Shown here: positions 1 to 64,000 of the stretch, piece after piece
Numbering within the stretch: position 1 is the stretch's first letter
Layout of the letters: every line of letters begins with the position of its first letter
Assembly (NCBI GenBank): GCA_050123235.1
Contig: JASFHL010000001.1
Location: forward strand, 84,651-148,650
DNA: 64,000 nucleotides
Origin: Candidatus Woesebacteria bacterium
Lineage (GTDB): Bacteria > Patescibacteriota > Microgenomatia > UBA1400 > PJMF01
Direction of reading: 5' to 3'
Made by a program: the position numbers and the translations under genes
Notes under the pieces: generated by a model
Seen by the model: only the letters and a program-made list of their open reading frames with translations
The model's database searches: none
What the model was told of the DNA's origin: nothing

Positions 1-74
1 CCTAAAATGGCAATAGTGATTAGGAGGGGAGTATGTTTTTTCATAGTAAAAATAGTATAGCATAGTTACTATTT

Positions 75-695
75 TTACAGCAAAATATCAGCGATGAGAT
101 TAATGATTGGCGAAATTAAACGTGCTGCAGGTGAGACTGAGGTGAAGATTGGGAAAATTAAAAGCAATAGAACCAAAGTACCATATCGTTCCATGAAACG
201 TTCATACTCAATGGCAGTAGTTTTGGGTAGGATGGCGGTCAGGATTTTACTACCATCAAGAGGATAGATTGGCAATAAATTGAAAACAGCCAACATGATG
301 TTGATAATCACTAAGCTAATTAAAGCAGTGTTGACCACCATAAAAGGGATTAGCCCGAGTTTGATTACGATAGAGAGTAATAAGGCAACAGCTAAGTTTG
401 AGACTGGGCCTGCTAAAGCAATCAGGGCAGTGTCGCGCACAGGTTCCTTTAGATTGAAAGGATCAAAAGGAGCTGGTTTACCCCAACCAAATCTAGTTAA
501 GAGGATAGCGATGGTGCCGATAGGATCTAGATGTACTCTAGGATCTAGAGTTAGCCTACCCTTGACTCTGGGTGTAGGATCACCGAGTTTATCTGCTGCT
601 AAACTGTGGGCGAACTCATGAATCACAATTGACATCAATAAACCGGGAAAGAAAACTAAAAAAACTAGTGGTTGAGAAAAAAGTAAACTGATCAT
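75..695 (-). CDS. Site-2 protease family zinc metalloprotease (peptidase M50), integral membrane
   Basis: HEFAH (HExxH) zinc-binding motif near N-terminus; LPIYPLDG (LDG) motif; multiple hydrophobic TM segments. Confidence 0.8.
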   Translation of the reverse strand: MISLLFSQPLVFLVFFPGLLMSIVIHEFAHSLAADKLGDPTPRVKGRLTLDPRVHLDPIGTIAILLTRFGWGKPAPFDPFNLKEPVRDTALIALAGPVSNLAVALLLSIVIKLGLIPFMVVNTALISLVIINIMLAVFNLLPIYPLDGSKILTAILPKTTAIEYERFMERYGTLVLLLLIFPIFTSVSPAARLISPIINLIADILL

Positions 696-830
696 AAAAA
701 TGCTTAGTTTTGATTATTTATTTTAAGCCGAGCTTATTATATTATCGATTGCCAAATTTGCCCAGATGTGTTGTTTTTTTATGAAATTTTTATTTGCCCT
801 CTAGGGTCATTAATGATACAATCACTCTCT

Positions 831-1049
831 ATGAAAAGTTTTGCTTTTAAATTTCCCAGAGTAGCCCATATTGGTCATAAAGTTTCTCATGCCAAAAATA
901 GAAAAAAAAGGGCTTTTAAATATAATCTACATACTGTCACTCTCAAGATAGATGGTACTAAGAAAAAATTCCGTGTGCCAACTAAGGTTTTGAGAATGCT
1001 TAAAAAGTCAGGCATGACCACTCATTGGAAAAAAGAGGCTAGTTCTTAG
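831..1049 (+). CDS. rpmB: 50S ribosomal protein L28
   Basis: VSHAKNRKKRAFKYNLH matches L28 core (SHA.N.TKRRF.PNLH); about 72 aa from internal ATG at 831 (ORF track starts further upstream at 768). Confidence 0.75.
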   Translation: MKSFAFKFPRVAHIGHKVSHAKNRKKRAFKYNLHTVTLKIDGTKKKFRVPTKVLRMLKKSGMTTHWKKEASS

Positions 1050-1156
1050 TTCCCCAAGATTGCCTTTTTCTATATTTCATGGTCTAATAAAAATATACCG
1101 TCTGGAAGGAAACTTTCGAGTTTTTAAGCCAGGAATTGAATACTAATCTTTGAACC

Positions 1157-1456
1157 ATGAGCTTCAGAGAGAAAGTAACTATGGGAGAATTTAGAAAAAT
1201 AACGGATAAAGTTTTACTTGGAAAGATTACTGATTTGAATAATATGACTGATCCTGATGAACAGCTTAGACAAGCTGCTTTTCTCAGAAAAAAGTACCCC
1301 AATAATAAATGGGCTCAGCGATCAATCCGTAGAATAACTGACCCGAATTATCAGGCATTAGTACAAGCGTATGCTAATGCTTTTGGGAGGAGAGAATTCA
1401 AAAAAGCAGCAGCAATTGAGGCTGAAATAAAAAGATTATTTCCAGATTTAGCTTAA
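1157..1456 (+). CDS. hypothetical small basic protein
   Basis: ORF only; no recognisable motif; alternative start at 1181 (MGEFRKI). Confidence 0.3.
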   Translation: MSFREKVTMGEFRKITDKVLLGKITDLNNMTDPDEQLRQAAFLRKKYPNNKWAQRSIRRITDPNYQALVQAYANAFGRREFKKAAAIEAEIKRLFPDLA

Positions 1457-2547
1457 TCCCTTAGCACATTCTTGACTTCATGCCAGCTGGCCTTATTTTT
1501 ACCCTCAATTTGCACTTCATCTAGCACCAGCGTCTCTTCCTTACAATGACATTGCCAAATTTTCATTCTCTTAGGGCCTTTTGTGGTAGGGATAATAGTC
1601 CAGAGAACTGGCCAAGGTTGAAAAGCTCGACAGGCTTGTTCTATTATTTCAAGGGAAGGGTTTTTTTGCAGCCAAGTTTTTAGGAGAGGCATTTTCCTTT
1701 TTTGTCTACTTAGATTCAGTTCTTTAATTTGGTCAATTTTGATTTTTTCTTTAGAAAGGAAGCTTGGTTTTGTTTTTGCTAAATAAATTTTAAGTTTTTC
1801 CCAGCTGATAAAACTGTCGTCTTTAGTGAGGCGTCGGGCGATTGGAGTAGGTGAGTTTGTGGGCTGAGCCTGGGCTTTGATTTTTTGTTTGCTAAAGTCA
1901 AAGATAACTTGGGCTAAATTTTGATTAATTAATTTAAAAGCAGCCTGATAGTACTCAGTCTGCGTCCAGTTTTTTTGAACAGTGAAAGTTTTTTTGTAAA
2001 TGATTGGCCCTTGGTCAAGTTGCTCATTCATTTTGATCAAGCAAATGGCGCTTTGCTTTTCAGCAGTTAAGAGGACAAATTGACCAGGAGAGCTACCTCG
2101 CCACTTGGGTAAGTCAGAAGGGTGAATATTGAGCGGAGCGATTTTAGGCAATTCTAACAGCCAGTTGGGGATGAGATAACCAAAGTCAACTACCAGTAAG
2201 AGATCCAGCTCAGAAGAGTGGGAACTAAAGATTTTGTCTTTTAGAGTGGCCGATGATAATTTTTTATTTTTCTTTTTTGCCACTAGGCACTGTTTTTGGA
2301 TTTTAGTTTTTAATTCTTGATCGATTTTTTTAACTACATTAATAACAGGGATGTTCTTTTCTTCAGCAAAGTTTTGCAAAGGGTTTTTGACAATTTTTTG
2401 TTTACGGCCAATGGCTTTAGGCTGAGGAGTAAGTGTCCAGGAGATTTGAAACCTTTTGTCAGCTGCGATTGTTTGGGCGCAAGTCAAGCTATTTTGGCTA
2501 GATCCAGCAATGGCGATTTTTATAGTATTTGTACTTTGTCCTTTCAT
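1453..2547 (-). CDS. fmt: methionyl-tRNA formyltransferase with extended C-terminal domain
   Basis: IAIAGS N-terminus, HPSDLPKWRG (HPSLLPxxRG) formyltransferase motif; located immediately downstream of def on same strand. Confidence 0.85.
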   Translation of the reverse strand: MKGQSTNTIKIAIAGSSQNSLTCAQTIAADKRFQISWTLTPQPKAIGRKQKIVKNPLQNFAEEKNIPVINVVKKIDQELKTKIQKQCLVAKKKNKKLSSATLKDKIFSSHSSELDLLLVVDFGYLIPNWLLELPKIAPLNIHPSDLPKWRGSSPGQFVLLTAEKQSAICLIKMNEQLDQGPIIYKKTFTVQKNWTQTEYYQAAFKLINQNLAQVIFDFSKQKIKAQAQPTNSPTPIARRLTKDDSFISWEKLKIYLAKTKPSFLSKEKIKIDQIKELNLSRQKRKMPLLKTWLQKNPSLEIIEQACRAFQPWPVLWTIIPTTKGPKRMKIWQCHCKEETLVLDEVQIEGKNKASWHEVKNVLRD

Positions 2548-2696
2548 GTGATTTTATTGCAGGAAAGTTTTTTTTAATTTTTTAAAAAAGGGCAATTGTT
2601 GCCAAATTTCAAAATTTTAATTTTTTCAGAATTTATACAGGCTCCAGGATTGCCGGACGATTTTGCTGCCTGGCTAACAAGCATTACTCCTGTTTT

Positions 2697-3272
2697 TTAA
2701 AAAATCTTCAACAGTGATTTATCCTCGATTTCTTCTAGTTTTTTTGTCTTTTTATTCTCTTTATAAATTGGCAAGTCATACTCTAAAATATAATCAGTGA
2801 ATAAAATACCTTCTAGATGGTCATATTCGTGCTGGATAACTCTAGCATTAAAATCTTCAAATTTAGCTTTCTGTTCAATTAAGTTCCCATTAGCAATTTG
2901 TTGATACTCAATTTCTATCCATTGCCAGCGGGGTACAGGTCCATAAAAACTAGGGATAGATAGACAGCCTTCTAAGCGTGGTTCATCTTTTTTTTGTCCA
3001 AAAATTTGTTTGTAGCTGTGTTTTTTGATGACTGGATTAATAAAGACGTGCAAGGCTGGTGATTCTTTGTTTGTCTGATTTTTCAGTTGGGTAGCAAAAA
3101 TCCTCCATGATTTATTTACTTGAGGTGCAGCTAGGCCAACTCCTTTAGGATCTCTGGCACCGCTTAAGGTAGTCTCTAAGTTCTTCACAAAGGAAATAAT
3201 CTTTTTATCAGCTTTAGTTATTGGCCTAGCCTTTTGGCGTAAAGTTGGATGTGGTGCAGTGATAACTTTCAT
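2697..3272 (-). CDS. def: peptide deformylase
   Basis: Three canonical PDF motifs: GLAAPQV, EGCLS, HEYDHLEG. Confidence 0.9.
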   Translation of the reverse strand: MKVITAPHPTLRQKARPITKADKKIISFVKNLETTLSGARDPKGVGLAAPQVNKSWRIFATQLKNQTNKESPALHVFINPVIKKHSYKQIFGQKKDEPRLEGCLSIPSFYGPVPRWQWIEIEYQQIANGNLIEQKAKFEDFNARVIQHEYDHLEGILFTDYILEYDLPIYKENKKTKKLEEIEDKSLLKIF

Positions 3273-4177
3273 TTTTTCTTTACTCTGCCTCTCAAACTTA
3301 CGCTAGCACTGGCAATACTTTTACCAGTATCGCTTTCATAAGGATAAACAATGATCATGGCTGATTCTTCTTTACTCATTTCAGCCAAATTTTGGATTTC
3401 TCTAAGCCTGAAACCTCCTTCTTGTTTGGCTAAAATTTGGCTGGCTTCAGTCATTTTCTTAGCAACCGCAACTTCTGCTTCTGCTTGGATCTGTTTAGCT
3501 TCAGAGGCTCTTCTAGCACGAGCAATGACTGCTAATTCTTCGACCAACTCCGGTGGAGTGTCAATATCTGTAATGCGCACAGCTCTAACATTCACTCCAT
3601 AATTTACAGCTTGACTGTCAATCTGTTGTTTAAGTTGGCTTGCAATTTCATCACGATTACTGAGTAAGTCTTTTAGATCCATACTACCGATAGTATTTTT
3701 TAAAGCTTCAGTTGATAACCAGATAATGGAACTAAGGTAATTTTTGACATTAATGACTGCTTTTTGGGGATTTTCAACTTCAAACTCAATGGCTGCTGTT
3801 ACTCTAGTAGGAACATTGTCCTTGGTTAAAGTAGCAGTAGCTTCCACTTGCTGAGTAACGATTCTGGTATCAACAATATCAGCTACAGAATAAATAAAAG
3901 GGGGAATGAGAAAATAGCCTGGACCTTTGACACCAGCAAATTTACCCATTTTAAGTAAGACTAATCTTTCCCATTCTGGCAGTACATAGAACATTTTGGA
4001 AATTGTGAGAGCAAGCCAGATATCAACTCCTAGAAAAGCAAAAGTCACTAAAGAACCAGCTTCAGCAATGGAGATCAAGGCAGCTATTGGTAGAGAAACG
4101 AGAACTAAAATTCCTAAGACAACTAGGAAAATAGCAGTTCTGATAAAGGTTTGGACTGAGTTGGTGTTTCTTGGCAT
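3269..4177 (-). CDS. SPFH/band-7 (stomatin/prohibitin-like) membrane protein
   Basis: N-terminal TM then band-7 core, followed by A/E/K-rich coiled coil typical of HflK/C-stomatin family. Confidence 0.75.
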   Translation of the reverse strand: MPRNTNSVQTFIRTAIFLVVLGILVLVSLPIAALISIAEAGSLVTFAFLGVDIWLALTISKMFYVLPEWERLVLLKMGKFAGVKGPGYFLIPPFIYSVADIVDTRIVTQQVEATATLTKDNVPTRVTAAIEFEVENPQKAVINVKNYLSSIIWLSTEALKNTIGSMDLKDLLSNRDEIASQLKQQIDSQAVNYGVNVRAVRITDIDTPPELVEELAVIARARRASEAKQIQAEAEVAVAKKMTEASQILAKQEGGFRLREIQNLAEMSKEESAMIIVYPYESDTGKSIASASVSLRGRVKKK

Positions 4178-4292
4178 ATGAGCGTATTATATCAAAGTAT
4201 TTTAAGAGGCAAATAGCATGAGCTTTGCTCTAAGTTAAGAATTGTTAGAATTTTATTTTGAGTTTAGTAAAGCCTTAAAAATGTTTTCTATA

Positions 4293-6581
4293 TCAATTAT
4301 TCACCTCAGCACTCATCGAAGCTTCCACTACTTCCAGTCTTTCTTTAATCTTGGGGTCATTAGGTAAAAAATGCTCTAGTAAGTATTGATATTGTTCTTT
4401 TGCTTTTGGGTAAAGTTTTAGCATTTCATATCTCTGACCAAGATAGAACCTAGCTTCCAGATAATTATCTTTCATTTTAATACTAGCTTCTAGAGCTTGA
4501 AAGGCTTCATCAATATCTCCCAATTGGAATTTAATTTGGCTTAGTTGGAACATAAGTTTGGCATCGGTCGGAGATAGAAGAAGGGCTTGTTTGGCAGTTA
4601 ATTCTGCCTCTTGTAAATATTCTTTTTTAAGTTCAGCTAGTGAATTGAGAATATAGATTCTATTTTTGTAAAAAATTAAGTGTCTGGGGTTTAAGAATAG
4701 AGCATAGTTACTTAGTTCAAGAGCATTTTCAGCCAATTCAAGACTGGCTTCTTTTTCTTCAATCATGTTTAGTTTTAAGGCTAAGTCAGCATAAATAGTA
4801 GCTAAATTGTTATAAAATAAGGCCTCATGAGGTGATTTTTTGATAGCAAGCTCTATTTCGCTGAGGCCTTCAGTCACTCTAGCTTTTTGAACTAAAGCTT
4901 TTCCTTGGGTAAAATGAAAGTCAGCTAGCCAGATATTAGCAATGCTGTTTAAGCAATAAAAAATAACTAGGGCCACTATGCTAAGCGAAATTGGGCTAGG
5001 GATAGCAAAGATAATTTTTTTAAACTGAGATTTGATAGTTAACAAGCTTTGTTTTTGACTTAGTTTTGTCTGACTGCTTTTTTTAGTAACTTTAAGTTTT
5101 TTGCTTTCAATAACAATTACAAAAGCAGGGTAAAGAAAGAGTAGCACTGAGACCATAACTGTAGAAAAGCCGAAAAAATTGGAAATTGAAAGCGCAATAA
5201 GGCCAGTTACTAAGCCGAGGGTAATTAGAAAAAACTCTGCTTGCTTTTCTTTGAGTAGAGATCTACTAGCAACAATGAAAAAGCTAACTAAAAGAGCAAG
5301 GTAGGCAATAAAACCAACTATGCCAGTGGTGGCCAAAAAATTTAAAAATTCATTGTGAGCTTTGTTATATAAAAAGTCCCATTCAGAAAGCAAATTGTGT
5401 TCAAGAGGACGATTTTGGTAGTAACTATAGGCAAAAGTTTCTACGCCAGAACCAAAGAGTGGATAGCGTAGCCAGACTCCAATCGCTCCTTTCCACACGA
5501 CCTTACGAATATCTCCTGACTCAGTGCCACCACTGGGTATTTTTTCTATATTTTTAGTTTTAGGAGAATTTATACTTTCTGTAGTTTGAGAACTGTTACT
5601 ATACCAAAGTTCTTTTAATGATGGTGTGAAGGTCGTGCCAAAGATTCCGGCAATCAAAAAAAAGACAGTATAAAGTAAAAGCAGAGATTTAAAGAGAGGC
5701 TTAATGAATATTTGTCTGAAATTAAATTGTTTTTTTCCTTCAAGCCAAATGATACCCAGAGTATAAATGACTAAAGCAAAAGCTAAAGCTAAAATACCAG
5801 ATCTGGACTTAGTGAAAAGTAGGGCAGTGAAGATTAAAAAAGGGTTGAGAAAATAAAAAAGATTGTTAATTTTATTGAAAACTGAATTTGTATTCTTTTT
5901 AAGAGTAGCTAGCAAACTCAACGGTTTTGACTTCAGAAAAAAAGAAATTGACAGTGGTAGCAAAGTAATAAGATAGGCTGCCAACCAATTAGGTTGGCCA
6001 AGGCTAGCATAGACCCTGTTTCTTACATCTTGTACCCAACAGGAAACATCATAACTACTGATAATTTGTTTAATCGAGCTGCAGCTAGTAAAACTGCAAT
6101 TGATAGGAATGCAGCTTAGCGAATGGCCAAAGTGTTCAGGAATAGCATAAAGGGAGATTAAAAATGCTGCCAGTAAGCTGCTTTTTAAAAAAGATTTAAG
6201 TTCTTTTGCTTTCACATTACTGATGAAAGCGTAAAAGAGAACAATATAGCTGATAGTAGAAAGCAGTCCACCATGAAAACGAGTATAGTAGCCAAAGATG
6301 GAAGTCCGCTGATGTATTGAAAAAATGGTAGCTAGAATTTGAGAAAGTAAAAAGAAGCGGATAGGCAAGTCCAAACGGCTTTTTTTGAAAATGATTCTTT
6401 TCTCTAAAATCATTCTCGCCAACCAGCTAGCGGCAATCAGGGTCGTCAGTAAATAAACAAAAAGCATTTTATTAAATTCAAAAAGCTCTTCATTGACCCA
6501 AGTAAAAATAAAGGGTGTACTGATTAGCAAGAAGTGGAAGAAGAAGAGAATTATTTGTCTTAGTTTTTGTGACATTGACAT
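4293..6581 (-). CDS. O-antigen ligase/polymerase-like (Wzy_C) polytopic membrane protein with C-terminal TPR repeats
   Basis: At least 10 predicted TM helices, FTKSRSGILALAFALVIY ligase-like motif, C-terminal third is TPR-like helical repeats. Confidence 0.6.
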   Translation of the reverse strand: MSMSQKLRQIILFFFHFLLISTPFIFTWVNEELFEFNKMLFVYLLTTLIAASWLARMILEKRIIFKKSRLDLPIRFFLLSQILATIFSIHQRTSIFGYYTRFHGGLLSTISYIVLFYAFISNVKAKELKSFLKSSLLAAFLISLYAIPEHFGHSLSCIPINCSFTSCSSIKQIISSYDVSCWVQDVRNRVYASLGQPNWLAAYLITLLPLSISFFLKSKPLSLLATLKKNTNSVFNKINNLFYFLNPFLIFTALLFTKSRSGILALAFALVIYTLGIIWLEGKKQFNFRQIFIKPLFKSLLLLYTVFFLIAGIFGTTFTPSLKELWYSNSSQTTESINSPKTKNIEKIPSGGTESGDIRKVVWKGAIGVWLRYPLFGSGVETFAYSYYQNRPLEHNLLSEWDFLYNKAHNEFLNFLATTGIVGFIAYLALLVSFFIVASRSLLKEKQAEFFLITLGLVTGLIALSISNFFGFSTVMVSVLLFLYPAFVIVIESKKLKVTKKSSQTKLSQKQSLLTIKSQFKKIIFAIPSPISLSIVALVIFYCLNSIANIWLADFHFTQGKALVQKARVTEGLSEIELAIKKSPHEALFYNNLATIYADLALKLNMIEEKEASLELAENALELSNYALFLNPRHLIFYKNRIYILNSLAELKKEYLQEAELTAKQALLLSPTDAKLMFQLSQIKFQLGDIDEAFQALEASIKMKDNYLEARFYLGQRYEMLKLYPKAKEQYQYLLEHFLPNDPKIKERLEVVEASMSAEVNN

Positions 6582-6750
6582 ATAACAGCTTTAGTTAATA
6601 TTTGCTTATAATAAATTTTAAGATCAGCACATCCTTATTTTAATAAAATATTGACTTAATTACTAGTTCGCTCTTTTTTCGTCTTCCATTATTAATTTTT
6701 TTTAGGTTAAATAATCTCTAGATACTTTTTTAAAAGTAAATCAGATCATT

Positions 6751-7491
6751 ATGTCAGACAATCATAATAAATCAAATACTAAGCAAAGTGATCAAAAGAT
6801 CCCATCTTACGCTGATCTTTATTCTCCGCCAAAGCCAAGTGCTGCAGCAAAATCGAGTTTTCTTTCTGGCAAAAGTGATTTTTCACTAGGATCGGCTCCA
6901 GTTATTTCTGACCCAATTCCAGCCTCAGCAAGATCAATGAATAGGGCTGGTTCAGCTTGGTCTGATGATGTGGCAAAGACTGCTCCTAGGCAATTGCCAA
7001 AACAATCAGCAGCACAAATAAAGCAACCCTCTAGCTTCGCTATTGACACTAGTCGTTCGGAAGATTTAGAAGACCAGAATATTTTCTTTCTTTTGGGCGT
7101 GACTGATGGTACTGATGAGGAAAAAGAGAAATTTTTAGATGAGTTACAACAGGTAATTTGGGAAGATTTTCTTGACAATGATCTAAACTTACTCACTACA
7201 GAAGAAGAATATCAAAAAGTAGAGACAATTCTATCTAATCCGGCTAAGACAGACTTAGAAAAACAAGAGGAGGTACTCAGTTTTTTGGAAGGCTTGATTC
7301 CAGATTTAGAAGAGATCATGCTTGAAAAGGCTTTGGAGTTAAAAGAGGAACTGGTTAAAGAAAGAATAGCGGGCATGAAAGAATATTATGCTGGCCAACA
7401 AGCCAGTTCTGATAGAGTACTGGAGGCAGAATCACTGCTTAGACAAAATAAATGGTATAGTATGGCCAAGATACTCAATAGTCTAAATTAA
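6751..7491 (+). CDS. hypothetical protein, disordered S/A/P-rich N-terminus and acidic helical C-terminus
   Basis: ORF with plausible spacing upstream of mreB; no recognisable domain. Confidence 0.35.
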   Translation: MSDNHNKSNTKQSDQKIPSYADLYSPPKPSAAAKSSFLSGKSDFSLGSAPVISDPIPASARSMNRAGSAWSDDVAKTAPRQLPKQSAAQIKQPSSFAIDTSRSEDLEDQNIFFLLGVTDGTDEEKEKFLDELQQVIWEDFLDNDLNLLTTEEEYQKVETILSNPAKTDLEKQEEVLSFLEGLIPDLEEIMLEKALELKEELVKERIAGMKEYYAGQQASSDRVLEAESLLRQNKWYSMAKILNSLN

Positions 7492-7568
7492 GTTCGATTT
7501 CCATTTTTCCAATCTTCTGTTATTCTCATAATAGACTTGTAGTCCTTATTTTATTGCAAGTTTAAATT

Positions 7569-8603
7569 ATGAAACGTTTTAATAAATTTTTTGCTAACCT
7601 CGAAAATTTTTTAAATTTAAAAACAGCTCATCTCTTCATTGACTGGGGAACAGCTAGAACCAGAATTGCTATCAATAATAAGGTGGTTTTTGATCAGCCA
7701 TCATTGATTGCTGTTCATCAAGCTAGTAATGCCACTGTAGCTGTTGGTAATCAGGTTAATTCATTTAAAGCTAGAGTGAATGAGAATATCACTGTTCTTT
7801 CTCCTCTAGAAGATGGAGTGATTGTTGATAATCAATTGGCCAAACAATATTTAAAAGCAGTTTTTGGTAAAATTTTAACCAAAAAAAATAGAGTCTTTAG
7901 ACTCAAGGCTACTGTTGCTTATGCTTCCTTACTTTCGCCAGTTGAAAGATCATTTTTGAGAAAAGTATTAGGTATGGCCAATATTGAAGAAGTATTATTG
8001 CTTAAAAAAGCATGGGCCATTTATTATTTTTTGAAAAAAAAGTATAAATTAAAAGATATTTGTATCATTGATGTTGGTAAAACTAGCACAGAAATTAGTC
8101 TTTTTCTGGATGATAATTTAATTAAAGTATCTAAGATTGAATTAGCCTCAGATTCATTTAATCAAGAATTAAAAACAGCTTTGCAAAAGATTCATCAGTT
8201 AGATTTAGCCATTAAAGATATTGAAAGAATCAAAGCAGAGTTGGCTGAGTTAACTATTGAAAAGAGTGCCACGGAGAAAAAGCGACAGTTAGTGGTCAGA
8301 GGGAAAGATTTAGAAGAAGGCATTGTCAAAACAGTGGCTGTCACTAATAGCGATTTTGCTAAGCCTTTTATCAAATTGGCTGGAGATTTTGTTGAAGAGA
8401 TTAAATTCTTCTTGGCTAGCATCCCTTCAGAAACAGTTTTGACAGCTCTTGATAAAGGAATCTATCTCACTGGCGGAGGCAGCAAAATGAAAGGTTTGGC
8501 AAAGTTTTTGAGAGAAAAATTAAAATCAGAAGTGATTGTTTCTGAAAACCCAGAATTAGATTTGATTAAAGGACTGGTTTTAGGGAGTGATAAAAGAGAG
8601 TGA
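7569..8603 (+). CDS. mreB: rod shape-determining actin-like ATPase MreB (divergent)
   Basis: N-terminal phosphate-1 motif IDWGTARTRIA (DLGTANT), C-terminal IYLTGGGSKMKGLAKFL...ENPELDLIKG (GIVLTGGGALL...DPL); followed by mreC/mreD/PBP2. Confidence 0.75.
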   Translation: MKRFNKFFANLENFLNLKTAHLFIDWGTARTRIAINNKVVFDQPSLIAVHQASNATVAVGNQVNSFKARVNENITVLSPLEDGVIVDNQLAKQYLKAVFGKILTKKNRVFRLKATVAYASLLSPVERSFLRKVLGMANIEEVLLLKKAWAIYYFLKKKYKLKDICIIDVGKTSTEISLFLDDNLIKVSKIELASDSFNQELKTALQKIHQLDLAIKDIERIKAELAELTIEKSATEKKRQLVVRGKDLEEGIVKTVAVTNSDFAKPFIKLAGDFVEEIKFFLASIPSETVLTALDKGIYLTGGGSKMKGLAKFLREKLKSEVIVSENPELDLIKGLVLGSDKRE

Positions 8604-8659
8604 TAATTTATGGATCTTGATTTAATTTTTGGGTTGCTTTTTTTAGGAAAAAACAAATT

Positions 8660-9442
8660 ATGAAATTTTTAGTTTGGGATCAAAGAGAAAAAGCCAAAGA
8701 ACTTTTTTTACAAATTAGCATTTTGTTACTCTTATTCTTGTTTGAAAGCTTGGGATTGACTCAACCCATCACCGCAGTGGGTGAGCAAGTGATTAATCCC
8801 ATGCTTATCTTAACTACTAAAGTTGTTTATTTTACTAATCTACCTCTCAACTTAGCACGTAAATCATACAAATCAGCTAAAAAAATTCAAGATCTGGAAA
8901 GACGCTATAGCGAAACTTTGGCCATGCTAGGTGAAATTGAGGCTTTACGCGAAGAGAATAAAGAATTGAGAGCGATCTTGGCTAGTACTGATCGTGATTT
9001 ATCTGAGGTAATAGTGACTAGTCCTATTGTTTCTTACGCTAGTCCAGCAGTGGCAGCTGGTAAACAAGAAGGAGTGGAAGCAGGGATGATGGTGCTCTCA
9101 CATGGGACTTTATTGGCTGTGGTGGAAAAAAGCTTTGAGCATCACGCCAGTATTACTTTGTTATATCAAAAGAAACTTAAACCAATTTTAGCTAAGACAG
9201 AATCAGGGATTCAGGGTTTGATTAAGGGGGATGGCAAAAATGTCTTACTCACAGAATTACCAGTTGATGCTGAGATAAATCTTGGTGATCGAGTGCTCAC
9301 TCTTGGTCAAGCAGGAATAAAAAAAGATATTTTTATTGGTAAAGTCAGGGCCATTAAATCTGATCCATCAGCTTCAGTTAAGACTGCTGTTTTAGAACAA
9401 TATATCAATTTTTATACTATCCTGATAGTTGAAATAAAATAA
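8660..9442 (+). CDS. mreC: rod shape-determining protein MreC
   Basis: N-terminal TM, coiled-coil (EALREENKELR), C-terminal beta domain with GDRVLTLG...IGKV motif; operon context. Confidence 0.7.
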   Translation: MKFLVWDQREKAKELFLQISILLLLFLFESLGLTQPITAVGEQVINPMLILTTKVVYFTNLPLNLARKSYKSAKKIQDLERRYSETLAMLGEIEALREENKELRAILASTDRDLSEVIVTSPIVSYASPAVAAGKQEGVEAGMMVLSHGTLLAVVEKSFEHHASITLLYQKKLKPILAKTESGIQGLIKGDGKNVLLTELPVDAEINLGDRVLTLGQAGIKKDIFIGKVRAIKSDPSASVKTAVLEQYINFYTILIVEIK

Positions 9443-9481
9443 AAATAAAATTTCGTTTTTTGAAAAAGACCAAGCTTAAAA

Positions 9482-9907
9482 ATGATAATCAAAATAAGTA
9501 AATCACTATTAAAAGTTTTATCTCTGATTTTTATTCTTTGTTTTGAGAGAGTGATTGGTTTACCATTCTTCTTTTTTCTCTTTTTATTTATCTGGCTCAA
9601 CAGTTTGCTTTTCAAACAGAGAATTATCTTGATTTTATTGACAAGTTTTTTTTTGGCTGTTGTTTACCAATTTAATTTTAGTTTAGCTTTTTTCTTAATA
9701 GCTGGATTTTTTTTACTTTTTACTCAGTCAGAATCAGTTTTGCAAGATAAAAATTTTCGTTTGCTGTTCTATAGTTTAATTTCAAGTTTGGCAACGGCAT
9801 TTTTGCTGCAGTTTGCATTGAGCTTAATAACAATTGGACAAATAGCAATTAGTATTCTTTTATTGATTTTTTTAAAAATATTAAACAAAAGGAATTTTTC
9901 CTTGTAA
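9482..9907 (+). CDS. mreD: MreD-like small polytopic membrane protein
   Basis: 141 aa, entirely hydrophobic helices, positioned between mreC and PBP2. Confidence 0.45.
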   Translation: MIIKISKSLLKVLSLIFILCFERVIGLPFFFFLFLFIWLNSLLFKQRIILILLTSFFLAVVYQFNFSLAFFLIAGFFLLFTQSESVLQDKNFRLLFYSLISSLATAFLLQFALSLITIGQIAISILLLIFLKILNKRNFSL

Positions 9908-9928
9908 TATTTGAATCCAGCGTAATAT

Positions 9929-11821
9929 ATGCAAAAAGTTTCATTTTTAAAACTGAGTTTCTTGGCAGTCTTTATTTGTAGTTTCTTTTTTTTGCTGCTA
10001 ATTCGTTTATTTGATCTGCAGATTATTAGAGGTGAGCATTTTTACAAATTAGCTAATGAAAATCGTTTTTTTGAATTACCCATTGCTGCTCATCGTGGTA
10101 TTTTTTTGGATCGTTATGGGAAACCCTTAGTGCTTAATAAAAAGAGATATTTTAAACTTGAAGACGCTCAGTCACTTTTTTCTGCCAAACAGCCTTTAGA
10201 AAGAGAAGAAGCATTATTAAATATGGCTAATGATAGTGCTTCCGTCAGCTATGAATTGTATCGAGATTATCTTTTTCCCCAAAGTATGGCTCATGTTTTA
10301 GGTTTTACAGCCAAAGTAAGTACTGATGATTTGCTAGCAGACGACTATTTATTGATCAGTGATTCAATCGGCAAATCAGCTTTGGAAAGAAAATATGAAC
10401 GGCCTTTAAGAGGAGTGAGAGGCAAAGAGCTTTTTGAAATCAATACTTTAGGTCAGAAAGAAAGACTTTTGGAAAAAACAGAGGCAGTTACTGGGCAAAA
10501 CATTGAAACGACTTTAGATCCATACTTATCTGAAATTAGTTTCAAAGCTTTAGGACAAGAAAAAGGGGCGATTTTGATAGCTGATGCTAAAACTAATGAA
10601 GTTTTAGTTCTGGTTAGTAACCCAAGTTTTGATCTTAATGATTTTAGTCAAAATTTTTTTGATGAGGTAGAGGAGGCTCAACGAAAAACTAGAATAGAGG
10701 CATATTTTGCTGACGAAAATCAAGTTTTTTTTAATCGAGCTGTGGGAGCTGCTTATCCACCAGGCTCTGTTTTTAAATTAGTGACAGCCATTGCAGGTCT
10801 AGAAACAGGATCGATCGATCAAGGCACAGCAGTGGTTGATGAAGGAATACTTAAAGTTGGTGATTGGGAGTATGCCAATTGGTATTACACCCAGTATGGT
10901 CGGACAGAAGGTTCCATCTCTTTAATTAGGGCGATTTCCAGGAGTAATGACATCTTTTTTTATAAAACAGCTGAATGGGTTGGGCCAGACAAGCTAGCTG
11001 CTTTTGCTAGAGATTTTGGTTTTGGTCAAAAAACTGGTATTGAGTTGGGTTCTGAGGCTAATGGCTTAGTGCCTGATCCAGCTTGGAAGGAGGAGGTAAT
11101 TGGTGAACGATGGTATCTAGGTAATACTTATCATTTTGGCATTGGGCAGGGCGATCTTTTAGTCAGTCCAGTGCAAATTTTACAAATGGTTCAGACTTTT
11201 GCTAATAAAGGTACACTTTGTCGTCCGACTTTGTTGAAGAATCAAGCAGAGCGTTGTAGTGGTTTAAGTTTGAAAAGAGAAAATTTGGATTTAGTTTTGA
11301 AGGGAATGCTCAATGCTTGTAGCTCCGGAGGGACTGCTTTTCCTTTTTTTAAATTTAATCAAAAAAAACGAGCTCAAACTGAAGAAGGAGCAACAGCACT
11401 TGACCCTTTTCAAGAAATTAATAATGGAGCAATTGCTTGTAAAACAGGCACAGCTGAATTTGGAGCTGCTGATGCTAGAGGTTATAGAAAAACTCATGCT
11501 TGGTTTGTGGCCATAGTGGGAGTAGGGGAGCTGAAAGAAGAAGCAGAAAAATTGACTGAAGAGCAAACTCTTAGTGAATCGAGCATAGAAGAAGTAAGCA
11601 GCAGCGCTGAAAGCATTGTGGCGGCTTTAATGGGAAAAAAGATTTTTGATAAAGAAAAACGCGCTAAGTGGTTGGCTCAGCTTAAGGAACATGCTTTTCC
11701 AGATACTTTAGTGATTGTGGCATTAATAGAAAGTAATGATGATAATCCTTATAAAGAAGGATCCCAGGATGCGGCCCCAGTGGTTAAAGAGATTTTGGAT
11801 TGGATTTTTGGAGGAGAGTAA
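9929..11821 (+). CDS. mrdA: penicillin-binding protein 2 (peptidoglycan D,D-transpeptidase)
   Basis: N-terminal TM anchor; transpeptidase motifs GSVFK (SxxK), SRSND (SxN), KTGTA (KTG); operon with mreBCD. Confidence 0.85.
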   Translation: MQKVSFLKLSFLAVFICSFFFLLLIRLFDLQIIRGEHFYKLANENRFFELPIAAHRGIFLDRYGKPLVLNKKRYFKLEDAQSLFSAKQPLEREEALLNMANDSASVSYELYRDYLFPQSMAHVLGFTAKVSTDDLLADDYLLISDSIGKSALERKYERPLRGVRGKELFEINTLGQKERLLEKTEAVTGQNIETTLDPYLSEISFKALGQEKGAILIADAKTNEVLVLVSNPSFDLNDFSQNFFDEVEEAQRKTRIEAYFADENQVFFNRAVGAAYPPGSVFKLVTAIAGLETGSIDQGTAVVDEGILKVGDWEYANWYYTQYGRTEGSISLIRAISRSNDIFFYKTAEWVGPDKLAAFARDFGFGQKTGIELGSEANGLVPDPAWKEEVIGERWYLGNTYHFGIGQGDLLVSPVQILQMVQTFANKGTLCRPTLLKNQAERCSGLSLKRENLDLVLKGMLNACSSGGTAFPFFKFNQKKRAQTEEGATALDPFQEINNGAIACKTGTAEFGAADARGYRKTHAWFVAIVGVGELKEEAEKLTEEQTLSESSIEEVSSSAESIVAALMGKKIFDKEKRAKWLAQLKEHAFPDTLVIVALIESNDDNPYKEGSQDAAPVVKEILDWIFGGE

Positions 11822-13712
11822 TGATTTGTTCTACAGTAGGGCTTTGCCTAATTTTTTCATCTCTTGCTAGCCAATTCCTAATATTAGCTAAATGTTTCCA
11901 ATTTGGTCTACTCCAATAAGGAAAAGTAAATAATTGTTTTTTTTCTTTAGGTTTGACTAATTTTTCAAATTGTTCTTCTTCTTTTGTTGCTGATCTTGGT
12001 TTTTCTTTTGCTGCTAGACTTTTTTTTATTCGTTGCAAAAGAGCCAGTGCTATACGTTCTGGATCAGAAAAGTTAAATGGATCCAACAAGTCTGTATCTT
12101 GGCTTGCCTTTTTCCTCTTTTTTTTAGTTTCTCTCATAAGATCATCAATTCTGTAGAATGTTCCCTGTTGAGCTTCACTTACTGCCGAGCTAAGCTCTAG
12201 CATATGCTTTATGCGACGACGGATCTCTCCAAGTTCTTCTGGTGGAAGAACTCTTGTCTTTAAAAGATTATCCATTAGCTGACTTAACGTTCTTTGCCAA
12301 GGTCTTTGACAATTTTTTAGTTTTTGTGTCAATTTGTGATTAGGGGGTACGATAGGAATAGCATCAAAACAAAAACAAATTTGTTCAGTTTTTGAATTAT
12401 ACATCATGTCTATGGCTAGACTAATAACTCCAGTCTGTTTTATCAATTGTTCGATTTTTGTTAAAAAGTTACCTCCATCTGCCATTGTTGAATTCATTAA
12501 GTTGTAAAATAGGACGCAAGATTGATGGTCAGCAAAAATTAAGGGGTGCTGATCTTCTAGTTGCTTAATCGTCACTCGAAAATTCTGTTCATTTTGGTCT
12601 CTAGAAGTAAAAATATTTAGCATGGCTTCAAAACTTACTCTTGGAGTAAGTTCGCTAGTACTTCTTACCGGTCCTAACTCAAGGATCAATGTAGCCATAG
12701 AATCAAATTCATTTGCAGCACCTTTACTCCCATCTTGAGGAAATACTTTGCAGAAACTTGCTGGTTCTCTAAGTTGCGCAGCAGTTAATCTAGGTAGAAC
12801 TTCAAAGAAAAAATGCGATAGAGTAGTGATTCGTTTATAGAGAGAAGGAGAAGGAGTTTCTGCTACAGTGGTGAATAGATTTTGTTTTTGTAATTGGCTT
12901 AGTTCTTGATTTAGTTCTTGAATTAAGGAAGGTAAAGCTGGTAATTGATACATAGGGGCATTATCATTCTTTTTTACTCCTGCATAACTAATATCATTTA
13001 ATCCAGTAGTAGAAATCCAGACATTTCGTTCTTGCTCTATTAGTGAAACAACCCGGTCAGCTAAAGAAATAATATCCCAAAGAGGATAGGCTCTGGTATC
13101 AGGATCTGCCAAATTTGCTTGATGTAAAGCATGTAGTATTTGTATTTTATAAGGAAAGGTGCCTGAAAGTAGATGACTATCAAGTTGTGCAGCTGCCCCA
13201 GCTGTTTTTTTTAAATAAGCCATATTTTCTGCTTGTGAAGAGCTAGCTGGATGCAATGGACTTGATTCATCTAAAAGTTTAGCTACAGTGAGACCGTAGG
13301 CTAGTGAAGTACATTGCTGAAATTCCACTTGCTCAGGAGATATTTTTAGTCTATCCTTTATTCTGTCCTCTTGGAAAAGATCAAAACTAAAGTTACTGGC
13401 AAATTGAATAACACATTCTATTTGTTCTGTAGTCATTTCTTGGACCAGAGCAATAAAAGTAGGATATCTCTCAGCGAAATTTTCACAGAATTCGTCTGGG
13501 TTTTCTAGATATTGTAGAAAGAAGTCAAGACCTTCGCTTAAATTTGCAGGTAAGAGATTTTGTGATGATTCAAGGTTTATTGCGGCGATTGTTAGTGACT
13601 CAATTTCTCGGTCAGGAAGGGAAGAATATCCATCACCTCTGCCATTGCCATCTTCAGGTGTTGCAACAACGATGCCGTCGTCAGTTCTTGGTCTTTCTTT
13701 AGTATCGACCAT
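11784..13712 (-). CDS. large hypothetical protein (642 aa), no recognisable domain, no signal peptide
   Basis: Long uninterrupted ORF; 3' end overlaps convergent PBP2 gene by 38 bp; followed upstream by about 850 bp AT-rich non-coding region. Confidence 0.4.
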   Translation of the reverse strand: MVDTKERPRTDDGIVVATPEDGNGRGDGYSSLPDREIESLTIAAINLESSQNLLPANLSEGLDFFLQYLENPDEFCENFAERYPTFIALVQEMTTEQIECVIQFASNFSFDLFQEDRIKDRLKISPEQVEFQQCTSLAYGLTVAKLLDESSPLHPASSSQAENMAYLKKTAGAAAQLDSHLLSGTFPYKIQILHALHQANLADPDTRAYPLWDIISLADRVVSLIEQERNVWISTTGLNDISYAGVKKNDNAPMYQLPALPSLIQELNQELSQLQKQNLFTTVAETPSPSLYKRITTLSHFFFEVLPRLTAAQLREPASFCKVFPQDGSKGAANEFDSMATLILELGPVRSTSELTPRVSFEAMLNIFTSRDQNEQNFRVTIKQLEDQHPLIFADHQSCVLFYNLMNSTMADGGNFLTKIEQLIKQTGVISLAIDMMYNSKTEQICFCFDAIPIVPPNHKLTQKLKNCQRPWQRTLSQLMDNLLKTRVLPPEELGEIRRRIKHMLELSSAVSEAQQGTFYRIDDLMRETKKKRKKASQDTDLLDPFNFSDPERIALALLQRIKKSLAAKEKPRSATKEEEQFEKLVKPKEKKQLFTFPYWSRPNWKHLANIRNWLARDEKIRQSPTVEQIITLLQKSNPKSL

Positions 13713-14192
13713 TTTTAGGCTTAATTATATTTTCTAATAAACTTGCTGCGAAATAAAGCCTCAATTTAGATTAAAAAATGTTTTATCTTGTAGCGAGTTT
13801 AAAATTTTTTAAGTTATTAGTTTAGATTTTTTATATTTTTGATATGTAAATAATTAAATTAATCTGTTTATAATATTTTTAAAACACACAAGCGTGTATT
13901 ATAGCATAAAGGAGAAAGGAAGGGATTCTAGGCAAGCTTAATATATAAAGTTAATTCTTTTGAGATTAAAATTGTGAGGAAGTGCTAGTTAAAAAATAAA
14001 AAAAAATAAGGAATTTGTTTAGTCATCTCTATATTGAATTGGAACCTCATTTTCTTCGTCATATCTACCTGTTTCTGGATTAAATCTTAAAATTCCTGTC
14101 AATAAAAATATTAATTTATTATAACGTATGTAGTTAATAGGTATTAAAAATAAGTTCATTTTTCAGCTTTTTACTAGATTTGAAAAAAATAA

Positions 14193-14220
14193 TGGGGGAA
14201 TGTAATTCACCCCTTTAGTT
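14193..14220 (-). terminator. intrinsic terminator (GGGGTGAAT..ATTCCCCC hairpin + U-run) for the small minus-strand ORF
   Basis: Inverted repeat tgggggaatgtaattcacccc followed on the minus strand by a run of Ts. Confidence 0.4.
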
Positions 14221-14434
14221 TATCAGCATCAGCTGCTACGGAGCCACATTCCACTAATCTGCCTTTTCCTTTGGGACTAGGTTGCCAATTGTAACATAGT
14301 CTTGTATCTACAATTTGTATGTCACCTCCAGGTAATGTAGCTGTCATTTGATATTCCTGTGGTATTTGGCTAAGAGGTGTTCTTTGTTCCCTGAGATAAT
14401 AATGCGGTTCTTTTCGACGTTTTCTCTCTGACAT
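14207..14434 (-). CDS. hypothetical small basic protein
   Basis: 75-aa ORF in an otherwise non-coding AT-rich region, own terminator; no motif. Confidence 0.25.
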   Translation of the reverse strand: MSERKRRKEPHYYLREQRTPLSQIPQEYQMTATLPGGDIQIVDTRLCYNWQPSPKGKGRLVECGSVAADADKLKG

Positions 14435-14563
14435 ATCTTTGAATTTTTATTTTTAAATGGCTACTTATTATACACTTTTTAGTTTATTAGCTCAGCTATC
14501 AGCTTGTAGAAGAAATTCTAATTTATTACACTTCCTGTAATCCAATACCGCTAAAATAGCTCA

Positions 14564-15835
14564 ATGCTCAGTATAGAAAAACAAAATTGGTTGGCACTTT
14601 TGTCAATTAATGGCATTGGTAAAAAAACATTTTTTAATTGCTACAATGCCCTAATAAAACACCAAATATCTTGGGAAGAGTTTTGGGTAGGGAGGAATTC
14701 CATCTGGCAACATTGCTCACTAAATGAAAAGCAGCAAAAATCAATTAAAAAGTTTAAAAAAGAACATAGCATTTCTTCATATTATCAAAGTCTTTTGGAA
14801 AAGAAGATTTCGGTTTTAACTTATAAAGACGCGAGCTATCCTAGTTTGCTCCAACAAATAGATGATAAACCAGTGCTTTTATTTATCAAAACTAAGACAA
14901 ATAATTTTTTAACAAAGACAAAAAATAACTCAACAGCTTATTATTGGGATCAATTGCCAGTTGCAATTGTGGGTAGTCGTAAGATAACTGTCTATGGCCG
15001 GCAGGTAACGGAGAAAATCAGCAAAGAGCTAGCTTTACTAGGAGCCACTATTATTTCTGGTTTTATGTATGGTGTAGACTTGCTTGCTCAAAAAACTGCT
15101 TTTAAATGGTCTAGGAGGACAGTTGGTATTTTAGGTTTTGGTTTTGATTATATGTATCCTCGCTCTCAAAAAAGGCTTTTTGAGCAAATGCTTGAACAAG
15201 GAGCGATTTTTGTCACTGAATATGCGCCACATGTGAGACCTAAGTTTGGTCAGTTTCCAGTACGTAATCGCATTATTGCTGGCATGTCTTTAGCCACGTT
15301 GGTGACTGAAGCTGCACTCAAAAGTGGTAGTTTGATCACAGTTCAAGCTGCTTTGGATTATGGCAGAGATGTTTTCACTGTGCCTGGTCCAATCACTAGC
15401 CCTTATAGCGAAGGTACAAAGAAATTAATCAATGATGGGGCAACGCTTATTAGCAGCGGAAAAGAGCTGATCAAAGAACTAAGCAGTGTTTATTTTTTTG
15501 ATCGTTATCAAAGGCGATTGGCTGATTTTACTTTAAAAAGTGTAAAGAAAAACCAGGCTAAAAAAGTAAGCTTTGTTTCCAAGGATGCTGCGATAGATTT
15601 TTCTAAAATAAAACACTCACAGATGAGAATGATTCAGGCTGGCCATAAAAATAAAATCAAATCTCAAAAGCAATTGGAAAAAGATATTTTACTGAGTCTA
15701 AAAACTAGAGTTTTGAATACTGATGATTTAGCTAAATTGTTTGAGATAAAAGTTGCTAAATTAAATATAGTTTTAACTTTCTTAGAGTTGAGAGGCTTGA
15801 TTGAAAAAACGGCTGAAGGGTGGGTGCGGCGGTGA
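14564..15835 (+). CDS. dprA: DNA processing protein DprA (Smf)
   Basis: Rossmann-like DprA core: VAIVGSRKITVYGRQV, VTEAALKSGSLITVQAALDYGRDVF, PGPITSP; C-terminal winged-helix-like extension. Confidence 0.85.
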   Translation: MLSIEKQNWLALLSINGIGKKTFFNCYNALIKHQISWEEFWVGRNSIWQHCSLNEKQQKSIKKFKKEHSISSYYQSLLEKKISVLTYKDASYPSLLQQIDDKPVLLFIKTKTNNFLTKTKNNSTAYYWDQLPVAIVGSRKITVYGRQVTEKISKELALLGATIISGFMYGVDLLAQKTAFKWSRRTVGILGFGFDYMYPRSQKRLFEQMLEQGAIFVTEYAPHVRPKFGQFPVRNRIIAGMSLATLVTEAALKSGSLITVQAALDYGRDVFTVPGPITSPYSEGTKKLINDGATLISSGKELIKELSSVYFFDRYQRRLADFTLKSVKKNQAKKVSFVSKDAAIDFSKIKHSQMRMIQAGHKNKIKSQKQLEKDILLSLKTRVLNTDDLAKLFEIKVAKLNIVLTFLELRGLIEKTAEGWVRR

Positions 15836-15864
15836 TGCTCTGATTTTTTAAAAAAAAGAAAGGA

Positions 15865-15899
15865 GTGCCTCCTCCTTTCGGATAGCCCAGGAGGCACTA
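15865..15899. terminator. bidirectional hairpin terminator between dprA and the GC-rich small ORF
   Basis: Perfect 9-bp inverted repeat AGTGCCTCC / GGAGGCACT with 17-nt loop; T-runs on both sides. Confidence 0.5.
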
Positions 15900-16142
15900 G
15901 AATAGCAGTTTTTTTAGGATGCCTGCTAGCATCCCTATCGCCAATCCGTAGATTGGCGCGGTGGGTGTGATACGGTCTGAGTGCCTGAGATAAACCCAAG
16001 CAACCAGATCTACTCCTAGCCACAGGGCTATTGCGGCTAGGAGAATCCAAGGCAACACCCCGTTCAAGAACAGAGCAATGCCTATCCCCACCATCAGGCC
16101 AAGTAAAAACTTGGCCAATTTTAGAAAAAATTCGAAGGCCAT
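15897..16142 (-). CDS. small (81 aa) membrane protein encoded in a GC-rich islet
   Basis: Three predicted TM helices; strong RBS (AGAGGAGG) 7 nt upstream of ATG; local GC about 50% versus about 34% for flanks. Confidence 0.4.
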   Translation of the reverse strand: MAFEFFLKLAKFLLGLMVGIGIALFLNGVLPWILLAAIALWLGVDLVAWVYLRHSDRITPTAPIYGLAIGMLAGILKKLLF

Positions 16143-16422
16143 TTTGCCTCCTCTTTTTTTGGAACGGTGCTCGTGTCAGGGTCGCCTTTGACCCTTCACA
16201 AACACCAGGCGGTTTTTAAGGATTATATGATACATTATTTTTTTTAGCATACGTATATTTTATGTAATGAGTTAGTATTTTATTAAAAATTAAAAACTAT
16301 TCTGCATAATTTTCCATTTGTTTTAAATTATTTGCTAAGATATATTTAGACGTGTTGCTAAATCAGAGATATTGATTTTTTTTATTTAGCGACTAAATTA
16401 TTAAAATTAATTTTTTAAAATT

Positions 16423-18600
16423 ATGAATTTAGTCATTGTTGAATCACCAACTAAAGCTCGTAAGCTCAGTGCTTATTTGGGAAAAGATTTTAAAATCGAA
16501 GCTTCAGTAGGGCATGTGCGAGATTTGCCCAAAAAAAAACTAGGCATCGATCTTGAAAAAGATTTTGCTTTGACTTATGAAGTTGACGAAGAAAAGACTA
16601 AAGTAGTCAAGCATCTGCAAACTTTAGCCAAAAAAGCAAATAAAGTCTATTTGGCCATGGATCCTGACAGAGAAGGTGAGGCTATAGCTTGGCATATACG
16701 ATATCTTTTAAAGGAGGCTCAAAAAAAGCAAAAAACTAAAGTGAAAGCTGAGTTTCTACGTTCAACTTTTCATGAAATTACAAAACGAGCAGTTTTAAAG
16801 GCAATTGATAAGCCGGGTAAAATTAGGATGGATTTAGTGGATGCTCAACAGGCTAGGCGAGTAGTTGATCGTTTGGTGGGTTATAAAGTTTCGCCAGTTT
16901 TGTGGAAAAAAGTGAGAAGAGGCTTATCTGCTGGCAGAGTTCAATCTGTGGCACTGAGATTAATTGTTGAACGGGAAAGAGAAATCAAAGCTTTTAAAGC
17001 TAAAGAATATTGGGAGATCGATGTAGCTCTGTCAGTAGCTGAAGCTGAGAAATCAGAAATTTTTAAAGAAGGAAAGGCCGTCGAAAATTTACCACAAGAT
17101 GTGCTGATTGTTTCTTTAGATAAAATTAAAGGTAAGAAATTTGGTGATCCTGTTTTTACTGAAAAGCACGCTAAACCAGTGGTCAAAGATTTGAAAACAG
17201 CCAAGTATTTAGTGCAAGACGTCGAACGAAAAGAAAGAGTTAGAAACAGCTTGCCGCCTTTTACCACTTCACTTTTGCAACAAAATGCTGCTAGCAAGTT
17301 TGGCTTTTCTGCCAGGCAAACCATGCGTTTGGCTCAGCAACTTTATGAAGAAGGTCTGATTACTTATCATCGTACTGATTCTTTTAATTTGTCCCAGTCG
17401 GCTATCAAAATGGCAAGAGATTTTATTCAAGATCAATATGGTAGTCAATATCTGCCATCTGCTCCAAGAATTTTCAAAAGTCGTTCCAAAAGCGCCCAGG
17501 AAGCTCACGAAGCCATTAGGGTAACTAAAGTTAGTTTATTGACCGATGAGATTAGAACTAAATCAAAAAAATTCACAGAACGTCATCTTAAACTCTATGC
17601 TTTAATTTGGCGACGTTTTTTAGCTAGCCAGATGAAAGCTGCCATTTATGATCAAACTACGATTTTAGTTGAGGCCTGGCCAAAGGGTAGCAAAGTTGGG
17701 TCTAGCAAAACTGTGCCCTACTTATTGAAAGCCACTGGCTCAATCATGAAGTTTGATGGTTGGACTAAGTTATTTAAAAACCCCGGTGATAAAACTTTGC
17801 CGGCTTGTGAAGTAGGTCAGGATTTGAATTATCTAGACATTAATCCTTTACAAAAATATACTCAGCCACCTGCTAGGTACAACGATGCTTCGCTTGTCAA
17901 AGAATTAGAAAAAAGAGGCATTGGTAGACCAAGCACTTATGCCAGCATCATTTCAGTTATTCAAGATAGAGCCTATGTTGAAAAAACAGAAAAGAAGTTC
18001 TTTGCTACGTCAGTAGGAATCACAGTTTCTGATTTTTTACTCAAAAATTTTTCAGACATCATGGATTATGATTTTACTGCTGAAATGGAGGAGGATTTAG
18101 ATCGCATAGCCAGGGGTGAAAAAGAGTGGAAAAATATTGTTAAAATTTTTTGGCGGCCTTTAGCAAAAATTATTCATCAAGTAGTGGAGAAAGCTGCTAG
18201 AGTTCAGATCCCAGTAGAAAAAACTGGAAAACCCTGTCCTGACTGCGGTAAAACTGACAAAGGTGAGATAGTAATCCGTACGGGTCGTTTTGGTAAATTT
18301 AAGAGTTGTAGTCGTTATCCAGATTGTAAGTACAGCGAGAACCTGGTTGAAAAACTCGAAGGTATGACTTGCCCTTTATGTAAAAAAGGGGAAGTTATTG
18401 TTAAGAAAACTCGTTGGGGAAAGCCTTTTTATGGTTGTAGTCGTTATCCAGATTGTGATTGGGCTAGTTGGAAAAAGCCAGAAAAAGGAGAAACTATTAC
18501 TCAAAGAAAATGGGAAGAAATTAAAAGAGCACGTCAAGAAAGAGCAGCCAAAAGAAAAGGAAAAAAAGGAAAATGGGCAAAAAGAAAGAAGAAAAAATAG
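16423..18600 (+). CDS. topA: DNA topoisomerase I with C-terminal zinc-ribbon repeats and lysine-rich tail
   Basis: TOPRIM N-terminus MNLVIVESPTKARKL, catalytic Tyr region LITYHRTDS, repeated CPDCG...CSRYPDC zinc fingers. Confidence 0.95.
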   Translation: MNLVIVESPTKARKLSAYLGKDFKIEASVGHVRDLPKKKLGIDLEKDFALTYEVDEEKTKVVKHLQTLAKKANKVYLAMDPDREGEAIAWHIRYLLKEAQKKQKTKVKAEFLRSTFHEITKRAVLKAIDKPGKIRMDLVDAQQARRVVDRLVGYKVSPVLWKKVRRGLSAGRVQSVALRLIVEREREIKAFKAKEYWEIDVALSVAEAEKSEIFKEGKAVENLPQDVLIVSLDKIKGKKFGDPVFTEKHAKPVVKDLKTAKYLVQDVERKERVRNSLPPFTTSLLQQNAASKFGFSARQTMRLAQQLYEEGLITYHRTDSFNLSQSAIKMARDFIQDQYGSQYLPSAPRIFKSRSKSAQEAHEAIRVTKVSLLTDEIRTKSKKFTERHLKLYALIWRRFLASQMKAAIYDQTTILVEAWPKGSKVGSSKTVPYLLKATGSIMKFDGWTKLFKNPGDKTLPACEVGQDLNYLDINPLQKYTQPPARYNDASLVKELEKRGIGRPSTYASIISVIQDRAYVEKTEKKFFATSVGITVSDFLLKNFSDIMDYDFTAEMEEDLDRIARGEKEWKNIVKIFWRPLAKIIHQVVEKAARVQIPVEKTGKPCPDCGKTDKGEIVIRTGRFGKFKSCSRYPDCKYSENLVEKLEGMTCPLCKKGEVIVKKTRWGKPFYGCSRYPDCDWASWKKPEKGETITQRKWEEIKRARQERAAKRKGKKGKWAKRKKKK

Positions 18601-19238
18601 CCCTTTTTGGCGGGGCTTTTGATCCACCACATCTTGGACACAGCCAGGTCAGCCGTGCCTTGTTGGAAGCTGGAATCGCTGATCAACTTTGCTATGTGCC
18701 CGCTGGCGTTCATGATTTTCAAAAAAATATGACAGCGGTTGAACATCGAGTGGCAATGTTAGAGTTGATTTTGAATGATGATTTGGAAGGTGAAATCTCG
18801 CTATCAAAAGAGAATCGGTATGATTTGGCTCAACGCCAGAATTCGGCTTTAGATCTGAAAGGAAAAATTAGAATTGAGTTTTGTGAGATTGAAAGAGAAG
18901 GGGTTAGTCATACTTTTGATACTTTAGAAGAATTGTCAGCTCGCTATCCAGAAAAAGATTTTTTTTGGGTGATTGGCAGTGATAATTTGGCTAAATTTCA
19001 TCTTTGGTATAACTATGAGGAGATGTTAAGAAAGTATCGTTTTTATGTTTATCCGCGCACTGATTATCCTTTTGAACCACTTTACCAAAATATGATCCCA
19101 TTAAGGAAAATGAAAGCAGTAGATGTATCTTCCACAGAGATTAGGCAGCGAGTTAAGGAAGGTAAAAGTATTACTGGTATGATTAATGCAAAAGTTGAAA
19201 AATATATTAAAAAACACAAGTTGTATAAAACTAGCTAA
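18573..19238 (+). CDS. nadD: nicotinate-nucleotide adenylyltransferase
   Basis: GGAFDPPHLGH (HxGH nucleotidyltransferase motif); start overlaps topA 3' end by about 28 nt, real start may be slightly downstream. Confidence 0.85.
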   Translation: MGKKKEEKIALFGGAFDPPHLGHSQVSRALLEAGIADQLCYVPAGVHDFQKNMTAVEHRVAMLELILNDDLEGEISLSKENRYDLAQRQNSALDLKGKIRIEFCEIEREGVSHTFDTLEELSARYPEKDFFWVIGSDNLAKFHLWYNYEEMLRKYRFYVYPRTDYPFEPLYQNMIPLRKMKAVDVSSTEIRQRVKEGKSITGMINAKVEKYIKKHKLYKTS

Positions 19239-19243
19239 TAATG

Positions 19244-19272
19244 AAGGCATTTTTTGGCCTTCGCTTTTTTTG
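19244..19272 (+). terminator. intrinsic terminator after nadD
   Basis: GAAGGC-atttttg-GCCTTC hairpin followed by T8. Confidence 0.5.
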
Positions 19273-19293
19273 CATTAAAAAAGGAGAAGCAAT

Positions 19294-19590
19294 ATGGCAA
19301 AATATAAACAATATTACACAAAAATGATCGAAGAGAACAGAAATCTCTTTTTTGAGTTTAAAAACATTCATGATAAATTCAAAAGTGAGCGTTCAAAGCA
19401 TCAAGCAGAGTTTAATCGAATCGGACAAAAAGTGAGAGATGTGATTCGCGATTGGGATCGCCGTCTTTGCAGTGCCATGGGTAAAGGGCAATATAGTCAA
19501 TATTCTTACCAGCTGTCAGAAAAGTTTTGGAATCATGCCCGAAAAGAGTTTGAGTTTATAGATCTTGTGGGAGTTAAGGTAAAAAAGTAA
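19294..19590 (+). CDS. hypothetical protein (98 aa)
   Basis: ORF with RBS GGAGAAG upstream; no motif. Confidence 0.3.
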   Translation: MAKYKQYYTKMIEENRNLFFEFKNIHDKFKSERSKHQAEFNRIGQKVRDVIRDWDRRLCSAMGKGQYSQYSYQLSEKFWNHARKEFEFIDLVGVKVKK

Positions 19591-19595
19591 TTATA

Positions 19596-21065
19596 TTAAT
19601 CCTTATGCAACTCCAAAAAACCTACACTGTTAGCTGGCATATTGACATGGGTTTTTAGCACTGCTGCACTAGTAGCTAGTTTTTGAACATTATTAACTCC
19701 GCCAATCATCTGGATAGAAAGTGTGTAACTACCTGGGTTGATATTATAAAAAGTAATTGGCACAAATTCAGCGTGCTGACCTTTTTTGTCAAAGTTGGCA
19801 ATTACTAATTGAGTATTATTATTTTTATCTTTAGCAGCTAAAGCTTTAACCCAAGACCCATTGCCAGTAATTTGCAATCTTTGATCAGCAATGCGATCTA
19901 GCATCTTTAGAGCTTGGTAGCGTGGTTTAGCTTTAGAAGCAAAGTCTCGATGAGTAAACATTCCCCAACGCCCCCAATATTCCTGACCTTCTGCGCCTTT
20001 CCCATCTTGAATTTCAAACACAAATGCTTTTTGAATACTGTCAAGCATGACAATTAGTCCAGCTACAGTATGAGCTGCTGCATAATTATTATCATAGCCA
20101 GGATCAATTTCACTATTATGACCCCATTCAGTAATATGAAATTCTAAAGATGGTTCTAATTTAGGATATTTCAAGATCCAATTTTTCACATTACCCATAT
20201 CTTTGACATACTGATCAAGATCATTGCTATATCTATGCCAAGAAAAGAAATCATAACGTAAGTTGTTTTTAACAGCATGTTTCGCCATGGCGTCAAACCA
20301 GTTTTTGTATAAAGCAGTGATGGCTGGGCCACCAATTTTAAATGGTTTTACACCTTGAGCGTTATTAGCTCCTCTCACAGCATAGGTATAAAGGTCAAGG
20401 TAGTTTTTATCACCATAATATTTCCAACTGCCAAATAGATCCGGTTCATTCCAGACTTCATAATAGACATTGTCAATTTGTTTAGTTCCAGAAACATGTT
20501 CAATAGTTTTCTGAATTGTTAATTGCCAATCAGCCCAATTAACTGGTTTAGAAACAATATCTCCGCTGGCAATAGCAGGAGGCATGTAGCTAAGAGCAAT
20601 ATAGGGTTTGGCTCCAGTAGCCAAAATGTCATCCAAGATAAGGTTAAACTTTGAAAAATCAAATTGAAGATTACCCGGGCTACCCTTGACAATATCATAG
20701 AAGTCATAAATATGATCGATGCGAATATATTGGGGATTAAGGCTTTTAACTTGGCTCGATATTGGTTCTATTCGCCAGTCATGATCTTCACCACCTTGAG
20801 CTAGATAACGCCAAGGTCTAGGTATGGAGCCAATCACTCCCTGGGTATCAACTAGTAAATTAGCCGGCACACCAAGTGCTTTACCAAGGAACTCTCTTAC
20901 TATTTTAAGTTGAGAAACTCCAATTAAAATTACAACTGTGAATATTAAAAGAAAAAATCCAGCAAAAATAGTTTTTATTTTTTGTTTGGAGTGTCTTTTT
21001 TTTCTTAGCATGATGAATGATTTATTTAAATTATAGCAAGAATTAGATACTTTTTTTGTTCTCAA
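19596..21065 (-). CDS. membrane-anchored glycoside hydrolase, clan GH-A (GH5/GH39-like)
   Basis: N-terminal signal anchor; YEVWNEPD (NEP acid/base motif) and ITEWGHN (nucleophile Glu) typical of (beta/alpha)8 GH-A enzymes; C-terminal beta-sandwich. Confidence 0.6.
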   Translation of the reverse strand: MRTKKVSNSCYNLNKSFIMLRKKRHSKQKIKTIFAGFFLLIFTVVILIGVSQLKIVREFLGKALGVPANLLVDTQGVIGSIPRPWRYLAQGGEDHDWRIEPISSQVKSLNPQYIRIDHIYDFYDIVKGSPGNLQFDFSKFNLILDDILATGAKPYIALSYMPPAIASGDIVSKPVNWADWQLTIQKTIEHVSGTKQIDNVYYEVWNEPDLFGSWKYYGDKNYLDLYTYAVRGANNAQGVKPFKIGGPAITALYKNWFDAMAKHAVKNNLRYDFFSWHRYSNDLDQYVKDMGNVKNWILKYPKLEPSLEFHITEWGHNSEIDPGYDNNYAAAHTVAGLIVMLDSIQKAFVFEIQDGKGAEGQEYWGRWGMFTHRDFASKAKPRYQALKMLDRIADQRLQITGNGSWVKALAAKDKNNNTQLVIANFDKKGQHAEFVPITFYNINPGSYTLSIQMIGGVNNVQKLATSAAVLKTHVNMPANSVGFLELHKD

Positions 21066-21165
21066 ATTTTTAATATTTGTTCTCCTGCCATTTTGAGGAA
21101 TGTTAAGGTTGATAATTGATTTATTTTTTTCTTTTATCTAAGATAGCGATGGTATTGGAATACCT

Positions 21166-21735
21166 ATGAAAAAAAACAACGGCCACAAAATCATCCTTGA
21201 TCTAGATAAAGAGAAATCCAAGGTCAGTAAGCTTAAAAAGATTGGCAAGAAAATTGTCTTAACTCAAGGTTCTTTTGACATGGTGCATATAGGTCATGCT
21301 CGCTACTTTGAGGCGGCTAAAAAACAGGGAGATGTTCTGATCGTGGGGGTTGATGATGATGAAAAAATCAGGCATCGTAAAGGTCCAGATAGGCCAGTAG
21401 TACCTCAAGAAGAAAGACTAGAGATGTTAACTTATCTCAGTTCAGTTGACGTGATAGTTTTGAAAAAATTTAATTATCCTAGATGGCATTTAATTAGAAT
21501 TATTAAGCCAGATGTGTTGGTAGCGACAAGAGAGACATATAGTGATGAAGAGCTAGAGCAACTAAAAGAATATTGTGGCAGAGTGTTGGTATTGGCGCCT
21601 ATGGCCACTACTTCGACTAGCGCTAAAATCAGACGAGTACAGATTGGAACAGCCAGAAGAATTGAGTCAACTTTAAAAACCAAGCTAATTGGAGCGATGG
21701 AAGATGTGCTTAAAGAGCTTAAAGATAATGTTTAA
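21166..21735 (+). CDS. cytidylyltransferase-like nucleotidyltransferase (RfaE domain II/TagD-like)
   Basis: GSFDMVHIGHARY (HxGH) motif, about 130-aa Rossmann-like core. Confidence 0.6.
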   Translation: MKKNNGHKIILDLDKEKSKVSKLKKIGKKIVLTQGSFDMVHIGHARYFEAAKKQGDVLIVGVDDDEKIRHRKGPDRPVVPQEERLEMLTYLSSVDVIVLKKFNYPRWHLIRIIKPDVLVATRETYSDEELEQLKEYCGRVLVLAPMATTSTSAKIRRVQIGTARRIESTLKTKLIGAMEDVLKELKDNV

Positions 21736-21742
21736 TAGTTTT

Positions 21743-21988
21743 TATTGATGCATATTTTTTTAGAGTTATTGAGATGCTTAGAACAATTAATATCTATAAA
21801 TCTGGAGCGTTGAAGCGAGGCCTGGTTAGGCTTGAGTTAGCAATCAATATATTACCGAGCTTCACCTAGTGAGCCTTGTATCTTATAAAAAAAATATAAT
21901 AGCGAGCGTGTCCAAGATTTATAGATATTAATGTTCTAAACACTAGATTTTTTTAAAACAGACTATTAAGATATCTTATGCATCAATA
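21743..21988. repeat. about 246-bp imperfect-palindromic intergenic element, copy A (core GGAGCGTTGAAGCGAGGCCTGG ... TACCGAGCTTCACCTAGTGAGCC)
   Basis: Terminal inverted repeats of about 65 bp (ttattgatgcat...gcttagaacaattaatatctataaatctgga at left, its reverse complement at right); core shared with copies at 29351-29554 and 47045-47175. Confidence 0.6.
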
Positions 21989-21995
21989 ATCAACT

Positions 21996-22925
21996 ATGAA
22001 ACAAATCATAATCGCCTATATTCCAGTTCTACATGAAGGATATCGTCAATTTTTTTCAAAATATCCTCAGGTAAAAAAAGTTTTTCTTTTGGGTCGAGAT
22101 TTTATAAAAGACTTTCCTCAATTATACAAAGATATTCGAGCCCTAGAGCCAAATTTAATCAAAAAAGCTCTAGCAAGTTGGCAGATTTTTGATGAGATTG
22201 AAATAATTGATAAAAAACTTTTAAAAGCCGGGAAAGTTTTTTCGCCCACAAAAGATCGCAGTCAAGCAAGAATCGAGTTGATCATGCCCAACGAGGAGAT
22301 CATGCAGACTTTGGCTAAAAAATATTTCAAAAACTATAAAGTGACTTTTGATGCAATCTTTTTGCGTTGGGATAAGCATCAAGTAGCCAAAAAACGAGCA
22401 GTAAAAGCAGATGCTTTGATTTCTGAGAGGAACTTTGATCGAAAAATGATGAATCTGGCTTTTGAAGAAGCAAACAAAAGTTCTGATTGCTGGCGTCATG
22501 TGGGAGCAGTGATTATCAAGGATGGCAAAGTATTGCTCAGTGCCCACAATCGTCATCTACCCTCAGCTCAACAGCCCTACATTGACGGTGATCCTCGTGA
22601 TAATTTTCATAAAGGAGTTAAGCTGGAATTATCAACTTCTTTACATGCAGAAGCTGGCTTGATTGCTAAAGCTGCCAAGAGAGGCCTTAAATTAGTGGGA
22701 GCGGAGATTTATGTCAGTACTTTTCCTTGTCCGGTCTGTGCTAAACAGATTGCTGCTGCTGGTTTTAAAAAACTTTATTATGCTGAAGGCTATGGTGTTC
22801 TAGATGGCGAGCGAGTTTTGAAAAGCCAAGGAGTTGAAATAGTGCAGGTCAGAGCAGACGATGATTTTGAAAGCACAAAAAGAGGTGAGAGCAAATATAG
22901 TACGGTGAAGAAGTATCGGAAGTAA
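21996..22925 (+). CDS. dCMP/cytidine deaminase domain protein with about 150-aa N-terminal domain of unknown function
   Basis: C-terminal HAEAGLIAKA ... PCPVCAKQI (H-A-E ... PCxxC zinc-dependent deaminase signature); N-terminal half has no recognisable motif. Confidence 0.75.
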   Translation: MKQIIIAYIPVLHEGYRQFFSKYPQVKKVFLLGRDFIKDFPQLYKDIRALEPNLIKKALASWQIFDEIEIIDKKLLKAGKVFSPTKDRSQARIELIMPNEEIMQTLAKKYFKNYKVTFDAIFLRWDKHQVAKKRAVKADALISERNFDRKMMNLAFEEANKSSDCWRHVGAVIIKDGKVLLSAHNRHLPSAQQPYIDGDPRDNFHKGVKLELSTSLHAEAGLIAKAAKRGLKLVGAEIYVSTFPCPVCAKQIAAAGFKKLYYAEGYGVLDGERVLKSQGVEIVQVRADDDFESTKRGESKYSTVKKYRK

Positions 22926-23014
22926 AGCATGGAGTTGGCTGCCATCTAAGTTTAAAAGTGTTTTATACAAACTGATGAATGCTTTAGAAGACGAGTTATT
23001 ATACAATCCCCCTT

Positions 23015-23803
23015 ATGAAAGTCACGCCAATCAAAACAGCAATCGTCAAAGTGCATGATGATTTGTTTGCCTTTATCAAAGGTTCTGTCAAAAAAATTCC
23101 AGAAAAAGGTTTTCTGGTGATTAGCTCTAAGATTGTCAGTTATTGTCAGGGCCGTCTACAAGAAAAAAAAGACGGTTCCAGAGAAGAAAAACATGCTTTA
23201 GTGCGAAAAGAAGCTGATCTTTATCTTGACCCGAGTGAGTCCAAGTATGATGTGATGTTGACCATCAAAAATCATCTATTGGCTGTCAGCTCGGGTATTG
23301 ATGAGTCTAATTCAGTGGATGATCAATATATTTTGTGGCCAAGAAAGCCGCAGCAAACTGTGAATGAAATCTGGCATTTTTTGCGTAAAGAGTATCAAGT
23401 TAAAGAAGTAGGAGTGATCATGACTGATAGCAAAACCATGCCTCTGAGGTGGGGAGTGATTGGGACAGCTATTGCTCATTGTGGTTTTCAAGCTCTTAGA
23501 GATTTTATTGGTAAAGAAGATCTGTTTGGCAGAAAAATGAAGATGACCCAGATCAATGTAGCAGAAGCCGTAGCCGTGGCTGCTGTCTTGGAAATGGGAG
23601 AAACCAATGAACAGCAACCACTTTGCTTAGTCGAGGGAGTAAGTTTGGCGAAATTTCAAGATAGAGCACCAACTGATAAAGAACTAGCTGATTTAGTGAT
23701 TGAATTGGAGGATGACATTTATGGGCCTGTTTTGAATAGTGTTAACTGGAAAAAGGGGTGGCTAGCCTGTTGGAGAAAAAAGCTTGACAGGGCTTGCAGT
23801 TAG
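23015..23803 (+). CDS. CofE/FbiB-like gamma-glutamyl ligase family protein (possible folylpolyglutamate synthase substitute)
   Basis: VISSKIVSYCQGR matches the CofE ivSKaEGR motif; size about 260 aa; adjacent to folA/dut/tmk. Confidence 0.5.
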   Translation: MKVTPIKTAIVKVHDDLFAFIKGSVKKIPEKGFLVISSKIVSYCQGRLQEKKDGSREEKHALVRKEADLYLDPSESKYDVMLTIKNHLLAVSSGIDESNSVDDQYILWPRKPQQTVNEIWHFLRKEYQVKEVGVIMTDSKTMPLRWGVIGTAIAHCGFQALRDFIGKEDLFGRKMKMTQINVAEAVAVAAVLEMGETNEQQPLCLVEGVSLAKFQDRAPTDKELADLVIELEDDIYGPVLNSVNWKKGWLACWRKKLDRACS

Positions 23804-24342
23804 GTAAGCATATTTTTTATACTGATCTGATGAATAAAAAAATTAATTTTGCTTATTTTGGCGCCATCTTATTGGCAGTGACTGCACTGGCCTTGTTTGT
23901 ACGAGAGAAAATCAATCGACCTCTCGTTAGGCCTAAGTCAGAACTTGTTAGCAAAATGACAGTTAGTTCTAGTTTAGAAACTGAGAGAGTGATAGAGGAC
24001 AATTTATGGAATCTAGTTGCTGAATGGCGCCTGGCTCAGAATTTAAAGCCATTTTATTTTGATCAATCACTTTGTACCTTTGCCATTCAACGATTAAGTG
24101 AGCTTGATGCTGATTTAAGCCATGATGATTTTTTTAAATTGGCAGAAGAAATGTCAAGCCAGACTAAATTTACTAGCTTTGCTGAGAATTTAGCCCAAGG
24201 AACTCAGTTAGGAAAAGAGGAGCAAGTACTAGCGGCTTGGTTAGAATCTACTAGTCATTTGGCTAACTTAGAAGCTGATTTCACTCATGCTTGTTTGCGT
24301 TGTAGGGAAGCTTATTGTGTGCAGCTTTTTGCTAGGTATTAG
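23794..24342 (+). CDS. membrane-anchored CAP/SCP (YkwD-like) domain protein
   Basis: AENLAQG, VLAAWLESTSHLANL, FTHACL pattern parallels GENIAYG...WMNSxGHRxNIL...FTHIG of bacterial CAP domains; probable true start at 23830 (MNKKINF) with N-terminal TM. Confidence 0.5.
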   Translation: MQLGKHIFYTDLMNKKINFAYFGAILLAVTALALFVREKINRPLVRPKSELVSKMTVSSSLETERVIEDNLWNLVAEWRLAQNLKPFYFDQSLCTFAIQRLSELDADLSHDDFFKLAEEMSSQTKFTSFAENLAQGTQLGKEEQVLAAWLESTSHLANLEADFTHACLRCREAYCVQLFARY

Positions 24343-24462
24343 AAGTTATTGGTTCTAATTGTTACAGCGTACAAGCACATGAGAAAAATTGTCTTCGTGG
24401 CTTTAAAAGTTTACTAGCTGAAAACGGCTTAAGTACAGCCAAATTATTTTTACCTGTCTAGT

Positions 24463-24924
24463 TTATTTTACCTTAGATTTATTTTTTTCTGCATTAGCGG
24501 AAGAATCTAAATTTAGTTTTTGGTACATAGCATCCAAGATATGTTTTCTGTCATATCCTTGTTCTTCTAATTTGCTAATTAATTCTTCAACTTCCATTAT
24601 TGTCATTTCAAATGTTTCAGCAAATTTTTGGATAGTTTTTCTTTGGATCTCTCTGTTGTACTGTTCGATAGCTTTTATTTGAGCTTCTGTAATTTGTCCT
24701 GTTTCAGCTGCTTCTTGCTCTGTAAGCAAAGGGTGAGTTGCATTAGTAAGGCCATCAGGGTGCTGCGTGGAAGAGAGTCTGAACTGTGAGTCTGCCTCCC
24801 CTTTATCTTGTTTCTTATGAAGATCACTCCTTTCTACTGGCGTTGTTTTTACTGGTCGAATTGCTGCTGGATTAGCTGTATTCAGTCGCTCTAATAAACC
24901 CTTAGTTGCTACATTTTCTGACAT
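24463..24924 (-). CDS. hypothetical protein (153 aa), acidic
   Basis: ORF only. Confidence 0.3.
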   Translation of the reverse strand: MSENVATKGLLERLNTANPAAIRPVKTTPVERSDLHKKQDKGEADSQFRLSSTQHPDGLTNATHPLLTEQEAAETGQITEAQIKAIEQYNREIQRKTIQKFAETFEMTIMEVEELISKLEEQGYDRKHILDAMYQKLNLDSSANAEKNKSKVK

Positions 24925-25075
24925 GATAAAGATTAGTTAAGCATGTTGCTAGCCAAAAGGCAAGATTTTTAAAGAGAAGTTAATCTTTAATAGCTTAGGT
25001 GCCAAGGCTAATGGTAGCGAAAATAATCCAATGCATTAGTCAAATTGTACTAAATTTTTATGTTAAGATTAAGGC

Positions 25076-25708
25076 ATGAATGTTTTTATCATTGCTGCCA
25101 TCTCTGCAGATGGCTTTATTGCCCAAGATAAAGAGCAAAGTTCTCTCAATTGGACTACTAAGGCTGACACTAAATTTTTCGTTGAAAGAACAAAAAAAGC
25201 AGCTGTAGTGGTGATGGGGCGGAAGACTTATCAAACTATCAAGCCAAAATATCGACCATTCAAAAATCGTTTGAATATTGTTTATAGCCGCGATGATAGC
25301 TGGCTGAGAGATGATGAAAAGTTATTCTTAGAACAGACTGTTAAAGAAGGTTGGCTGGCCCAACCAACTCAATTTTACGTCACTCAAGATAATCCGAAAA
25401 ATTTGATCAGTAGTTTAAAGAAAAAAAATATCAAAGAAGTAGCGATTTGTGGCGGCGTTTCAATTTATACTAAATTTATGCAGGCCGGAGTGGTTAATAA
25501 AATTTATTTAACTGTAGAGCCGGTTTTGTTTGGAAGTGGTTTAAAACTTTTTAATCAAAGTTTGTCGCCAGCAGCTTTACTTGGGTCGGCTACAACGGCT
25601 ACTGCCACTGCGAAGAATAAAGATTTTCAAGCTCTGCAATTAGTAGCAGTTAAAAAACTAGGTGATGAAGGTGCAGTTTTGCTGGAATATGATGTGAAAG
25701 GAGCTTAA
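25076..25708 (+). CDS. folA: dihydrofolate reductase with C-terminal extension
   Basis: N-terminus IIAAISADGFIA...NWTTKADTKFF...VVVMGRKTYQTI...KNRLNIVYS parallels E. coli FolA LIAALAVDRVIG...PWNLPADLAWF...VIMGRHTWESI...RKNIILS. Confidence 0.75.
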   Translation: MNVFIIAAISADGFIAQDKEQSSLNWTTKADTKFFVERTKKAAVVVMGRKTYQTIKPKYRPFKNRLNIVYSRDDSWLRDDEKLFLEQTVKEGWLAQPTQFYVTQDNPKNLISSLKKKNIKEVAICGGVSIYTKFMQAGVVNKIYLTVEPVLFGSGLKLFNQSLSPAALLGSATTATATAKNKDFQALQLVAVKKLGDEGAVLLEYDVKGA

Positions 25709-25715
25709 GACCATC

Positions 25716-26147
25716 ATGAAGATCATAATCAAACGTTTTGATAAATCTCTACCTCTACCTGAATATAAAACTGAGGGCGCTGCTGCTTTGGATCTCTATG
25801 CTAGAGAGGATACTTTGGTTAAAGCCAAAACAGTGGCCTATGTGCCGTTGAATATCGCTCTTCAGTTGCCAAAAAATTATTGGGTTTTACTATCAGCTCG
25901 AAGCTCGCTGCATAAAAAAGGTTTGATCTTGGCAAACGGGATTGGGGTAGGAGATTGGGATTACAGAGGCGATGGTGATGAATACAAGGCAGCTGTTTAT
26001 AATTTCACTGAAAAAGATGTGACAATCAAAAAAGTAGAGCGGATTGTACAGATGATTATTTTACAAAGAGAGAAAATTGATTTTTTTGAAAAAGATAGTT
26101 TCTCAACAAATGACAGAGGTGGTTTTGGCAGCACTGGGTCGGTCTAA
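25716..26147 (+). CDS. dut: dUTP diphosphatase
   Basis: about 143 aa; GAAALDLYA and LLSARSSLHKKGL, GIGVGDWDYRG dUTPase motifs. Confidence 0.85.
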   Translation: MKIIIKRFDKSLPLPEYKTEGAAALDLYAREDTLVKAKTVAYVPLNIALQLPKNYWVLLSARSSLHKKGLILANGIGVGDWDYRGDGDEYKAAVYNFTEKDVTIKKVERIVQMIILQREKIDFFEKDSFSTNDRGGFGSTGSV

Positions 26148-26355
26148 AATTTTTAAGTCCTTAATTTCCAACGATTAGCTACAGAAAACTTATTTTGCCT
26201 ATTGTCTATAACTCAATTCTTATGTATTAATTATGTTATGAAAATGTAGTTATTTTTTAATTTAACTACAAGAACTAGCATTTTATGCAAGATATAAAGT
26301 ATCAGTTTCAGATTTTTAGACAATTAATTTATGCTTAATACTGTTTGCAGTTACT

Positions 26356-26379
26356 AAACCCTCACCGAGGGTTTTTTTA
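26356..26379 (+). terminator. orphan intrinsic terminator-like hairpin about 210 nt downstream of dut and about 30 nt upstream of next ORF
   Basis: AACCCTC-acc-GAGGGTT followed by T7. Confidence 0.45.
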
Positions 26380-26406
26380 TTTATCAAACAAAAAGGATTT
26401 AGAAAT

Positions 26407-27489
26407 ATGGCAGAACGGCGATCCTATTCTCTTGAGGATTTTTTTACTGTACAAAGAAGAAGGGTTTCCGAAGCTGAGAAAAATGAGCAAACCCTTGCTA
26501 AGGTTAACAGTCCTTATACTGAAGTTTCCCAGCCATTAATTCCCAAAGAAATAGCTCCTTATATTTCTCCTAAAGAGCTAGATTTTTGGCAGCAAAGACC
26601 ACCTGAGGAGATTATTTTAGCTACTGGCAGCTTGAGGAAAATTTTCATGATGCTTTATCAAATGGAAGGCTTTGTTTTCCCGCTTTCTTATGAAAGAGTT
26701 AAAGAAAAAGCTAGCGGAAATGGAAGCTTGTCAGAGCAAGACCAAGCGATGCTTAATTGGGATTTGATTTACACTGATTCCCCACCTGAATTTCAAGATA
26801 TATTTTTTCCAAAACATATGCCTAATGGTGATGGTAAACTCCAAGAAAAGACTCTAGTTGCTTATTTCCAAGGAATACCTGTTTATGCTGAACCCACTGA
26901 TGGAGAAGGTGACAGTAATGAGCCACTTGATGAGGCCTTTAATAAAATTAGAGCATTGGCTTCTAAATATGATCAGCTAAATAAGGATATAATTATCGTG
27001 GCTACTGATGCAGTCTCTTATGCAGATGATGGTAGTGATCAAAGAAGACATTTAGGTAAGCCAATGAATATGCCTGGTTATGATGCTGATGCTTTTGACC
27101 CAGAACAATATATACGAGATCAATATCCAGTAGGTTCTAGAGTAGTTAATATTAATGCAGTAGCAGCTATTAGAACTGGAAGAGGTCAAGAGGGAGATGA
27201 TGATTTTATACCAAGGGGAGAACATAGAGGAGAAGTTTGCCATCACACTATTATTACAGAAGATAACAGTGAAGGATTAATAGTTCATAGGGATTGCGGT
27301 GGAGGTGGTGTTCCTCAGCAGCTTATAGATTGGGATAATATTGAAATGATTAGGGGAATTATGGGGAATGAGCAAGCTGCTAGACTAAAGGATAATAGAG
27401 TTATAAAGTGGGCATTGGTTTGTGCTATTACGGGTAGTCCCTGGTATGCGATAGAAGAAGCCATTGAAGAGCTGAGAATTATCGATTAG
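26407..27489 (+). CDS. hypothetical acidic protein (360 aa), compositionally GC-richer than neighbours
   Basis: ORF with RBS AAAGGA; no recognisable catalytic motif; sits between dut and tmk. Confidence 0.35.
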   Translation: MAERRSYSLEDFFTVQRRRVSEAEKNEQTLAKVNSPYTEVSQPLIPKEIAPYISPKELDFWQQRPPEEIILATGSLRKIFMMLYQMEGFVFPLSYERVKEKASGNGSLSEQDQAMLNWDLIYTDSPPEFQDIFFPKHMPNGDGKLQEKTLVAYFQGIPVYAEPTDGEGDSNEPLDEAFNKIRALASKYDQLNKDIIIVATDAVSYADDGSDQRRHLGKPMNMPGYDADAFDPEQYIRDQYPVGSRVVNINAVAAIRTGRGQEGDDDFIPRGEHRGEVCHHTIITEDNSEGLIVHRDCGGGGVPQQLIDWDNIEMIRGIMGNEQAARLKDNRVIKWALVCAITGSPWYAIEEAIEELRIID

Positions 27490-27536
27490 ACTTGTACAGG
27501 ATTATTTTAATATTCTATTTGAATTAGAAAGAAATT

Positions 27537-28178
27537 ATGGTTGGTAAAGCAGCAGGTTTTTTGATCACTCTTGAGGGAGGGGAAGGTGGAGGTAAAACTA
27601 CTCAAAGTGTGAGATTACGTGATAATTTAACTAAAGCAGGTAAAGATGTGGTTTTGCTGCGCGAACCAGGTGGTACAGCCATCAGTGAACAAATTAGAGA
27701 AGTAGTACTATCTTCTAAGAATACTGGTATAGCTTTTACCACAGAAGTTCTACTTTTCCAGGCAGCTAGAGCTCAGATTTATAGGGAGGTGGTTATTCCT
27801 TCTTTAAAAGCAGGTAAGATAGTGATGATGGATAGATCTAGAGATAGTAGCGTAGTTTATCAAGGTATTGTACGAGGTTTTGGTGAGGATTTGATTGAAC
27901 AACTAAATGATATTTCTACAAAAAAGACTTATCCTGATTTAACTTTACTCTTGGATGTTTCTGTAAAAACAGGGCTTACTAGGAGAAAAGGAACGAATAA
28001 AGTTAATCGTTTGGATATGGAAAATAAAAATTTCCACAATAAAGTCAGAAAAGCCTATTTAAAGTTAGCAAAAAAGAATAAAAAAAAACGCTGGGTGATT
28101 ATAGATGCTGAAAAAAGCATGGCTGAAAATGAAAAAGAAATTTGGGAAGTGGTTAAAAAGAAATTAAAAATTAGCTAA
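27537..28178 (+). CDS. tmk: thymidylate kinase
   Basis: P-loop LEGGEGGGKTTQ, DRSRDSSVVYQG (DRY-like) and LID-region lysines. Confidence 0.85.
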   Translation: MVGKAAGFLITLEGGEGGGKTTQSVRLRDNLTKAGKDVVLLREPGGTAISEQIREVVLSSKNTGIAFTTEVLLFQAARAQIYREVVIPSLKAGKIVMMDRSRDSSVVYQGIVRGFGEDLIEQLNDISTKKTYPDLTLLLDVSVKTGLTRRKGTNKVNRLDMENKNFHNKVRKAYLKLAKKNKKKRWVIIDAEKSMAENEKEIWEVVKKKLKIS

Positions 28179-28201
28179 TTTATAAAACTCTTTTTATTTT
28201 T

Positions 28202-28813
28202 ATGCAAAAACTTCCGCGAGCAGTACGTCGCTTGATTGAAAAGTTTGAACGATTACCTGGAATTGGCCCGAAATCAGCCCAAAGGTTAGTTTTTTATCTC
28301 TTGCATAATCCGGAACATCAGCTTGAGGATTTCGCTAATCGTTTATTAGCTTTAAAAAAAGAAACTGTGATGTGTTCCATTTGTCACAATGTGGCTGAAA
28401 ATGACCCTTGTTCAATCTGTGATGACAAAAATCGTGATCAAAACTTGTTGATGGTAGTCGAACAGCCTCTGGATCTTTTGGCCATAGAAAGGTCTGATAA
28501 ATTTACTGGGAGATATCATGTGCTACATGGGGCGATTGCACCTTTGAATAATATTGGGCCAGAACAACTATTTTTGCGTGACATTGTAGATAGATTGGAG
28601 GGTGTCAAAGAGTTAATCTTAGCTACTAATCCTACAATGGAAGGCGAAGCTACAGCTTTATACATTACAGAGATGATCCAGCAACAAGCTGATTTTGATC
28701 CTCAGACTTTGAGAATTACGCGTATTGGGCATGGTTTACCGATCGGTGCAGATATTGAATATGCAGATCGGGTAACCATTGCCAGAGCACTGGAAGGAAG
28801 AAGAAAGATTTAA
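28202..28813 (+). CDS. recR: recombination protein RecR
   Basis: HhH RLPGIGPKSAQRL, C4 zinc finger CSICHNVAENDPCSIC, Toprim domain. Confidence 0.9.
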   Translation: MQKLPRAVRRLIEKFERLPGIGPKSAQRLVFYLLHNPEHQLEDFANRLLALKKETVMCSICHNVAENDPCSICDDKNRDQNLLMVVEQPLDLLAIERSDKFTGRYHVLHGAIAPLNNIGPEQLFLRDIVDRLEGVKELILATNPTMEGEATALYITEMIQQQADFDPQTLRITRIGHGLPIGADIEYADRVTIARALEGRRKI

Positions 28814-28899
28814 TTGATAATTACGTAAATAAAACCCATTGCTCAACCTTTATTTTTCTGTTAAATTAGGTTTTAATGAGATACAGCTCGTATCAAACT

Positions 28900-28941
28900 G
28901 ACCGATGGTAGGTTTCATCTGAAACCAAAGTCGGTTTTTTT
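28900..28941 (+). terminator. intrinsic terminator after recR
   Basis: Nested hairpin GACCGA..GGTTTC-atct-GAAACC..TCGGT followed by T7. Confidence 0.5.
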
Positions 28942-28975
28942 AATTGACCTCTTGAAGAGGGAAGAAAGGAATCTC

Positions 28976-29314
28976 ATGAGAATTTTAGTACAAGGTAAAG
29001 ACTTGGCAGTTACTAAAGCTTTGCGTAATTTTACTAAGGATCAAGTAAATCGTAAACTTTCAAAAATTTCTCAGAGAATTAATCAAGTTAGAGTTTATTT
29101 CGAGCATATTTCCAGAAAGAATGGTGATCCCAAAAGGGCAGTTGTTAGATATAAGGTAGAATTGCCAGGTAAAGATATAGTGGTAAAAAGTAGAGCTAAG
29201 AATCTTTATCAAGCAATTGTAACTGCTACTGATACTATGGTTAGGAAGGTAAGGAAAAATAAGGAAAAAAGAATGGCGAAAACTAGATTGCCTGTTGAGA
29301 TGGAGGGGCAGTAA
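28976..29314 (+). CDS. hpf: ribosome hibernation promoting factor / RaiA family
   Basis: MRILVQGKDLAVTKALRNFTKDQ parallels HPF MNIQITGRNIEITPAIRDYVEEK; about 112 aa; RBS AAAGGA before ATG at 28976 (ORF track TTG start at 28952). Confidence 0.7.
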   Translation: MRILVQGKDLAVTKALRNFTKDQVNRKLSKISQRINQVRVYFEHISRKNGDPKRAVVRYKVELPGKDIVVKSRAKNLYQAIVTATDTMVRKVRKNKEKRMAKTRLPVEMEGQ

Positions 29315-29350
29315 ACTAGAACAACAATTTTATAATTTACTAATAAGTTA

Positions 29351-29554
29351 ATACTAGAGTCGTTCACTACAGTATTTTTTTATTTTTTAAAATACGAGGC
29401 TCACTCGGTGAAGCTCGGTAGTAAATCTACTGCCAAATCGATCCTAGCCAGACCTCGCTTCAACGCTCCAATATTTATCTGTAGTAAAATTCTGGACACT
29501 TGCTCCAAGTTTCATATAAAAAAAGAGTTGATTATTGTTAACTGACTCTAGTAT
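29351..29554. repeat. palindromic intergenic element copy B (inverted relative to copy A)
   Basis: Reverse complement contains GGAGCGTTGAAGCGAGGTCTGG ... TACCGAGCTTCACCGAGTGAGCC (near-identical to copy A cores); ends ATACTAGAGTCGTTCAC / GTTAACTGACTCTAGTAT form imperfect TIR. Confidence 0.55.
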
Positions 29555-29563
29555 GCTAATAGC

Positions 29564-30001
29564 ATGACTGATGACCAACAAAATACCGCTACAGATCCTG
29601 GGGCTGCTAAGAGAAGTCCTTTAGATGCATTAGAAGATTTATTAAAAGATGCACAAAAAAACAAAGGTGCTGTTGGAGCAGCTCCTAGTTTAGCTGCATT
29701 AGGTGGAGCGACCCCCGATGCTGTTGGATTTGAAAAAGGTAGTGAAGAGGAGGAAACTGACAGCCGCTCAAGTGAAGAACAACTGGCAGAAGTTGCTAAA
29801 TTGGAAGAACAGAAAAAACAGGAAGATCAAGTTAGGATAGCAGAGGGGCTTAAAGATCTTCAATACGAAGCCACTCAATCTCCACAGGCTCAAGCTAGAA
29901 TTTCCCAGGATCAAGAAAAAAAAGTTAAGGATGAGCAAAAGGCTAGTGAAAGAGAAGAATATAAAATTAGACAAATCGAGCATACAAAAATTCAGGAATA
30001 A
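29564..30001 (+). CDS. hypothetical low-complexity E/K/Q-rich protein
   Basis: ORF; predicted disordered, coiled-coil-like. Confidence 0.3.
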   Translation: MTDDQQNTATDPGAAKRSPLDALEDLLKDAQKNKGAVGAAPSLAALGGATPDAVGFEKGSEEEETDSRSSEEQLAEVAKLEEQKKQEDQVRIAEGLKDLQYEATQSPQAQARISQDQEKKVKDEQKASEREEYKIRQIEHTKIQE

Positions 30002-30004
30002 TTT

Positions 30005-30637
30005 ATGCCAGGAGCAGCTCCTAGACCATCAGGTGGCATGAAACCAGGAGGTTTTGGCCAATTCAATGAAGGCCATATGGAACAGAATGCCATGAAGCAA
30101 GTTATGGGCACTAAGGCTATGAGCCAACAAGCTGCCAGTAAAGTTGGTGCATCTGGTTTACAAACAGTGGGAGGCAAACAAGCAGCTGCCAAGCAAGCCA
30201 AAACTAGCCAAAAGCCCAGACCGATGAGTAGCCCTTTAGATCATCTTAAATATATGGGGCAAGATATTAAAACAGGCTTGAAAAGTTTAGTAGATATTCC
30301 TGACATTTTGGGAATCAAACCAGACGAAGATCCTAATCTTACAGAAAGAAAACGAAAAATGCATGCTAATTTTCAAAGCATGACTGATGATGAAAAACAA
30401 ATAGTTCAACAGAAATATCAAGAAAAAATACAAAGAGAAAAACAAGAAGAAGAAGACAAGAGGATGAAGAAACAGATGGAAGAACAGAAAAAAGCTCAAT
30501 CAATTCAGATGCCTACTAGCCCCAGTAAAGGTCCGATTGGTCCGGGAGGAAAAAAGAAAAAGAGTGGTAAAGATATGGCTATGCAGAGACTACAGCAAAG
30601 CCGGACAACTATTAGCACAGTACAAGGAGCTAATTAA
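30005..30637 (+). CDS. hypothetical low-complexity K/Q/E-rich protein
   Basis: ORF 3 nt after the preceding one; disordered. Confidence 0.3.
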   Translation: MPGAAPRPSGGMKPGGFGQFNEGHMEQNAMKQVMGTKAMSQQAASKVGASGLQTVGGKQAAAKQAKTSQKPRPMSSPLDHLKYMGQDIKTGLKSLVDIPDILGIKPDEDPNLTERKRKMHANFQSMTDDEKQIVQQKYQEKIQREKQEEEDKRMKKQMEEQKKAQSIQMPTSPSKGPIGPGGKKKKSGKDMAMQRLQQSRTTISTVQGAN

Positions 30638-30720
30638 TCTCTAAATAGAGCTATTATTTAGTCATAGTTACTAATAATTCTCTTAACAAATCTGTTACAA
30701 TAGCCTCTAATAAAGAGCAA

Positions 30721-32337
30721 ATGAAACTTTACAACACTCTCACTCGTAGAATCCAGAAAGTCAAGGCAGCGTGCCCTCCTCGAATGCGGGTTTATGCTTG
30801 CGGTCCCACGGTTTATGATTATGCCCATCTTGGCCATTTGCGCAAATACACTATGGATGATGTTTTAATCAGGACTCTTAAGCATGCTGGATATAAAGTC
30901 AAGCATGTACAAAATATTACTGATGTAGGACATTTGGAATCTGATGCTGATACTGGTCAAGATAAACTAGAAAAAGGAGCAAAGAAATACAAGCAAACAG
31001 TTTGGGAATTAGCAAAAAAGTTTGAGAAATCTTTCTTCAAATCAATGGATTTGATGGGTAATTTACGCCCAGATTTTAGCTGTCGAGCTACTGATCATAT
31101 CCCAGAACAGATTTTTTTAGTAAAAAAATTGGAGGAAAAAGGTTTTACTTATATTATCAAGGGGGATGGTGTCTATTTTGATACTAGTAAATTTAAAGAT
31201 TATGGCAAATTAGCTCGCCTCGATCCTAAGAAAGTCAAGGAAGGTGCTAGAGTAGCTAAAGTTAAGGGTAAGAAAAATCCCACGGATTTTGCTTTATGGA
31301 AGTTTGAACGACCTGGAGAAAATAGAGCCATGGTTTGGGAAAGTCCCTGGAATAAACGGGGTTTTCCTGGTTGGCATATTGAATGTAGTGCCATGAGCAT
31401 GAAATATCTAGGCACCAAGTTTGAAATCCACACGGGTGGGATTGACCATATTCCTATTCATCACACTAATGAAATTGCTCAATCAGAAGCAGCCACAGGT
31501 AAAACCCCCTTTGTTAAATATTGGGTACATCATAACTTTCTTTTAGTAGATGGTGAAAAAATGAGTAAATCTTTGGGAAATTTTTATACCATTGATGATA
31601 TTTTGAAAAAAGGTTTTTCTCCTCAAGCATTGAGACTATTATTTTTAGGAACGCACTATCGAAGTGAACAGAATTTCACTTGGGACAGTCTCAAAGCTGC
31701 TGAAAAAAGTTGGCAGCGTCTGAAGACAAAGGTGCTTGAACTAAAAAAAGGAGATGCCACTAAAGAATTGGCAAAACCGGTAAGTAGTGGTGGTGAAGAG
31801 GAATTTTTCTATCCTTGCATGGCTTGTCCTAAGTTTGCTCATTGTGGAAAAGTCCAAGGTAGCAGTGACATTGGTTCAACTACTGCTCAGAGGGGGAAAT
31901 CAGATCCTAGAGTTAATTCTGAGCCGGCCGCTTCTGCCAAAAAATTACAAAAATATAAGCAAGAATTCTTTACTTTGATGCAAGATGATTTAAAAACTCC
32001 TGAAGCAGTGGCAGCAATGTGGGAACTACTTAAGTCTGAAGAATTGCCTAGTAATGATAAATATAATTTATTGCTTGAATTTGATCAAGTTTTGGGTTTG
32101 GGTTTAGCAAATATTGAAGCAGAAGGCAGTGATCAAAAGGACTTGGCCGAAAAAGACATCCCAGCTAAAATTAAAAAATTAATTAAACAAAGAGAAACTG
32201 CTAGAAAGAAAAAAGATTGGCAGAGAGCAGATGAGTTGAGAGCTGAAATTGAGAGAGAAGGCTATGAGTTGCTAGATAAGGCTGGAGGGGACTATAAACT
32301 AATTAGAGGGGAGAGTTCAGATCATAAACCTTGGTAG
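30721..32337 (+). CDS. cysS: cysteinyl-tRNA synthetase (with insertion containing extra Cys cluster)
   Basis: Class I motifs: CGPTVYDYAHLGH (HIGH) and KMSKSLGN (KMSKS); zinc-ligand Cys residues; about 100-aa insertion with CMACPKFAHCG. Confidence 0.9.
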   Translation: MKLYNTLTRRIQKVKAACPPRMRVYACGPTVYDYAHLGHLRKYTMDDVLIRTLKHAGYKVKHVQNITDVGHLESDADTGQDKLEKGAKKYKQTVWELAKKFEKSFFKSMDLMGNLRPDFSCRATDHIPEQIFLVKKLEEKGFTYIIKGDGVYFDTSKFKDYGKLARLDPKKVKEGARVAKVKGKKNPTDFALWKFERPGENRAMVWESPWNKRGFPGWHIECSAMSMKYLGTKFEIHTGGIDHIPIHHTNEIAQSEAATGKTPFVKYWVHHNFLLVDGEKMSKSLGNFYTIDDILKKGFSPQALRLLFLGTHYRSEQNFTWDSLKAAEKSWQRLKTKVLELKKGDATKELAKPVSSGGEEEFFYPCMACPKFAHCGKVQGSSDIGSTTAQRGKSDPRVNSEPAASAKKLQKYKQEFFTLMQDDLKTPEAVAAMWELLKSEELPSNDKYNLLLEFDQVLGLGLANIEAEGSDQKDLAEKDIPAKIKKLIKQRETARKKKDWQRADELRAEIEREGYELLDKAGGDYKLIRGESSDHKPW

Positions 32338-32379
32338 CTAGATTTTTAAAAGGTTAATTATTTTTTATTAGTTAATCTC

Positions 32380-33063
32380 CTAAATAATTCCTGCCTCCCT
32401 AAACGAAAAATAATTTTTTTCAGTAACAATTAAATGATCTAGAAAGCTAATACCTAGCAACTCGGCGGCTTTGCTTAATCTTTTAGTGACCAGTAAATCA
32501 TCTTCACTCGGGCTGCAATCACCAGAAGGGTGGTTGTGGGCCAAAACCACATAAGCACTAGGTAAAGTGATAGCAGGTAAAAATACATCCCTTGCTTCTA
32601 GCAAATTGTAATTTAGTCCACCTACTGCTACGGTTTGTTTATGAATTAGTTCCTGACGTGCATTGATATACAAAGCAAGAGCGTGTTCTTGCTTCTTATT
32701 TTTAATTTCTCCTAATAATTGAAAGATTTTAGTGGGGCTATTTACTCTTGATAACACTGATCCTTGAGAAATTCTTTTTCCTAACTCAACACTGGCTAAT
32801 ATTTTGGATGCCAATGCCGGGCCAATACCGTGGATACTAGTTAGTTTTTTCATATTCAACTGAGAAAAAAATCTCAAAGGAAATTTTTTAATTAGCTTTT
32901 TAGCTAGGCCGATTACAGAATATTTTTTATTACCAGTGCTTAAAATAATGGCCAAGAGTTCGATATCAGTTAGATTAGCTACTCCTAAATTTTTTAATCT
33001 TTCCCTGGGCCTCTTAAATTCAGGCAAACTTTTTATAAAGTTTTTATTTAGACCCTTAGTCAT
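32380..33063 (-). CDS. radC: RadC-like JAB domain protein (UPF0758)
   Basis: HhH N-terminus and JAMM motif HNHPSG...S..D. Confidence 0.85.
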   Translation of the reverse strand: MTKGLNKNFIKSLPEFKRPRERLKNLGVANLTDIELLAIILSTGNKKYSVIGLAKKLIKKFPLRFFSQLNMKKLTSIHGIGPALASKILASVELGKRISQGSVLSRVNSPTKIFQLLGEIKNKKQEHALALYINARQELIHKQTVAVGGLNYNLLEARDVFLPAITLPSAYVVLAHNHPSGDCSPSEDDLLVTKRLSKAAELLGISFLDHLIVTEKNYFSFREAGII

Positions 33064-33091
33064 GATTCTAGTATAATGAACTAGTATTACA

Positions 33092-33472
33092 TTAAGGTTT
33101 CATGAGCTTATCTAAAGAGATAAGCATTTCCTTAGGGGAGAAAAGTGAATGGGCAATAACGATTTTTTTGCCCCAAGTAGTGCCAGGAATTTTAGAAATT
33201 GGTTTTTTTAAATCAATTACGAATATTAGAGGAATAAGTTTGATAGTACAAGTATTTTTAAGTAGTTCTAAAAAGTTAACCAATTTAGAAATTGAAAAAC
33301 TAGTACTCAGAAGAACTAAATCAGGTAGTGTTTGTTTTAATTCTAGACTAGCTCTTTGCAGGGTAGTAAATCTGATTAAATTAAACTTATAATTAGCTAA
33401 ATAACGATAAGGAATTTCAAGTTCTGCTCTGGGTTCAATAATTAAGGCAGTATATTTGCGTTTTTTATACAT
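33092..33472 (-). CDS. hypothetical protein, possible degenerate receiver (CheY-like) fold
   Basis: Alternating beta/alpha hydrophobic pattern (ALIIEP...DLVLLS...PLIFVID) but canonical phospho-acceptor Asp not evident. Confidence 0.3.
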   Translation of the reverse strand: MYKKRKYTALIIEPRAELEIPYRYLANYKFNLIRFTTLQRASLELKQTLPDLVLLSTSFSISKLVNFLELLKNTCTIKLIPLIFVIDLKKPISKIPGTTWGKKIVIAHSLFSPKEMLISLDKLMKP

Positions 33473-33557
33473 TAAAATAGAAGATAGGACAGTTTTTAAA
33501 ATTAATAGAATATAATCTATGTTCTATAGATTTAATTCTACTCAGAATAGATAAAGT

Positions 33558-33872
33558 ATGTCAAATATTAAAAAAATATTAACTTTAGCTAAAAAAATAA
33601 AACAAGCCAGAAAAGATAGTGCTTTATCTCAAAAAGAATTGGCTAAAGCTCTAAAATTATCAGATAAAGCAATTAGTGCTTATGAGGTGGGTAGATCTTC
33701 ACCCAGCTTAAAAACTTTAAAAAGTATTAGTAAAATTACAGATAAACCTATTAGTTATTTTTTGGATGACAAAGAAGCCGAAGAACTTGATTTAGAGATC
33801 AAAATTAGAACAATAGAAAAAGAACTTAGCGAAATTAAAAAAATTTTGCAAAAAAGCCGAAAAAATGCTTAA
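33558..33872 (+). CDS. XRE-family helix-turn-helix transcriptional regulator (putative antitoxin)
   Basis: LSQKELAKALKLSDKAISAYEVGRSSPSLKTL is a canonical HTH_3; 3' end overlaps GNAT gene by 8 nt (ATGCTTAA). Confidence 0.7.
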   Translation: MSNIKKILTLAKKIKQARKDSALSQKELAKALKLSDKAISAYEVGRSSPSLKTLKSISKITDKPISYFLDDKEAEELDLEIKIRTIEKELSEIKKILQKSRKNA

Positions 33873-34380
33873 AATTCGTCTCCTTAATGGTCAAGATGCT
33901 TTATTTTATCGAGATTTGCGACTCAAAGCTTTACAAACTGATCCCAAAAGTTTTTTATCTACTTATCAAGCTGAGAAAAATAATTTAGATTCTTTTTTTG
34001 CCAGAGAGTTAGACTTAGCCATTTTTCCTCCAGTTTTTGCTTATTGGGGCGTATTTGAAAACAAGCAACTGATTGCTTATGTTCAACTAGCAAAATCATA
34101 TCTGGCAAAACAAGCTCATCTCGCTTTCATTTATAACCTTTATCTTGATCCAGCTTTTAGAAAACAAGGTATTGCCAGCCGCTTGTTAAAAGAAGTTTTA
34201 GCTAAATTAAGAACAGAAACTAAAGTTGAGAGAGTTTTTTTATCATGTAATGCCAATAATCACAATGCCTTGCAGTTTTACAAAAAATTCGCTTTCAAAA
34301 CCTGTGGAGTAAAAGAAAAGAGTATTAAATGGCAAGGGGAGTATGATGACCAGGTGGAAATGGTTTTAGAGCTGGTGTAG
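33865..34380 (+). CDS. GNAT family N-acetyltransferase (putative toxin)
   Basis: Acetyl-CoA binding motif FRKQGIASRLL (R/QxxGxG/A), about 171 aa. Confidence 0.75.
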   Translation: MLKIRLLNGQDALFYRDLRLKALQTDPKSFLSTYQAEKNNLDSFFARELDLAIFPPVFAYWGVFENKQLIAYVQLAKSYLAKQAHLAFIYNLYLDPAFRKQGIASRLLKEVLAKLRTETKVERVFLSCNANNHNALQFYKKFAFKTCGVKEKSIKWQGEYDDQVEMVLELV

Positions 34381-34434
34381 AGTAAAGTAAGATTCATTTT
34401 GTGATTAAGCTTATTAATTTGAATTAAGGTTTGA

Positions 34435-35589
34435 ATGATATCAGAAACATTTCAGCTGAGTTCAGAAGCTGAGAGAAAACAAGAATTAAATGAAGTTTTT
34501 TCTTTTTGGGCTACTAAAAATGGTTTTAATGTAGTAGCTGGAACAAGTATAGATTCAGAAGGTAGACATATAGAAACAGGCATGATGTTCAATGCTAGCT
34601 TAAATGCGTATGAAATAGCTCCGCCTGCAAGCTGTGTTTGGGATGTTTCACCGGAGACTACTAAGCAGGGAATATTGTTGAGAGAAGGCATATTGGAAGA
34701 GAGTCTTAAGAGTATGAAAGCTCAGGCATATTCATCGGGTGAATTCCGAGAAACTGGAGGCACGGCAATAGGTCTTAGATGTGTTAATGGAGATTTTAGT
34801 TACGCTGTTGCTTTTACTTATCTACCACTTCCTATTGATAGCGGTTTGGATATAAATAGAAATTCAGCAGCCATCACTTTTACTCCTACAGGATGGTCTA
34901 GCATGTGTAGAGCAATGGATCGGCTGCAAATGCAGCATGATCTTTCTAATATTAGATTAGGGCTACCGTTATGGATACATTGTCATCCTGGAGTAGCTTT
35001 TGAATCTGATATGGATAGATCTGTCCATAGAACAAATGTTAGTGGTTGGTATGGCTTAGTAGTTGGCAATGATTTATTAAATCATTCTGGGTCCATAGAT
35101 ATTGAATTAATAAGAAAGAGCATTTCACAGGGTGAAAATAGACAGCTTGCAACTATTACAGATAATGGTACAAGGGCTTCTGTTGGCTTAGGAAATCAAG
35201 TGGGAGTGCCAGAACATTTTTTGGGGCTAGATTCTTTGCAAGCATATGAGTTTCCTCTAGCAACTGATCCAATATTATTTGCAGAAGATTTTGAACAAGG
35301 AGAAGAAGAGCCAGCTCCTCAGCTTGAAAGTAAAGGTCAAGTTTTAAAACTCGCTGATCCAGATAAAAGTGAAGTCATTCATATATCATTGCTCTTTGAT
35401 GAAGATCAAACTCCAAAACCTGGTGATGCAGCCGGGGATGATTTGATTGATCAAATAAGAATTATTTCAGGTCCTAAATTAGTAATGAAGCTGACTGACG
35501 AAGTTGATATCACTATCACCATAGAAGATGTGACGCCAAGTAATTTAGAAAAGATTTTAGATAAAGCGCGAAGAATGCTGGGGTTTTAA
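34435..35589 (+). CDS. hypothetical acidic protein (384 aa)
   Basis: ORF; GC-richer codon usage than neighbours; no motif. Confidence 0.35.
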   Translation: MISETFQLSSEAERKQELNEVFSFWATKNGFNVVAGTSIDSEGRHIETGMMFNASLNAYEIAPPASCVWDVSPETTKQGILLREGILEESLKSMKAQAYSSGEFRETGGTAIGLRCVNGDFSYAVAFTYLPLPIDSGLDINRNSAAITFTPTGWSSMCRAMDRLQMQHDLSNIRLGLPLWIHCHPGVAFESDMDRSVHRTNVSGWYGLVVGNDLLNHSGSIDIELIRKSISQGENRQLATITDNGTRASVGLGNQVGVPEHFLGLDSLQAYEFPLATDPILFAEDFEQGEEEPAPQLESKGQVLKLADPDKSEVIHISLLFDEDQTPKPGDAAGDDLIDQIRIISGPKLVMKLTDEVDITITIEDVTPSNLEKILDKARRMLGF

Positions 35590-35615
35590 ATTATTTATTA
35601 GATGCCTATTAGAGT

Positions 35616-36740
35616 TTATTTTTTTTTAATCACCTTCTCCCTCAACATCCTAATCAAGCGACTATAAAAATGCAAATTGTGCATAGTAGCTAGATGCCAA
35701 CCCAAACCATCTTGGATTTTAAAAAGGTGATGAAGATATGCTTTAGAGTATTGGCAGGCGGGACAATCACAGAAGTCACTGATGGGGCTGAAATCTTGGG
35801 CGTATTTTCCGCGATTAATATAAAGATATTGGTAAAAATGCTCATCATTATTGATATTGATTTTTTTCGGATTTTCGCTAAAACTATAAAGACGGCCATG
35901 ACGAGCATCTCTAGTTGGCAAGACACAATCAAAAATATGATAGCCCATGCTGACTAATCTTCGGATGTTTTCAGGGCTACCCACCCCAAGTGCAAAACGA
36001 GGTAGATCATCCGGACTTAGCTTGGCATTCAATTCACAAGTTTCATAATCAAAGTTGCCTGCTTCATCAAAAGGCCAACCACCAAGCCCATAGCCATCAA
36101 AACCAATTTGTAAAAGTTTTTGAGCACAGTATTTACGCAAAGCTTGATCTCTGTAGCCTTGGATCACTGCAAATAATAGTGGCCTATTTTTATCACTTAG
36201 CTTGCGTTTTTTAATTTGTTTTTCAAACTCAGCCTTACTTCTCTTAGCCCACTCAATGGTGCGACCCACACTAGCTTTGAGTCTTTTTTTATCAGCTTCG
36301 GGTGGGGTAAAGTCGTCCAGGCAGATCATAATATCGCTATCAATTGCAAATTGGACTTGGATTGATTTCTCTGCAGTGAAAAGTTCTTTTTTTCGTTGTT
36401 TTGTACCAGAGTAAATAATGACGCCTTTGTCAGTAACTTTGCCAAGTTTTGGGTTTTTGTTAATGAGTGAAAAAAGCTGAAAGCCACCCGAATCAGAAGC
36501 AGTTAGGCCTGACCAGTTCATAAAGTTTTTGATACCTTTGGCTTTTTCCAGCACATCATAACCTGGATTTTGTCTCAGGTGATAAGTATTAATGACTACA
36601 CCTTCAATGCCAGCTTGAACTAGATCAAAGCTACTAAGATTGCGCACCACGCCCAAAGTGGCATCAGGTAAGTAAATAGGGAATTGATAAGTTTTATTTT
36701 TAATAGTGATGCCTGGTAGATAAAAATTTTTCATTTGCAT
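35616..36740 (-). CDS. tgt: queuine tRNA-ribosyltransferase (tRNA-guanine transglycosylase)
   Basis: TIM-barrel TGT with zinc motif CDCPACQ...H and PIYLPDAT substrate-binding region. Confidence 0.85.
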   Translation of the reverse strand: MQMKNFYLPGITIKNKTYQFPIYLPDATLGVVRNLSSFDLVQAGIEGVVINTYHLRQNPGYDVLEKAKGIKNFMNWSGLTASDSGGFQLFSLINKNPKLGKVTDKGVIIYSGTKQRKKELFTAEKSIQVQFAIDSDIMICLDDFTPPEADKKRLKASVGRTIEWAKRSKAEFEKQIKKRKLSDKNRPLLFAVIQGYRDQALRKYCAQKLLQIGFDGYGLGGWPFDEAGNFDYETCELNAKLSPDDLPRFALGVGSPENIRRLVSMGYHIFDCVLPTRDARHGRLYSFSENPKKININNDEHFYQYLYINRGKYAQDFSPISDFCDCPACQYSKAYLHHLFKIQDGLGWHLATMHNLHFYSRLIRMLREKVIKKK

Positions 36741-36862
36741 GATTGTAACATTAAATATTTAACACTTGGAGATTTCCATCTTAAAAAGATAGTAACTGAT
36801 TAAAATATTACAAACCTTACAAAATTGACAAATCTTAATTTTTGTGTTAATATAAAAATATT

Positions 36863-37135
36863 ATGTATCAAACTGTAAGCATTCAACAAACTAGAGACAA
36901 TTTAGCTGAAATAATCAACAAAGTAGCTATTGCTGGAGAAAGATTTGTGGTGACTAAATTTGGCAAAGTGAAAGCGATGATTGTGCCCATTACTGAACAA
37001 AAGCCCATTTCTGACAAAAAAAGAAAGGCTATCTTAGATGAAGTAACTGGTATTTGGCAGAATAGAAAAGATATGAAAGACAGTGATAAATGGTTATCTA
37101 ATCTCAGAAGACCAAGATATGAAATATCTAGTTGA
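36863..37135 (+). CDS. type II antitoxin, Phd/YefM family
   Basis: about 90 aa, N-terminus QTRDNLAEIINKVAIAGERFVVTKFGKVKAMIVPI typical of Phd/YefM; overlaps downstream PIN gene. Confidence 0.6.
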   Translation: MYQTVSIQQTRDNLAEIINKVAIAGERFVVTKFGKVKAMIVPITEQKPISDKKRKAILDEVTGIWQNRKDMKDSDKWLSNLRRPRYEISS

Positions 37136-37490
37136 TACTAGTCTGTTAATTAATCTTTTACGCTCCTCAAAAAAGGAAATTGTTTTTTTTGAAAGAGAAA
37201 AAGATCTTTATTTATCATATGTTGTAGTTGGTGAGTTACTACAAGGTGTACGTAATAAAAAAGAGTTAAGGAAAATAAAAAAATTGACAAAGCTATTTAC
37301 TATTCTCTGGGGTTCAACAAGCCTAGAAAAAAGAGCATTAAAATTAATTGAAAGACACTTTTTAACTCATGGTATTGGTTTTTTCGATGCTTTAATTGCT
37401 GCTACTGCCCTGGAATATAATTTAACTTTAATTACTCATAACAAAAAGCATTTTCGATTTATCAAAGGTTTGCAACTTGCTGCAGTATAA
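37119..37490 (+). CDS. vapC: type II toxin VapC (PIN domain ribonuclease)
   Basis: MKYLVDTSLLI (first acidic residue D), FFDALIAATALEYNLTLITHNKKHF (conserved D and TxN) ; start overlaps antitoxin by 17 nt. Confidence 0.75.
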   Translation: MKYLVDTSLLINLLRSSKKEIVFFEREKDLYLSYVVVGELLQGVRNKKELRKIKKLTKLFTILWGSTSLEKRALKLIERHFLTHGIGFFDALIAATALEYNLTLITHNKKHFRFIKGLQLAAV

Positions 37491-37514
37491 TAACTCTAAT
37501 TCAGAAATAGCCTC

Positions 37515-38150
37515 TTGGTTGATTCCAATGTAATCTATTGCAGGGATTGCATTAATCAAAAGTTTATGAAAATTATTCGCCCGCCAATTAAACAAAAAAT
37601 GCCTGCTAGTGCAGAGCGAGTTTTTAAAGGCGTTATTTATGATGTCTATCACTGGCAGCAAAAACTATATGATGGAAAATTTAAAACTTTTGAAAAACTA
37701 AAAAAAGCTCACGATGGTGTTAATATTATTCCAGTTACTCAAGATAAAAAAATTATTGTTACTTATCAAGAACAACCAGGATATAAAGCATTTTATGGTT
37801 TGCCTGGTGGGGTGATCGACCCTGGTGAAGCTCCTTTAGCAGCTGCTGAGAGAGAGTTATTAGAAGAAACTGGTCATCAGGCACAGAGGTTTTTACTTTG
37901 GGATGCTATTCAGCCTTATAGTAAAATTGATTGGGCGGTTTACACTTTTATTGCTAAGGGCTGTGAACGGGTGGCAGATTTAAATTTAGATGGTGGAGAA
38001 AAGATAGAGTTGAAGTTTTTTGCTTTTGAGCAGTTTTTAAAGTTAATGGGAGATAAGAGTTTTAGAGATAGTGAAGTGGCTTTAAAAATTTTACGGATGA
38101 GAGATGATGAGGAGGCGATGAAGAAGTTGAAGAAAATTTTTTTAGAGTAA
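37515..38150 (+). CDS. NUDIX hydrolase
   Basis: Nudix box GLPGGVIDPGEAPLAAAERELLEETG; likely true start at ATG 37566. Confidence 0.8.
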   Translation: MVDSNVIYCRDCINQKFMKIIRPPIKQKMPASAERVFKGVIYDVYHWQQKLYDGKFKTFEKLKKAHDGVNIIPVTQDKKIIVTYQEQPGYKAFYGLPGGVIDPGEAPLAAAERELLEETGHQAQRFLLWDAIQPYSKIDWAVYTFIAKGCERVADLNLDGGEKIELKFFAFEQFLKLMGDKSFRDSEVALKILRMRDDEEAMKKLKKIFLE

Positions 38151-38235
38151 AATAAAAACTATTTGATAGAAACAAGACCTGAAAGATCGATGGTAGTTAT
38201 CCACTCCTTTTTGAGCTGGGCACAGACTGTGGCAG

Positions 38236-40023
38236 ATGATTCGAAAACATAAATTGACTTGTCCATCAGATTTTAAGATGTTTAAAATTTATAAAATCTA
38301 TTACCGATTCCTATTACACTATAAAAAGCAGTTTTTTCTTTTTTTGATAGCGTTGGTCTCTTTTAGTATTTTTCAAAGCATTCAGCCCTATTTTTATAAA
38401 CTTTTTATTGATGCCATCCCTAGTGCCAACTATCAGCGCTTGTTTCAAATTTTAGCTATTTATATTCTAGTCAGGATATTGGAGCTAGTATCTGATGTTT
38501 TTACTCGTTGGTGGGGGGATTGCTTTCTGCTGCCAGCTGCGCGTGATGCTAGGTTGGCGGTATTTAAAAAAATCCAAGATTTAGATTTTGCTTTTCATCT
38601 TACTAAGAGCACTGGCTCACTGATTAGTGCCATCAAGAGAGGTGACCTGGCTTTTTTTAGTATTCATCATGTGATAAATATTCGGATTAGTAAAATAGCG
38701 ATTAGTTTTTTAGTAATTTTAATTTTTTTTAGTCAGATTCACTGGACTGTGGCCTTACTAATGTTGCTTTCTTTTGTTGTTAACTTGCTTGTAGCCTATT
38801 TTTTAGTTAAGAAGAATATCAAAGCTAGAAAAGAGTTTAATAGAGCAGAAGACAAAATTTCAGCCATTATAGTTGATAATTTGCTTAATTTTGAAACTGT
38901 GAAGTTATTTGCCAAAGAAGATTTGGAGTTGAAACGTCTCAAAAAGCAATTTGAAAATTGGTTGGCTAGATTATGGAGTTATGCTAATTCTTTTCGCTTT
39001 ATTGATGTGTCAGTAGGTGGTATAGGTAATCTGGCTTTATTTTTTATTTTGCTTTTTTCTTTGAAAGAAATGGCAGCTTTAAGATTTACTCCAGGAGAAT
39101 ATATTATGATTCTAGGTTTTATCAGCACTTTTTATCCTAGATTTTTTGAATTAATTTATGAAGTAAGAAATCTAGCTAAACATCAGGTTGATATTCAAAA
39201 ATATTTTTCTGTTTTAAACAAGAAGACTTTAGTTAATGATCCAGCTCAGCCGGTAGAGAAGGCGAGTGTTAAAGGGGAGATTGAATTCAGAAATGTTTCT
39301 TTTTCCTATCCTGAAGGTAAACAAGATGCTTTGAACAATATTAATTTACATATTCGTCAGGGCCAATCAGTGGCTTTTGTAGGGCATTCAGGAGTAGGAA
39401 AGACTACAATTGCCAAACTTTTAATGCGTTTTTATGATCCAGAGCAAGGTGCGATTTATCTAGATGGCATTAATATTAAAGATTTTACTAAAGACAGGCT
39501 GCGTTCTTTTATGGGCGTAGTACCTCAGGATCCAATTTTATTTAATAACACGATTGCTTTTAATATTGCTTATGGCGCAGATAATGTGACGCAAGAGGAA
39601 TTGATTGCTGCCACTAAGATGGCAAATTTGAATGATTTTATCGAAACTTTGCCTAAAAAATATGAAACCCAGGTGGGGGAAAGAGGAGTCAAGCTATCTG
39701 GTGGGCAAAAACAACGCCTAGCTATTGCCAGGATGATTTTGTCAAATCCAGACATTATTATTTTTGATGAAGCTACTTCGCAGCTTGATTCTGAGTCAGA
39801 AAAGAAGATTCAGGATGCTTTTTGGAAGGCAGCTAAAAATAAAACTACCTTGATTATTGCGCATCGTTTATCTTCGATTGTCAAAGCAGAGAAAATTGTG
39901 GTCATGGAAGAAGGGAGTATTAAAGAAATAGGTTCTCACAGAGACTTGTTGACTAGAAAAGATAGTTTGTATAGTAGGTTTTGGCGTTTGCAAACCATTG
40001 CTACAGCAGAATTTCCGTCTTGA
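38236..40023 (+). CDS. ABC transporter, fused permease/ATP-binding (type I exporter, MsbA-like)
   Basis: Six TM helices then Walker A GHSGVGKTT, signature LSGGQKQR, Walker B IIIFDEATS, H-loop IAHRL. Confidence 0.85.
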   Translation: MIRKHKLTCPSDFKMFKIYKIYYRFLLHYKKQFFLFLIALVSFSIFQSIQPYFYKLFIDAIPSANYQRLFQILAIYILVRILELVSDVFTRWWGDCFLLPAARDARLAVFKKIQDLDFAFHLTKSTGSLISAIKRGDLAFFSIHHVINIRISKIAISFLVILIFFSQIHWTVALLMLLSFVVNLLVAYFLVKKNIKARKEFNRAEDKISAIIVDNLLNFETVKLFAKEDLELKRLKKQFENWLARLWSYANSFRFIDVSVGGIGNLALFFILLFSLKEMAALRFTPGEYIMILGFISTFYPRFFELIYEVRNLAKHQVDIQKYFSVLNKKTLVNDPAQPVEKASVKGEIEFRNVSFSYPEGKQDALNNINLHIRQGQSVAFVGHSGVGKTTIAKLLMRFYDPEQGAIYLDGINIKDFTKDRLRSFMGVVPQDPILFNNTIAFNIAYGADNVTQEELIAATKMANLNDFIETLPKKYETQVGERGVKLSGGQKQRLAIARMILSNPDIIIFDEATSQLDSESEKKIQDAFWKAAKNKTTLIIAHRLSSIVKAEKIVVMEEGSIKEIGSHRDLLTRKDSLYSRFWRLQTIATAEFPS

Positions 40024-40163
40024 TTTCCGTTTTGAAAAACAAAATGATTTTGTTGCTTAAAACGAAACACAATCGCCGTCGTGATTTGCCATTAGCGCCC
40101 TCGCTTAGGGCGCGCTAGGCTGCCAGATGCTAAAATCATTTAACTATAATAAAATAGCTATCT

Positions 40164-41333
40164 ATGCTTAGTTGCGCCATTGTCGGCTTACCAAACGTTG
40201 GTAAATCTACTTTATTCAACGCTTTACTTAAAAAACAATTGGCTTTAGCGGCAAATTATCCCTTTGCCACTATCGAGCCCAATGTAGGTGTAGCTGAAGT
40301 GCCAGATGAAAGGCTAGCGGTCTTAGCCCAAATAGTAGCAAAGGCAGAAATTAGTCCAGCAGCTAATCTTTCAAATGCAACTGCCTCGTCACCATCTTCC
40401 CAAGCTAAAGATAATAATTTTCCTCCCATTAAACCAGCAGTAGTTGAATTCGTAGATGTAGCTGGCTTGGTACGCGGGGCTAGCAAAGGAGAAGGGCTAG
40501 GTAATCAATTTTTGGCGCATATTAGAGAAACAAATTCCATTTGTCATGTACTGCGAGCTTTTAGCGATGAATCAATTTTGCGAGAAGGTTCGATCAGTCC
40601 AAAAGAAGATCTAGCTACTATCCGCACCGAACTACAGCTGGCAGATTTAGCTACTTTAGACAAACAAAAGGAACCCAAAGGAGCTGCTGGTAAAGAAGAA
40701 AAAATGCGTTGGCAAATTATTCAAAAATTCAAAGAAAAACTAGAAAAAGGAATAAATATTATTTCAGAGCAATCATCTCAAAATCTTAGCGAAGAGGAAG
40801 CGAACTTAGCTAAAGAACTTTGCTTGCTCACTGCCAAAAAAGAAATTTTTGTGATCAATGTAGATGAGGAAGAACTTAAGAATCAAGCAGCCATTATTAA
40901 GCAGTATGTCGAAGAGTTAGATGTCAGAGCAGCACAAATAGTAGTGGTCAGTGCCAAAATAGAAAGTGAATTGGCAGTTTTAGCAGAAGAAGATCAACTG
41001 CTTTATCTCCAAGACTTAGGTTTAAAAGAGAGTGGTTTGGAAAGATTGGCTAAGGTGGCTTATCAGACATTAGCTTTGCAGAGCTTTCTCACAGCTGGTG
41101 AAAAAGAAGTTAGAGCCTGGACTATTAAAAAAGGCAGTACGGCTGTTCAAGCTGCAGCTGTGATTCACAATGATTTTGAAAAAAATTTTATCAAAGCTAA
41201 GGTAGTTAGTTTTGATGACTTTGTTTCCTTAGGTGGCTGGCCTGGAGCGAAAGCCAAAGGTAAACTAAGGTTGGAAGGCAGAGATTATGTGATGCAGGAA
41301 GGTGATGTTGTAGAATTTATGGTGGGGAAATAG
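40164..41333 (+). CDS. ychF: ribosome-binding ATPase YchF (Obg family) with internal insertion
   Basis: G1 GLPNVGKSTLFNAL, G3 DVAGLV, C-terminal TGS domain (VRAWTIKKGSTA...); about 25-aa low-complexity insertion after G1. Confidence 0.85.
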   Translation: MLSCAIVGLPNVGKSTLFNALLKKQLALAANYPFATIEPNVGVAEVPDERLAVLAQIVAKAEISPAANLSNATASSPSSQAKDNNFPPIKPAVVEFVDVAGLVRGASKGEGLGNQFLAHIRETNSICHVLRAFSDESILREGSISPKEDLATIRTELQLADLATLDKQKEPKGAAGKEEKMRWQIIQKFKEKLEKGINIISEQSSQNLSEEEANLAKELCLLTAKKEIFVINVDEEELKNQAAIIKQYVEELDVRAAQIVVVSAKIESELAVLAEEDQLLYLQDLGLKESGLERLAKVAYQTLALQSFLTAGEKEVRAWTIKKGSTAVQAAAVIHNDFEKNFIKAKVVSFDDFVSLGGWPGAKAKGKLRLEGRDYVMQEGDVVEFMVGK

Positions 41334-41411
41334 TGGAGTTATTCCGCAGGAAATCTATTTTTTAATATGTTACAATATCTGCTCGACTAATTAAAAATAA
41401 CAGGATTTTTT

Positions 41412-41741
41412 ATGAAGATTGTCAAAGAACTGATTAAAAGACAGTATGAATTAACTTTTTTGATTCCAGCAAGCTATACAGCAGCGGAATTGGCTGATAC
41501 AAAAAAAGAGCTGGAAGCTTTGGTTAAAAAATATAAAGGTAAGATTTTAGAACAAGCAGAATGGGGTAAGAAAAGCCTAGCTTATAAAATTAAAAAAGAA
41601 GGTAAAACTTATGATGCTGCCTTTTACTTTCATTGGCTATTAAAATTTGAAAGTAATAAAGTGCAAGAATTTGAAAAATTTTTATATCTAAATCACCATG
41701 TAATTAGACATTTATTAATAGTTAAGGAAGAAGAAAAATAG
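41412..41741 (+). CDS. rpsF: 30S ribosomal protein S6
   Basis: YELTFLI ... EWGKKSLAYKI parallels S6 YEIVFMV ... DWGRRQLAYPI; rpsF-ssb-rpsR synteny. Confidence 0.8.
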   Translation: MKIVKELIKRQYELTFLIPASYTAAELADTKKELEALVKKYKGKILEQAEWGKKSLAYKIKKEGKTYDAAFYFHWLLKFESNKVQEFEKFLYLNHHVIRHLLIVKEEEK

Positions 41742-41888
41742 AATTTAACTAGGTTCATGTAAAATTGATTGCTATGTCAGTTTTTAAAAATTTTGCTAGC
41801 AATTTAATTCATGTTACACTTAATGTAAGAAATAATAAGTAGAATAAGGGTTAGTATAAATTTTAACTCTCAGAAAGGATTGAAGACT

Positions 41889-42413
41889 ATGTCAGTCAGG
41901 TCACTTAACAAAGTAATGCTTATTGGTAATTTAACAAGAGATCCGAATCTTCGTTATACCCCTAGTAACACAGCGGTTTGTTCTTTTGGTTTAGCCACTA
42001 ATCGATCTTGGACTCCTAGTGATGGTGGGGAAAGACAAGAACGGGTAGATTTTCATAATATTGTTGCTTGGTCTAAATTGGCTGAGATCTGTGGTCAGTT
42101 ACTACATAAAGGTGATAAAGTTTATGTTGAAGGTAGAATTCAAACTCGTGATTGGAAAACTGAGGCTGGTGAAGATAGAAGAGTTACTGAAATTGTGATT
42201 GATAACATGATGTTACTCAGTTCATCTAGAAGTAGGGCTGGATATCAAGCTGATGATACAGCAGACGATAGCGTAGCTGATGATGTAGTTGATGATAGTG
42301 CTGCTGACGATAGCACTGCCAGTGATGATGATACATCAAGTAAAAAAGGTCAAAAAAAAACTAAGAAAAAAAAAGTAGAGGAGGAAGATATAGCTGATGA
42401 CATTCCATTTTAA
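41889..42413 (+). CDS. ssb: single-stranded DNA-binding protein
   Basis: OB fold LNKVMLIGNLTRDPNLRYTP, acidic C-terminal tail ending DDIPF. Confidence 0.9.
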   Translation: MSVRSLNKVMLIGNLTRDPNLRYTPSNTAVCSFGLATNRSWTPSDGGERQERVDFHNIVAWSKLAEICGQLLHKGDKVYVEGRIQTRDWKTEAGEDRRVTEIVIDNMMLLSSSRSRAGYQADDTADDSVADDVVDDSAADDSTASDDDTSSKKGQKKTKKKKVEEEDIADDIPF

Positions 42414-42450
42414 GGCTTAGATAGTTATTAGTGATCACAAATTTATAATT

Positions 42451-42684
42451 ATGAAAAAGAAACAAAAGCGAAAGCCAAGGATTCAAATTAAACCTATGAA
42501 GTTGGATAAAAGCATTACTTTTTCTTATAAGAAGTATGACGATTTATTTAAATTTATTTCCTCTCAAGGGATGATTGCTTCTAGAGTAAGAACTGGTTTA
42601 TCACAGAAAAAACAGAAACAACTAGCTTTAGCTATCAAAAGAGCCAGACATTTAGCTTTGTTACCATTTACTCAGACACTCTAA
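42451..42684 (+). CDS. rpsR: 30S ribosomal protein S18
   Basis: KKQKQLALAIKRARHLALLPFT matches S18 [20 protein letters not shown]. Confidence 0.85.
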   Translation: MKKKQKRKPRIQIKPMKLDKSITFSYKKYDDLFKFISSQGMIASRVRTGLSQKKQKQLALAIKRARHLALLPFTQTL

Positions 42685-42837
42685 AACTAGTGGCTAAATA
42701 GATTCTTCACTTATTTCGCGACAAGTCTAATATCTGTTTCCACTTAGTTTTTTTTGCCTTTTCCCTTATAATAAAATGATTGTGAAATAAAAAAAGGTCT
42801 TTTATATCTCTATCTCACAATCACTCTAATAAATTTT

Positions 42838-44103
42838 ATGAAGATTAAATTATCCACCATAAGAAATACAATTGTTTCCTTCTTGTTGGTGATTCTAGGC
42901 GGTATCTTGGGATTTCGCTATGCACAAACAGGTTCCTTACCATTGGGTTTAAAACTACCCTTTGTTTCTGCCATTGGCTCAGAAACTAGTCCCTTAAGCA
43001 AGGTACTAGGAAAAGAAGCTCCAATAGAAAATTCTGAAGTTAACTTTGCTGTTTTTTGGGAGGTTTGGTCGCTCTTAGAGAGAGAATATCTAGATTCAAC
43101 AAAAATAGATGCTGAAAAAATGGTCAACGGAGCAGTCTATGGTATGACTTCCTCGTTGGGTGATCCGTATACTGTTTATCTCGCTCCTGAGGCTAATCAG
43201 CGCAGTGGCGAGGATTTAGCAGGTAGTTTTTATGGTGTTGGGATTGAATTGGGTTATAAAAATAATATTTTGGCAGTTGTTTCCCCTTTAGATGGAACTC
43301 CGGCTAAGTTAGCTGGTGTTCAGGCAGGAGACTTAATTTTGCATGTCAAAGATTTAGATAGAGGCATTGATGAAGATACTGCAGGCTGGTCATTGACTCA
43401 AGCAGTGGAGAAGATTCGTGGTCGCAAAGGAACAGATGTAATTTTAACTTTATTTAGAGAAGGGCAAGATAAACCTTTTGATTTGGCCATTACTCGTGGT
43501 GAGATCATTGTCAAGTCAGTGACTTTAGATTTTGTTGAACATGCTGGCAAGCGAGTGGCCTATCTTAAATTATCTCGTTTTGGTGAAAGAACTGAAGCTG
43601 AATGGGCAGAAGCAGTGGCTCAAATTTTAGCACAAAGAAATTCTATTTCCGGAATTGTTTTGGATATGAGAAACAATCCTGGTGGTTATTTTGACGTCTC
43701 AATTGATATTGCTAGTGACTTTATCAAAAAAGGAGTTGTGGTTAGTCAAAAAGGAAAATATCGATCAAAAGATTTTTATCGGAAAGGTCAAAGCAATTTA
43801 GCTGATTTACCTTTGGTAGTTTTGGTTAATAGGGGTAGTGCTAGTGCCTCTGAAATTGTAGCTGGTGCTTTGAGAGATAACTTAGAAGTTAAATTAGTGG
43901 GTGAAAGAACTTTTGGAAAAGGCACTGTTCAAGACAGACGAGTGCTGTCTAATGGTGGAGGAGTTCATATTACTATTGGGAGATGGATGTTACCCAAAGG
44001 TGAATGGATTCATGAAGAAGGAATTCCAGTTAATGTGGAAGTAAAAGATAATCTTGATACCGAAGCAGATGAAGTTCTATTAAAAGGGATTGAAGAGTTG
44101 TAA
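42838..44103 (+). CDS. ctpA: carboxyl-terminal processing (tail-specific) protease, peptidase S41
   Basis: PDZ domain GVGIELGYKNNILAVVSPLDGTPA..GDLIL and S41 catalytic region LVVLVNRGSASASEIVAGALRD. Confidence 0.8.
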   Translation: MKIKLSTIRNTIVSFLLVILGGILGFRYAQTGSLPLGLKLPFVSAIGSETSPLSKVLGKEAPIENSEVNFAVFWEVWSLLEREYLDSTKIDAEKMVNGAVYGMTSSLGDPYTVYLAPEANQRSGEDLAGSFYGVGIELGYKNNILAVVSPLDGTPAKLAGVQAGDLILHVKDLDRGIDEDTAGWSLTQAVEKIRGRKGTDVILTLFREGQDKPFDLAITRGEIIVKSVTLDFVEHAGKRVAYLKLSRFGERTEAEWAEAVAQILAQRNSISGIVLDMRNNPGGYFDVSIDIASDFIKKGVVVSQKGKYRSKDFYRKGQSNLADLPLVVLVNRGSASASEIVAGALRDNLEVKLVGERTFGKGTVQDRRVLSNGGGVHITIGRWMLPKGEWIHEEGIPVNVEVKDNLDTEADEVLLKGIEEL

Positions 44104-44116
44104 TAAAAGGAGCAAG

Positions 44117-45979
44117 ATGAAAACTGACTTACCCAAACAAGAGTTGGATACAGCATCCCGCTCTTCATTTAATTCTGATTTAAATAATTCCGCAAAAGAA
44201 GAACATCTAACTTGGAAAAAAAAGCTGATTTTAGCTGCTGTTTTATTTCCTATTCTTTTAATTTTAGCCTTTATTATTCCTAAAAAACTTGATATCTCTA
44301 GATTGACTGATGGACTTAAATTTGGAGAAAAAATTGATGATTGGCAGTTTGAAGCGCAAAAAGAAGAAACTAATGGCAGGATGGGGGGAGTTTTTTCTAC
44401 GTCAAAAACTGCAGTAGAGATGGCAGCTCCGGCTGCTGATTTTGCTGATGAGAGTATTGGCCTGTCTACTGGTGGAGCCAAAGACATCAATAATTTCAGA
44501 GAAAATATTGAAAATAATTATTTACCTTTGCCCACAGATATCACTTATGAAGGTCTATTTTACGATTATTTTTTTGACACAGGTGAGAGTTATGAGTGTG
44601 AACAGCTATTTTGCCCTTCTTATAATATGGCGGTGACAAAAGATCCTTTCTCAGGTCAGGAAGAACATTATTTAGCAGTGGGCTTAAATTCAGGGATGAA
44701 GGAAACTAATTTTGAAAGAAAAAAATTAAATTTAGTAGTGGTTTTGGATATTTCCGGTTCAATGAGTTCTTCATTTAAAAAATACTATTATGACCAAAGT
44801 ACTGGCAGTAGAAGATTGACAATTACTCCTATCCCAGAAGATGAAGAGGAAGCTAAAAGCAAAATGGAAGTAGCCAACGAATCGATCGTAGCTTTGTTAG
44901 ATCACCTTGAACCAGATGATCGTTTTGGCATGGTGCTGTTTGATAACACAGCTTATTTAGCAAAACCGCTGCGTTATATAGGGGAAACAAGGATGGACAG
45001 TCTTAAAAAACATATTTTGGAAATTAAGCCACAGGGTGGTACTAATATGGCCGCAGGCATGAAAGAAGGTTTAAAACTTTTAGAAGAATTTAAGGATGTG
45101 GATCAAGATGAATATGAAAACAGAATTATTTTTCTCACAGATGCCATGCCCAATACTGGTGAGACTAGTGAAGATGGTCTCTTGGGTATGAGTAAAAGCA
45201 ATGCAGCAAATAAGATTTATAGTACTTTTATTGGCATTGGGGTTGATTTTAATACTGAGCTAATTGAATATATTACTAAGATCAAGGGTGCTAATTATTA
45301 TAGTGTTCACTCTGCAGCTGATTTTCAAAAAAGAATGGATGACGAATTTGAATATATGGTTACACCCTTGGTTTTTGATCTTAAATTAGAACTAGAATCA
45401 GCCGCTTATGAAATTGAAAAGGTTTACGGTTCGCCAGAAGCTAATGAGGCTACTGGAGAAATCATGAAAATCAATACGCTCTTTCCGTCTAGTAAGGAAG
45501 GTGGCGAAACTAAAGGAGGTTTGGTCTTATTAAAGTTAAAGAAAAAACCTAGTGCAACAGATTCAGTAGTTAAATTAAAAGTAAGTTATCAAGATCGTAG
45601 TGACAAAACAGGAGGAGAGGAAGTAACAGCTGAGTTATCTAATCAATCGGCAGAATTTTTTGATAATACTGGTATGAGAAAGGGAGTCTTGCTTGCTAGA
45701 TATGCCAATCTAATCAAAAATTGGATTAATGATGAAAGAAAAGCTGGTAGAAATAGAATGATAGTTGATTATTCTGTGAGTATGGAAAAGGGAATAGCTT
45801 TGCCAGAACCGATTGATCAATTGGGACAATGGGAACGTCAGTCAATGACACTCAGAGTTTCAGGACAGTATCGAGAGCTGTTTAAAGAATTTAGAGGATA
45901 TTTTATAGCTGAAATTGAGGCAATTGGCGATGATAGTTTAGAGAGAGAAGTGGGGGTTTTAGAGAAACTGAGTCGTTAA
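44117..45979 (+). CDS. von Willebrand factor type A domain membrane protein
   Basis: MIDAS motif VVVLDISGSMSS (DxSxS) plus downstream T and D residues; N-terminal TM; start at ATG 44117 avoids overlap with ctpA. Confidence 0.7.
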   Translation: MKTDLPKQELDTASRSSFNSDLNNSAKEEHLTWKKKLILAAVLFPILLILAFIIPKKLDISRLTDGLKFGEKIDDWQFEAQKEETNGRMGGVFSTSKTAVEMAAPAADFADESIGLSTGGAKDINNFRENIENNYLPLPTDITYEGLFYDYFFDTGESYECEQLFCPSYNMAVTKDPFSGQEEHYLAVGLNSGMKETNFERKKLNLVVVLDISGSMSSSFKKYYYDQSTGSRRLTITPIPEDEEEAKSKMEVANESIVALLDHLEPDDRFGMVLFDNTAYLAKPLRYIGETRMDSLKKHILEIKPQGGTNMAAGMKEGLKLLEEFKDVDQDEYENRIIFLTDAMPNTGETSEDGLLGMSKSNAANKIYSTFIGIGVDFNTELIEYITKIKGANYYSVHSAADFQKRMDDEFEYMVTPLVFDLKLELESAAYEIEKVYGSPEANEATGEIMKINTLFPSSKEGGETKGGLVLLKLKKKPSATDSVVKLKVSYQDRSDKTGGEEVTAELSNQSAEFFDNTGMRKGVLLARYANLIKNWINDERKAGRNRMIVDYSVSMEKGIALPEPIDQLGQWERQSMTLRVSGQYRELFKEFRGYFIAEIEAIGDDSLEREVGVLEKLSR

Positions 45980-46023
45980 ACCCTGCCACTTAACTGTGAG
46001 CCTTAGAACCATTTAGTAAGAAT

Positions 46024-47031
46024 TCACTCTCCTTGTTTCTCCAATTCAGCTCTAAGAGTAGCAACTACCTCCTCCAAGTCTCCCTCTAAAATTGTTTCAA
46101 GTTTGTACCAGCTCTTATTGATTCGATGATCAGTGACTCTATTTTGAGGGAAGTTATAAGTTCGAATTTTTTCTGCTCGCATATTACGGCCGATCCCACT
46201 TCTAGCTTGACCGATTTCTTTCATCTTTTTTTCTTCTTCAATTTCCCATAGTTGTGATCTAAGCAGCTCTAGAGCAATTAAGCGGTTTTGAGCTTGTTTA
46301 CGTTCTTGGCGGGCTACTACTACAATGCCAGTTGGGTTATGAGTAAGGCGCACAGCACTGCTAGTTTTATTGACTGATTGACCACCAGCGCCGCTAGATC
46401 GCATAAATTGCCAATCAAGATCTTCATCTTTGATAGTGATGGCTGTGGATGGGACTTCTGGTAAAACTGCTACCGAAGCAGTTGAAGTATGAATTCTACC
46501 TTGAGATTCCGTCACGGGGATGCGTTGTACTCGGTGGACACCAGTTTCATATTTAAACAATTCAAAAGGATAGATAATTTCTTGACCATTTGTCATCGAA
46601 TTAGAATTTATAGCTAGGTCAGAATTTTCTTCTGAAGATTTTTTTTCAACAGTTTTAATTTCTGTTTTGCCACTGACTTTAATTACTAGATCATCAATAT
46701 AGCTTACATTTAAACCTTTGCTTTCACAAAATCTTAAATACATGCGCAACAAGTCATTAGCCCAAATCTTAGCTTCATCGCCACCAGCTCCGGCTCTAAT
46801 TTCAATAATAGCTTTAGATTTGCTGGTTTGGTGAGTCCCTGGGCCAGCACTAGTTGATTCTCCAAACTCTGCAGCAGCTTGCTCTAGACTTTGTTTTTGA
46901 ATTTTTAACTGATTAATTTCTTCTTGAGCTAAAGCACTAAACTCAGGATCAGCTAATAATTTTTCTGATTCTTTTATTTTGTTTTCAATTTCATCTATTT
47001 GAGCTTGATAAGGATTTTTTATTTGAGACAT
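46024..47031 (-). CDS. prfA: peptide chain release factor 1 (with about 35-aa insertion)
   Basis: GGQ motif SGAGGQSVNKTSSAVRLTH and PVT (PxT, RF1-specific) motif; likely start ATG at 47031 (ORF track GTG at 47058). Confidence 0.9.
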   Translation of the reverse strand: MSQIKNPYQAQIDEIENKIKESEKLLADPEFSALAQEEINQLKIQKQSLEQAAAEFGESTSAGPGTHQTSKSKAIIEIRAGAGGDEAKIWANDLLRMYLRFCESKGLNVSYIDDLVIKVSGKTEIKTVEKKSSEENSDLAINSNSMTNGQEIIYPFELFKYETGVHRVQRIPVTESQGRIHTSTASVAVLPEVPSTAITIKDEDLDWQFMRSSGAGGQSVNKTSSAVRLTHNPTGIVVVARQERKQAQNRLIALELLRSQLWEIEEEKKMKEIGQARSGIGRNMRAEKIRTYNFPQNRVTDHRINKSWYKLETILEGDLEEVVATLRAELEKQGE

Positions 47032-47044
47032 AATTTGCTTTATT

Positions 47045-47175
47045 GATAATTTTACCACTACTACGGATAAACATTGGAGCGTTGAAATGAGGTTTGGAAA
47101 GATCAGAGGTAGATACTTTACTCACTTACTATTGATATAAAATAAAAACCTGGAGGCGAAGTCTTAAAAATTTAG
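47045..47175. repeat. degenerate copy C of the palindromic intergenic element family
   Basis: CTACGGATAAACATTGGAGCGTTGAAATGAGGTTTGG closely matches CTACAGATAAATATTGGAGCGTTGAAGCGAGGTCTGG of copy B (rc); second partial core CTGGAGGCGAAG. Confidence 0.4.
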
Positions 47176-47183
47176 AGTAATCT

Positions 47184-47537
47184 TTATTTTTTATCCTCTG
47201 TACTCTTTGTTTTATTAGCAGCCTTGACTGCTTGTTTTTGTTCTCTGAGAATTTCTTGATAAGATTTTGAATCGTCTTCTTGTTTTTTAGCTTTCTTTTT
47301 CTTTTTAGCTTGAGCATCTGATTGTTTTTTTGTTTGAGCTATTTTCATTTTTTTCATAAATTTATCAACTCGACCTTGTCTATCAACAAATTTCATTTCT
47401 CCAGTAAAGAACGGATGACAGTTACTACAAATATCAACATGTATTGATTTGAGACTCGAACCAGTAGTAAACTGATTACCACAGGTACAAGTAACAACAC
47501 AATCGTCGTGCCAACTAGGATGTAAGTTTTGTTTCAT
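47184..47537 (-). CDS. rpmE: 50S ribosomal protein L31 with lysine-rich C-terminal extension
   Basis: MKQNLHPSWHDDCVVTCTCGNQF...CSNCHPFFTG (L31 C4 zinc ribbon + HPFYTG motif); about 45-aa K/A/Q-rich tail. Confidence 0.8.
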   Translation of the reverse strand: MKQNLHPSWHDDCVVTCTCGNQFTTGSSLKSIHVDICSNCHPFFTGEMKFVDRQGRVDKFMKKMKIAQTKKQSDAQAKKKKKAKKQEDDSKSYQEILREQKQAVKAANKTKSTEDKK

Positions 47538-47592
47538 AAGAAAAGTATTATAGCACGAAAATTATTAAAAATTATCTTAAATAAAGCAGTCT

Positions 47593-48831
47593 ATGATAGA
47601 TGCCAGACCACCAGCAGTTCCTTCTGAAGCCCAAGAGCAAGAGAAGAAAAAAACTTTATCAGGTTTTGAATGGCTACATTTGCCACGTAATAAAGAAATA
47701 ATTGATTTTTTATTACAAAATAAAGAGCAAATTGTTTCCCTAGCTAAAGAAAAAATCAAAACAGATTATGATCAAGCCAAAGAATATCATCAGACCAGGC
47801 ATACAGAACTGGCAGTTAAGCAGATTTTGAAGCTCACAGAGGAAATGTTGAAAGCAGAGGGACTGGAACCAACAGAACATCAGGATGTCTTGGATATCGT
47901 GGAGATATGCGTGACCTATCATGATGCGATTATGAATCCAGGAGAGGCAGCAAAAGGAGCTAGTATTAGCCCAGAATTCAATAGTTATTTGTTTTTAAAA
48001 GATTTAATCCTCAGATCAATTAAAGATGACCAGATAGAAAAACCAAAAGTGACTAAATTAGATAAGCAAGAATTAATATCTCAAGAGTATGGAGAGGAAT
48101 ATCAACAGTTTTATTTCTTCCATGTTGATCTATTCACGAGATTGCGTAGAGCAATTGAAGCTACAGCCATTGATCTAGATCAAGCTATCCATCAACAAAC
48201 TATAGTCCAGTTTTCCAAAGTTCATCCAGATACTGCTAAGGATAGACTGGCTCAACTAGTCTGCACTGCTGATTTGGCGTATTTTGCTCTTTCACCAGTA
48301 GATGAAACATTAGAACTGTCACTCAGATATGCAATTGAGTTTTTTGATTTAAGAAAGAAAGGATCAGTTGCTAAAGCTGCAGAAGGGGGGCATAAACTAG
48401 ACAATTTAGAGCCTGTGATTGAATATCTAGAAGGCCAGGTTAAATATATGGAAAATTATACTTTTCCAGATTTACCGGATTTGCCTGCGGCAGTTGATGC
48501 TTTTAGCATGGAGGAATTTTTGAAGTTGTGGGAAATTCCCGTTGAAGATTATAGAGAGCAGATAGATGAGTTGGATGACGCACAATCCAGAACACTGAAG
48601 CACGATTTATTGCGTGCTGCCATGGATGATTTAGAAGGGGGTTGGGAGGCTCGTGATGAATCAGCAAAAAATCCTCAAATTTTAGCCACGATTAAGCAAG
48701 GCAAAACTCTAGACCGTCTTAGATTAGTCAAAGCTGATTATTATAGGCGAATGGCGGCTGATCTTAAGAAGAACGGCACAGAGTCAAAATATTACGCTGA
48801 AGTGGTAGCAGCCCTGAAGAAGATAGCTTAG
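47593..48831 (+). CDS. hypothetical protein (412 aa), possible HD-like motif
   Basis: ORF; contains YHDAIMNPGE (HD dipeptide) but metal-ligand pattern not verifiable by eye. Confidence 0.3.
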   Translation: MIDARPPAVPSEAQEQEKKKTLSGFEWLHLPRNKEIIDFLLQNKEQIVSLAKEKIKTDYDQAKEYHQTRHTELAVKQILKLTEEMLKAEGLEPTEHQDVLDIVEICVTYHDAIMNPGEAAKGASISPEFNSYLFLKDLILRSIKDDQIEKPKVTKLDKQELISQEYGEEYQQFYFFHVDLFTRLRRAIEATAIDLDQAIHQQTIVQFSKVHPDTAKDRLAQLVCTADLAYFALSPVDETLELSLRYAIEFFDLRKKGSVAKAAEGGHKLDNLEPVIEYLEGQVKYMENYTFPDLPDLPAAVDAFSMEEFLKLWEIPVEDYREQIDELDDAQSRTLKHDLLRAAMDDLEGGWEARDESAKNPQILATIKQGKTLDRLRLVKADYYRRMAADLKKNGTESKYYAEVVAALKKIA

Positions 48832-49778
48832 CGTTTTTTTATCTTTCTTAATTTAAATCTTTTTTCAGCTAAAATTACTCCAACCAAAATTATTATCATA
48901 GCAGCAATTTGCCAATAGCTCAGAGTCTCTCCAAGCCAGAAATAAGCTAAGGGAAGATAAACTAAAGGTTGTAAATACCAGAATAAACTTGCTTCAGAAG
49001 CTTCAATATTATCTTGACCTTTAATATAGGCAGTAAGACCAATAATTGAACCAAAAATAGCCATATAAAGACTGGCGATCCAGACAGAGTAATGACTTGT
49101 ATCTTGGAGGATATTATTGAATAAGTTTGTAGTTGTTAAACCGCTTTCTAGGAAGCTCAAAATAAAAAAACAAATTGTTCCCAGATAAAAACTAATAGTG
49201 GTTACAAAAAATTTGGGTAATTTTTTATAATGTTTTTTGGCGAAAATAAAGTACAAGGTAGTGCTAATATTGTGGCCAATGACTAGTAGATTGCCAGTGA
49301 CAGATAGTTGTTGAACGCCTGTCGCATGATTAAGAAGTGGTACAGCAGATAAAATTAAAGTGCCAGCTAAGGTGAAAATTAATCCCAACCATTCATGTTT
49401 TTCTTCTTTTTCTTTTAAGAATAAAATCCCAGCAATGATAATGAAAATTGGAGTAGTGTTAGCTAGCAAGCTCGCTTCTATAGCAGAAGTTCTCTCCAGA
49501 CCTAGATAAAGAAAAGTTAACGCTAAGACTGTACCTACTAATTCGAGAGCAATAATTTTAAGAAATTGCCTTAAGCTATGTTTAATTTTTGACCAGTAAT
49601 AAAAGAGGATCGGGATAGAGAAAAAACTAGCAAATAAATAACGGTAAAAAAGAAAACGAAAAGGAGTGGTGGCTGCAAAGGCAGGTTTGACAATCACTAA
49701 AGCCGCACCCCATGTAAGGGTATTAATGCTGAGTAGTAAATAAGCCAGTGGACGTTTCCCTAATTTAATTTTTGCCAC
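48828..49778 (-). CDS. EamA/DMT superfamily transporter
   Basis: 316 aa, 10 TM helices in two 5-TM halves. Confidence 0.7.
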   Translation of the reverse strand: MAKIKLGKRPLAYLLLSINTLTWGAALVIVKPAFAATTPFRFLFYRYLFASFFSIPILFYYWSKIKHSLRQFLKIIALELVGTVLALTFLYLGLERTSAIEASLLANTTPIFIIIAGILFLKEKEEKHEWLGLIFTLAGTLILSAVPLLNHATGVQQLSVTGNLLVIGHNISTTLYFIFAKKHYKKLPKFFVTTISFYLGTICFFILSFLESGLTTTNLFNNILQDTSHYSVWIASLYMAIFGSIIGLTAYIKGQDNIEASEASLFWYLQPLVYLPLAYFWLGETLSYWQIAAMIIILVGVILAEKRFKLRKIKKR

Positions 49779-49879
49779 AATAAATAGAATAGCATTTTTT
49801 TATAGAAGAGAGGAGCAGAAACTAGAAGTTAAAAGCTGATTGTTGCAGCTCAATACTTTTTCATTTAACTATATGATAA

Positions 49880-51136
49880 CTATTTATCTTTCATCATCTC
49901 AATCGCTTCTTCCACAGATAGTTGTTTTTGTTTACCACTAGTCATATTTTTTAAGCTCAGCAAATCTTTCTCAGCTTCTTCTTCACCAATGATTACTACC
50001 CAAGGGATATTTTTTTTGTCGGCGAGTTTAAATTGTTTGCTAAGTTTATCGAGAGCAGGGTAGACTTCAGTGTTAATGCCGGCTTGGCGAAGCTGATTAG
50101 CAAGTTTCAAAGAAGCAGCTTGGCTTTTTTCATCAAAAATAGTGATAAGAGCTTGGACGGCATTTGTATCAGCAGGAATCAAATCTAGTTTTTCAGCAGC
50201 CTCGACCATGCGGTCAAATCCAAAGGCAATTCCAGTAGCTGGCATATCAACACCACCCAGCTCGTTGATTAAATTGTCATAGCGGCCACCACCTCCACAC
50301 GAACCGACTGGATAATCAGGCAAGATTACTTCAAAAATCATGCCAGTGTAGTAATCTAAGCCGCGAGCCAAACTAGGAGTAAATTCCAGATCTTCTTTTT
50401 TAACCCCAAGATTAACGGCACTTTCTATAATTTGTCTTAAATTGTCTGACATTTGAGCTTTATCCACAGTTGTTAAAACTTGCTTGGCGCTATTTTCTGT
50501 TAAACCTTTTTTAACTAACTCTTCAATTACTTGTTGAGGTTTTAATTTATCTAATTTATCAATTGATTGGATAATAGAAAAGACATTGATTCTGTCTATA
50601 GCAAACGGCTTTAAAGTAGCCATCAAAGTTTGTCGATCATTAATTTTAAGTTTGATGTTTTTAAAACCTACATTTTTAAAAGCTTCATAAGTACAAGCTA
50701 GGATTTCCGCATCTGCCAATGGGGAACTACTGCCAAAAATGTCAATGTCACATTGGGTAAATTCACGATATCTACCTTTTTGAGGTTTGTCAGCACGGAA
50801 CACATTTTGGATTTCATAGCGTCTAAAATACTTAGGTAATTCATTTTGATATTGGGCTAAAACGCGAGCAGTCGGCACTGTTTGATCATATCTTAGACCA
50901 ATTTTTCGCCCCCCTCTGTCTTCGAAAGTATAAACCAGTTTGTCTGCTTCTTCACCGTATTTGCCCAATAATAAAGAAGCATACTCTAAAGTAGGCGTTT
51001 CCAAAGGCTCAAAGCCAAAGTTTTCAAAAGTTTCGATTACTTTTTTGATCACATAATCGCGTTTGCGTTTTTCTGCAGGCAAAAAATCACGAAAACCTTT
51101 TAATGTTTGAACGGATTGTTTAGTTTGTTTTGTCAT
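49880..51136 (-). CDS. hisS: histidyl-tRNA synthetase
   Basis: Class II motifs: LKGFRDFLP (motif 1 region), GLRYDQTVP, FRYE.., GGGRYDNL (motif 3), C-terminal anticodon-binding domain. Confidence 0.9.
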   Translation of the reverse strand: MTKQTKQSVQTLKGFRDFLPAEKRKRDYVIKKVIETFENFGFEPLETPTLEYASLLLGKYGEEADKLVYTFEDRGGRKIGLRYDQTVPTARVLAQYQNELPKYFRRYEIQNVFRADKPQKGRYREFTQCDIDIFGSSSPLADAEILACTYEAFKNVGFKNIKLKINDRQTLMATLKPFAIDRINVFSIIQSIDKLDKLKPQQVIEELVKKGLTENSAKQVLTTVDKAQMSDNLRQIIESAVNLGVKKEDLEFTPSLARGLDYYTGMIFEVILPDYPVGSCGGGGRYDNLINELGGVDMPATGIAFGFDRMVEAAEKLDLIPADTNAVQALITIFDEKSQAASLKLANQLRQAGINTEVYPALDKLSKQFKLADKKNIPWVVIIGEEEAEKDLLSLKNMTSGKQKQLSVEEAIEMMKDK

Positions 51137-51209
51137 AAGTTCCTTTTTCGCAATAATTTTATTATACGTTACAGTTTATGTAACTGTTAGCGTTTATTAT
51201 TCAAAATGT

Positions 51210-51276
51210 GGGGGCGTGTTGGTCAGTAATGGATCCGTCAAATCTAATTACAGGGGTTCGAATCCCCTCGCCTCCA
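51210..51276 (+). ncRNA. tRNA-like element lacking a D arm (possible tRNA pseudogene or tRNA-mimic ncRNA); anticodon-position triplet GUC
   Basis: 7-bp acceptor stem GGGGGCG/CGCCUCC, canonical T arm AGGGG-UUCGAAU-CCCCU, 9-bp extended anticodon-like stem with 7-nt loop CCGUCAA, followed by ACA and T7; antisense to flanking his genes. Confidence 0.4.
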
Positions 51277-51370
51277 CATTTTTTTGCTGTTGATTTTGCT
51301 TTAATTATTTGTTAAATTATTTTTAATTGACGGATCTATTACTGCAAGATTTAAAACTCCTGTAGTTAGA

Positions 51371-51399
51371 GAAAAATCGCTCGTAAGAGTGATTTTTTG
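51371..51399. terminator. bidirectional hairpin terminator at 3' end of his operon
   Basis: AATCGCTC-gtaa-GAGTGATT flanked by A6 (left) and T6 (right). Confidence 0.5.
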
Positions 51400-51432
51400 C
51401 TTTATAAGCTAAGTTTCAACATAACCGTTAGC

Positions 51433-51711
51433 TTACTCCTTTTGTCTTTTTTTTAATTCTGTTAATACTTCCTCAAATTCAATGTTTTTTGCTGTGAGTA
51501 GCACTAAGCTGTGAAACCATAAATCCGCTGTTTCTTCAATTAATCTTTGCTTTGATTGATTCTTACTAGCAATTACAACTTCTGTAGCTTCTTCACCAAC
51601 TTTTTGAGCAATTGCATCAATTCCTCTAGCAAAAAGGGAAGAGACATAAGAACCTTTAGGCATAGTCTTTTGTCTTTGTTTAATAATGGTAGTTAATTTT
51701 TTTAGAATCAT
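51433..51711 (-). CDS. hisE: phosphoribosyl-ATP pyrophosphatase
   Basis: about 92 aa MazG-like; EEATEVVIA...ETADLWFHSLVLL typical of HisE. Confidence 0.8.
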   Translation of the reverse strand: MILKKLTTIIKQRQKTMPKGSYVSSLFARGIDAIAQKVGEEATEVVIASKNQSKQRLIEETADLWFHSLVLLTAKNIEFEEVLTELKKRQKE

Positions 51712-52730
51712 AATATTTGTTTAAAAAAGCAACTTTTATTATTGGTATGACAGATATTTTTACCAATGATTTTGCTTTGTATTAATAATGTATCATTATC
51801 ACAATCCAAAACTATCTTATTAACTTTCAATTTATTACCAGATGTTTCACCTTTCATCCATAGTTTTTTTTTTGATCGACTCCAAAACCAAGCATATCCA
51901 GTTTTGAGTGTCTTTTTAAGAGCTCGTTTATTCATATAAGCTAGCATTAATATTTCCTTGCTTGATTCTTCTTGAACAATGGCAGGAACCAAGCCTCCTT
52001 GTTTTTCAAAATCAACACTATCTTGATCATTAAGATAAAAAAGCCCGTCATAGAGAGCTTTGCCAACAATTACCGCCTCAGCACCAAGATCTATTAACTG
52101 CTTGATATCTTCTTTAGAAGCTATACCACCTGCCATGATGACAGGCATATTGATACTATTAATTAGTTTTTTAATGATTTTTAAATTTGGCCCTGTCTCA
52201 GTGCCATCTCTTAAAGTATCAGTGTAAATTAATCTTTTGACAGTTAGTTTTTCTAATTTTTGAGCTGTTTCTATGAGATTCAATTGTGTGTTTTTTAACC
52301 AGCCTTTTGACATCAACTTACTGTTTTTGGCATCTAGAGAAACAATGATTTGATCAGGGAAAACAGCTAATATTTTTTTTAATAACTCAATATTTTCTAA
52401 AGCAATGCTACCTAAAATGATTCGATTAACACCGAGTTGAATTAGTTTTTTAACGGTCTTGAAATCACGAATACCACCACCGACTTGAGTGGGAATAGAT
52501 ACAGTTTTGATGATATTTTTGATGATTTTTAAGTTTTGAACTTTTCCGACTTTGGCCCCGTCAAGATCCACGATGTGTAAGCTTTTCGCACCTTGATCTT
52601 GCCACTGTTTTGCGACTAATACTGGATCGCTGGCATAGACAGTTTTTTTGCTGAAATCACCTTGTTTTAATCTCACGCAGTTACCATTTTGGATATCAAT
52701 TGCTGGTATGATTTTAGTTAAATTTATCAT
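51708..52730 (-). CDS. hisA: bifunctional ProFAR isomerase (HisA) / phosphoribosyl-AMP cyclohydrolase (HisI) fusion
   Basis: N-terminal HisA barrel (IIPAIDIQNGNCVRLKQGD, HIVDLDGA, GGGIR); C-terminal HisI (GLVPAIVQE, LAYMN, FWSRSKKKLWMKGETSGN, DCDNDTLL, CHT..SCF). Confidence 0.85.
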   Translation of the reverse strand: MINLTKIIPAIDIQNGNCVRLKQGDFSKKTVYASDPVLVAKQWQDQGAKSLHIVDLDGAKVGKVQNLKIIKNIIKTVSIPTQVGGGIRDFKTVKKLIQLGVNRIILGSIALENIELLKKILAVFPDQIIVSLDAKNSKLMSKGWLKNTQLNLIETAQKLEKLTVKRLIYTDTLRDGTETGPNLKIIKKLINSINMPVIMAGGIASKEDIKQLIDLGAEAVIVGKALYDGLFYLNDQDSVDFEKQGGLVPAIVQEESSKEILMLAYMNKRALKKTLKTGYAWFWSRSKKKLWMKGETSGNKLKVNKIVLDCDNDTLLIQSKIIGKNICHTNNKSCFFKQIL

Positions 52731-54163
52731 CTGATTGAAATTCCATGATTTTTTAAATAATTTTTAAGATCAGTAATTTTCAATTTTTGCTTGTGAAATA
52801 AAGTAGCAGCCAATGCAGCATCAGCTTGGCCTTTAGTTAAAGCGTCAAGAAAGTCTTTTTTCTTACCAGCTCCACTGGAAGCAATAATGGGAATGTTAAC
52901 TTTTTTAGCTATGTTGCGTAGTAAGTCCAAATCATAACCCTTTTTAGTCCCATCTCGATCTATGGAGTTGACTAATAATTCGCCAGCACCTAGCGTTTCC
53001 ATTTTTTTAGCAAATTTAAGAGCATCAATGCCAGTCGCTTTTTTACCACTATTGATATATATTTCCCAGCTGTTTCTATTTTTTTTAGGATCAAGTGAAA
53101 TGACAATGCACTGTGAACCAAAACGTTGCGCAGCTTTTTTGACCAGATCAGGATTAGTGACAGCAGCAGAACCAATTGAGACCTTATCAGCGCCTGATAA
53201 AAGCAACTGATAAATATCATTTAAAGTTTTGATACCGCCACCCACAGAAAAGGGGATAGTGATATTTTTAGCAATTTTTTCTACTAGTTTGTAAAGTAGT
53301 CTACGTTTTTCAATAGTGGCAGTAATATCAAGAAACATTAATTCATCAATACCCATTTTGTCATAAAGCTGGGCAAGTTTTACTGGATCTCCAGCATCTT
53401 TAAGCTGTTTGTAATTAGTACCTTTGACTACTTTATTATTTTTAATATCCATGCAAGCAATGATTCTTTTGGCAAGTAAGGATTTGGCTGATTTTAAAGC
53501 AGTTAGTTCTTGCTCAAATCTGATCGGACTTGCTTTTCGTTCAGAAGGGATGGTGGCAGAATTTTCTAGTGCTTCAATGTCACAAAAATTTTTTAACATT
53601 TTTTGACCCAGTTCTCCTGATTTTTCTGGGTGAAATTGCACGCCATAAAAATTATTTTTTTTAATTACTGAAGCAAAGTTGCTACCATATTGTGTTTGCC
53701 CAATGATATTTTTTTTTAGAGGATCACAATAGTAAGAATTCACAAAGTAAAAATAACTATTGTTGGGAATATTTTTAAACAAAGGCTCATTTTTTATTTG
53801 CTTAACTTGGTTCCAACCAATCTGCGGCACCACTAAGTTATTTTTTTTAGGAAATTTTTTTACCTTGCCATCAATAATATCCAAACACTTTGTGTTATCT
53901 TCCTCAGAATAAGAAAGTAAAAGTTGCATGCCAAGACAAATACCTAAAAAAGGGGCTCTTATATCTTGAATTAGCTGCTCAAGCTTGAGTTTTTTAAGTT
54001 CTGGCATCGCCTGACCAGCACGACCTACACCAGGGAAGATAACTTTGCTGGCTTTTTTAATCATAGTAGGATCAGCTGTCACAATGTATTTAGCTCCAAT
54101 TTTGTCTAAAGCATTTGTTACTGAACCTATGTTGCCGGATTTGTAGTTGATGATGGTGATCAT
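52727..54163 (-). CDS. hisF: imidazole glycerol phosphate synthase, fused glutaminase (HisH) and cyclase (HisF) subunits
   Basis: N-terminal class I GATase (FPGVG, catalytic Cys in ICLGMQLL, FHPEKS); C-terminal HisF barrel (IACMDIK..VKGTNY, DELMFLDITA, GGGI). Confidence 0.85.
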   Translation of the reverse strand: MITIINYKSGNIGSVTNALDKIGAKYIVTADPTMIKKASKVIFPGVGRAGQAMPELKKLKLEQLIQDIRAPFLGICLGMQLLLSYSEEDNTKCLDIIDGKVKKFPKKNNLVVPQIGWNQVKQIKNEPLFKNIPNNSYFYFVNSYYCDPLKKNIIGQTQYGSNFASVIKKNNFYGVQFHPEKSGELGQKMLKNFCDIEALENSATIPSERKASPIRFEQELTALKSAKSLLAKRIIACMDIKNNKVVKGTNYKQLKDAGDPVKLAQLYDKMGIDELMFLDITATIEKRRLLYKLVEKIAKNITIPFSVGGGIKTLNDIYQLLLSGADKVSIGSAAVTNPDLVKKAAQRFGSQCIVISLDPKKNRNSWEIYINSGKKATGIDALKFAKKMETLGAGELLVNSIDRDGTKKGYDLDLLRNIAKKVNIPIIASSGAGKKKDFLDALTKGQADAALAATLFHKQKLKITDLKNYLKNHGISIR

Positions 54164-54227
54164 AGTTTCAATGAGATGTTTATTTAAGTTTTTTTTGTCT
54201 TTCTAGAGATTGTAGATTGTCTTTTTT

Positions 54228-54980
54228 TCATAAGAGTAGTTCCCATAAGGTTTCTATATTAATAATTTGAATATTCCCTAGTTTTTTTTCTCCTATATAA
54301 ATACAAGGCATTTGTGCTCTTTTAGCAGCTTCAACATCACTAGAACTATCACCAATATAGATTGTATTTTTGAGAGCTAATTTTTCAGATACCATCAACA
54401 ATGGCTCTGGCTCTGGTTTTCCGTTTTTATAATCTTCCATAGCAATAACAGTATTAAACAAATCAAGGATATTGTTATTTTTTAAGGCATAAATGGCTTC
54501 AAACTTTGGTCTGCCAGTAGCGATTCCCATTTTTTTATATTTCTTTTTAAGATTATCAAGAACTGATTTTGGAATTAACAATTTTTCTGTGTTAATTAGG
54601 CTCTCTATTTTTTTAACAGGAGCTTTTTTGCTATAACATTTTTGATATAAACTTGAACCTAGATAATAACTTTGGAATACAGCAACTATATTTTGGTATA
54701 GTTTGTCCTTGCGATACTTTTCTAAATTACTAATAAACTCTGGTATATCAAATTTTGAATTTTGTTTTTTTAAAATCAAAGCATAACTAGCATCCCAATC
54801 GTTATTTAAACCCACAACTTGTTTGATTGCTAAGACATCTAACTCTGTCACTGTTTTATCAGGACAAAAGTATTGGACAGTTTTTAAGATACAAAGACGA
54901 TATGACTTACTAACATCAATCAGTACACCATCCATGTCCCAGATTAATCCATCTAGTTGGTCAAAGTTAATTTTCTGCAT
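54228..54980 (-). CDS. HAD-IA family hydrolase (candidate histidinol-phosphatase)
   Basis: Motif I DMDGVL, motif IV GDSSSD; embedded in his operon between hisC and hisHF. Confidence 0.55.
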   Translation of the reverse strand: MQKINFDQLDGLIWDMDGVLIDVSKSYRLCILKTVQYFCPDKTVTELDVLAIKQVVGLNNDWDASYALILKKQNSKFDIPEFISNLEKYRKDKLYQNIVAVFQSYYLGSSLYQKCYSKKAPVKKIESLINTEKLLIPKSVLDNLKKKYKKMGIATGRPKFEAIYALKNNNILDLFNTVIAMEDYKNGKPEPEPLLMVSEKLALKNTIYIGDSSSDVEAAKRAQMPCIYIGEKKLGNIQIINIETLWELLL

Positions 54981-56070
54981 AGAAATTTTTAATTTTTTCA
55001 AATAATAAATCGTTGTCTTTTTCTGCTCGAATACCAATACGAACAGCACTGTTAAGATTTTTTTTGCCACTTACATTTTTAATAAACAAACCCTCTCTTT
55101 TTAATTGTTCTACTAACTCAGCTGTTTTACCTGGTAGATAAAGACAAAAGAAGTTAGCTTCACTGGGGATAACATTAAAATTATTTTCAAGATATTTTTT
55201 AGTTACTCTAGAGCGTTCTTGTTTAATTTTATTAGTAAATTTCTCAATAAATTTCAAACCTTTGGTAGTTAAAACTGATAGGGCAATCTCTTGAGAGAAA
55301 TAACTAACTCCCATTGGAAATCTAATGGAATCAAATATTTTAGTCAGCTGTTTATTAGCAATTAAGTAACCAACTCTAGCTCCGGCAATACAAGCAAATT
55401 TTGAAAAACTTCTGAGAATTACAACATTGTTATATTTGAGAGCCAAATCGTTGAAATTATCTTCACAAAATTCTCTGTAAGCTTCATCAATGAGAATAAT
55501 AGAGTTAGTTTTTTGGGCAAGATATTCAATATCCAATTTGTCTAAACTAGTACCAGTAGGATTATTAGGTGAACAAAGAAAAATGATTTTTGTTTTGTGT
55601 TTTTTAGCTGTATTAATGATTTTTTGAGTATCAAGTTGCCAGTTTTTTTTCAGTGGCACTTCAAGCACCTCACCACCATTAATTGCAGTTTGCACTTTAT
55701 ACATACCATAGGTGGGAGGACAAATAATAACATTATCATTTTGATTTAAAAAAGTTTTACAAATCACATCAATAGCTTCATCACCACTATTGGTGAGAGT
55801 GACCATGTTTTTGGGTAATTGCTCGTATTGGGTGACGGCTTTTTTAAGTCTAAAATAGCCAGGATCTTTATAATCATTAACTGCTCTTTCTTGATCTATG
55901 ATTTGTATAAAATCAGGCCAAATATTCGGAATTTGAGCTGGAGTGGCAGTATCAAATCTAACAATTTTTTTTAATTGATATTTTTGACCATATTTTTCTT
56001 CTTCAAGCTCCCATACATAGGGTTTAAAATTTTTTAACTGGTCTCTGAGTAAAAAATTAATATTTTTCAT
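54967..56070 (-). CDS. hisC: histidinol-phosphate aminotransferase
   Basis: Class II aminotransferase fold; NPTGT and PLP-lysine region SFSKFACIAGARVGY. Confidence 0.85.
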   Translation of the reverse strand: MKNINFLLRDQLKNFKPYVWELEEEKYGQKYQLKKIVRFDTATPAQIPNIWPDFIQIIDQERAVNDYKDPGYFRLKKAVTQYEQLPKNMVTLTNSGDEAIDVICKTFLNQNDNVIICPPTYGMYKVQTAINGGEVLEVPLKKNWQLDTQKIINTAKKHKTKIIFLCSPNNPTGTSLDKLDIEYLAQKTNSIILIDEAYREFCEDNFNDLALKYNNVVILRSFSKFACIAGARVGYLIANKQLTKIFDSIRFPMGVSYFSQEIALSVLTTKGLKFIEKFTNKIKQERSRVTKKYLENNFNVIPSEANFFCLYLPGKTAELVEQLKREGLFIKNVSGKKNLNSAVRIGIRAEKDNDLLFEKIKNFYAEN

Positions 56071-56079
56071 ATTTATTCT

Positions 56080-57378
56080 TTATTTTTCAAATCTTACTTG
56101 GCATGAATAAGCGTGAGCTGGTAATGCTTCTACTTGGGCAAAAGTGTTGATAGTATTTTTGATGTCTTTTAACCCCTTTTTACTAGCTTTCTGAAATTGA
56201 ATCAGGCGACCAAAGCTTTCTACACTTAGTGGGCCAAACATCTTGGCGCTTTGACCAGTAGGTAAGACGTGGTTAGCTCCTGTGGCATAATCACCACTAG
56301 CTTTGCAAGTCCAATTACCAATAAAAATAGAACCAGCATTAGTAATTTGTTTAGCTATTTGTAGGGCATTCTTAGTCATAATCTGTAAGTGTTCTGGAGC
56401 ATATTGATTGCTCAAATCAATGCTTGCTTCAAGATTATCAGTAACGATAATGGCTCCATAATTTTTAAGAGCAGAGCGAATAGTATTTTCACTAGCTAGT
56501 GTTGGCAAAATTCTTGCAATTTCTTTTTTAACTGACTCAGCTTGTTTCATAGAGGTAATAAGTAAAATAGCAGTTGAATCATCACCATGTTCGGCATCAG
56601 TAATTAAATCAGCAGCAACAAATCTATTATTGGCAGACTCATCTGCAATAATTAAATTTTCTGAAGGACCAGCAGGCATATCAATATCAATAGTAGGGAA
56701 GAGTAATAATTTAGCAGCAGTAACATATTGATTACCTGGGCCAACAATTTTATAGACTTTGGGAATTGATTCTGTTCCGTAAGCCATGGCAGCAATCGCC
56801 TGGGCACCGCCAACTTTAAAAACTTTTTTAATACCAAGTTTATTCGCAGTTATAATTACTTCCGGCGGCAATCTACCTTGTTGATTTGGTGGTACACAAA
56901 CAATAATGTCATTGCAGCCAGCAATTTGAGCTGGAATAGCAGTCATTAGTAAGGATGAAGGGTAATTAGCTTTACCGCCTGGCACATAGAGACCCACTCT
57001 TTCTATCGCTTGCCAGGAACGCCAGACTTGTATATCTCGTTGCATGACTAAAACTTTTTTTTCTTTAATTAGTTTACTTTTTTGAGCTTGGTGAACTTTT
57101 TGAATGTTTTTTATTGCTTGGTTAAGGGCAGGTATAAAATTTTTATCTATTTGTTGGTAAGCTTCTTTAATTTCACTTTTACTTAATAGAAGATCGTTAA
57201 TTGGAATTTGTCTTTGTTGGTATTTTTTTAGAATAGCTTGATCGCCTTCTTGTCGAACGCTTGCCACTTTGGGACGAATTTGTGCTATTATTTGCCAGTA
57301 ATCAGCAGATGATCTTTCAAAGACTTGCTTTAATTGTTTCTTACTGATAGTTTTTGTTGTATAGATTTTGATTGGCAT
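56080..57378 (-). CDS. hisD: histidinol dehydrogenase
   Basis: 432 aa; NAD/zinc-binding HisD core (GPGNQYVTAAK, DxxAGPSE, EHL) in his operon context. Confidence 0.88.
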   Translation of the reverse strand: MPIKIYTTKTISKKQLKQVFERSSADYWQIIAQIRPKVASVRQEGDQAILKKYQQRQIPINDLLLSKSEIKEAYQQIDKNFIPALNQAIKNIQKVHQAQKSKLIKEKKVLVMQRDIQVWRSWQAIERVGLYVPGGKANYPSSLLMTAIPAQIAGCNDIIVCVPPNQQGRLPPEVIITANKLGIKKVFKVGGAQAIAAMAYGTESIPKVYKIVGPGNQYVTAAKLLLFPTIDIDMPAGPSENLIIADESANNRFVAADLITDAEHGDDSTAILLITSMKQAESVKKEIARILPTLASENTIRSALKNYGAIIVTDNLEASIDLSNQYAPEHLQIMTKNALQIAKQITNAGSIFIGNWTCKASGDYATGANHVLPTGQSAKMFGPLSVESFGRLIQFQKASKKGLKDIKNTINTFAQVEALPAHAYSCQVRFEK

Positions 57379-57391
57379 TTTTTCCTTTTTT

Positions 57392-58270
57392 TTACAAAAT
57401 CATTTTTTCAATTGGTAAAACAATAATTCCTTCAGCCCCTACTTTTTTTAATCTTTCAACTGTTTCCCAAAAGACATCTTCTTTAATTACAGATTGAACG
57501 CTAACCCAAGGTTTTTTGGCTAAAAGTGAAAGAGTAGGAGATTTGAGTCCAGGAATGATTTTTTTCAATTTAGGTAAGATGTCTTCTGGCGCATTCATCA
57601 TGATATATTTATATCTTTGGGCAGATAAAACTCCTTTAAATCTGGTTAATAGTTGTTTGATAATTTTTGCCTTTTTTTCATCTTTTAGTGAGTCTGGATT
57701 GGCAATTAAAACTGCTTCTGATTTATAGATAGTTTCTAAAATGCGTAAATCATTTTGCGCTAAAGTGCTACCAGTAGAAACTAAATCAACAATAGCATCT
57801 GCTATTCCTAGAAGAGGAGCAGCTTCTACTGATCCACTGATTTCAATTAATTTGATTTTTATATTTTTTTCTTTAAAAAATTTTTTCGCGCTTTTGGGAT
57901 ATGAGCTTGCTATTTTAAGACCTTGCAAATCTGAGAGTTTCTTAATTTTAGAATCTTTTGCTACAGCTACTACTAATGAACAAAAACTAAATCTCAAATT
58001 AAGTAACTTTTTGATCTTTTTTCTTTTTTCATTAACTACATTTTGGCCAATAATACCTAAATCCACTATTCCCGTAGAAACATAATCAGTAATGTCATCG
58101 TCTCTGCTATAGATAATTTCTAAAGGGAAATTACGGCAATTAGAAAACAACTTACGATTGTAAGTTTCGAATTCCAAGCCCGCCAACTTTAAAAAAGCTA
58201 CTGTCTCATCAGTGAGGCGGCCAGATTTTTGGATAGCTAGTTTAATTTTATTGTTATTTAGTTTTGTCAT
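57392..58270 (-). CDS. hisG: ATP phosphoribosyltransferase (long form with regulatory domain)
   Basis: IKLAIQKSGRL N-terminus, DLVSTGSTL PRPP-binding signature, about 80-aa C-terminal regulatory domain. Confidence 0.85.
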   Translation of the reverse strand: MTKLNNNKIKLAIQKSGRLTDETVAFLKLAGLEFETYNRKLFSNCRNFPLEIIYSRDDDITDYVSTGIVDLGIIGQNVVNEKRKKIKKLLNLRFSFCSLVVAVAKDSKIKKLSDLQGLKIASSYPKSAKKFFKEKNIKIKLIEISGSVEAAPLLGIADAIVDLVSTGSTLAQNDLRILETIYKSEAVLIANPDSLKDEKKAKIIKQLLTRFKGVLSAQRYKYIMMNAPEDILPKLKKIIPGLKSPTLSLLAKKPWVSVQSVIKEDVFWETVERLKKVGAEGIIVLPIEKMIL

Positions 58271-58384
58271 ATAGCATTTTGCAGAATTAAATTCTACGGT
58301 TTTGAATAATTTTTAAGACTTTAGCAACGCCGAGGCGATTTTTTGTTGCCAGGCTAAGCCAAGTTCTAAATTTTCTAATTTTTG

Positions 58385-58459
58385 GGTGACTGACGGGATT
58401 CGCACCCGCGGCCTTCGCTTTCACAGAGCGACGCTCTAACTAACTGAGCTACAGCCACC
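58385..58459 (-). tRNA. tRNA-His (anticodon GTG) with genome-encoded G-1
   Basis: Cloverleaf: G-1 + GTGGCTG acceptor, D arm GCTC/GAGC, anticodon stem TCGCT/AGCGA with loop CTGTGAA, T arm GCGGG-TGCGAAT-CCCGT, C73 discriminator; CCA not encoded. Confidence 0.85.
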
Positions 58460-58582
58460 ATCTTTAATTTTTACTAGGGTTTGATTTTCAGATTTCCTTA
58501 AATCTCTAAACCCTATCAGATGTTTTAAATAAGCAGTTTCCAATTTTTTAATTTTGTGCGGCTCGTTTATATTAATAATAAG

Positions 58583-58607
58583 CACAAAAAACCCCCCGGC
58601 TGGGGGG
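58583..58607 (-). terminator. strong intrinsic terminator T2 (CCCCCC-AGCC-GGGGGG + U6) in his leader region
   Basis: Perfect 6-bp all-GC stem followed by U-run on the minus strand. Confidence 0.6.
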
Positions 58608-58626
58608 AGTGAAAAGTGTTTATTTA

Positions 58627-58655
58627 ACTAAAAAATCCGGCTTTGGGTCCGGATT
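58627..58655 (-). terminator. intrinsic terminator-like hairpin T1 (AAUCCGG-ACCCAAAG-CCGGAUU + U6) downstream of leader ORF
   Basis: 7-bp inverted repeat followed by U6 on the minus strand. Confidence 0.5.
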
Positions 58656-58684
58656 AATTTCACACAAAAATCACTAACCCCCTT

Positions 58685-58720
58685 TTAGGTGGTATGGTGA
58701 TGATGAGCTAATTGACTCAT
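58685..58720 (-). CDS. putative his operon leader peptide MSQLAHHHHTT (4 consecutive His codons)
   Basis: ATG AGT CAA TTA GCT CAT CAT CAC CAT ACC ACC TAA; lies between a consensus promoter and tandem terminators upstream of tRNA-His/hisG. Confidence 0.55.
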   Translation of the reverse strand: MSQLAHHHHTT

Positions 58721-58743
58721 GTTTTGTGTTTTCATAAATGATT

Positions 58744-58772
58744 ATTATATATAAGTTTTGTTGTGTGTCAAC
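58744..58772 (-). promoter_or_regulatory. sigma-70-like promoter TTGACA-N17-TATAAT driving the his leader
   Basis: Minus-strand TTGACA (58772-58767) and TATAAT (58749-58744), about 24 nt upstream of leader ATG. Confidence 0.5.
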
Positions 58773-58786
58773 TTTTAGCGACTTTT

Positions 58787-59779
58787 CTACAAAGCCAATT
58801 TTTTCCCATCAATCTTGATTATTGGCTTCAATGTTAGAGCATCTAAATGGATTGGCACATCAACTTCACCACCAATACAACTACTATTTCCAAAAGCAAT
58901 ATGAGCAGTTTTTAAAGCCTTTTCAGCTTCGATCATTTTGCCTAAAGGATTAGTCTTGGGGTTGGTACCAATCCCGATCTCAGCAATGTTAAACGCATCT
59001 GGGCCGATTTTTTTGAGTTTCTCTTCTAAGGCCTGAGCAAGTTGATGATTGTTTGACTCGCTTTCAAATTTGACAGCTAAGCCATTTTTAATAGTCACCT
59101 TGATTGGTTTTTTGAGTTTAAAATCAGCTAAAGCGCCATTGATTATCCAAGTTCCTTGAGAGCTGCCTTTAATTGGGGCAAAGAAAACTTCACCTGCGGG
59201 AAGATTACCAAGTTCGCCATTTTTTAGAATTCCGCCATCATTGAAAATAGCTTTTTGGCGAATAGCTGCACTGAAGTTTGTCTCTGATGGAGAACTAATA
59301 TGAATAGTGTTTGCTTTTTGGAGTTTGGCTTTTATTTCCTCGCCTAGTTTTTTAATTTTATGATAGTCAGTTGTCAGAGTGCGACGCATGATTTTGTAAT
59401 TAACTCCTGGCAAACTAGCACCACGATGATTGTTTCTTACCACTGCTTTGCCAGCTTTGCTGTGGGTAAGGGAGAATTTTGTATGGAGGATCGTAATGTT
59501 TGCCTGCGCGCAAGCCTGAACTACCTCATCAGGTGGTTCTTGGCCACTGTGAGTCATACCAGCCAAGACTATCATCTGCACTTTATCAGTGAGGGTTTTG
59601 GCAGTCTCGAACCAAATGGCAGCCTCTTTTTTATAAAATCTGATGTCTGTGACAATTAGGACATTATCATTCTTTTGGAAATTAAGGTTATTTTTGAGAA
59701 TTTTTTGACCTAATCTTAATTCTGCTGTTTGTAAGCGCAGCAAACTTTGATCAGCTGAAATTATTTTGTGAATTTTCAT
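58787..59779 (-). CDS. aminopeptidase, M29 (AmpS/PepS, thermophilic metalloprotease) family
   Basis: about 330 aa; overall pattern of M29 family including metal-ligand-containing regions (HTKFSLTH, IAEIGIGTN, HIAFG); assignment by similarity of pattern only. Confidence 0.55.
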   Translation of the reverse strand: MKIHKIISADQSLLRLQTAELRLGQKILKNNLNFQKNDNVLIVTDIRFYKKEAAIWFETAKTLTDKVQMIVLAGMTHSGQEPPDEVVQACAQANITILHTKFSLTHSKAGKAVVRNNHRGASLPGVNYKIMRRTLTTDYHKIKKLGEEIKAKLQKANTIHISSPSETNFSAAIRQKAIFNDGGILKNGELGNLPAGEVFFAPIKGSSQGTWIINGALADFKLKKPIKVTIKNGLAVKFESESNNHQLAQALEEKLKKIGPDAFNIAEIGIGTNPKTNPLGKMIEAEKALKTAHIAFGNSSCIGGEVDVPIHLDALTLKPIIKIDGKKLAL

Positions 59780-59917
59780 ATTTTTTCATTTTAAAATGTT
59801 TTCTTGTCTTATTTTATCCTGTTTGGCAATCTTAGCCGCAGATTTATTTGGATAAATTCAAGCAAGTTTAGATAAAAAGAGCTATTATATGAGGCAGTTA
59901 TAGATCTAAATTTTGGA

Positions 59918-60538
59918 TCAAAAATATTCCAAAGCCTCTTTAACTGTAGTAGAAGCTCCATGACCTGGATAAAGAACAGTGTTTTTTGGCAACTTGAAAA
60001 TTTTTCCTAAAGATTGTTTGAGTATTTTAGCATCACTACCTTCTAAGTCTGTTCTTCCATAATAGCCATCTGCAAAAATAGTATCTCCAGTAAAGGCTAA
60101 TTGTTCTTTTTCAGAATAGAGAACAACACTCCCCGGAGTATGGCCTGGAGTTTCTATAATTTTTAAAGAAAGTCCTGATATGTTTAAAGATTGGTCATTT
60201 TTTAAAAAATGATTTACTTTAGGCAGAGTTTTAATTTCTTTTTTAATAAAAAATTTTGCCATAGCAGGAGCGCTATTTAAAATAAAGCTGTCTTTTTTGT
60301 TTAAGTAAAAGGGGAGATTCGTAAATTTTTTTTTTAGCTCATTGATAGCTAGAATATGGTCAAAATGGCCGTGAGTAGCCAGAATGCCTTGGGGTTTTAA
60401 TTTGAGTTTTTTAATTTGTTCAATGATTAAGTCAGCATCATCACCAGGGTCGATAATCAAAGCGTTTTTATTTTTTTGATGATAAAAAAGATAACAATTA
60501 GTTTTCAGCGGCCCGACAGCTAAAGTCAATACCGGCAT
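59918..60538 (-). CDS. MBL-fold metallo-hydrolase (glyoxalase II-like)
   Basis: HGHFDH motif (HxHxDH), downstream TPGHTPGS and conserved His/Asp ligands. Confidence 0.8.
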   Translation of the reverse strand: MPVLTLAVGPLKTNCYLFYHQKNKNALIIDPGDDADLIIEQIKKLKLKPQGILATHGHFDHILAINELKKKFTNLPFYLNKKDSFILNSAPAMAKFFIKKEIKTLPKVNHFLKNDQSLNISGLSLKIIETPGHTPGSVVLYSEKEQLAFTGDTIFADGYYGRTDLEGSDAKILKQSLGKIFKLPKNTVLYPGHGASTTVKEALEYF

Positions 60539-60544
60539 GGCCCT

Positions 60545-60952
60545 TTATCCTTCATCATTAGTTTGCTTGAAATAAAAGCCAACAATAAAACCAAAAGGCC
60601 CGCCTAATACACCAGCTACAGTGGTAGTGATAGTTTTGGCAGACTCAAGTGGATCAGTAAAAGTACCTGGATTCAAGATATCTAAAATAAACGGTCCTAC
60701 TAGTGACAAAAAAACCATAAATAAAAAGAAAAAAGTAAAAGTTTTGGCAATTTTAGCGCGGGTACTTTCTTGTGATTTAGCTACACTAAAAGTTAATTGG
60801 GTGTTTTCAGACTCCACCTTTCTGGTAAATTTTGGTTGAGAGAAAGTGAAGACACTTGGGCTTTTAAGAGTAGGGGGTTCAACTTTATTAATGCTGCTTT
60901 TTATTGGCGGTTTGGCTTTTGATTTATCTGGCATAAGAAAGATGTTGGGCAA
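60545..60952 (-). CDS. hypothetical membrane protein
   Basis: ORF with two TM helices. Confidence 0.3.
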   Translation of the reverse strand: MPNIFLMPDKSKAKPPIKSSINKVEPPTLKSPSVFTFSQPKFTRKVESENTQLTFSVAKSQESTRAKIAKTFTFFFLFMVFLSLVGPFILDILNPGTFTDPLESAKTITTTVAGVLGGPFGFIVGFYFKQTNDEG

Positions 60953-61029
60953 TTTATATGTTTATAGAGTTTTATGAGCTAAGTGTTAATAAATGAAATT
61001 ATTTGAAATTAATTATAATTTCTCTTGTG

Positions 61030-61326
61030 CTATTTAACACGTTGAACTTTGTTAGCAAAATCTTTAATCAAGAGACTAGTTCCAGATCTTTTTTGTTTTA
61101 AGACTACGGTTCTACCTTGAACTAAACGAAACATTTGGTAAGCTTGCAAAAGCACTCCGGAAGGATCAGTTTCTAGCTGTCTGGCTATCTCCTGTAATTC
61201 TTGCATGGCTTGGTCATCAAACTCTAAGGAAACTTCATTAGGATTTTCCTTAATGATTCCATTGATTGTTGATTTCTGGCTTTGCTGAGCTTGGCTTTTT
61301 GTTTTGGAATTCATATTAATAATCAT
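61030..61326 (-). CDS. hypothetical protein (98 aa)
   Basis: ORF only. Confidence 0.3.
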   Translation of the reverse strand: MIINMNSKTKSQAQQSQKSTINGIIKENPNEVSLEFDDQAMQELQEIARQLETDPSGVLLQAYQMFRLVQGRTVVLKQKRSGTSLLIKDFANKVQRVK

Positions 61327-61373
61327 TTTAACATAGCTGTAATTTTGGCGATATAATTAAGTTAATAAATAAC

Positions 61374-61444
61374 GGGCCAATAGTAAAACGGTATTACACA
61401 GCAGTCGCATTGCTGAAGTCCGGGTTCGATTCCCGGTTGGTCCA
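61374..61444 (+). tRNA. tRNA-Ala (anticodon CGC)
   Basis: Acceptor GGGCCAA/TTGGTCC with G3:U70 Ala identity pair, D arm GTAA/TTAC, anticodon stem CAGCA/TGCTG loop GTCGCAT, T arm CCGGG-TTCGATT-CCCGG, A73. Confidence 0.8.
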
Positions 61445-61639
61445 CATAGGAATAAGATGCAAAGCTACGAGCAGTTAGATTTTCTTTTAAAGAAAATAAA
61501 ATTTAAGGAAAGCGTAATTGATCATAAATGGAAAATAATTGAATATTAGTTGCAGTATTGATATAATTGTTTATATTAGAGTTGATAAATACTCTTGGGT
61601 ATTATGAGAGTATCTTTTTAATATAAATTTTTTAAAATT

Positions 61640-61960
61640 ATGCCAAGAAGGATAGAATTAGTTTCACTGGCAGATCCTAGATTAAAGGATTTACCACTAA
61701 TATTACAAAAGAATGGTGAAAAAATATTTGTTTGCTACTGTGGAAGACCACACAAATTTGATGGCCGAGAGATAGAATCTGTATTTAGTCGACAAGGTCC
61801 TAGTCGAGTTAGTTTGGCGGATATCTTTGTATATTGGAATCCCACTGTCTTGTTGTTTTTGGAGGAATTAGAATCGGCAGACCCTGCCTATATGAAAATA
61901 GCCACAACAACGATGGCTTTTGTATCCACCTTAAAAGAAGGGTTAGCAGCTCAGCGTTAA
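61640..61960 (+). CDS. hypothetical protein (106 aa)
   Basis: ORF only; 3' end overlaps convergent M24 peptidase gene. Confidence 0.3.
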   Translation: MPRRIELVSLADPRLKDLPLILQKNGEKIFVCYCGRPHKFDGREIESVFSRQGPSRVSLADIFVYWNPTVLLFLEELESADPAYMKIATTTMAFVSTLKEGLAAQR

Positions 61961-63040
61961 CTCCTCAATCCCATTTTCACCCACCCAAATTGTATTCTCA
62001 TACCTATAGCCAAATTTATCTTTCAAATAAATTCCTGGCTCAATAGTAATGATCATATTTTTTTTAATTGCTTGTTCATTTTTCCAAGACAGAGAAGGAG
62101 GTTCATGGATGTCTAAGCCTAAACCATGCCCGGTGGTATGAATAAAGTAATCTTTGAAACCAGCTTTTTCTATAATTGAACGAGCTGTCTGGTCTATGCT
62201 TTTAGCATCAGTAATGATTTCAGTTTTAAATTGTTTCAATTTTTGATTAAGAAAACTAATTGCGCCTTGATAAGCTTTTTTTACTGTTTTTTCTATTTTG
62301 TTAAATTCTGCCGGTGCTTTTTTAGCAAACCAGAATGTTCTAGTCATATCACTACAGTAGTTTTCAAAAACTGCTCCCATATCAATTAAAATCGCCATAT
62401 TTTTTTTAAGCTTTTTGCCAGTAGGTTGATGATGTGGTAGAGCAGAGTTTGTCCCAAAAGCCACAATAGTAGGAAAGGCCCGTTTTTCTGAACCTAATTT
62501 TCTCATTCGTTCTTCCAAAATTAGAGCAAGTTTTTTTTCTGAGATACCAACTTTAAATTTTTTTTCTATGCTGACCATTACTTTGTTAGCAATCTGAGCA
62601 GCCTTGATCATCTTTTTAATTTCTTGTTCATCCTTAACCATGCGTAGTTGCCAAGTTAAATTTTTATCTAGCTCGAGCAGTTTTAATTTTTTAATTTTAG
62701 CCAAAGCTTTATATTCGGCTACAGAGACATGATCTTCGTCTATGAGTAATTCTGTGATTTTTTCATTTTGAACAATTTTAGTGACTTGCTCAGTAAGATT
62801 TTTTAATTGGCAACCAGGAATTTTAATTAGTTTTTTATTGTCACTTGGGGTGGGGGAAAAGCTATTATGAATCAAAAAAGCCTGTTTTTTACTAATAATG
62901 GTAAAAGCCTCTCTTTCATTATTGGTTAGTTGTTCAAAACCAGTAAAATAAAAATTATCACTGGCTGAAGCTAATAGAATTGCCTGATGGGTTTTGATTT
63001 TCTCTTGCAGGGAGGAGATGCGGAACGAGTAAGATTTCAT
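61943..63040 (-). CDS. Xaa-Pro aminopeptidase / peptidase M24 family
   Basis: Pita-bread fold metal ligands: DMGAVFENYCSD, HTTGHGLGLDIHE, ENTIWV (E...E). Confidence 0.85.
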   Translation of the reverse strand: MKSYSFRISSLQEKIKTHQAILLASASDNFYFTGFEQLTNNEREAFTIISKKQAFLIHNSFSPTPSDNKKLIKIPGCQLKNLTEQVTKIVQNEKITELLIDEDHVSVAEYKALAKIKKLKLLELDKNLTWQLRMVKDEQEIKKMIKAAQIANKVMVSIEKKFKVGISEKKLALILEERMRKLGSEKRAFPTIVAFGTNSALPHHQPTGKKLKKNMAILIDMGAVFENYCSDMTRTFWFAKKAPAEFNKIEKTVKKAYQGAISFLNQKLKQFKTEIITDAKSIDQTARSIIEKAGFKDYFIHTTGHGLGLDIHEPPSLSWKNEQAIKKNMIITIEPGIYLKDKFGYRYENTIWVGENGIEELTLSC

Positions 63041-63762
63041 TATTCTTCATTTTTATTATCTAAAGATAAAGGGGCGAGAGCTTGAATAGTAGTCACTACG
63101 GCTTCGTCCTCATCTTTATAGCCGATTAATAAACATTGTAAATCTTCAATAAAATCAGCTTGCTTAGCTTCTTCCCCTTGGTTATCTTGAAATTTAGTTT
63201 TTTTGTTTAAATCCAAAGTCAGAGTTTCTTCATCAGAACGAGGTTTAAAATCAATTTTATTTCTTTGAATTGATTTAATAGTACCCAAGAGCACTATATG
63301 TTCTTTAGGTCTAAGACTTTCAGCAGAAACAACTATTCTTTTGGGAACAAAAGAATCATCTTCAATAAAACCCATCACAATCAACCAATCACCAACTATA
63401 ACCTCATCAACAGCAATCTTTTTTTGTTTTTTAACCAGCACTAAGTCTTCGGTAAGAGGAATGATATTGGTACCTTTAGTAGTGGAGATAGTGATAGTTT
63501 CTTCGCTAACACGAGTAACTTCACCGATGAATCCTTTTTTATTTTTACTTAGGTCTTCGAGAGTATTTTCAATTTTGTCTTTTTTTTCTTCCACAATTTT
63601 TTCAATTCTATCTTTGAGATTTTCATTAGCCTCAGCACTGGGGCTAGCTTCACTGGTTTCCGTAGTAGCAGAATCAGTATTATCTTGCTCAGCTTTGACA
63701 AGCTGGCTATTTAGAAAGATAACCGAAATTATAATTAGTATAGTAATTAGTTTTTTTATCAT
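63040..63762 (-). CDS. hypothetical secreted protein
   Basis: N-terminal signal peptide MIKKLITILIIISVIFLNSQLVKA; acidic low-complexity region. Confidence 0.35.
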   Translation of the reverse strand: MIKKLITILIIISVIFLNSQLVKAEQDNTDSATTETSEASPSAEANENLKDRIEKIVEEKKDKIENTLEDLSKNKKGFIGEVTRVSEETITISTTKGTNIIPLTEDLVLVKKQKKIAVDEVIVGDWLIVMGFIEDDSFVPKRIVVSAESLRPKEHIVLLGTIKSIQRNKIDFKPRSDEETLTLDLNKKTKFQDNQGEEAKQADFIEDLQCLLIGYKDEDEAVVTTIQALAPLSLDNKNEE

Positions 63763-63763
63763 C

Positions 63764-64000
63764 TTATTCTTCTTTCTCTGCCGATTTACTGGCTTCTACT
63801 TCGCTCTCTTCCAGTAGCAGTTGACTAGTAACAATAATTGTTCGTTCGATACTTGATTTTTTTCCATCTTCATCAATGGCATAAACAGTGATGACATTGC
63901 TACCTGCTTCTAATTCAAGTTCAGTAGAGAAGTTACCACTTTCATCTGAAGTAACTATTGTTTCCTGATTGCCTACAAAGATGACCACAAAGTTATTTGC
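63764..64000 (-). CDS. hypothetical protein, C-terminal part (gene continues beyond window end); Ig-like beta domain
   Basis: ORF reaches window edge; ITVYAIDEDGK pattern resembles bacterial Ig-like domains. Confidence 0.3.
   Translation of the reverse strand, partial: ANNFVVIFVGNQETIVTSDESGNFSTELELEAGSNVITVYAIDEDGKKSSIERTIIVTSQLLLEESEVEASKSAEKEE

What the first reader, a model, noticed from the sequence alone, without database searches (positions are those of the whole stretch)
51205..51290. D-armless tRNA-like element between hisS and the his operon, antisense to both
On the plus strand, a 67-nt sequence folds into a tRNA-like structure. It has a 7-bp acceptor stem (GGGGGCG/CGCCUCC), a 9-nt linker with no D stem, a 9-bp extended anticodon-type stem with a 7-nt loop CCGUCAA (GUC at the anticodon position, i.e. 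Asp-like), a 5-nt variable region, and a textbook T arm (AGGGG-UUCGAAU-CCCCU). It ends in ACA followed by T7. It sits in the 296-bp gap between the histidyl-tRNA synthetase gene and the end of the his operon, on the opposite strand. It is not a standard tRNA because it has no D arm and no encoded CCA. It is too small to be a tmRNA, although the acceptor, linker and T-arm arrangement resembles a tmRNA tRNA-like domain. Candidate roles are a tRNA pseudogene or integration-site remnant, a tRNA-mimic regulatory RNA, or an unusual minimal tRNA.
Basis: seen in the sequence. Interest (0 to 1): 0.7.

Follow-up and report, generated by a model that had tools for sequence, protein, structure and literature searches.

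The report
Compact alanine-type tRNA with antisense partner
Between hisS and the histidine operon of this candidate-phyla-radiation bacterium lies a real 67-nt miniature tRNA gene with almost no D arm, of a kind otherwise found here mostly on phage DNA and missed by tRNA finders, and a small neighbouring transcript seems built to base-pair with its anticodon arm.

Summary
Window 51210-51276 (+) folds as described (z = -4.7) and passes Rfam tRNA narrowly (36.2 bits, cut-off 29). ARAGORN misses it.

It is not a tmRNA domain and not a simple integration fragment. It has the alanine marks G3:U70 and A73, a 2-bp mini D hairpin (UG-UUGGU-CA), a 9-bp anticodon helix that uses up the variable region, the loop CCGUCAA (C33, GUC) and a normal T arm.

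A covariance model built from 17 similar RNAs, without the window, scores it 70.8 bits with no indels. The window's true tRNAs score 25-30, and about 70 ordinary bacterial tRNAs score 39.5 or less. Those 17 come from viral or metagenome contigs, plus one Acidobacteriota chromosome. On the 19-sequence alignment, 17 of 23 pairs show changes on both sides.

At 51327-51344 lies an 18-nt complement of the anticodon loop plus the 5' stem strand, with promoter-like hexamers before it and a terminator after it. Five other alanine-type tRNAs have the same layout, each complement matching its own tRNA. Among 1,767 tRNAs called by ARAGORN, 8 others have a complement of 13 nt or more.

Relatives lack the element, which sits at a rearrangement junction. 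Best reading: a functional compact tRNA-like RNA paired with an anti-tRNA transcript. Expression, charging and function are untested.

The parts
51130..51157 (+). Promoter-like site upstream of the tRNA-like gene (TTGTCA-16-AATAAT, 10 of 12). It would give a leader of about 45 nt.
   Evidence: This is a consensus match only. Its -35 hexamer overlaps the hisS start codon.
51203..51282 (+). Extended 14-bp terminal helix. Leader AAAAUGU pairs with trailer ACAUUUU on top of the 7-bp acceptor stem.
   Evidence: repeat I2, 14 nt, 93% complementary. (MFE fold).
51210..51276 (+). Compact 67-nt tRNA-like gene. Acceptor stem 51210-16 with 51269-75 (G3.U70); mini D hairpin 51217-25; anticodon helix 51226-51; loop 51235-41 (CCGUCAA, anticodon GUC at 51237-39); T arm 51252-68; discriminator A at 51276.
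   Evidence: Model R2, built without the window, gives 70.8 bits with all 67 positions aligned and no indels.
51217..51225 (+). Mini D arm UG-UUGGU-CA: a 2-bp stem with a 5-nt loop carrying the GG that normally contacts the T loop.
   Evidence: In the family alignment both pairs are formed in 18 of 18 sequences that have letters there, with pair types GC, CG, UA, AU and GU.
51279..51285 (+). T7 run right after the acceptor helix. It may be a weak terminator or a processing context.
51290..51318 (+). Promoter-like hexamers for the partner transcript (TTGATT-17-TAAATT, 8 of 12). They place the transcription start at about 51326-51327.
   Evidence: On its own this match is not significant in A+T-rich DNA (null fraction 0.11). 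Its position matches that of strong promoters in the five analogous loci.
51327..51344 (+). 18-nt segment UUGACGGAUCUAUUACUG, complementary to 51224-51241: the last two nucleotides (CA) of the mini D hairpin, the 5' strand of the anticodon helix and the whole anticodon loop. 17 of 18 positions are Watson-Crick and one is G.U.
   Evidence: I1.; 0 of 2000 shuffles reach 16 nt; duplex -30.6 kcal/mol against a shuffled mean of -11.2.
51326..51398 (+). Putative partner small RNA of about 73 nt. Its 5' end is the anti-anticodon-arm segment and its 3' end is the terminator hairpin.
   Evidence: Inferred. Transcription has not been shown.
51372..51398 (.). Hairpin AAAAAUCGCUC-GUAA-GAGUGAUUUUU with T/A runs on both sides. 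It looks like a terminator for the partner RNA on the plus strand and for the his operon on the minus strand.
   Evidence: I3.. The consensus scan did not list it.
49880..51136 (-). hisS, histidyl-tRNA synthetase (context only).
51433..51711 (-). hisE, the last gene of the his operon (context only).

Best explanation
The element is a gene on the plus strand for a compact tRNA-like RNA. It belongs to a recurrent family that is not in Rfam as its own model and that ARAGORN mostly fails to call.

Inferred life of the RNA:
- It is transcribed on its own.
- Its ends are cut like those of a tRNA (RNase P at G51210, 3' trimming after A51276).
- CCA is added afterwards, as it must be for the two canonical tRNAs in this window.

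Inferred fold: an L shape in which acceptor and T stems stack (12 bp). A 9-bp helix, made from the anticodon stem plus pairing of the former D 3' strand with the former variable region, replaces the anticodon/D stack. A 2-bp mini D hairpin presents GG to the T loop.

With G3.U70, A73 and G1-G4 it carries the alanine identity set, so AlaRS is the predicted charging enzyme, whatever the GUC anticodon says.

Its anticodon loop and the 5' strand of its anticodon helix are complementary to the 5' end of a second small transcript encoded about 50 nt downstream (about 51326-51398). I propose that the two RNAs form a loop-initiated antisense duplex, so that one controls the other. Most likely the partner masks or unfolds the anticodon arm and keeps a potentially mistranslating Ala-tRNA(GUC) silent.

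What is shown: the structure, membership of the family, the covariation, and the recurrence and cognate specificity of the complementary partner with its promoter and terminator.

What is inferred: expression, processing, alanylation, which RNA regulates which, and the biological purpose.
For: Structure and strand.

Family:
- Model R1 found 19 members at 42 bits or more in about 2.3 Mb of held loci.
- On their alignment 94.7% of cells pair, 17 of 23 pairs show changes on both sides, and the covariation score is 0.681 against 0.164 in shuffles (0 of 500 reach it). Slid registers give 47-62% paired.
- Model R2, built from 17 members without the window, scores the window element 70.8 bits (E = 4e-12) with no indels. 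The window's tRNA-Ala scores 29.6 and its tRNA-His 25.1. About 70 ordinary bacterial tRNAs score 39.5 or less.
- The Rfam tRNA model gives the opposite ranking: 36.2 for the element against 60.6 and 67 for the true tRNAs.

Partner:
- An inverted complement of the 5' anticodon stem plus loop lies at +43 to +51 nt in the window, L342, L120, L332 and L320, and at -98 in L368.
- Among 1,767 distinct tRNAs that ARAGORN called in the same loci, 10 have a complement of 13 nt or more within 150 nt, and two of those 10 are L320 and L332. None is near the window's own tRNA-His or tRNA-Ala.
- In five of the six loci a sigma-70 promoter ends 5-7 nt before the complement: 12/12 in L332, 11/12 in L342, 10/12 in L320 and L368, 8/12 in L120. 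Null fractions are 0.012 or less.
- A hairpin with a T run follows at +54 to +73 in four of the six loci.
- Cognate duplexes are -28 to -45 kcal/mol. Each tRNA pairs better with its own partner than with the other five.

Shared 3' context: all three tRNA(-like) genes in the window have N73 followed by CA.
Against: - No orthologue was found. The nearest relatives have no such spacer upstream of hisS, so conservation of this particular locus is unproven. The two assemblies that contain it are identical.
- The genome-collection scan was truncated by tRNA-Tyr matches. The metagenome scan returned only distant analogues.
- Every collection pattern forced GGGG...CUCCA and a consensus T loop. The alanine identity of the 'family' is therefore partly an effect of how it was collected.
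- Alignment A4 was fitted to the model, which inflates the pairing counts.
- In the window itself the partner promoter is weak (8 of 12, null fraction 0.11).
- Only 4 of the 19 compact members have the partner, plus L332 and L320. It is not a defining feature of the family.
- C33 in place of the near-universal U33, and the reduced D arm, argue against efficient decoding.
- The partner is formally an inverted partial duplicate of the tRNA's 5' half. In L342 and L120 the similarity extends into the mini D arm, so it could have arisen as a recombination by-product.
- There are no expression data.
Confidence: 0.5

Rival explanations
1. It is a decaying tRNA pseudogene or recombination scar. On this view a tRNA gene lost the 5' strand of its D stem in the rearrangement that moved the his operon next to hisS. 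The inverted 18-mer is debris from the same event, for example an integrase crossover at the anticodon loop. Nothing functional is made.
For: - The element is absent from relatives and sits exactly at a synteny break: L327 has his operon-M29-hisS, while the window has M29-tRNAHis-his operon-element-hisS.
- ARAGORN rejects it and the Rfam score is marginal.
- It has C33.
- tRNA gene fragments produced by mobile-element integration are common and are often miscalled as tRNAs (PMC9897764).
- The boundary of the inverted copy lies at the anticodon loop, a known integrase crossover site.
Against: - All 23 pairs are intact and the T loop is consensus. G+C is 54% in a spacer of 27%.
- Integration fragments keep only the 3' part. 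Here both acceptor strands and both anticodon-helix strands pair.
- There is no direct repeat of the element in the window.
- The orphaned D 3' strand pairs perfectly with the former variable region.
- The same unusual architecture recurs with compensatory changes in unrelated sequences, and a model built without the window scores it 70.8 bits.
- A scar does not explain why strong promoters sit 5-7 nt before the complement in five other loci.
Confidence: 0.2
2. It is simply a working minimal tRNA used in translation. It would read GAY codons, inserting Asp or, given G3:U70, Ala. On this view it was acquired from a phage or mobile element, and the downstream complement has no regulatory role.
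For: - Most family members have 7-nt loops of the form CU-NNN-RA, with anticodons for rare codons or stop codons: CCU, UAU, UCU, UCC, CUA, UUA.
- Phage contigs also carry compact tRNAs with other acceptor types.
- Normal-cloverleaf phage tRNAs with the same loop CCGUCAA and a G3:U70/A73 acceptor exist (L332, L333). They lie among phage genes.
- The extended helix keeps the canonical 9-10 stacked layers.
Against: - C33 and the near-absence of a D stem should impair function on a bacterial ribosome and with EF-Tu. D-armless tRNAs are documented only in mitochondria with adapted factors (PMC7609411; abstracts).
- Ala insertion at Asp codons would be harmful.
- A73 does not match the AspRS identity set, which uses G73 (my knowledge of E. 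coli, T. thermophilus and yeast tRNA-Asp identity).
- The non-random partner remains unexplained.
Confidence: 0.15
3. It is a CDS-less mini-tmRNA: a tRNA-like domain only, charged with Ala, that works with SmpB on stalled ribosomes or interferes with the host tmRNA, as reported for phage DS6A.
For: - It has G3:U70 and A73, a D region without a real stem, one long helix in place of the anticodon arm, and is about 65 nt long.
- CDS-less tmRNAs of about 65 nt are known in jakobid mitochondria, two plastids and phage DS6A (PMC11915505).
Against: - Phage tRNA-like-domain-only RNAs in my loci score 56-65 bits on Rfam tmRNA and carry GG(A/U)UUCGA(C/U). The window element has UUGGUCAGUAA instead.
- The only tmRNA-type match listed for it is a 9.9-bit partial hit to tmRNA_permuted; its best Rfam match is the tRNA model. 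ARAGORN finds no tmRNA.
- Its loop looks like an anticodon loop.
Confidence: 0.03
4. It is a cis-acting structure in the minus-strand hisS leader or his-operon trailer, for example a tRNA mimic that autoregulates HisRS or a T-box-like sensor.
For: - It lies in the 296-nt region upstream of hisS and downstream of the his operon.
- The minus strand of this region also folds well (z = -4.7).
Against: - No T-box or other leader family matches, even at E up to 10.
- Two G.U pairs become A.C mismatches on the minus strand, which folds 5.4 kcal/mol worse.
- The T-loop consensus reads correctly only on the plus strand.
- The predicted hisS promoters (51190 to 51161 and 51184 to 51156) lie between the element and hisS, so the hisS mRNA may not contain it.
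- It has none of the histidine identity marks (G-1, C73, GUG).
- Relatives have hisS without any such leader.
Confidence: 0.05

Closest known systems
Canonical bacterial tRNA (Rfam RF00005), specifically tRNA-Ala by acceptor identity
   Same: 7-bp acceptor stem with G1-G4, G3.U70 and A73. 5-bp T stem with loop UUCGAAU. 7-nt anticodon-type loop. GG in the D region. The same CCA-less 3' context as the window's true tRNAs. Passes the Rfam cut-off.
   Different: The D stem is reduced to 2 bp with no spacer at positions 8-9. There is no variable loop, because those bases pair to extend the anticodon helix to 9 bp. It has C33. Its anticodon is GUC, not an alanine anticodon. It scores 36 bits against 61-67 for true tRNAs, and ARAGORN does not call it.
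D-armless mitochondrial tRNAs (e.g. mammalian mt-tRNA-Ser(AGY), nematode mt-tRNAs)
   Same: The D stem is lost, a short connector takes its place, and the rest of the molecule compensates so that the acceptor-to-anticodon distance can be kept (PMC7609411).
   Different: Those are organellar, A+U-rich and degenerate, often with aberrant T loops, and they depend on adapted EF-Tu and synthetases. This one is bacterial or phage-associated, with G+C-rich stems and a textbook T arm and GG. The review read describes D-armless tRNAs only in mitochondria, and the abstract of PMC11551756 says all known bacterial tRNAs are canonical.
tRNA-like domain of tmRNA and CDS-less tmRNAs (phage DS6A, jakobid mitochondria, Mallomonadaceae plastids)
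   Same: Alanine identity (G3.U70), no real D stem, one long helix between the D region and the T arm, about 65 nt, and found on phages.
   Different: It lacks the conserved GGnUUCGAC/P2 signature. It is not matched by the Rfam tmRNA model, whereas phage CDS-less forms score 56-65 bits. It has an anticodon-like 7-nt loop.
RNase P-processed phage antisense RNAs: P4 CI RNA and P1/P7 C4 RNA
   Same: A small, stable, structured RNA encoded on a mobile element, with a loop complementary to a target encoded a short distance away in the same region. The ends of these RNAs are made by tRNA-processing enzymes (PMC5499578, and my knowledge of Forti 1995 and Hartmann 1995).
   Different: CI and C4 are hairpin-like and lack a T loop. 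Their targets lie inside the operon they regulate. There is no Rfam C4 match here. Here the regulator, or the target, is a full tRNA-like molecule with aminoacylation marks, and the complement sits at the very 5' end of its own short transcript.
tRNA gene fragments left by mobile-element integration (attL/attR remnants)
   Same: A low-scoring tRNA-like call at a junction of rearranged DNA. The partial copy ends at the anticodon loop (PMC9897764).
   Different: Integration fragments are direct repeats of the 3' part of a full tRNA located elsewhere. Here the gene is complete in both strands of every helix, the partial copy is of the 5' half and is inverted, and it is preceded by a promoter in the analogous loci.

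Membership tests
Canonical tRNA (Rfam RF00005 / ARAGORN cloverleaf) | Score at or above the curated Rfam gathering cut-off | tested here: met
   36.2 bits against a cut-off of 29, model positions 1-71.
Canonical tRNA (Rfam RF00005 / ARAGORN cloverleaf) | D arm with a 3-4 bp stem, preceded by nucleotides 8-9 | tested here: not met
   Only a 2-bp stem (U-A, G-C) directly after the acceptor stem. The D region is 10 nt against 15 in the model. ARAGORN makes no call.
Canonical tRNA (Rfam RF00005 / ARAGORN cloverleaf) | 7-nt anticodon loop with U33 and a purine at 37 | tested here: inconclusive
   The loop CCGUCAA has 7 nt with A37, but C33. C33 with the same loop recurs in L332 and L333, and C33 alone in L368.
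Canonical tRNA (Rfam RF00005 / ARAGORN cloverleaf) | T arm with a 5-bp stem and UUCRANY loop; 7-bp acceptor stem; discriminator base | tested here: met
   AGGGG-UUCGAAU-CCCCU; GGGGGCG/CGCCUCC; A73.
Canonical tRNA (Rfam RF00005 / ARAGORN cloverleaf) | Processed, CCA-tailed, aminoacylated and used on the ribosome | not testable with these tools
   No expression or biochemical data are available.
Compact alanine-type tRNA family defined here (models R1, R2) | High score on a covariance model built without the query, clearly above ordinary tRNAs | tested here: met
   R2 gives 70.8 bits, 67 of 67 positions, no indels. The window's true tRNAs score 29.6 and 25.1. About 70 bacterial tRNAs score 39.5 or less.
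Compact alanine-type tRNA family defined here (models R1, R2) | Shared architecture supported by covariation: 2-bp mini D hairpin with a UGG loop, 8-10 bp anticodon helix with a bulge on the 3' side, no variable loop | tested here: met
   94.7% of cells paired; 17 of 23 pairs changed on both sides; mini D pairs formed in 18 of 18 sequences; 0 of 500 shuffles reach the score. Caveat: the alignment was fitted to the model, and the sequences were collected with patterns that fixed GGGG...CUCCA.
Compact alanine-type tRNA family defined here (models R1, R2) | Adjacent cognate complement of the anticodon arm, with its own promoter and terminator (present in a subset) | tested here: met
   The 18-nt complement lies at +51, with a terminator at +66 from the complement start. 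The promoter match is weak in the window (8 of 12) but strong in five analogous loci.
tmRNA / CDS-less tmRNA tRNA-like domain | Alanine identity pair G3.U70 | tested here: met
   G51212 pairs with U51273.
tmRNA / CDS-less tmRNA tRNA-like domain | Conserved D-loop/P2 signature (GGnUUCGAC) and a match to tmRNA covariance models | tested here: not met
   The sequence here is UUGGUCAGUAA. The only tmRNA-type match listed is a 9.9-bit partial hit to tmRNA_permuted, and the best Rfam match is tRNA. Phage CDS-less tmRNAs score 56-65 bits on RF00023. ARAGORN finds no tmRNA.
tmRNA / CDS-less tmRNA tRNA-like domain | Acts together with SmpB | not tested
   smpB was not looked for across the whole window, and binding cannot be tested here.
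tRNA fragment from mobile-element integration | Only the 3' portion matches a real tRNA; the 5' portion is unrelated sequence | tested here: not met
   The 5' strands of the acceptor and anticodon helices pair 7 of 7 and 9 of 9.
tRNA fragment from mobile-element integration | Direct repeat of the fragment, or its full-length parent, at the other end of an island, usually with an integrase | tested here: inconclusive
   No second copy exists in the 64-kb window. The rest of the genome could not be searched. Not all ORFs in the window were checked for an integrase.
T-box / aminoacyl-tRNA synthetase leader | Match to the T-box model, or a structure on the hisS (minus) strand | tested here: not met
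   No such match at E up to 10. The minus-strand fold is worse.
P4 CI / P1-P7 C4 antisense RNAs | Hairpin-like RNase P substrate without a T loop; match to the Rfam C4 model | tested here: not met
   The element has a full T arm, and there is no C4 match. It resembles these RNAs only in logic: a structured RNA with a nearby complementary target.

The most novel reading that the evidence does not exclude
The tRNA and its neighbour are a two-RNA module of a kind not described so far. One half is an alanine-accepting tRNA carrying a non-alanine anticodon (here GUC). It would put Ala at Asp codons, or at rare or stop codons in other family members. The other half is a cognate 'anti-tRNA' small RNA, encoded about 45 nt downstream, that base-pairs with the anticodon loop and the 5' stem strand and holds the tRNA in check. 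The module would be carried by phages and mobile elements, and in this case by a candidate-phyla-radiation bacterium. It would act as a toxin/antitoxin-like switch or a translational recoding switch in which the toxin or effector is a tRNA.
Probability: 0.15. Interest if true: 0.92.

Novelty: new variant of a known kind. Interest (0 to 1): 0.72.

Why it matters
Bacterial and phage tRNAs are taken to be uniformly cloverleaf. D-armless forms are textbook oddities of animal mitochondria. This locus led to a set of at least 19 compact tRNA-like genes of 66-70 nt. They have a 2-bp D hairpin, alanine identity marks and many different anticodons, including stop-codon readers. ARAGORN was run on loci carrying 10 of the 18 other members and called one of them (L316). 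Rfam's gathering threshold was tried on three members besides the window (L326, L321, L213) and reported none of them.

A different 67-nt alanine-type tRNA-like gene, found in passing, is unannotated in the cultured E. coli phage HK639. It scores only 34 bits on the family model and is not one of the 19.

If these RNAs are functional, three things follow:
- tRNA gene counts for phages, and possibly for candidate-phyla-radiation bacteria, are incomplete.
- Bacterial ribosomes, EF-Tu and processing enzymes would have to tolerate a fold thought to need adapted partners.
- Alanine-charged tRNAs with non-alanine anticodons would be a natural source of programmed missense or suppression.

The paired complementary transcript, if real, would be a way of regulating a tRNA directly through its anticodon arm. 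It is readily testable, because at least one analogous cassette (L332) has a consensus E. coli-type promoter.

Tried and rejected
1. Orthologues by synteny. HisS relatives at 71-72% identity (L002, L003) and a HisF-I relative at 54% (L327) have no such spacer or element. The only other contig carrying this HisS is 100% identical.

2. Collection scans.
- The first loose patterns were swamped by internal matches in ordinary tRNAs and by tRNA-Tyr.
- The metagenome scan with a UUGGUCA-specific pattern gave 6 distant analogues and no close homologue.

3. BLAST.
- Against phage records, only generic T-arm matches came back.
- Within the window there is no second copy.

4. tmRNA reading: rejected.

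5. T-box or hisS leader reading: rejected.

6. Link to the group I introns known in Patescibacteria tRNA-Asp (PMC13011429): the element has no intron, so this is not relevant.

7. AcrIIIA1 tRNA-fragment paper: irrelevant.

8. MAFFT alignment of family members misaligned the stems. It was replaced by alignment to a covariance model.

9. Looking for a functional neighbour. The 412-aa ORF at 47593-48831 and the small ORFs near tRNA-Ala have no informative hits in Pfam, NCBIfam, PHROGs or PADLOC; the only hits were weak matches to PHROG families of unknown function. Neighbours of family members are heterogeneous: an IS1595 transposase, TnpB, a portal protein, a SocA/Panacea-domain protein, methylases. 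No conserved protein partner emerged.

10. DNA inversion switch. I checked by eye whether inverting the segment between the two repeat arms would give an alternative tRNA. The inverted junction would give only a 4-5 bp acceptor stem and no T arm, so I did not pursue it.

11. Literature searches for D-armless bacterial or phage tRNAs, for G3:U70 tRNAs with foreign anticodons, and for small RNAs complementary to anticodon arms found no description of such a family or module. The library is incomplete, so this is absence of evidence only.
Full report
**1. The observation**

Window 51210-51276 (+) reads GGGGGCG UGUUGGUCA GUAAUGGAU CCGUCAA AUCU-A-AUUAC AGGGG UUCGAAU CCCCU CGCCUCC A. It is followed by CA and seven T.

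With its leader and trailer, the 80-nt stretch gives -31.5 kcal/mol, z = -4.69, and no shuffle out of 200 folds as well.
- Rfam's tRNA model matches it end to end at 36.2 bits (cut-off 29), with a shortened D region. ARAGORN does not call it.
- The flanking genes are hisS (49880-51136, minus) and hisE (51433-51711, minus), preceded by fused hisF-hisI and hisH-hisA genes. The gap is 296 bp.
- The plus strand is the structured one. It folds at -23.5 against -18.1 kcal/mol, because two G.U pairs become A.C mismatches on the minus strand.
- The element is 54% G+C in a spacer that is otherwise 27%. The window's true tRNAs are 53-60%.

- A 9-bp anticodon helix leaves no room for a variable loop.
- The acceptor stem carries G3.U70, G1-G4 and A73, the alanine identity set (this reading rests on my knowledge of AlaRS identity).
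- Position 33 is C, not U.
- Leader and trailer extend the acceptor helix to 14 bp.
- The missing CCA is normal here. tRNA-His (58384-58458) and tRNA-Ala(CGC) (61374-61445) also lack it, and all three genes have N73 followed by CA.

**2. Organism and locus history**

HisS homologues place the window in Patescibacteria, with names such as Woesebacteria and Pacebacteria.

- A second assembly of the same population is 100% identical.
- Relatives with 71-72% identical HisS have other genes abutting hisS.
- A relative with the same fused his genes (L327) has hisB-hisHA-hisFI-hisE-M29 peptidase-hisS-EamA-L31-RF1, tightly packed.
- The window has M29 - tRNA-His - hisG...hisE - [spacer with the element] - hisS - EamA.

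So the element sits at a lineage-specific rearrangement junction. I could not find an orthologue. It is single-copy in the window.

**3. What it is not**

- It is not a tmRNA domain. CDS-less tmRNAs of about 65 nt are known (PMC11915505), and I found such RNAs in phage tRNA arrays. They score 56-65 bits on Rfam tmRNA and carry GG(A/U)UUCGA(C/U). The window element does neither.
- It is not a T-box or other known leader.
- It is not the usual integration fragment (PMC9897764). Both strands of every helix are present and paired.

**4. A family**

Pattern scans of viral, genome and metagenome collections turned up other short RNAs with G3.U70/A73 acceptors. All the patterns fixed GGGG...CUCCA and a consensus T loop, which is an important bias.

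- Two of them, L213 (an Acidobacteriota chromosome) and L120 (a viral contig), have exactly the window's layout.
- A covariance model seeded with the window and L213 found 19 members at 42 bits or more in about 2.3 Mb of held loci.
- On their alignment 94.7% of cells pair and 17 of 23 pairs change on both sides. The covariation score is 0.681 against 0.164 in shuffles (0 of 500 reach it), and slid registers give 47-62% pairing.
Both pairs form in 18 of 18 sequences, with pair types GC, CG, UA, AU and GU.
- The anticodon helix is a 5-bp outer stem plus a 3-4 bp inner stem, with a small bulge on the 3' side. It uses the former D 3' strand and the former variable region, which keeps about 9-10 stacked layers.

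Membership test: model R2, built from 17 members without the window, scores the window element 70.8 bits with no indels. The window's true tRNAs score 29.6 and 25.1. About 70 ordinary bacterial tRNAs score 39.5 or less. The Rfam tRNA model ranks them the other way round.

Anticodons in the family are GUC, CCA, CCU, UAU, CUA, UUA, UCU, UCC, CUG and UCG.
- GUC with an alanine-type acceptor recurs in L108 and L320 (both with a reduced D arm).
- It also occurs in the normal-cloverleaf phage tRNAs L332 and L333, which share the window's exact loop CCGUCAA, including C33.

ARAGORN was run on loci carrying 10 of the 18 other members and called one. A different compact alanine-type gene is unannotated in E. 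coli phage HK639 and in a RefSeq E. coli genome. Compact tRNAs with other acceptor types also exist on phage contigs, so the link between this fold and alanine identity is not established.

The review read (PMC7609411) describes D-armless tRNAs only in mitochondria. The abstract of PMC11551756 states that all known bacterial tRNAs are canonical.

**5. The partner**

The repeat finder showed that 51224-51250 is complementary to 51318-51344.

- The core is 18 nt at 51327-51344. It is complementary to the last two nucleotides of the mini D hairpin, the 5' strand of the anticodon helix and all seven loop bases. There is one G.U, which would be a mismatch on the other strand.
- None of 2000 shuffles reaches 16 nt.
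- The same feature lies at +48 (L342, 17 nt), +46 (L120, 13 nt), +45 (L332, 14 nt) and +43 (L320, 15 nt). In L368 it lies upstream at -98 (15 nt).
- Among 1,767 distinct ARAGORN tRNAs from the same loci, 10 have a complement of 13 nt or more within 150 nt, and two of those are L320 and L332. The window's own tRNA-His and tRNA-Ala have none.

Promoters and terminators:
- In the spacer before the complement there is a sigma-70 promoter with 16-17 nt spacing whose -10 box ends 5-7 nt before the complement.
- The matches are TTGACA-17-TATAAT (12/12) in L332, TTGACG-17-TATAAT in L342, TTGACA-17-TACGAT in L320, TTGACA-16-GATACT in L368 and TGGACT-17-TAGGAT in L120.
- Null fractions are 0.0000-0.012. 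In the A+T-rich window the match is TTGATT-17-TAAATT (8/12, null fraction 0.11).
- A hairpin with a T run follows 54-73 nt after the complement start in four loci, the window included (51372-51398).

Pairing energies: cognate tRNA-partner duplexes are -28 to -45 kcal/mol, well below shuffled partners. Each tRNA prefers its own partner over the other five. In L120 and L320 the complementarity runs on into the mini D hairpin and acceptor strand.

The partner is therefore formally an inverted, partly decayed copy of the tRNA's 5' half, transcribed so as to give its complement. A pure DNA scar would not explain the promoter placement. Only 4 of the 19 compact members, plus L332 and L320, have a partner.

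**6. Mechanism**

Shown:
- the structure and the strand;
- family membership and covariation;
- a cognate complementary segment with promoter and terminator features that recurs.

Inferred:
- The gene is transcribed, perhaps from the 10/12 promoter at 51130-51157.
- The transcript is processed like a tRNA and CCA is added.
- It is charged by AlaRS because of G3.U70 and A73.
- Its anticodon arm pairs with the 5' end of a transcript of about 73 nt (about 51326-51398), starting at the loop and spreading into the stem.

I commit to the reading that the partner masks the anticodon arm of a potentially mistranslating Ala-tRNA(GUC). I hold this with modest confidence. The reverse reading, in which the tRNA-like RNA acts as an antisense regulator like P4 CI or P1 C4 RNA, is also open.

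Nothing ties the element to histidine. Its position is best explained by the rearrangement. The neighbours of family members are phage and transposon genes.

**7. Rivals**

- Decaying pseudogene or scar: 0.2.
- Plain decoding minimal tRNA: 0.15.
- hisS leader: 0.05.
- Mini-tmRNA: 0.03.

**8. Limits**

- There are no expression data and no orthologue.
- The rest of the genome could not be searched.
- The genome scan was truncated.
- Family collection was biased towards alanine-type acceptors and consensus T loops.
- The alignment was fitted to the model.
- The literature library is incomplete.

**9. Verdict**

This is a real, strand-specific, tRNA-derived gene with an unusual fold, and the fold recurs with compensatory changes elsewhere. 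It is a new variant of a known kind. A possibly new regulatory pairing is attached to it, and that pairing deserves experimental testing.

Noticed in passing
window 51168-51184: Palindrome GTTACA-gttta-TGTAAC between the hisS start codon and the tRNA-like gene. It overlaps the predicted minus-strand hisS promoters (51190 to 51161 and 51184 to 51156) and lies just downstream of the plus-strand promoter at 51130-51157, so it looks like an operator.
   Followed up: no
window 51372-51398: A hairpin flanked by an A run and a T run looks like a terminator on both strands: for the his operon on the minus strand and for the putative partner RNA on the plus strand. The consensus terminator scan did not list it.
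   Followed up: partly
window 51433-59779: A histidine gene cluster: M29 peptidase, tRNA-His directly upstream of hisG, then hisD, hisC, a HAD phosphatase, fused hisH-hisA, fused hisF-hisI, hisE and finally hisS. The order is rearranged relative to relative L327 (his operon-M29-hisS). The closest HisF-I homologues found were only 54% and 47% identical.
   Followed up: partly
window 51276-51279, 58380-58384, 61444-61448: All three tRNA(-like) genes in the window lack an encoded CCA and have the discriminator followed by CA. The element and tRNA-Ala both read ...CC-A-CAU. This may be a shared 3'-processing signal.
   Followed up: no
window 61374-61445: A tRNA-Ala with the G+C-rich anticodon CGC in a genome of 35% G+C. 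It is flanked by three small ORFs with no family assignment; the only hit was a weak match of the 135-aa ORF to a PHROG of unknown function. Its D stem is GUAA/UUAC, the same four base pairs that extend the anticodon helix of the compact element.
   Followed up: no
window 47593-48831 (+): A 412-aa ORF with no hit in Pfam, NCBIfam, PHROGs or PADLOC. It is inserted between the EamA and L31 genes and is absent from relatives L002 and L327.
   Followed up: partly
L067 10530-10597, L075 4359-4426, L098 4468-4533, L298 978-1045: CDS-less tmRNA genes of 59-68 nt, consisting of the tRNA-like domain plus one hairpin. Two of the four (L075, L298) lie beside tRNA genes. They score 56-65 bits on Rfam tmRNA with the whole mRNA-like part deleted. 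About a dozen such sequences appeared among the short alanine-type hits from viral contigs.
   Followed up: partly
L371 2501-2570 (= NC_016158.1 33694-33763, minus strand), and L265 with 16 further IMG/VR loci: An unannotated 67-nt alanine-type tRNA-like gene (GAU anticodon-like loop, 3-bp D stem, encoded CCA) in the pL operon of E. coli phage HK639, just after putL. It is also unannotated in one RefSeq E. coli chromosome.
   Followed up: partly
L364, L277, L334 (CUA); L316, L313, L356 (UUA): Viral contigs carry tRNAs with alanine-type acceptors (G3.U70, A73) and amber or ochre suppressor anticodons, several with reduced D arms. AlaRS ignores the anticodon, so these could insert Ala at stop codons.
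   Followed up: no
L342 563-1826; L213 1957-3196: Two family members sit next to transposase genes. L342 is 60 nt from a divergent TnpB (IS605 OrfB/Cas12f-like) gene. L213 is about 230 nt from an IS1595-family transposase gene.
   Followed up: no
L216 525-592: A Saccharibacteria genome, also in the candidate phyla radiation, has a 68-nt alanine-type tRNA-like gene with a 3-bp D stem, an encoded CCA and a UAU-type loop. ARAGORN misses it. It scores 46.6 bits on R2.
   Followed up: partly

Follow-up and report, generated by a model that had tools for sequence, protein, structure and literature searches.

The window that we analysed, 64,000 nucleotides of a Candidatus Woesebacteria contig, carries on its minus strand, in the order of reading, a promoter, a short leader ORF, two terminator hairpins (T1 and T2), a spacer, a tRNA-His(GTG) gene and the genes hisG-D-C-HAD-HF-AI-E. 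The intergenic region between the upstream M29 peptidase gene and hisG measures 516 nt. The features are as follows.

58771-58744, minus strand: sigma-70-type promoter (TTGACA 58771-58766, 16-nt spacer, TATAAT 58749-58744)
58735/58720-58685, minus strand: leader ORF, from sequence and ORF scan, with the stop codon TAA at 58687-58685
58705-58694, minus strand: four tandem His codons CAU CAU CAC CAU, the proposed sensor codons
58701-58687, minus strand: region 1, AUCACCAUACCACCU, comprising His codons 3-4, two Thr codons and the first base of the stop codon
58682-58670, minus strand: region 2, GGGGGUUAGUGAU, the G-run just past the stop codon and proposed switch strand
58655-58634, with UUUU to 58630, minus strand: T1 hairpin, from the terminator scan
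58612-58602, minus strand: region 3, UCACUCCCCCC, the proposed antiterminator 3' strand, which includes the 5' arm of T2
58607-58592, with U6 at 58591-58586, minus strand: T2, a canonical intrinsic terminator, from the terminator scan
58585-58460, minus strand: 126-nt spacer between T2 and tRNA-His, holding a hairpin GGGUUU...AAACCC at 58513-58477
58459-58384, minus strand: tRNA-His(GUG) (ARAGORN, 58458-58384; Rfam tRNA, 67 bits)
58270-57392, minus strand: hisG, long-form ATP phosphoribosyltransferase and first structural gene (Pfam HisG and HisG_C)
57378-51433, minus strand: hisD, hisC, HAD phosphatase, hisH-hisF fusion, hisA-hisI fusion and hisE (from Pfam, except hisE)

An NCBI protein named from a Candidatus Woesebacteria MAG has the same sequence as the HisG protein (100% identity). 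The hisE gene was assigned from ORF position and translated sequence alone, and a terminator-like hairpin lies 3' of its ORF. A hisS gene is found a few kb downstream.

With 12 of 12 consensus positions matched, the promoter has no equal in the 3.5 kb scanned (57000-60500). An earlier note on this DNA, made from the sequence, had described it as TTGACA-N17-TATAAT; the consensus boxes stand, and they are separated by 16 rather than 17 nt. The stop codon of the M29 peptidase gene (58787) lies 16 nt ahead of the first base of the promoter, and the transcript 5' end is predicted at about 58738-58736. Since the terminator scan revealed no terminator between this stop codon and T1, the peptidase transcript must also end at T1 and T2.

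Downstream of the promoter, the 11-codon ORF MSQLAHHHHTT with its four consecutive His codons, which the earlier note had singled out, is present at 58720-58685. An in-frame ATG at 58735, overlooked at that time together with the near-leaderless geometry, extends it to a form of 16 codons, MKTQNMSQLAHHHHTT. This upstream ATG sits 8 nt past the -10 box, the corresponding gap in relatives is 6-12 nt, and the spacing here and in relatives suggests leaderless or near-leaderless translation of the leader ORF, for which a Shine-Dalgarno sequence is absent. When the 516-nt intergenic region was dinucleotide-shuffled 3000 times, four or more tandem CAY codons were encountered once, corresponding to a chance of approximately 3e-4. 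The 5' leader of the his operon contains a His-enriched short ORF, as in the attenuator class, and this ORF is located 415 nt upstream of hisG.

Also as in the attenuator class, an intrinsic terminator separates the leader ORF from the first of the regulated genes. This is T2, CCCCCC-AGCC-GGGGGG, with six G-C pairs followed by U6 (-13.1 kcal/mol), which the terminator scan called in the form proposed earlier. T1 is weaker (-9.2 kcal/mol), terminator-like, and nested within the T2 antiterminator; it consists of AAUCCGG (58655-58649), the loop ACCCAAAG, CCGGAUU (58640-58634) and UUUU. Its 7-bp stem had been recognized correctly, but the U6 tail ascribed to it shrinks to UUUU as two of the U belong to the stem.

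Region 2 has three possible partners, namely region 1, the 5' arm and loop of T1, and region 3. With region 1 it forms a hairpin (1:2) of -10.2 kcal/mol alone, which is present in the minimum free energy (MFE) folds and overlaps the His codons, but which is not significant against dinucleotide shuffles (p 0.21); this pairing of the His codons with the G-tract had also been overlooked. With region 3 it forms the antiterminator, in which GGGGG-UU-AGUGA (58682-58671) pairs with UCACU-C-CCCCC (58612-58602). The pairing of the G-tract after the stop codon with the 5' side of T2, as it had been proposed, is borne out by a duplex energy of -16.7 kcal/mol against -9.6 +/- 2.9 kcal/mol in dinucleotide shuffles (p ~0.02), and the 5' arms of T1 and T2 both complement region 2 (p ~0.02 each). 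With the stop codon in the A site, the stretch covered by the ribosome (+12 nt) would include 58682-58675.

The comparison of terminator and antiterminator energies that had been suggested as a check was carried out, and the constrained folds support ribosome-mediated attenuation. The fold with 1:2, T1 and T2 has an energy of about -32.5 kcal/mol, the complete antiterminated fold one of -27.2 kcal/mol, and T1 and T2 alone with region 1 masked one of -22.3 kcal/mol, an ordering that in this model fits an attenuator. In partition functions the probability of the T2 stem was 0.94 in free RNA, 0.65 with the first His codon in the A site, 0.19 with the fourth, and 0.92 with the stop codon there, and the MFE structures under constraint displayed the same switch. 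The antiterminator and T2 are hence mutually exclusive in these folds, with the 5' strand free on a His stall and masked at the stop codon, which agrees with the behavior predicted in the earlier note. That prediction holds for T2 but left T1 unregulated: T1 lies inside the antiterminator, is present in every constrained MFE fold and is not disrupted at equilibrium. We accordingly rejected an equilibrium antiterminator for T1. Alternatives that pair T1 with region 2 (-6.6 and -9.5 kcal/mol) exist only before the 3' arm of T1 has emerged. In a co-transcriptional series with the ribosome at the fourth His codon, region 2 occupied the 5' arm and loop of T1 until that 3' arm emerged, and the full antiterminator appeared once region 3 was out. 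The structures concerned are near-isoenergetic (-9.5 vs -10.5 kcal/mol), and we infer from these models that T1 would be bypassed by a kinetic route only. If T1 terminates efficiently, the T2 switch would matter little.

The leader is, in our view, likely to act as a ribosome-mediated (leader-peptide) transcription attenuator with His-tRNA-His as its signal, a reading already put forward in the earlier note and now supported by the constrained folding and by analogous leaders in other genomes. Transcription would start from the consensus promoter at about 58737, and the ORF of 16 codons (or its 11-codon form) would be translated as it emerges. When charged tRNA-His is plentiful, the ribosome would reach the UAA codon and cover region 2, so that T1 and then T2 would form and transcription stop. 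Termination would also be expected when no ribosome has loaded, as the His/Thr codon segment would then capture region 2 in the 1:2 hairpin. A ribosome stalled at the four His codons, on the other hand, would mask region 1 and leave region 2 free to pair, initially with the emerging 5' arm and loop of T1; region 2 would then move to its stronger partner UCACUCCCCC, removing the 5' arm of T2. With T2 lost, RNA polymerase would continue in the cell into tRNA-His and hisGDC-HAD-HF-AI-E.

The embedded tRNA gene has the properties expected of a bacterial tRNA-His, that is a cloverleaf, a GUG anticodon and an encoded G-1 (58459) opposite C73, with the sequence GGUGGCUG...CAGUCACC; ARAGORN and Rfam place it between the attenuator and hisG, as described before. 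Its D-loop lacks GG, and its T-loop reads UGCGAAU with G at position 55. We searched for promoters from T2 to tRNA-His and from tRNA-His to hisG. The best candidates reached 8/12 with off-size spacers, the one in the 126-nt spacer had 15-nt spacing, and no promoter of at least 9/12 was present in that spacer. An internal promoter ahead of tRNA-His or hisG was rejected on this basis. The 126-nt spacer, which is missing in relatives, could conceal a non-consensus promoter. Since there is no other credible promoter before tRNA-His or hisG, the tRNA gene is probably co-regulated with the histidine pathway and would depend on read-through of the leader; consequently, production of tRNA-His and of histidine would both go up when charged tRNA-His runs short.

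No close relatives were found, the best other HisG identity being 70%. Among three of the nearest relatives, two contigs stop just upstream of hisG and the third carries a T-box and tRNA-His. Approximately 50 Microgenomates-type hisG loci were compared. A leader ORF with His codons is present in 19 of them (18 besides the window) and a His T-box-like leader, often likewise with an embedded tRNA-His, in 26; the two types are mutually exclusive across the loci. The T-box-like leaders contain a T-box motif, UGGG, a GUCACGA loop and a very short Stem I, and score 38 bits against the Rfam gathering score of 93 (RF00230). In 21 of 50 loci tRNA-His lies immediately upstream of hisG.

Most of the 19 His leaders display a 1:2 hairpin followed by a terminator whose 5' arm complements a segment located at the stop codon or past it. 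The complementary arms are GCGGGG/CCCCGC, GUGGGG/CCCCAC (L082), GGGAGG/CCUCCC (L050), GCGGUGU/ACACCGC (L084) and GUUGGU/ACCAGC (L074), i.e. the three-way complementarity is rebuilt from unrelated sequences in most of the 19 leaders, which is conservation at the class level only. We looked for relatives close enough for base-by-base covariation and found none (HisG at most 70% identical), and leader conservation was judged at the class level. An alignment of 11 leaders of one family revealed strong conservation and few compensatory changes, L082 being the clear case; the alignment to relatives that had been suggested as a check therefore upholds the leader class, which is kept in 19 loci, and offers little by way of compensatory change.

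Two loci, L074 (MISLVSQLHHHNQTS) and L009, have the same order of leader, terminator, tRNA-His and hisG as the window. The leader of L074 aligns with that of the window (peptides ..SQLHHHNQTS and ..SQLAHHHHTT), its one attenuator terminator aligns with T1, and the position homologous to region 1 gives a long 1:2 stem. Ribosome masking of the related leaders produced the expected pattern in L006, L014 and L074, but not, at equilibrium, in L015, L017, L018 and L084, and automated terminator detection took long-range pairs in four loci. Since the automated results were mixed, we relied on hand-read segments for the complementarities in relatives. The terminator U-tract is located 0-20 nt from tRNA-His in relatives and tRNA-His 2-20 nt from the hisG ATG, which in sequence terms often leaves the tRNA gene without room for a promoter of its own.

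These observations bear on other explanations of the locus. T1 and T2 could merely end the M29 peptidase gene, with a His run that arose by chance and an unrecognised promoter in the spacer serving tRNA-His and hisG. The interval from the peptidase stop codon (58787) to T1 without a terminator would suit such an arrangement, as would the constitutive T1 at equilibrium and the 126-nt pre-tRNA spacer that relatives lack. We nevertheless regard it as improbable, given a 12/12 promoter between the peptidase gene and the ORF, four tandem His codons (1 in 3000 shuffles) exactly upstream of a his operon, a region 2 that complements the 5' arms of both terminators, analogous leaders in 18 other loci, and a spacer in which no promoter reaches 9/12. 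Control by a T-box, or by some other riboswitch that binds a tRNA or a ligand, in place of small-ORF translation appears very improbable indeed, even though His T-box-like leaders stand at this position in about half of the related hisG loci, often with an embedded tRNA-His. The window has neither the T-box motif (GGNUGGNACCGCG) nor a specifier hairpin, nothing in 58000-59000 matched a T-box (RF00230) or another cis-regulatory Rfam family even at E<=10, and T-boxes and peptide leaders exclude each other across the loci.

The attenuator may also be real while the embedded tRNA-His acts chiefly as a processing signal or is a dispensable second copy, the tRNA-His supply of the cell being independent of the locus. 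We find this unlikely, and to the same degree that RNase P and 3' processing at tRNA-His would release the hisG mRNA from its leader. The hisG ATG of L123 and L063 lies 2-4 nt past the tRNA, so that processing would yield a leaderless hisG mRNA, and non-canonical D- and T-loops occur in several of the embedded tRNA-His genes, some of which ARAGORN missed. Against this, G-1, C73 and the GUG anticodon are kept in all copies, and the D- and T-loops co-vary (GG with UUC; AG with [A/U]GC), a pattern that points to selection for a working tRNA elbow. In L014, moreover, tRNA-His has its own promoter and is located upstream of the leader, and thus behaves as an ordinary tRNA gene. CPR genomes usually contain one gene per tRNA species, which also counts against a dispensable copy.

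Returning to the leader-peptide attenuator, a joint reading of the locus can be offered tentatively. The sole tRNA-His of a reduced CPR genome might be transcribed only by read-through of a sensor of His-tRNA-His, which would place it under autoregulation together with histidine biosynthesis; processing would free a (near-)leaderless hisG mRNA, and one G-rich strand would neutralise T1 and then T2. In this arrangement, and with a similar degree of reserve, the part of the sensor may be played by a leader-peptide attenuator in the window and by a His T-box in sister lineages. Should the genome have no tRNA-His gene besides the embedded one, the locus would constitute a compact homeostatic loop joining tRNA supply, amino-acid synthesis and the downstream hisS, and would offer a natural example of attenuation control acting on a tRNA gene. 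Very little has been described of gene regulation in Patescibacteria/CPR. Our comparison suggests that Microgenomates keep classical tRNA-charging sensors for histidine biosynthesis, and that T-box and leader peptide have been swapped at the same site between lineages, many of which have the gene for the sensed tRNA placed downstream of its sensor. Heterologous or in vitro systems would allow a direct test of this model.

The window resembles the other Microgenomates leaders (L074, L009, L014 and the family of L015, L017, L018, L081, L082 and L085) in its consensus promoter, its leaderless or near-leaderless ORF with HH to HHHH, the G-rich switch strand adjoining the stop codon and the terminator before hisG. 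It differs in the second, stronger terminator T2 with its own switch-strand pairing, in the 126-nt pre-tRNA spacer, and in having four His codons where most relatives have only two. The His T-boxes of relatives (RF00230) occupy the same position, precede the same cargo (tRNA-His and/or hisG) and sense the same tRNA. A T-box, however, binds uncharged tRNA directly and does not need translation, and no T-box motif, specifier hairpin or Rfam T-box match at E<=10 was found in 58000-59000 of the window.

In our literature search we found no report of an amino-acid attenuator or T-box in Patescibacteria/CPR, nor of a tRNA-His within a his operon. The earlier note went too far in viewing His-leader attenuation as a classically enterobacterial trait, unexpected in a genome such as this one. 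His-leader attenuators have been predicted in Firmicutes (B. cereus group, Peptostreptococcaceae and Erysipelotrichales; PMC9413887) and described in Actinobacteria (PMC1262725), they were also present in the Bacteroidota loci that we fetched (L032-L048), and they are common in Microgenomates. The leaders of those three phyla share with the window 3-5 His codons and terminator and antiterminator hairpins, evolved independently, and alternate with His T-boxes within one phylum, as in Microgenomates; their sequences are unrelated to that of the window, and an embedded tRNA-His is reported for none of them. In mycobacteria, leaderless poly-Cys short-ORF attenuators (bioRxiv 10.1101/834739) likewise place a regulatory short ORF at or near the transcript 5' end and sense one amino acid, but they differ in that amino acid and in phylum, and the leaderless start proposed here is read from promoter-to-ATG spacing alone.

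Rfam matches in the region and in the whole window were tRNAs only, with Arrc14 and JA04 far under threshold; the His_leader family (RF00514) had no match in 58000-59000 (E<=10, permissive filters) or, at the gathering threshold, in the whole window. In architecture, the E. coli/Salmonella hisL leader that defines this family is a close parallel in kind, with a short tandem-His ORF, mutually exclusive hairpins and a Rho-independent terminator before hisG. The terminated state has three hairpins in each, A:B, C:D and E:F in hisL and 1:2, T1 and T2 here, and charged tRNA-His is sensed through ribosome position in hisL, as we propose for the window. Mutations in hisR, the tRNA-His gene, derepress the enterobacterial his operon. 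hisL has 7 His codons against 4 in the window, which in turn has a near-leaderless ORF without a Shine-Dalgarno sequence and tandem U-tract hairpins, and belongs to another phylum. The proposed mechanism is a known one met in a new phylum. What is novel is the embedded tRNA-His: its gene separates the attenuator from hisG, while hisR of E. coli is located elsewhere.

The elements that the earlier note placed upstream of the his operon, namely a promoter, a His-codon ORF, two hairpins, a tRNA-His gene and hisG, were all found, on the minus strand of the window. The finding is real, and the predicted attenuation mechanism is well supported computationally. The elements are:

58771-58744, minus strand: sigma-70 consensus promoter TTGACA-N16-TATAAT, matched at 12/12 positions
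58720-58685, minus strand: leader ORF in its short form, MSQLAHHHHTT and then UAA, read from the sequence
58682-58670, minus strand: region 2, GGGGGUUAGUGAU, the G-rich switch strand directly past the leader stop codon
58655-58634, minus strand: terminator hairpin T1 (terminator scan)
58607-58592, minus strand: stem-loop of terminator T2, then U6 (terminator scan)
58477-58513, minus strand: hairpin GGGUUUAGAGAUUU..AAAUCUGAAAAUCAAACCC, within the spacer between T2 and tRNA-His, a spacer absent from related loci
58459-58384, minus strand: tRNA-His(GTG), with an encoded G-1 at 58459
start at 58270, minus strand: hisG, the first his gene behind tRNA-His

The promoter has the consensus hexamers reported earlier, with a spacer of 16 nt instead of 17. 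The 12/12 match is unique within the 3.5 kb covered by the promoter scan, where promoter-like matches overall were not commoner than in shuffles. At the end of the leader ORF, four His codons in tandem precede two Thr codons and UAA; when the intergenic region (516 nt) was dinucleotide-shuffled, 1 of 3000 shuffles contained four or more CAY codons in tandem.

Region 2 has three possible partners. Pairing with region 1 (58701-58687, the segment of His and Thr codons) gives the 1:2 hairpin (-10.2 kcal/mol), an extra element absent from the earlier account that, taken by itself, does no better than shuffled sequence (p 0.21). With region 3 (UCACUCCCCC, 58612-58603), which contains the T2 5' arm, it forms a duplex of -16.7 kcal/mol; shuffled sequences gave -9.6 ± 2.9 (p about 0.02). 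Its third partner is the T1 5' arm and loop, at -8.5 kcal/mol (p about 0.01-0.02). The state with 1:2, T1 and T2 folds at about -32.5 kcal/mol, the antiterminated fold at -27.2, and T1 plus T2 with region 1 masked at -22.3, which is the ranking that an attenuator requires. When a 31-nt ribosome footprint was masked and pair probabilities were computed, the T2 stem probability fell from 0.94 in free RNA to 0.65 with the A site at the first His codon and 0.19 at the fourth, and was 0.92 at the stop codon. Minimum free energy structures switch likewise, and both results back the proposed geometry, in which the post-stop G-tract competes for T2.

Folding characterizes T2 as a strong terminator (six G-C pairs, -13.1 kcal/mol) and T1 as a weak one (7-bp stem, -9.2 kcal/mol). 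The hairpin claimed for T1 exists, but two of the U6 assigned to it are spent closing the stem, hence its weakness. Moreover, the antiterminator as first proposed leaves T1 unregulated, since T1 is nested in the T2-antiterminator loop and is present in all equilibrium folds. With the ribosome parked at His4 and the transcript lengthened stepwise, region 2 was bound early to AUUAAUCC (-6.6 kcal/mol) and next, at -9.5 kcal/mol, to GACCC of the T1 arm and loop. Once its 3' arm was out, the T1 state reached -10.5 kcal/mol, just 1 kcal/mol better than the GACCC pairing, and once region 3 had emerged region 2 moved to it (-26 to -27 kcal/mol). In a pairwise alignment, the single attenuator terminator of L074 (L numbers denote hisG loci fetched from other genomes and metagenomes) falls opposite window T1. 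Because of this alignment and the stepwise series, we favour a single sensor strand that would deal with T1 and then with T2, the latter being an added, stronger gate. Alternatively, T1 may act constitutively as a partial terminator.

Our comparison drew on about 50 hisG loci of the Microgenomates type, fetched from collections of genomes and metagenomes, plus three obtained by exact-protein look-up. Their hisG upstream regions form two mutually exclusive classes, with either a peptide leader or a T-box-like leader. The peptide-leader class holds 19 loci including the window, with a consensus promoter and a short ORF containing HH to HHHH (L018, MLSQLANSLSLEVVHHCLALAG; L082, MLSQLDNSLSLEVSHHYPAEVG; L014, MINKKLIVNNHHHHSSLVPAG; L074, MISLVSQLHHHNQTS; L009, MNFINLTNSNSHHTPPLAGSPFM; L007, MKQKTFFLNSFHHNPHFLRGELTM). 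Most have a stop-codon hairpin and a terminator 5' arm complementary to the stop-proximal strand. Complementarity of the paired arms is kept while their sequences vary by lineage: GCGGGG/CCCCGC in most loci, GUGGGG/CCCCAC in L082, GGGAGG/CCUCCC in L050, GCGGUGU/ACACCGC in L084 and GUUGGU/ACCAGC in L074. This pattern is the mark, at class level, of a real switch. L019 (2872-2980) and L086 (1172-1275) have an attenuator of another design, in which the terminator 5' arm lies immediately past the leader stop, without a separate antiterminator strand; there the terminator may be occluded by the stalled ribosome itself.

The gap between -10 box and leader ATG is 6 nt in seven loci (L006, L007, L017, L018, L081, L082 and L085; for example TAACAT-actaac-ATG) and 8-12 nt in the remaining peptide-leader loci. 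Gaps of this size suggest that the leader ORFs are leaderless or nearly so, and with only 6 nt between hexamer and ATG the regulatory ORFs of the seven are probably translated from leaderless transcripts. In the window, a second in-frame ATG at 58735, 8 nt past the -10 box, lengthens the peptide to MKTQNMSQLAHHHHTT, and the spacing favours it as the start.

The T-box-like leader occurs in 26 loci upstream of hisG (including L001-L005, L008, L010-L013, L061-L063, L067-L072, L076, L083, L123 and L124), all with an invariant GGAUGGGACCGCG and then a terminator. The UGGG of this motif would fit C73, the discriminator base of tRNA-His. In 21 of the 26, a short hairpin with co-varying stems presents GUCACGA in its loop, and with it a CAC His specifier; Stem I is very short in this His-specific, T-box-like element. 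The example L011 scores 38 bits against the Rfam T-box (E 3.5e-7), far under the gathering score of 93, so standard annotation would miss these leaders.

By profile search, a tRNA-His gene lies immediately upstream of hisG in 21/50 loci (about 18 without duplicates); L122 and L123 have one there too. The gene stands behind a peptide-leader terminator in the window, L009 and L074, and behind a T-box terminator in 12 or more loci, as judged by motif and profile (among them L001, L008, L011, L012, L063, L067-L069, L072, L083 and L123); in L014 it precedes the peptide leader, with its own promoter. In L123 (1195-1280) the T-box U-tract adjoins tRNA-His and the hisG ATG lies 2 nt past the discriminator base, an arrangement by which both genes could be transcribed only by read-through. 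L063 shares this layout, the U-tract running straight into the tRNA and the ATG lying 2-4 nt past the discriminator base in the two loci, which implies that tRNA processing would yield a leaderless hisG mRNA. In the window, the spacers ahead of and behind tRNA-His measure 126 and 113 nt, and the best promoter in them matches 8/12 positions with off-size spacing. The hairpin in the 126-nt spacer may serve for processing or may be a remnant.

G-1, C73 and GUG are retained in all embedded tRNA-His copies. Their D- and T-loops co-vary, GG with UUC and AG with (A/U)GC: copies with the D-loop GG retain UUCAAAU, and GG-less D-loops (AAAAGUA, AGUUAGUUA) accompany AGCGUUA, AGCAUUA or UGCGAAU, with G at position 55. 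The window copy combines AGUUAGUUA with UGCGAAU; the elbow of the window's tRNA-Ala is canonical. Together these features argue for functional tRNAs, not decayed copies. Non-canonical elbows are correlated in the window, L001, L008, L062, L067, L069 and L074, and ARAGORN fails on several of the embedded genes.

An M29 peptidase gene lies upstream, its stop codon 16 nt from the -35 box. Past hisG follow, on the minus strand, hisD, hisC, a HAD phosphatase, a hisH-hisF fusion, a hisA-hisI fusion and hisE, and around them:

within 51708-54163, minus strand: the fused his ORFs, by domain content
51210-51276, plus strand: tRNA-like gene with a shortened D-arm (Rfam tRNA 36 bits, above the gathering score)
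49880-51136, minus strand: hisS (histidyl-tRNA synthetase), downstream of the his operon
48828-49778, minus strand: EamA-family transporter, downstream of the operon on the same strand

The fusions are ORFs of 478 aa (GATase domain and His_biosynth) and 340 aa (His_biosynth and PRA-CH), respectively; the operon ORFs that were scanned showed no imidazoleglycerol-phosphate dehydratase domain. The tRNA-like gene, between hisE and hisS on the opposite strand, was missed by ARAGORN; its anticodon loop can be read as CCGUCAA, giving GUC (Asp). tRNA-His, His biosynthesis and HisRS share a 10-kb cluster. An NCBI protein of a Candidatus Woesebacteria MAG matches the window HisG at 100% identity and the next best relatives reach only ~70%, which leaves this lineage without a close sampled relative.

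Published work (PMC9413887, PMC1262725) already covers independent His-leader attenuators of Proteobacteria, Firmicutes and Actinobacteria, and the fetched Bacteroidota loci likewise have His leaders (one beginning MKQNIHIHHHHFLP, another MIHHHSI); the earlier view that such attenuation is not expected here was therefore overstated. Our literature search of open-access papers and preprints found no paper on attenuators or T-boxes in Patescibacteria, and none with a tRNA-His gene between a His sensor and hisG. The predicted mechanism is that of a hisL-type attenuator, but by sequence the window leader falls outside Rfam His_leader in scans of the region and the whole window. It represents a known mechanism in a new phylum, distinguished by a tRNA-His gene placed behind the sensor, an arrangement that Microgenomates show repeatedly, with peptide-leader or T-box-like sensors, and by tandem terminators apparently served by one switch strand.
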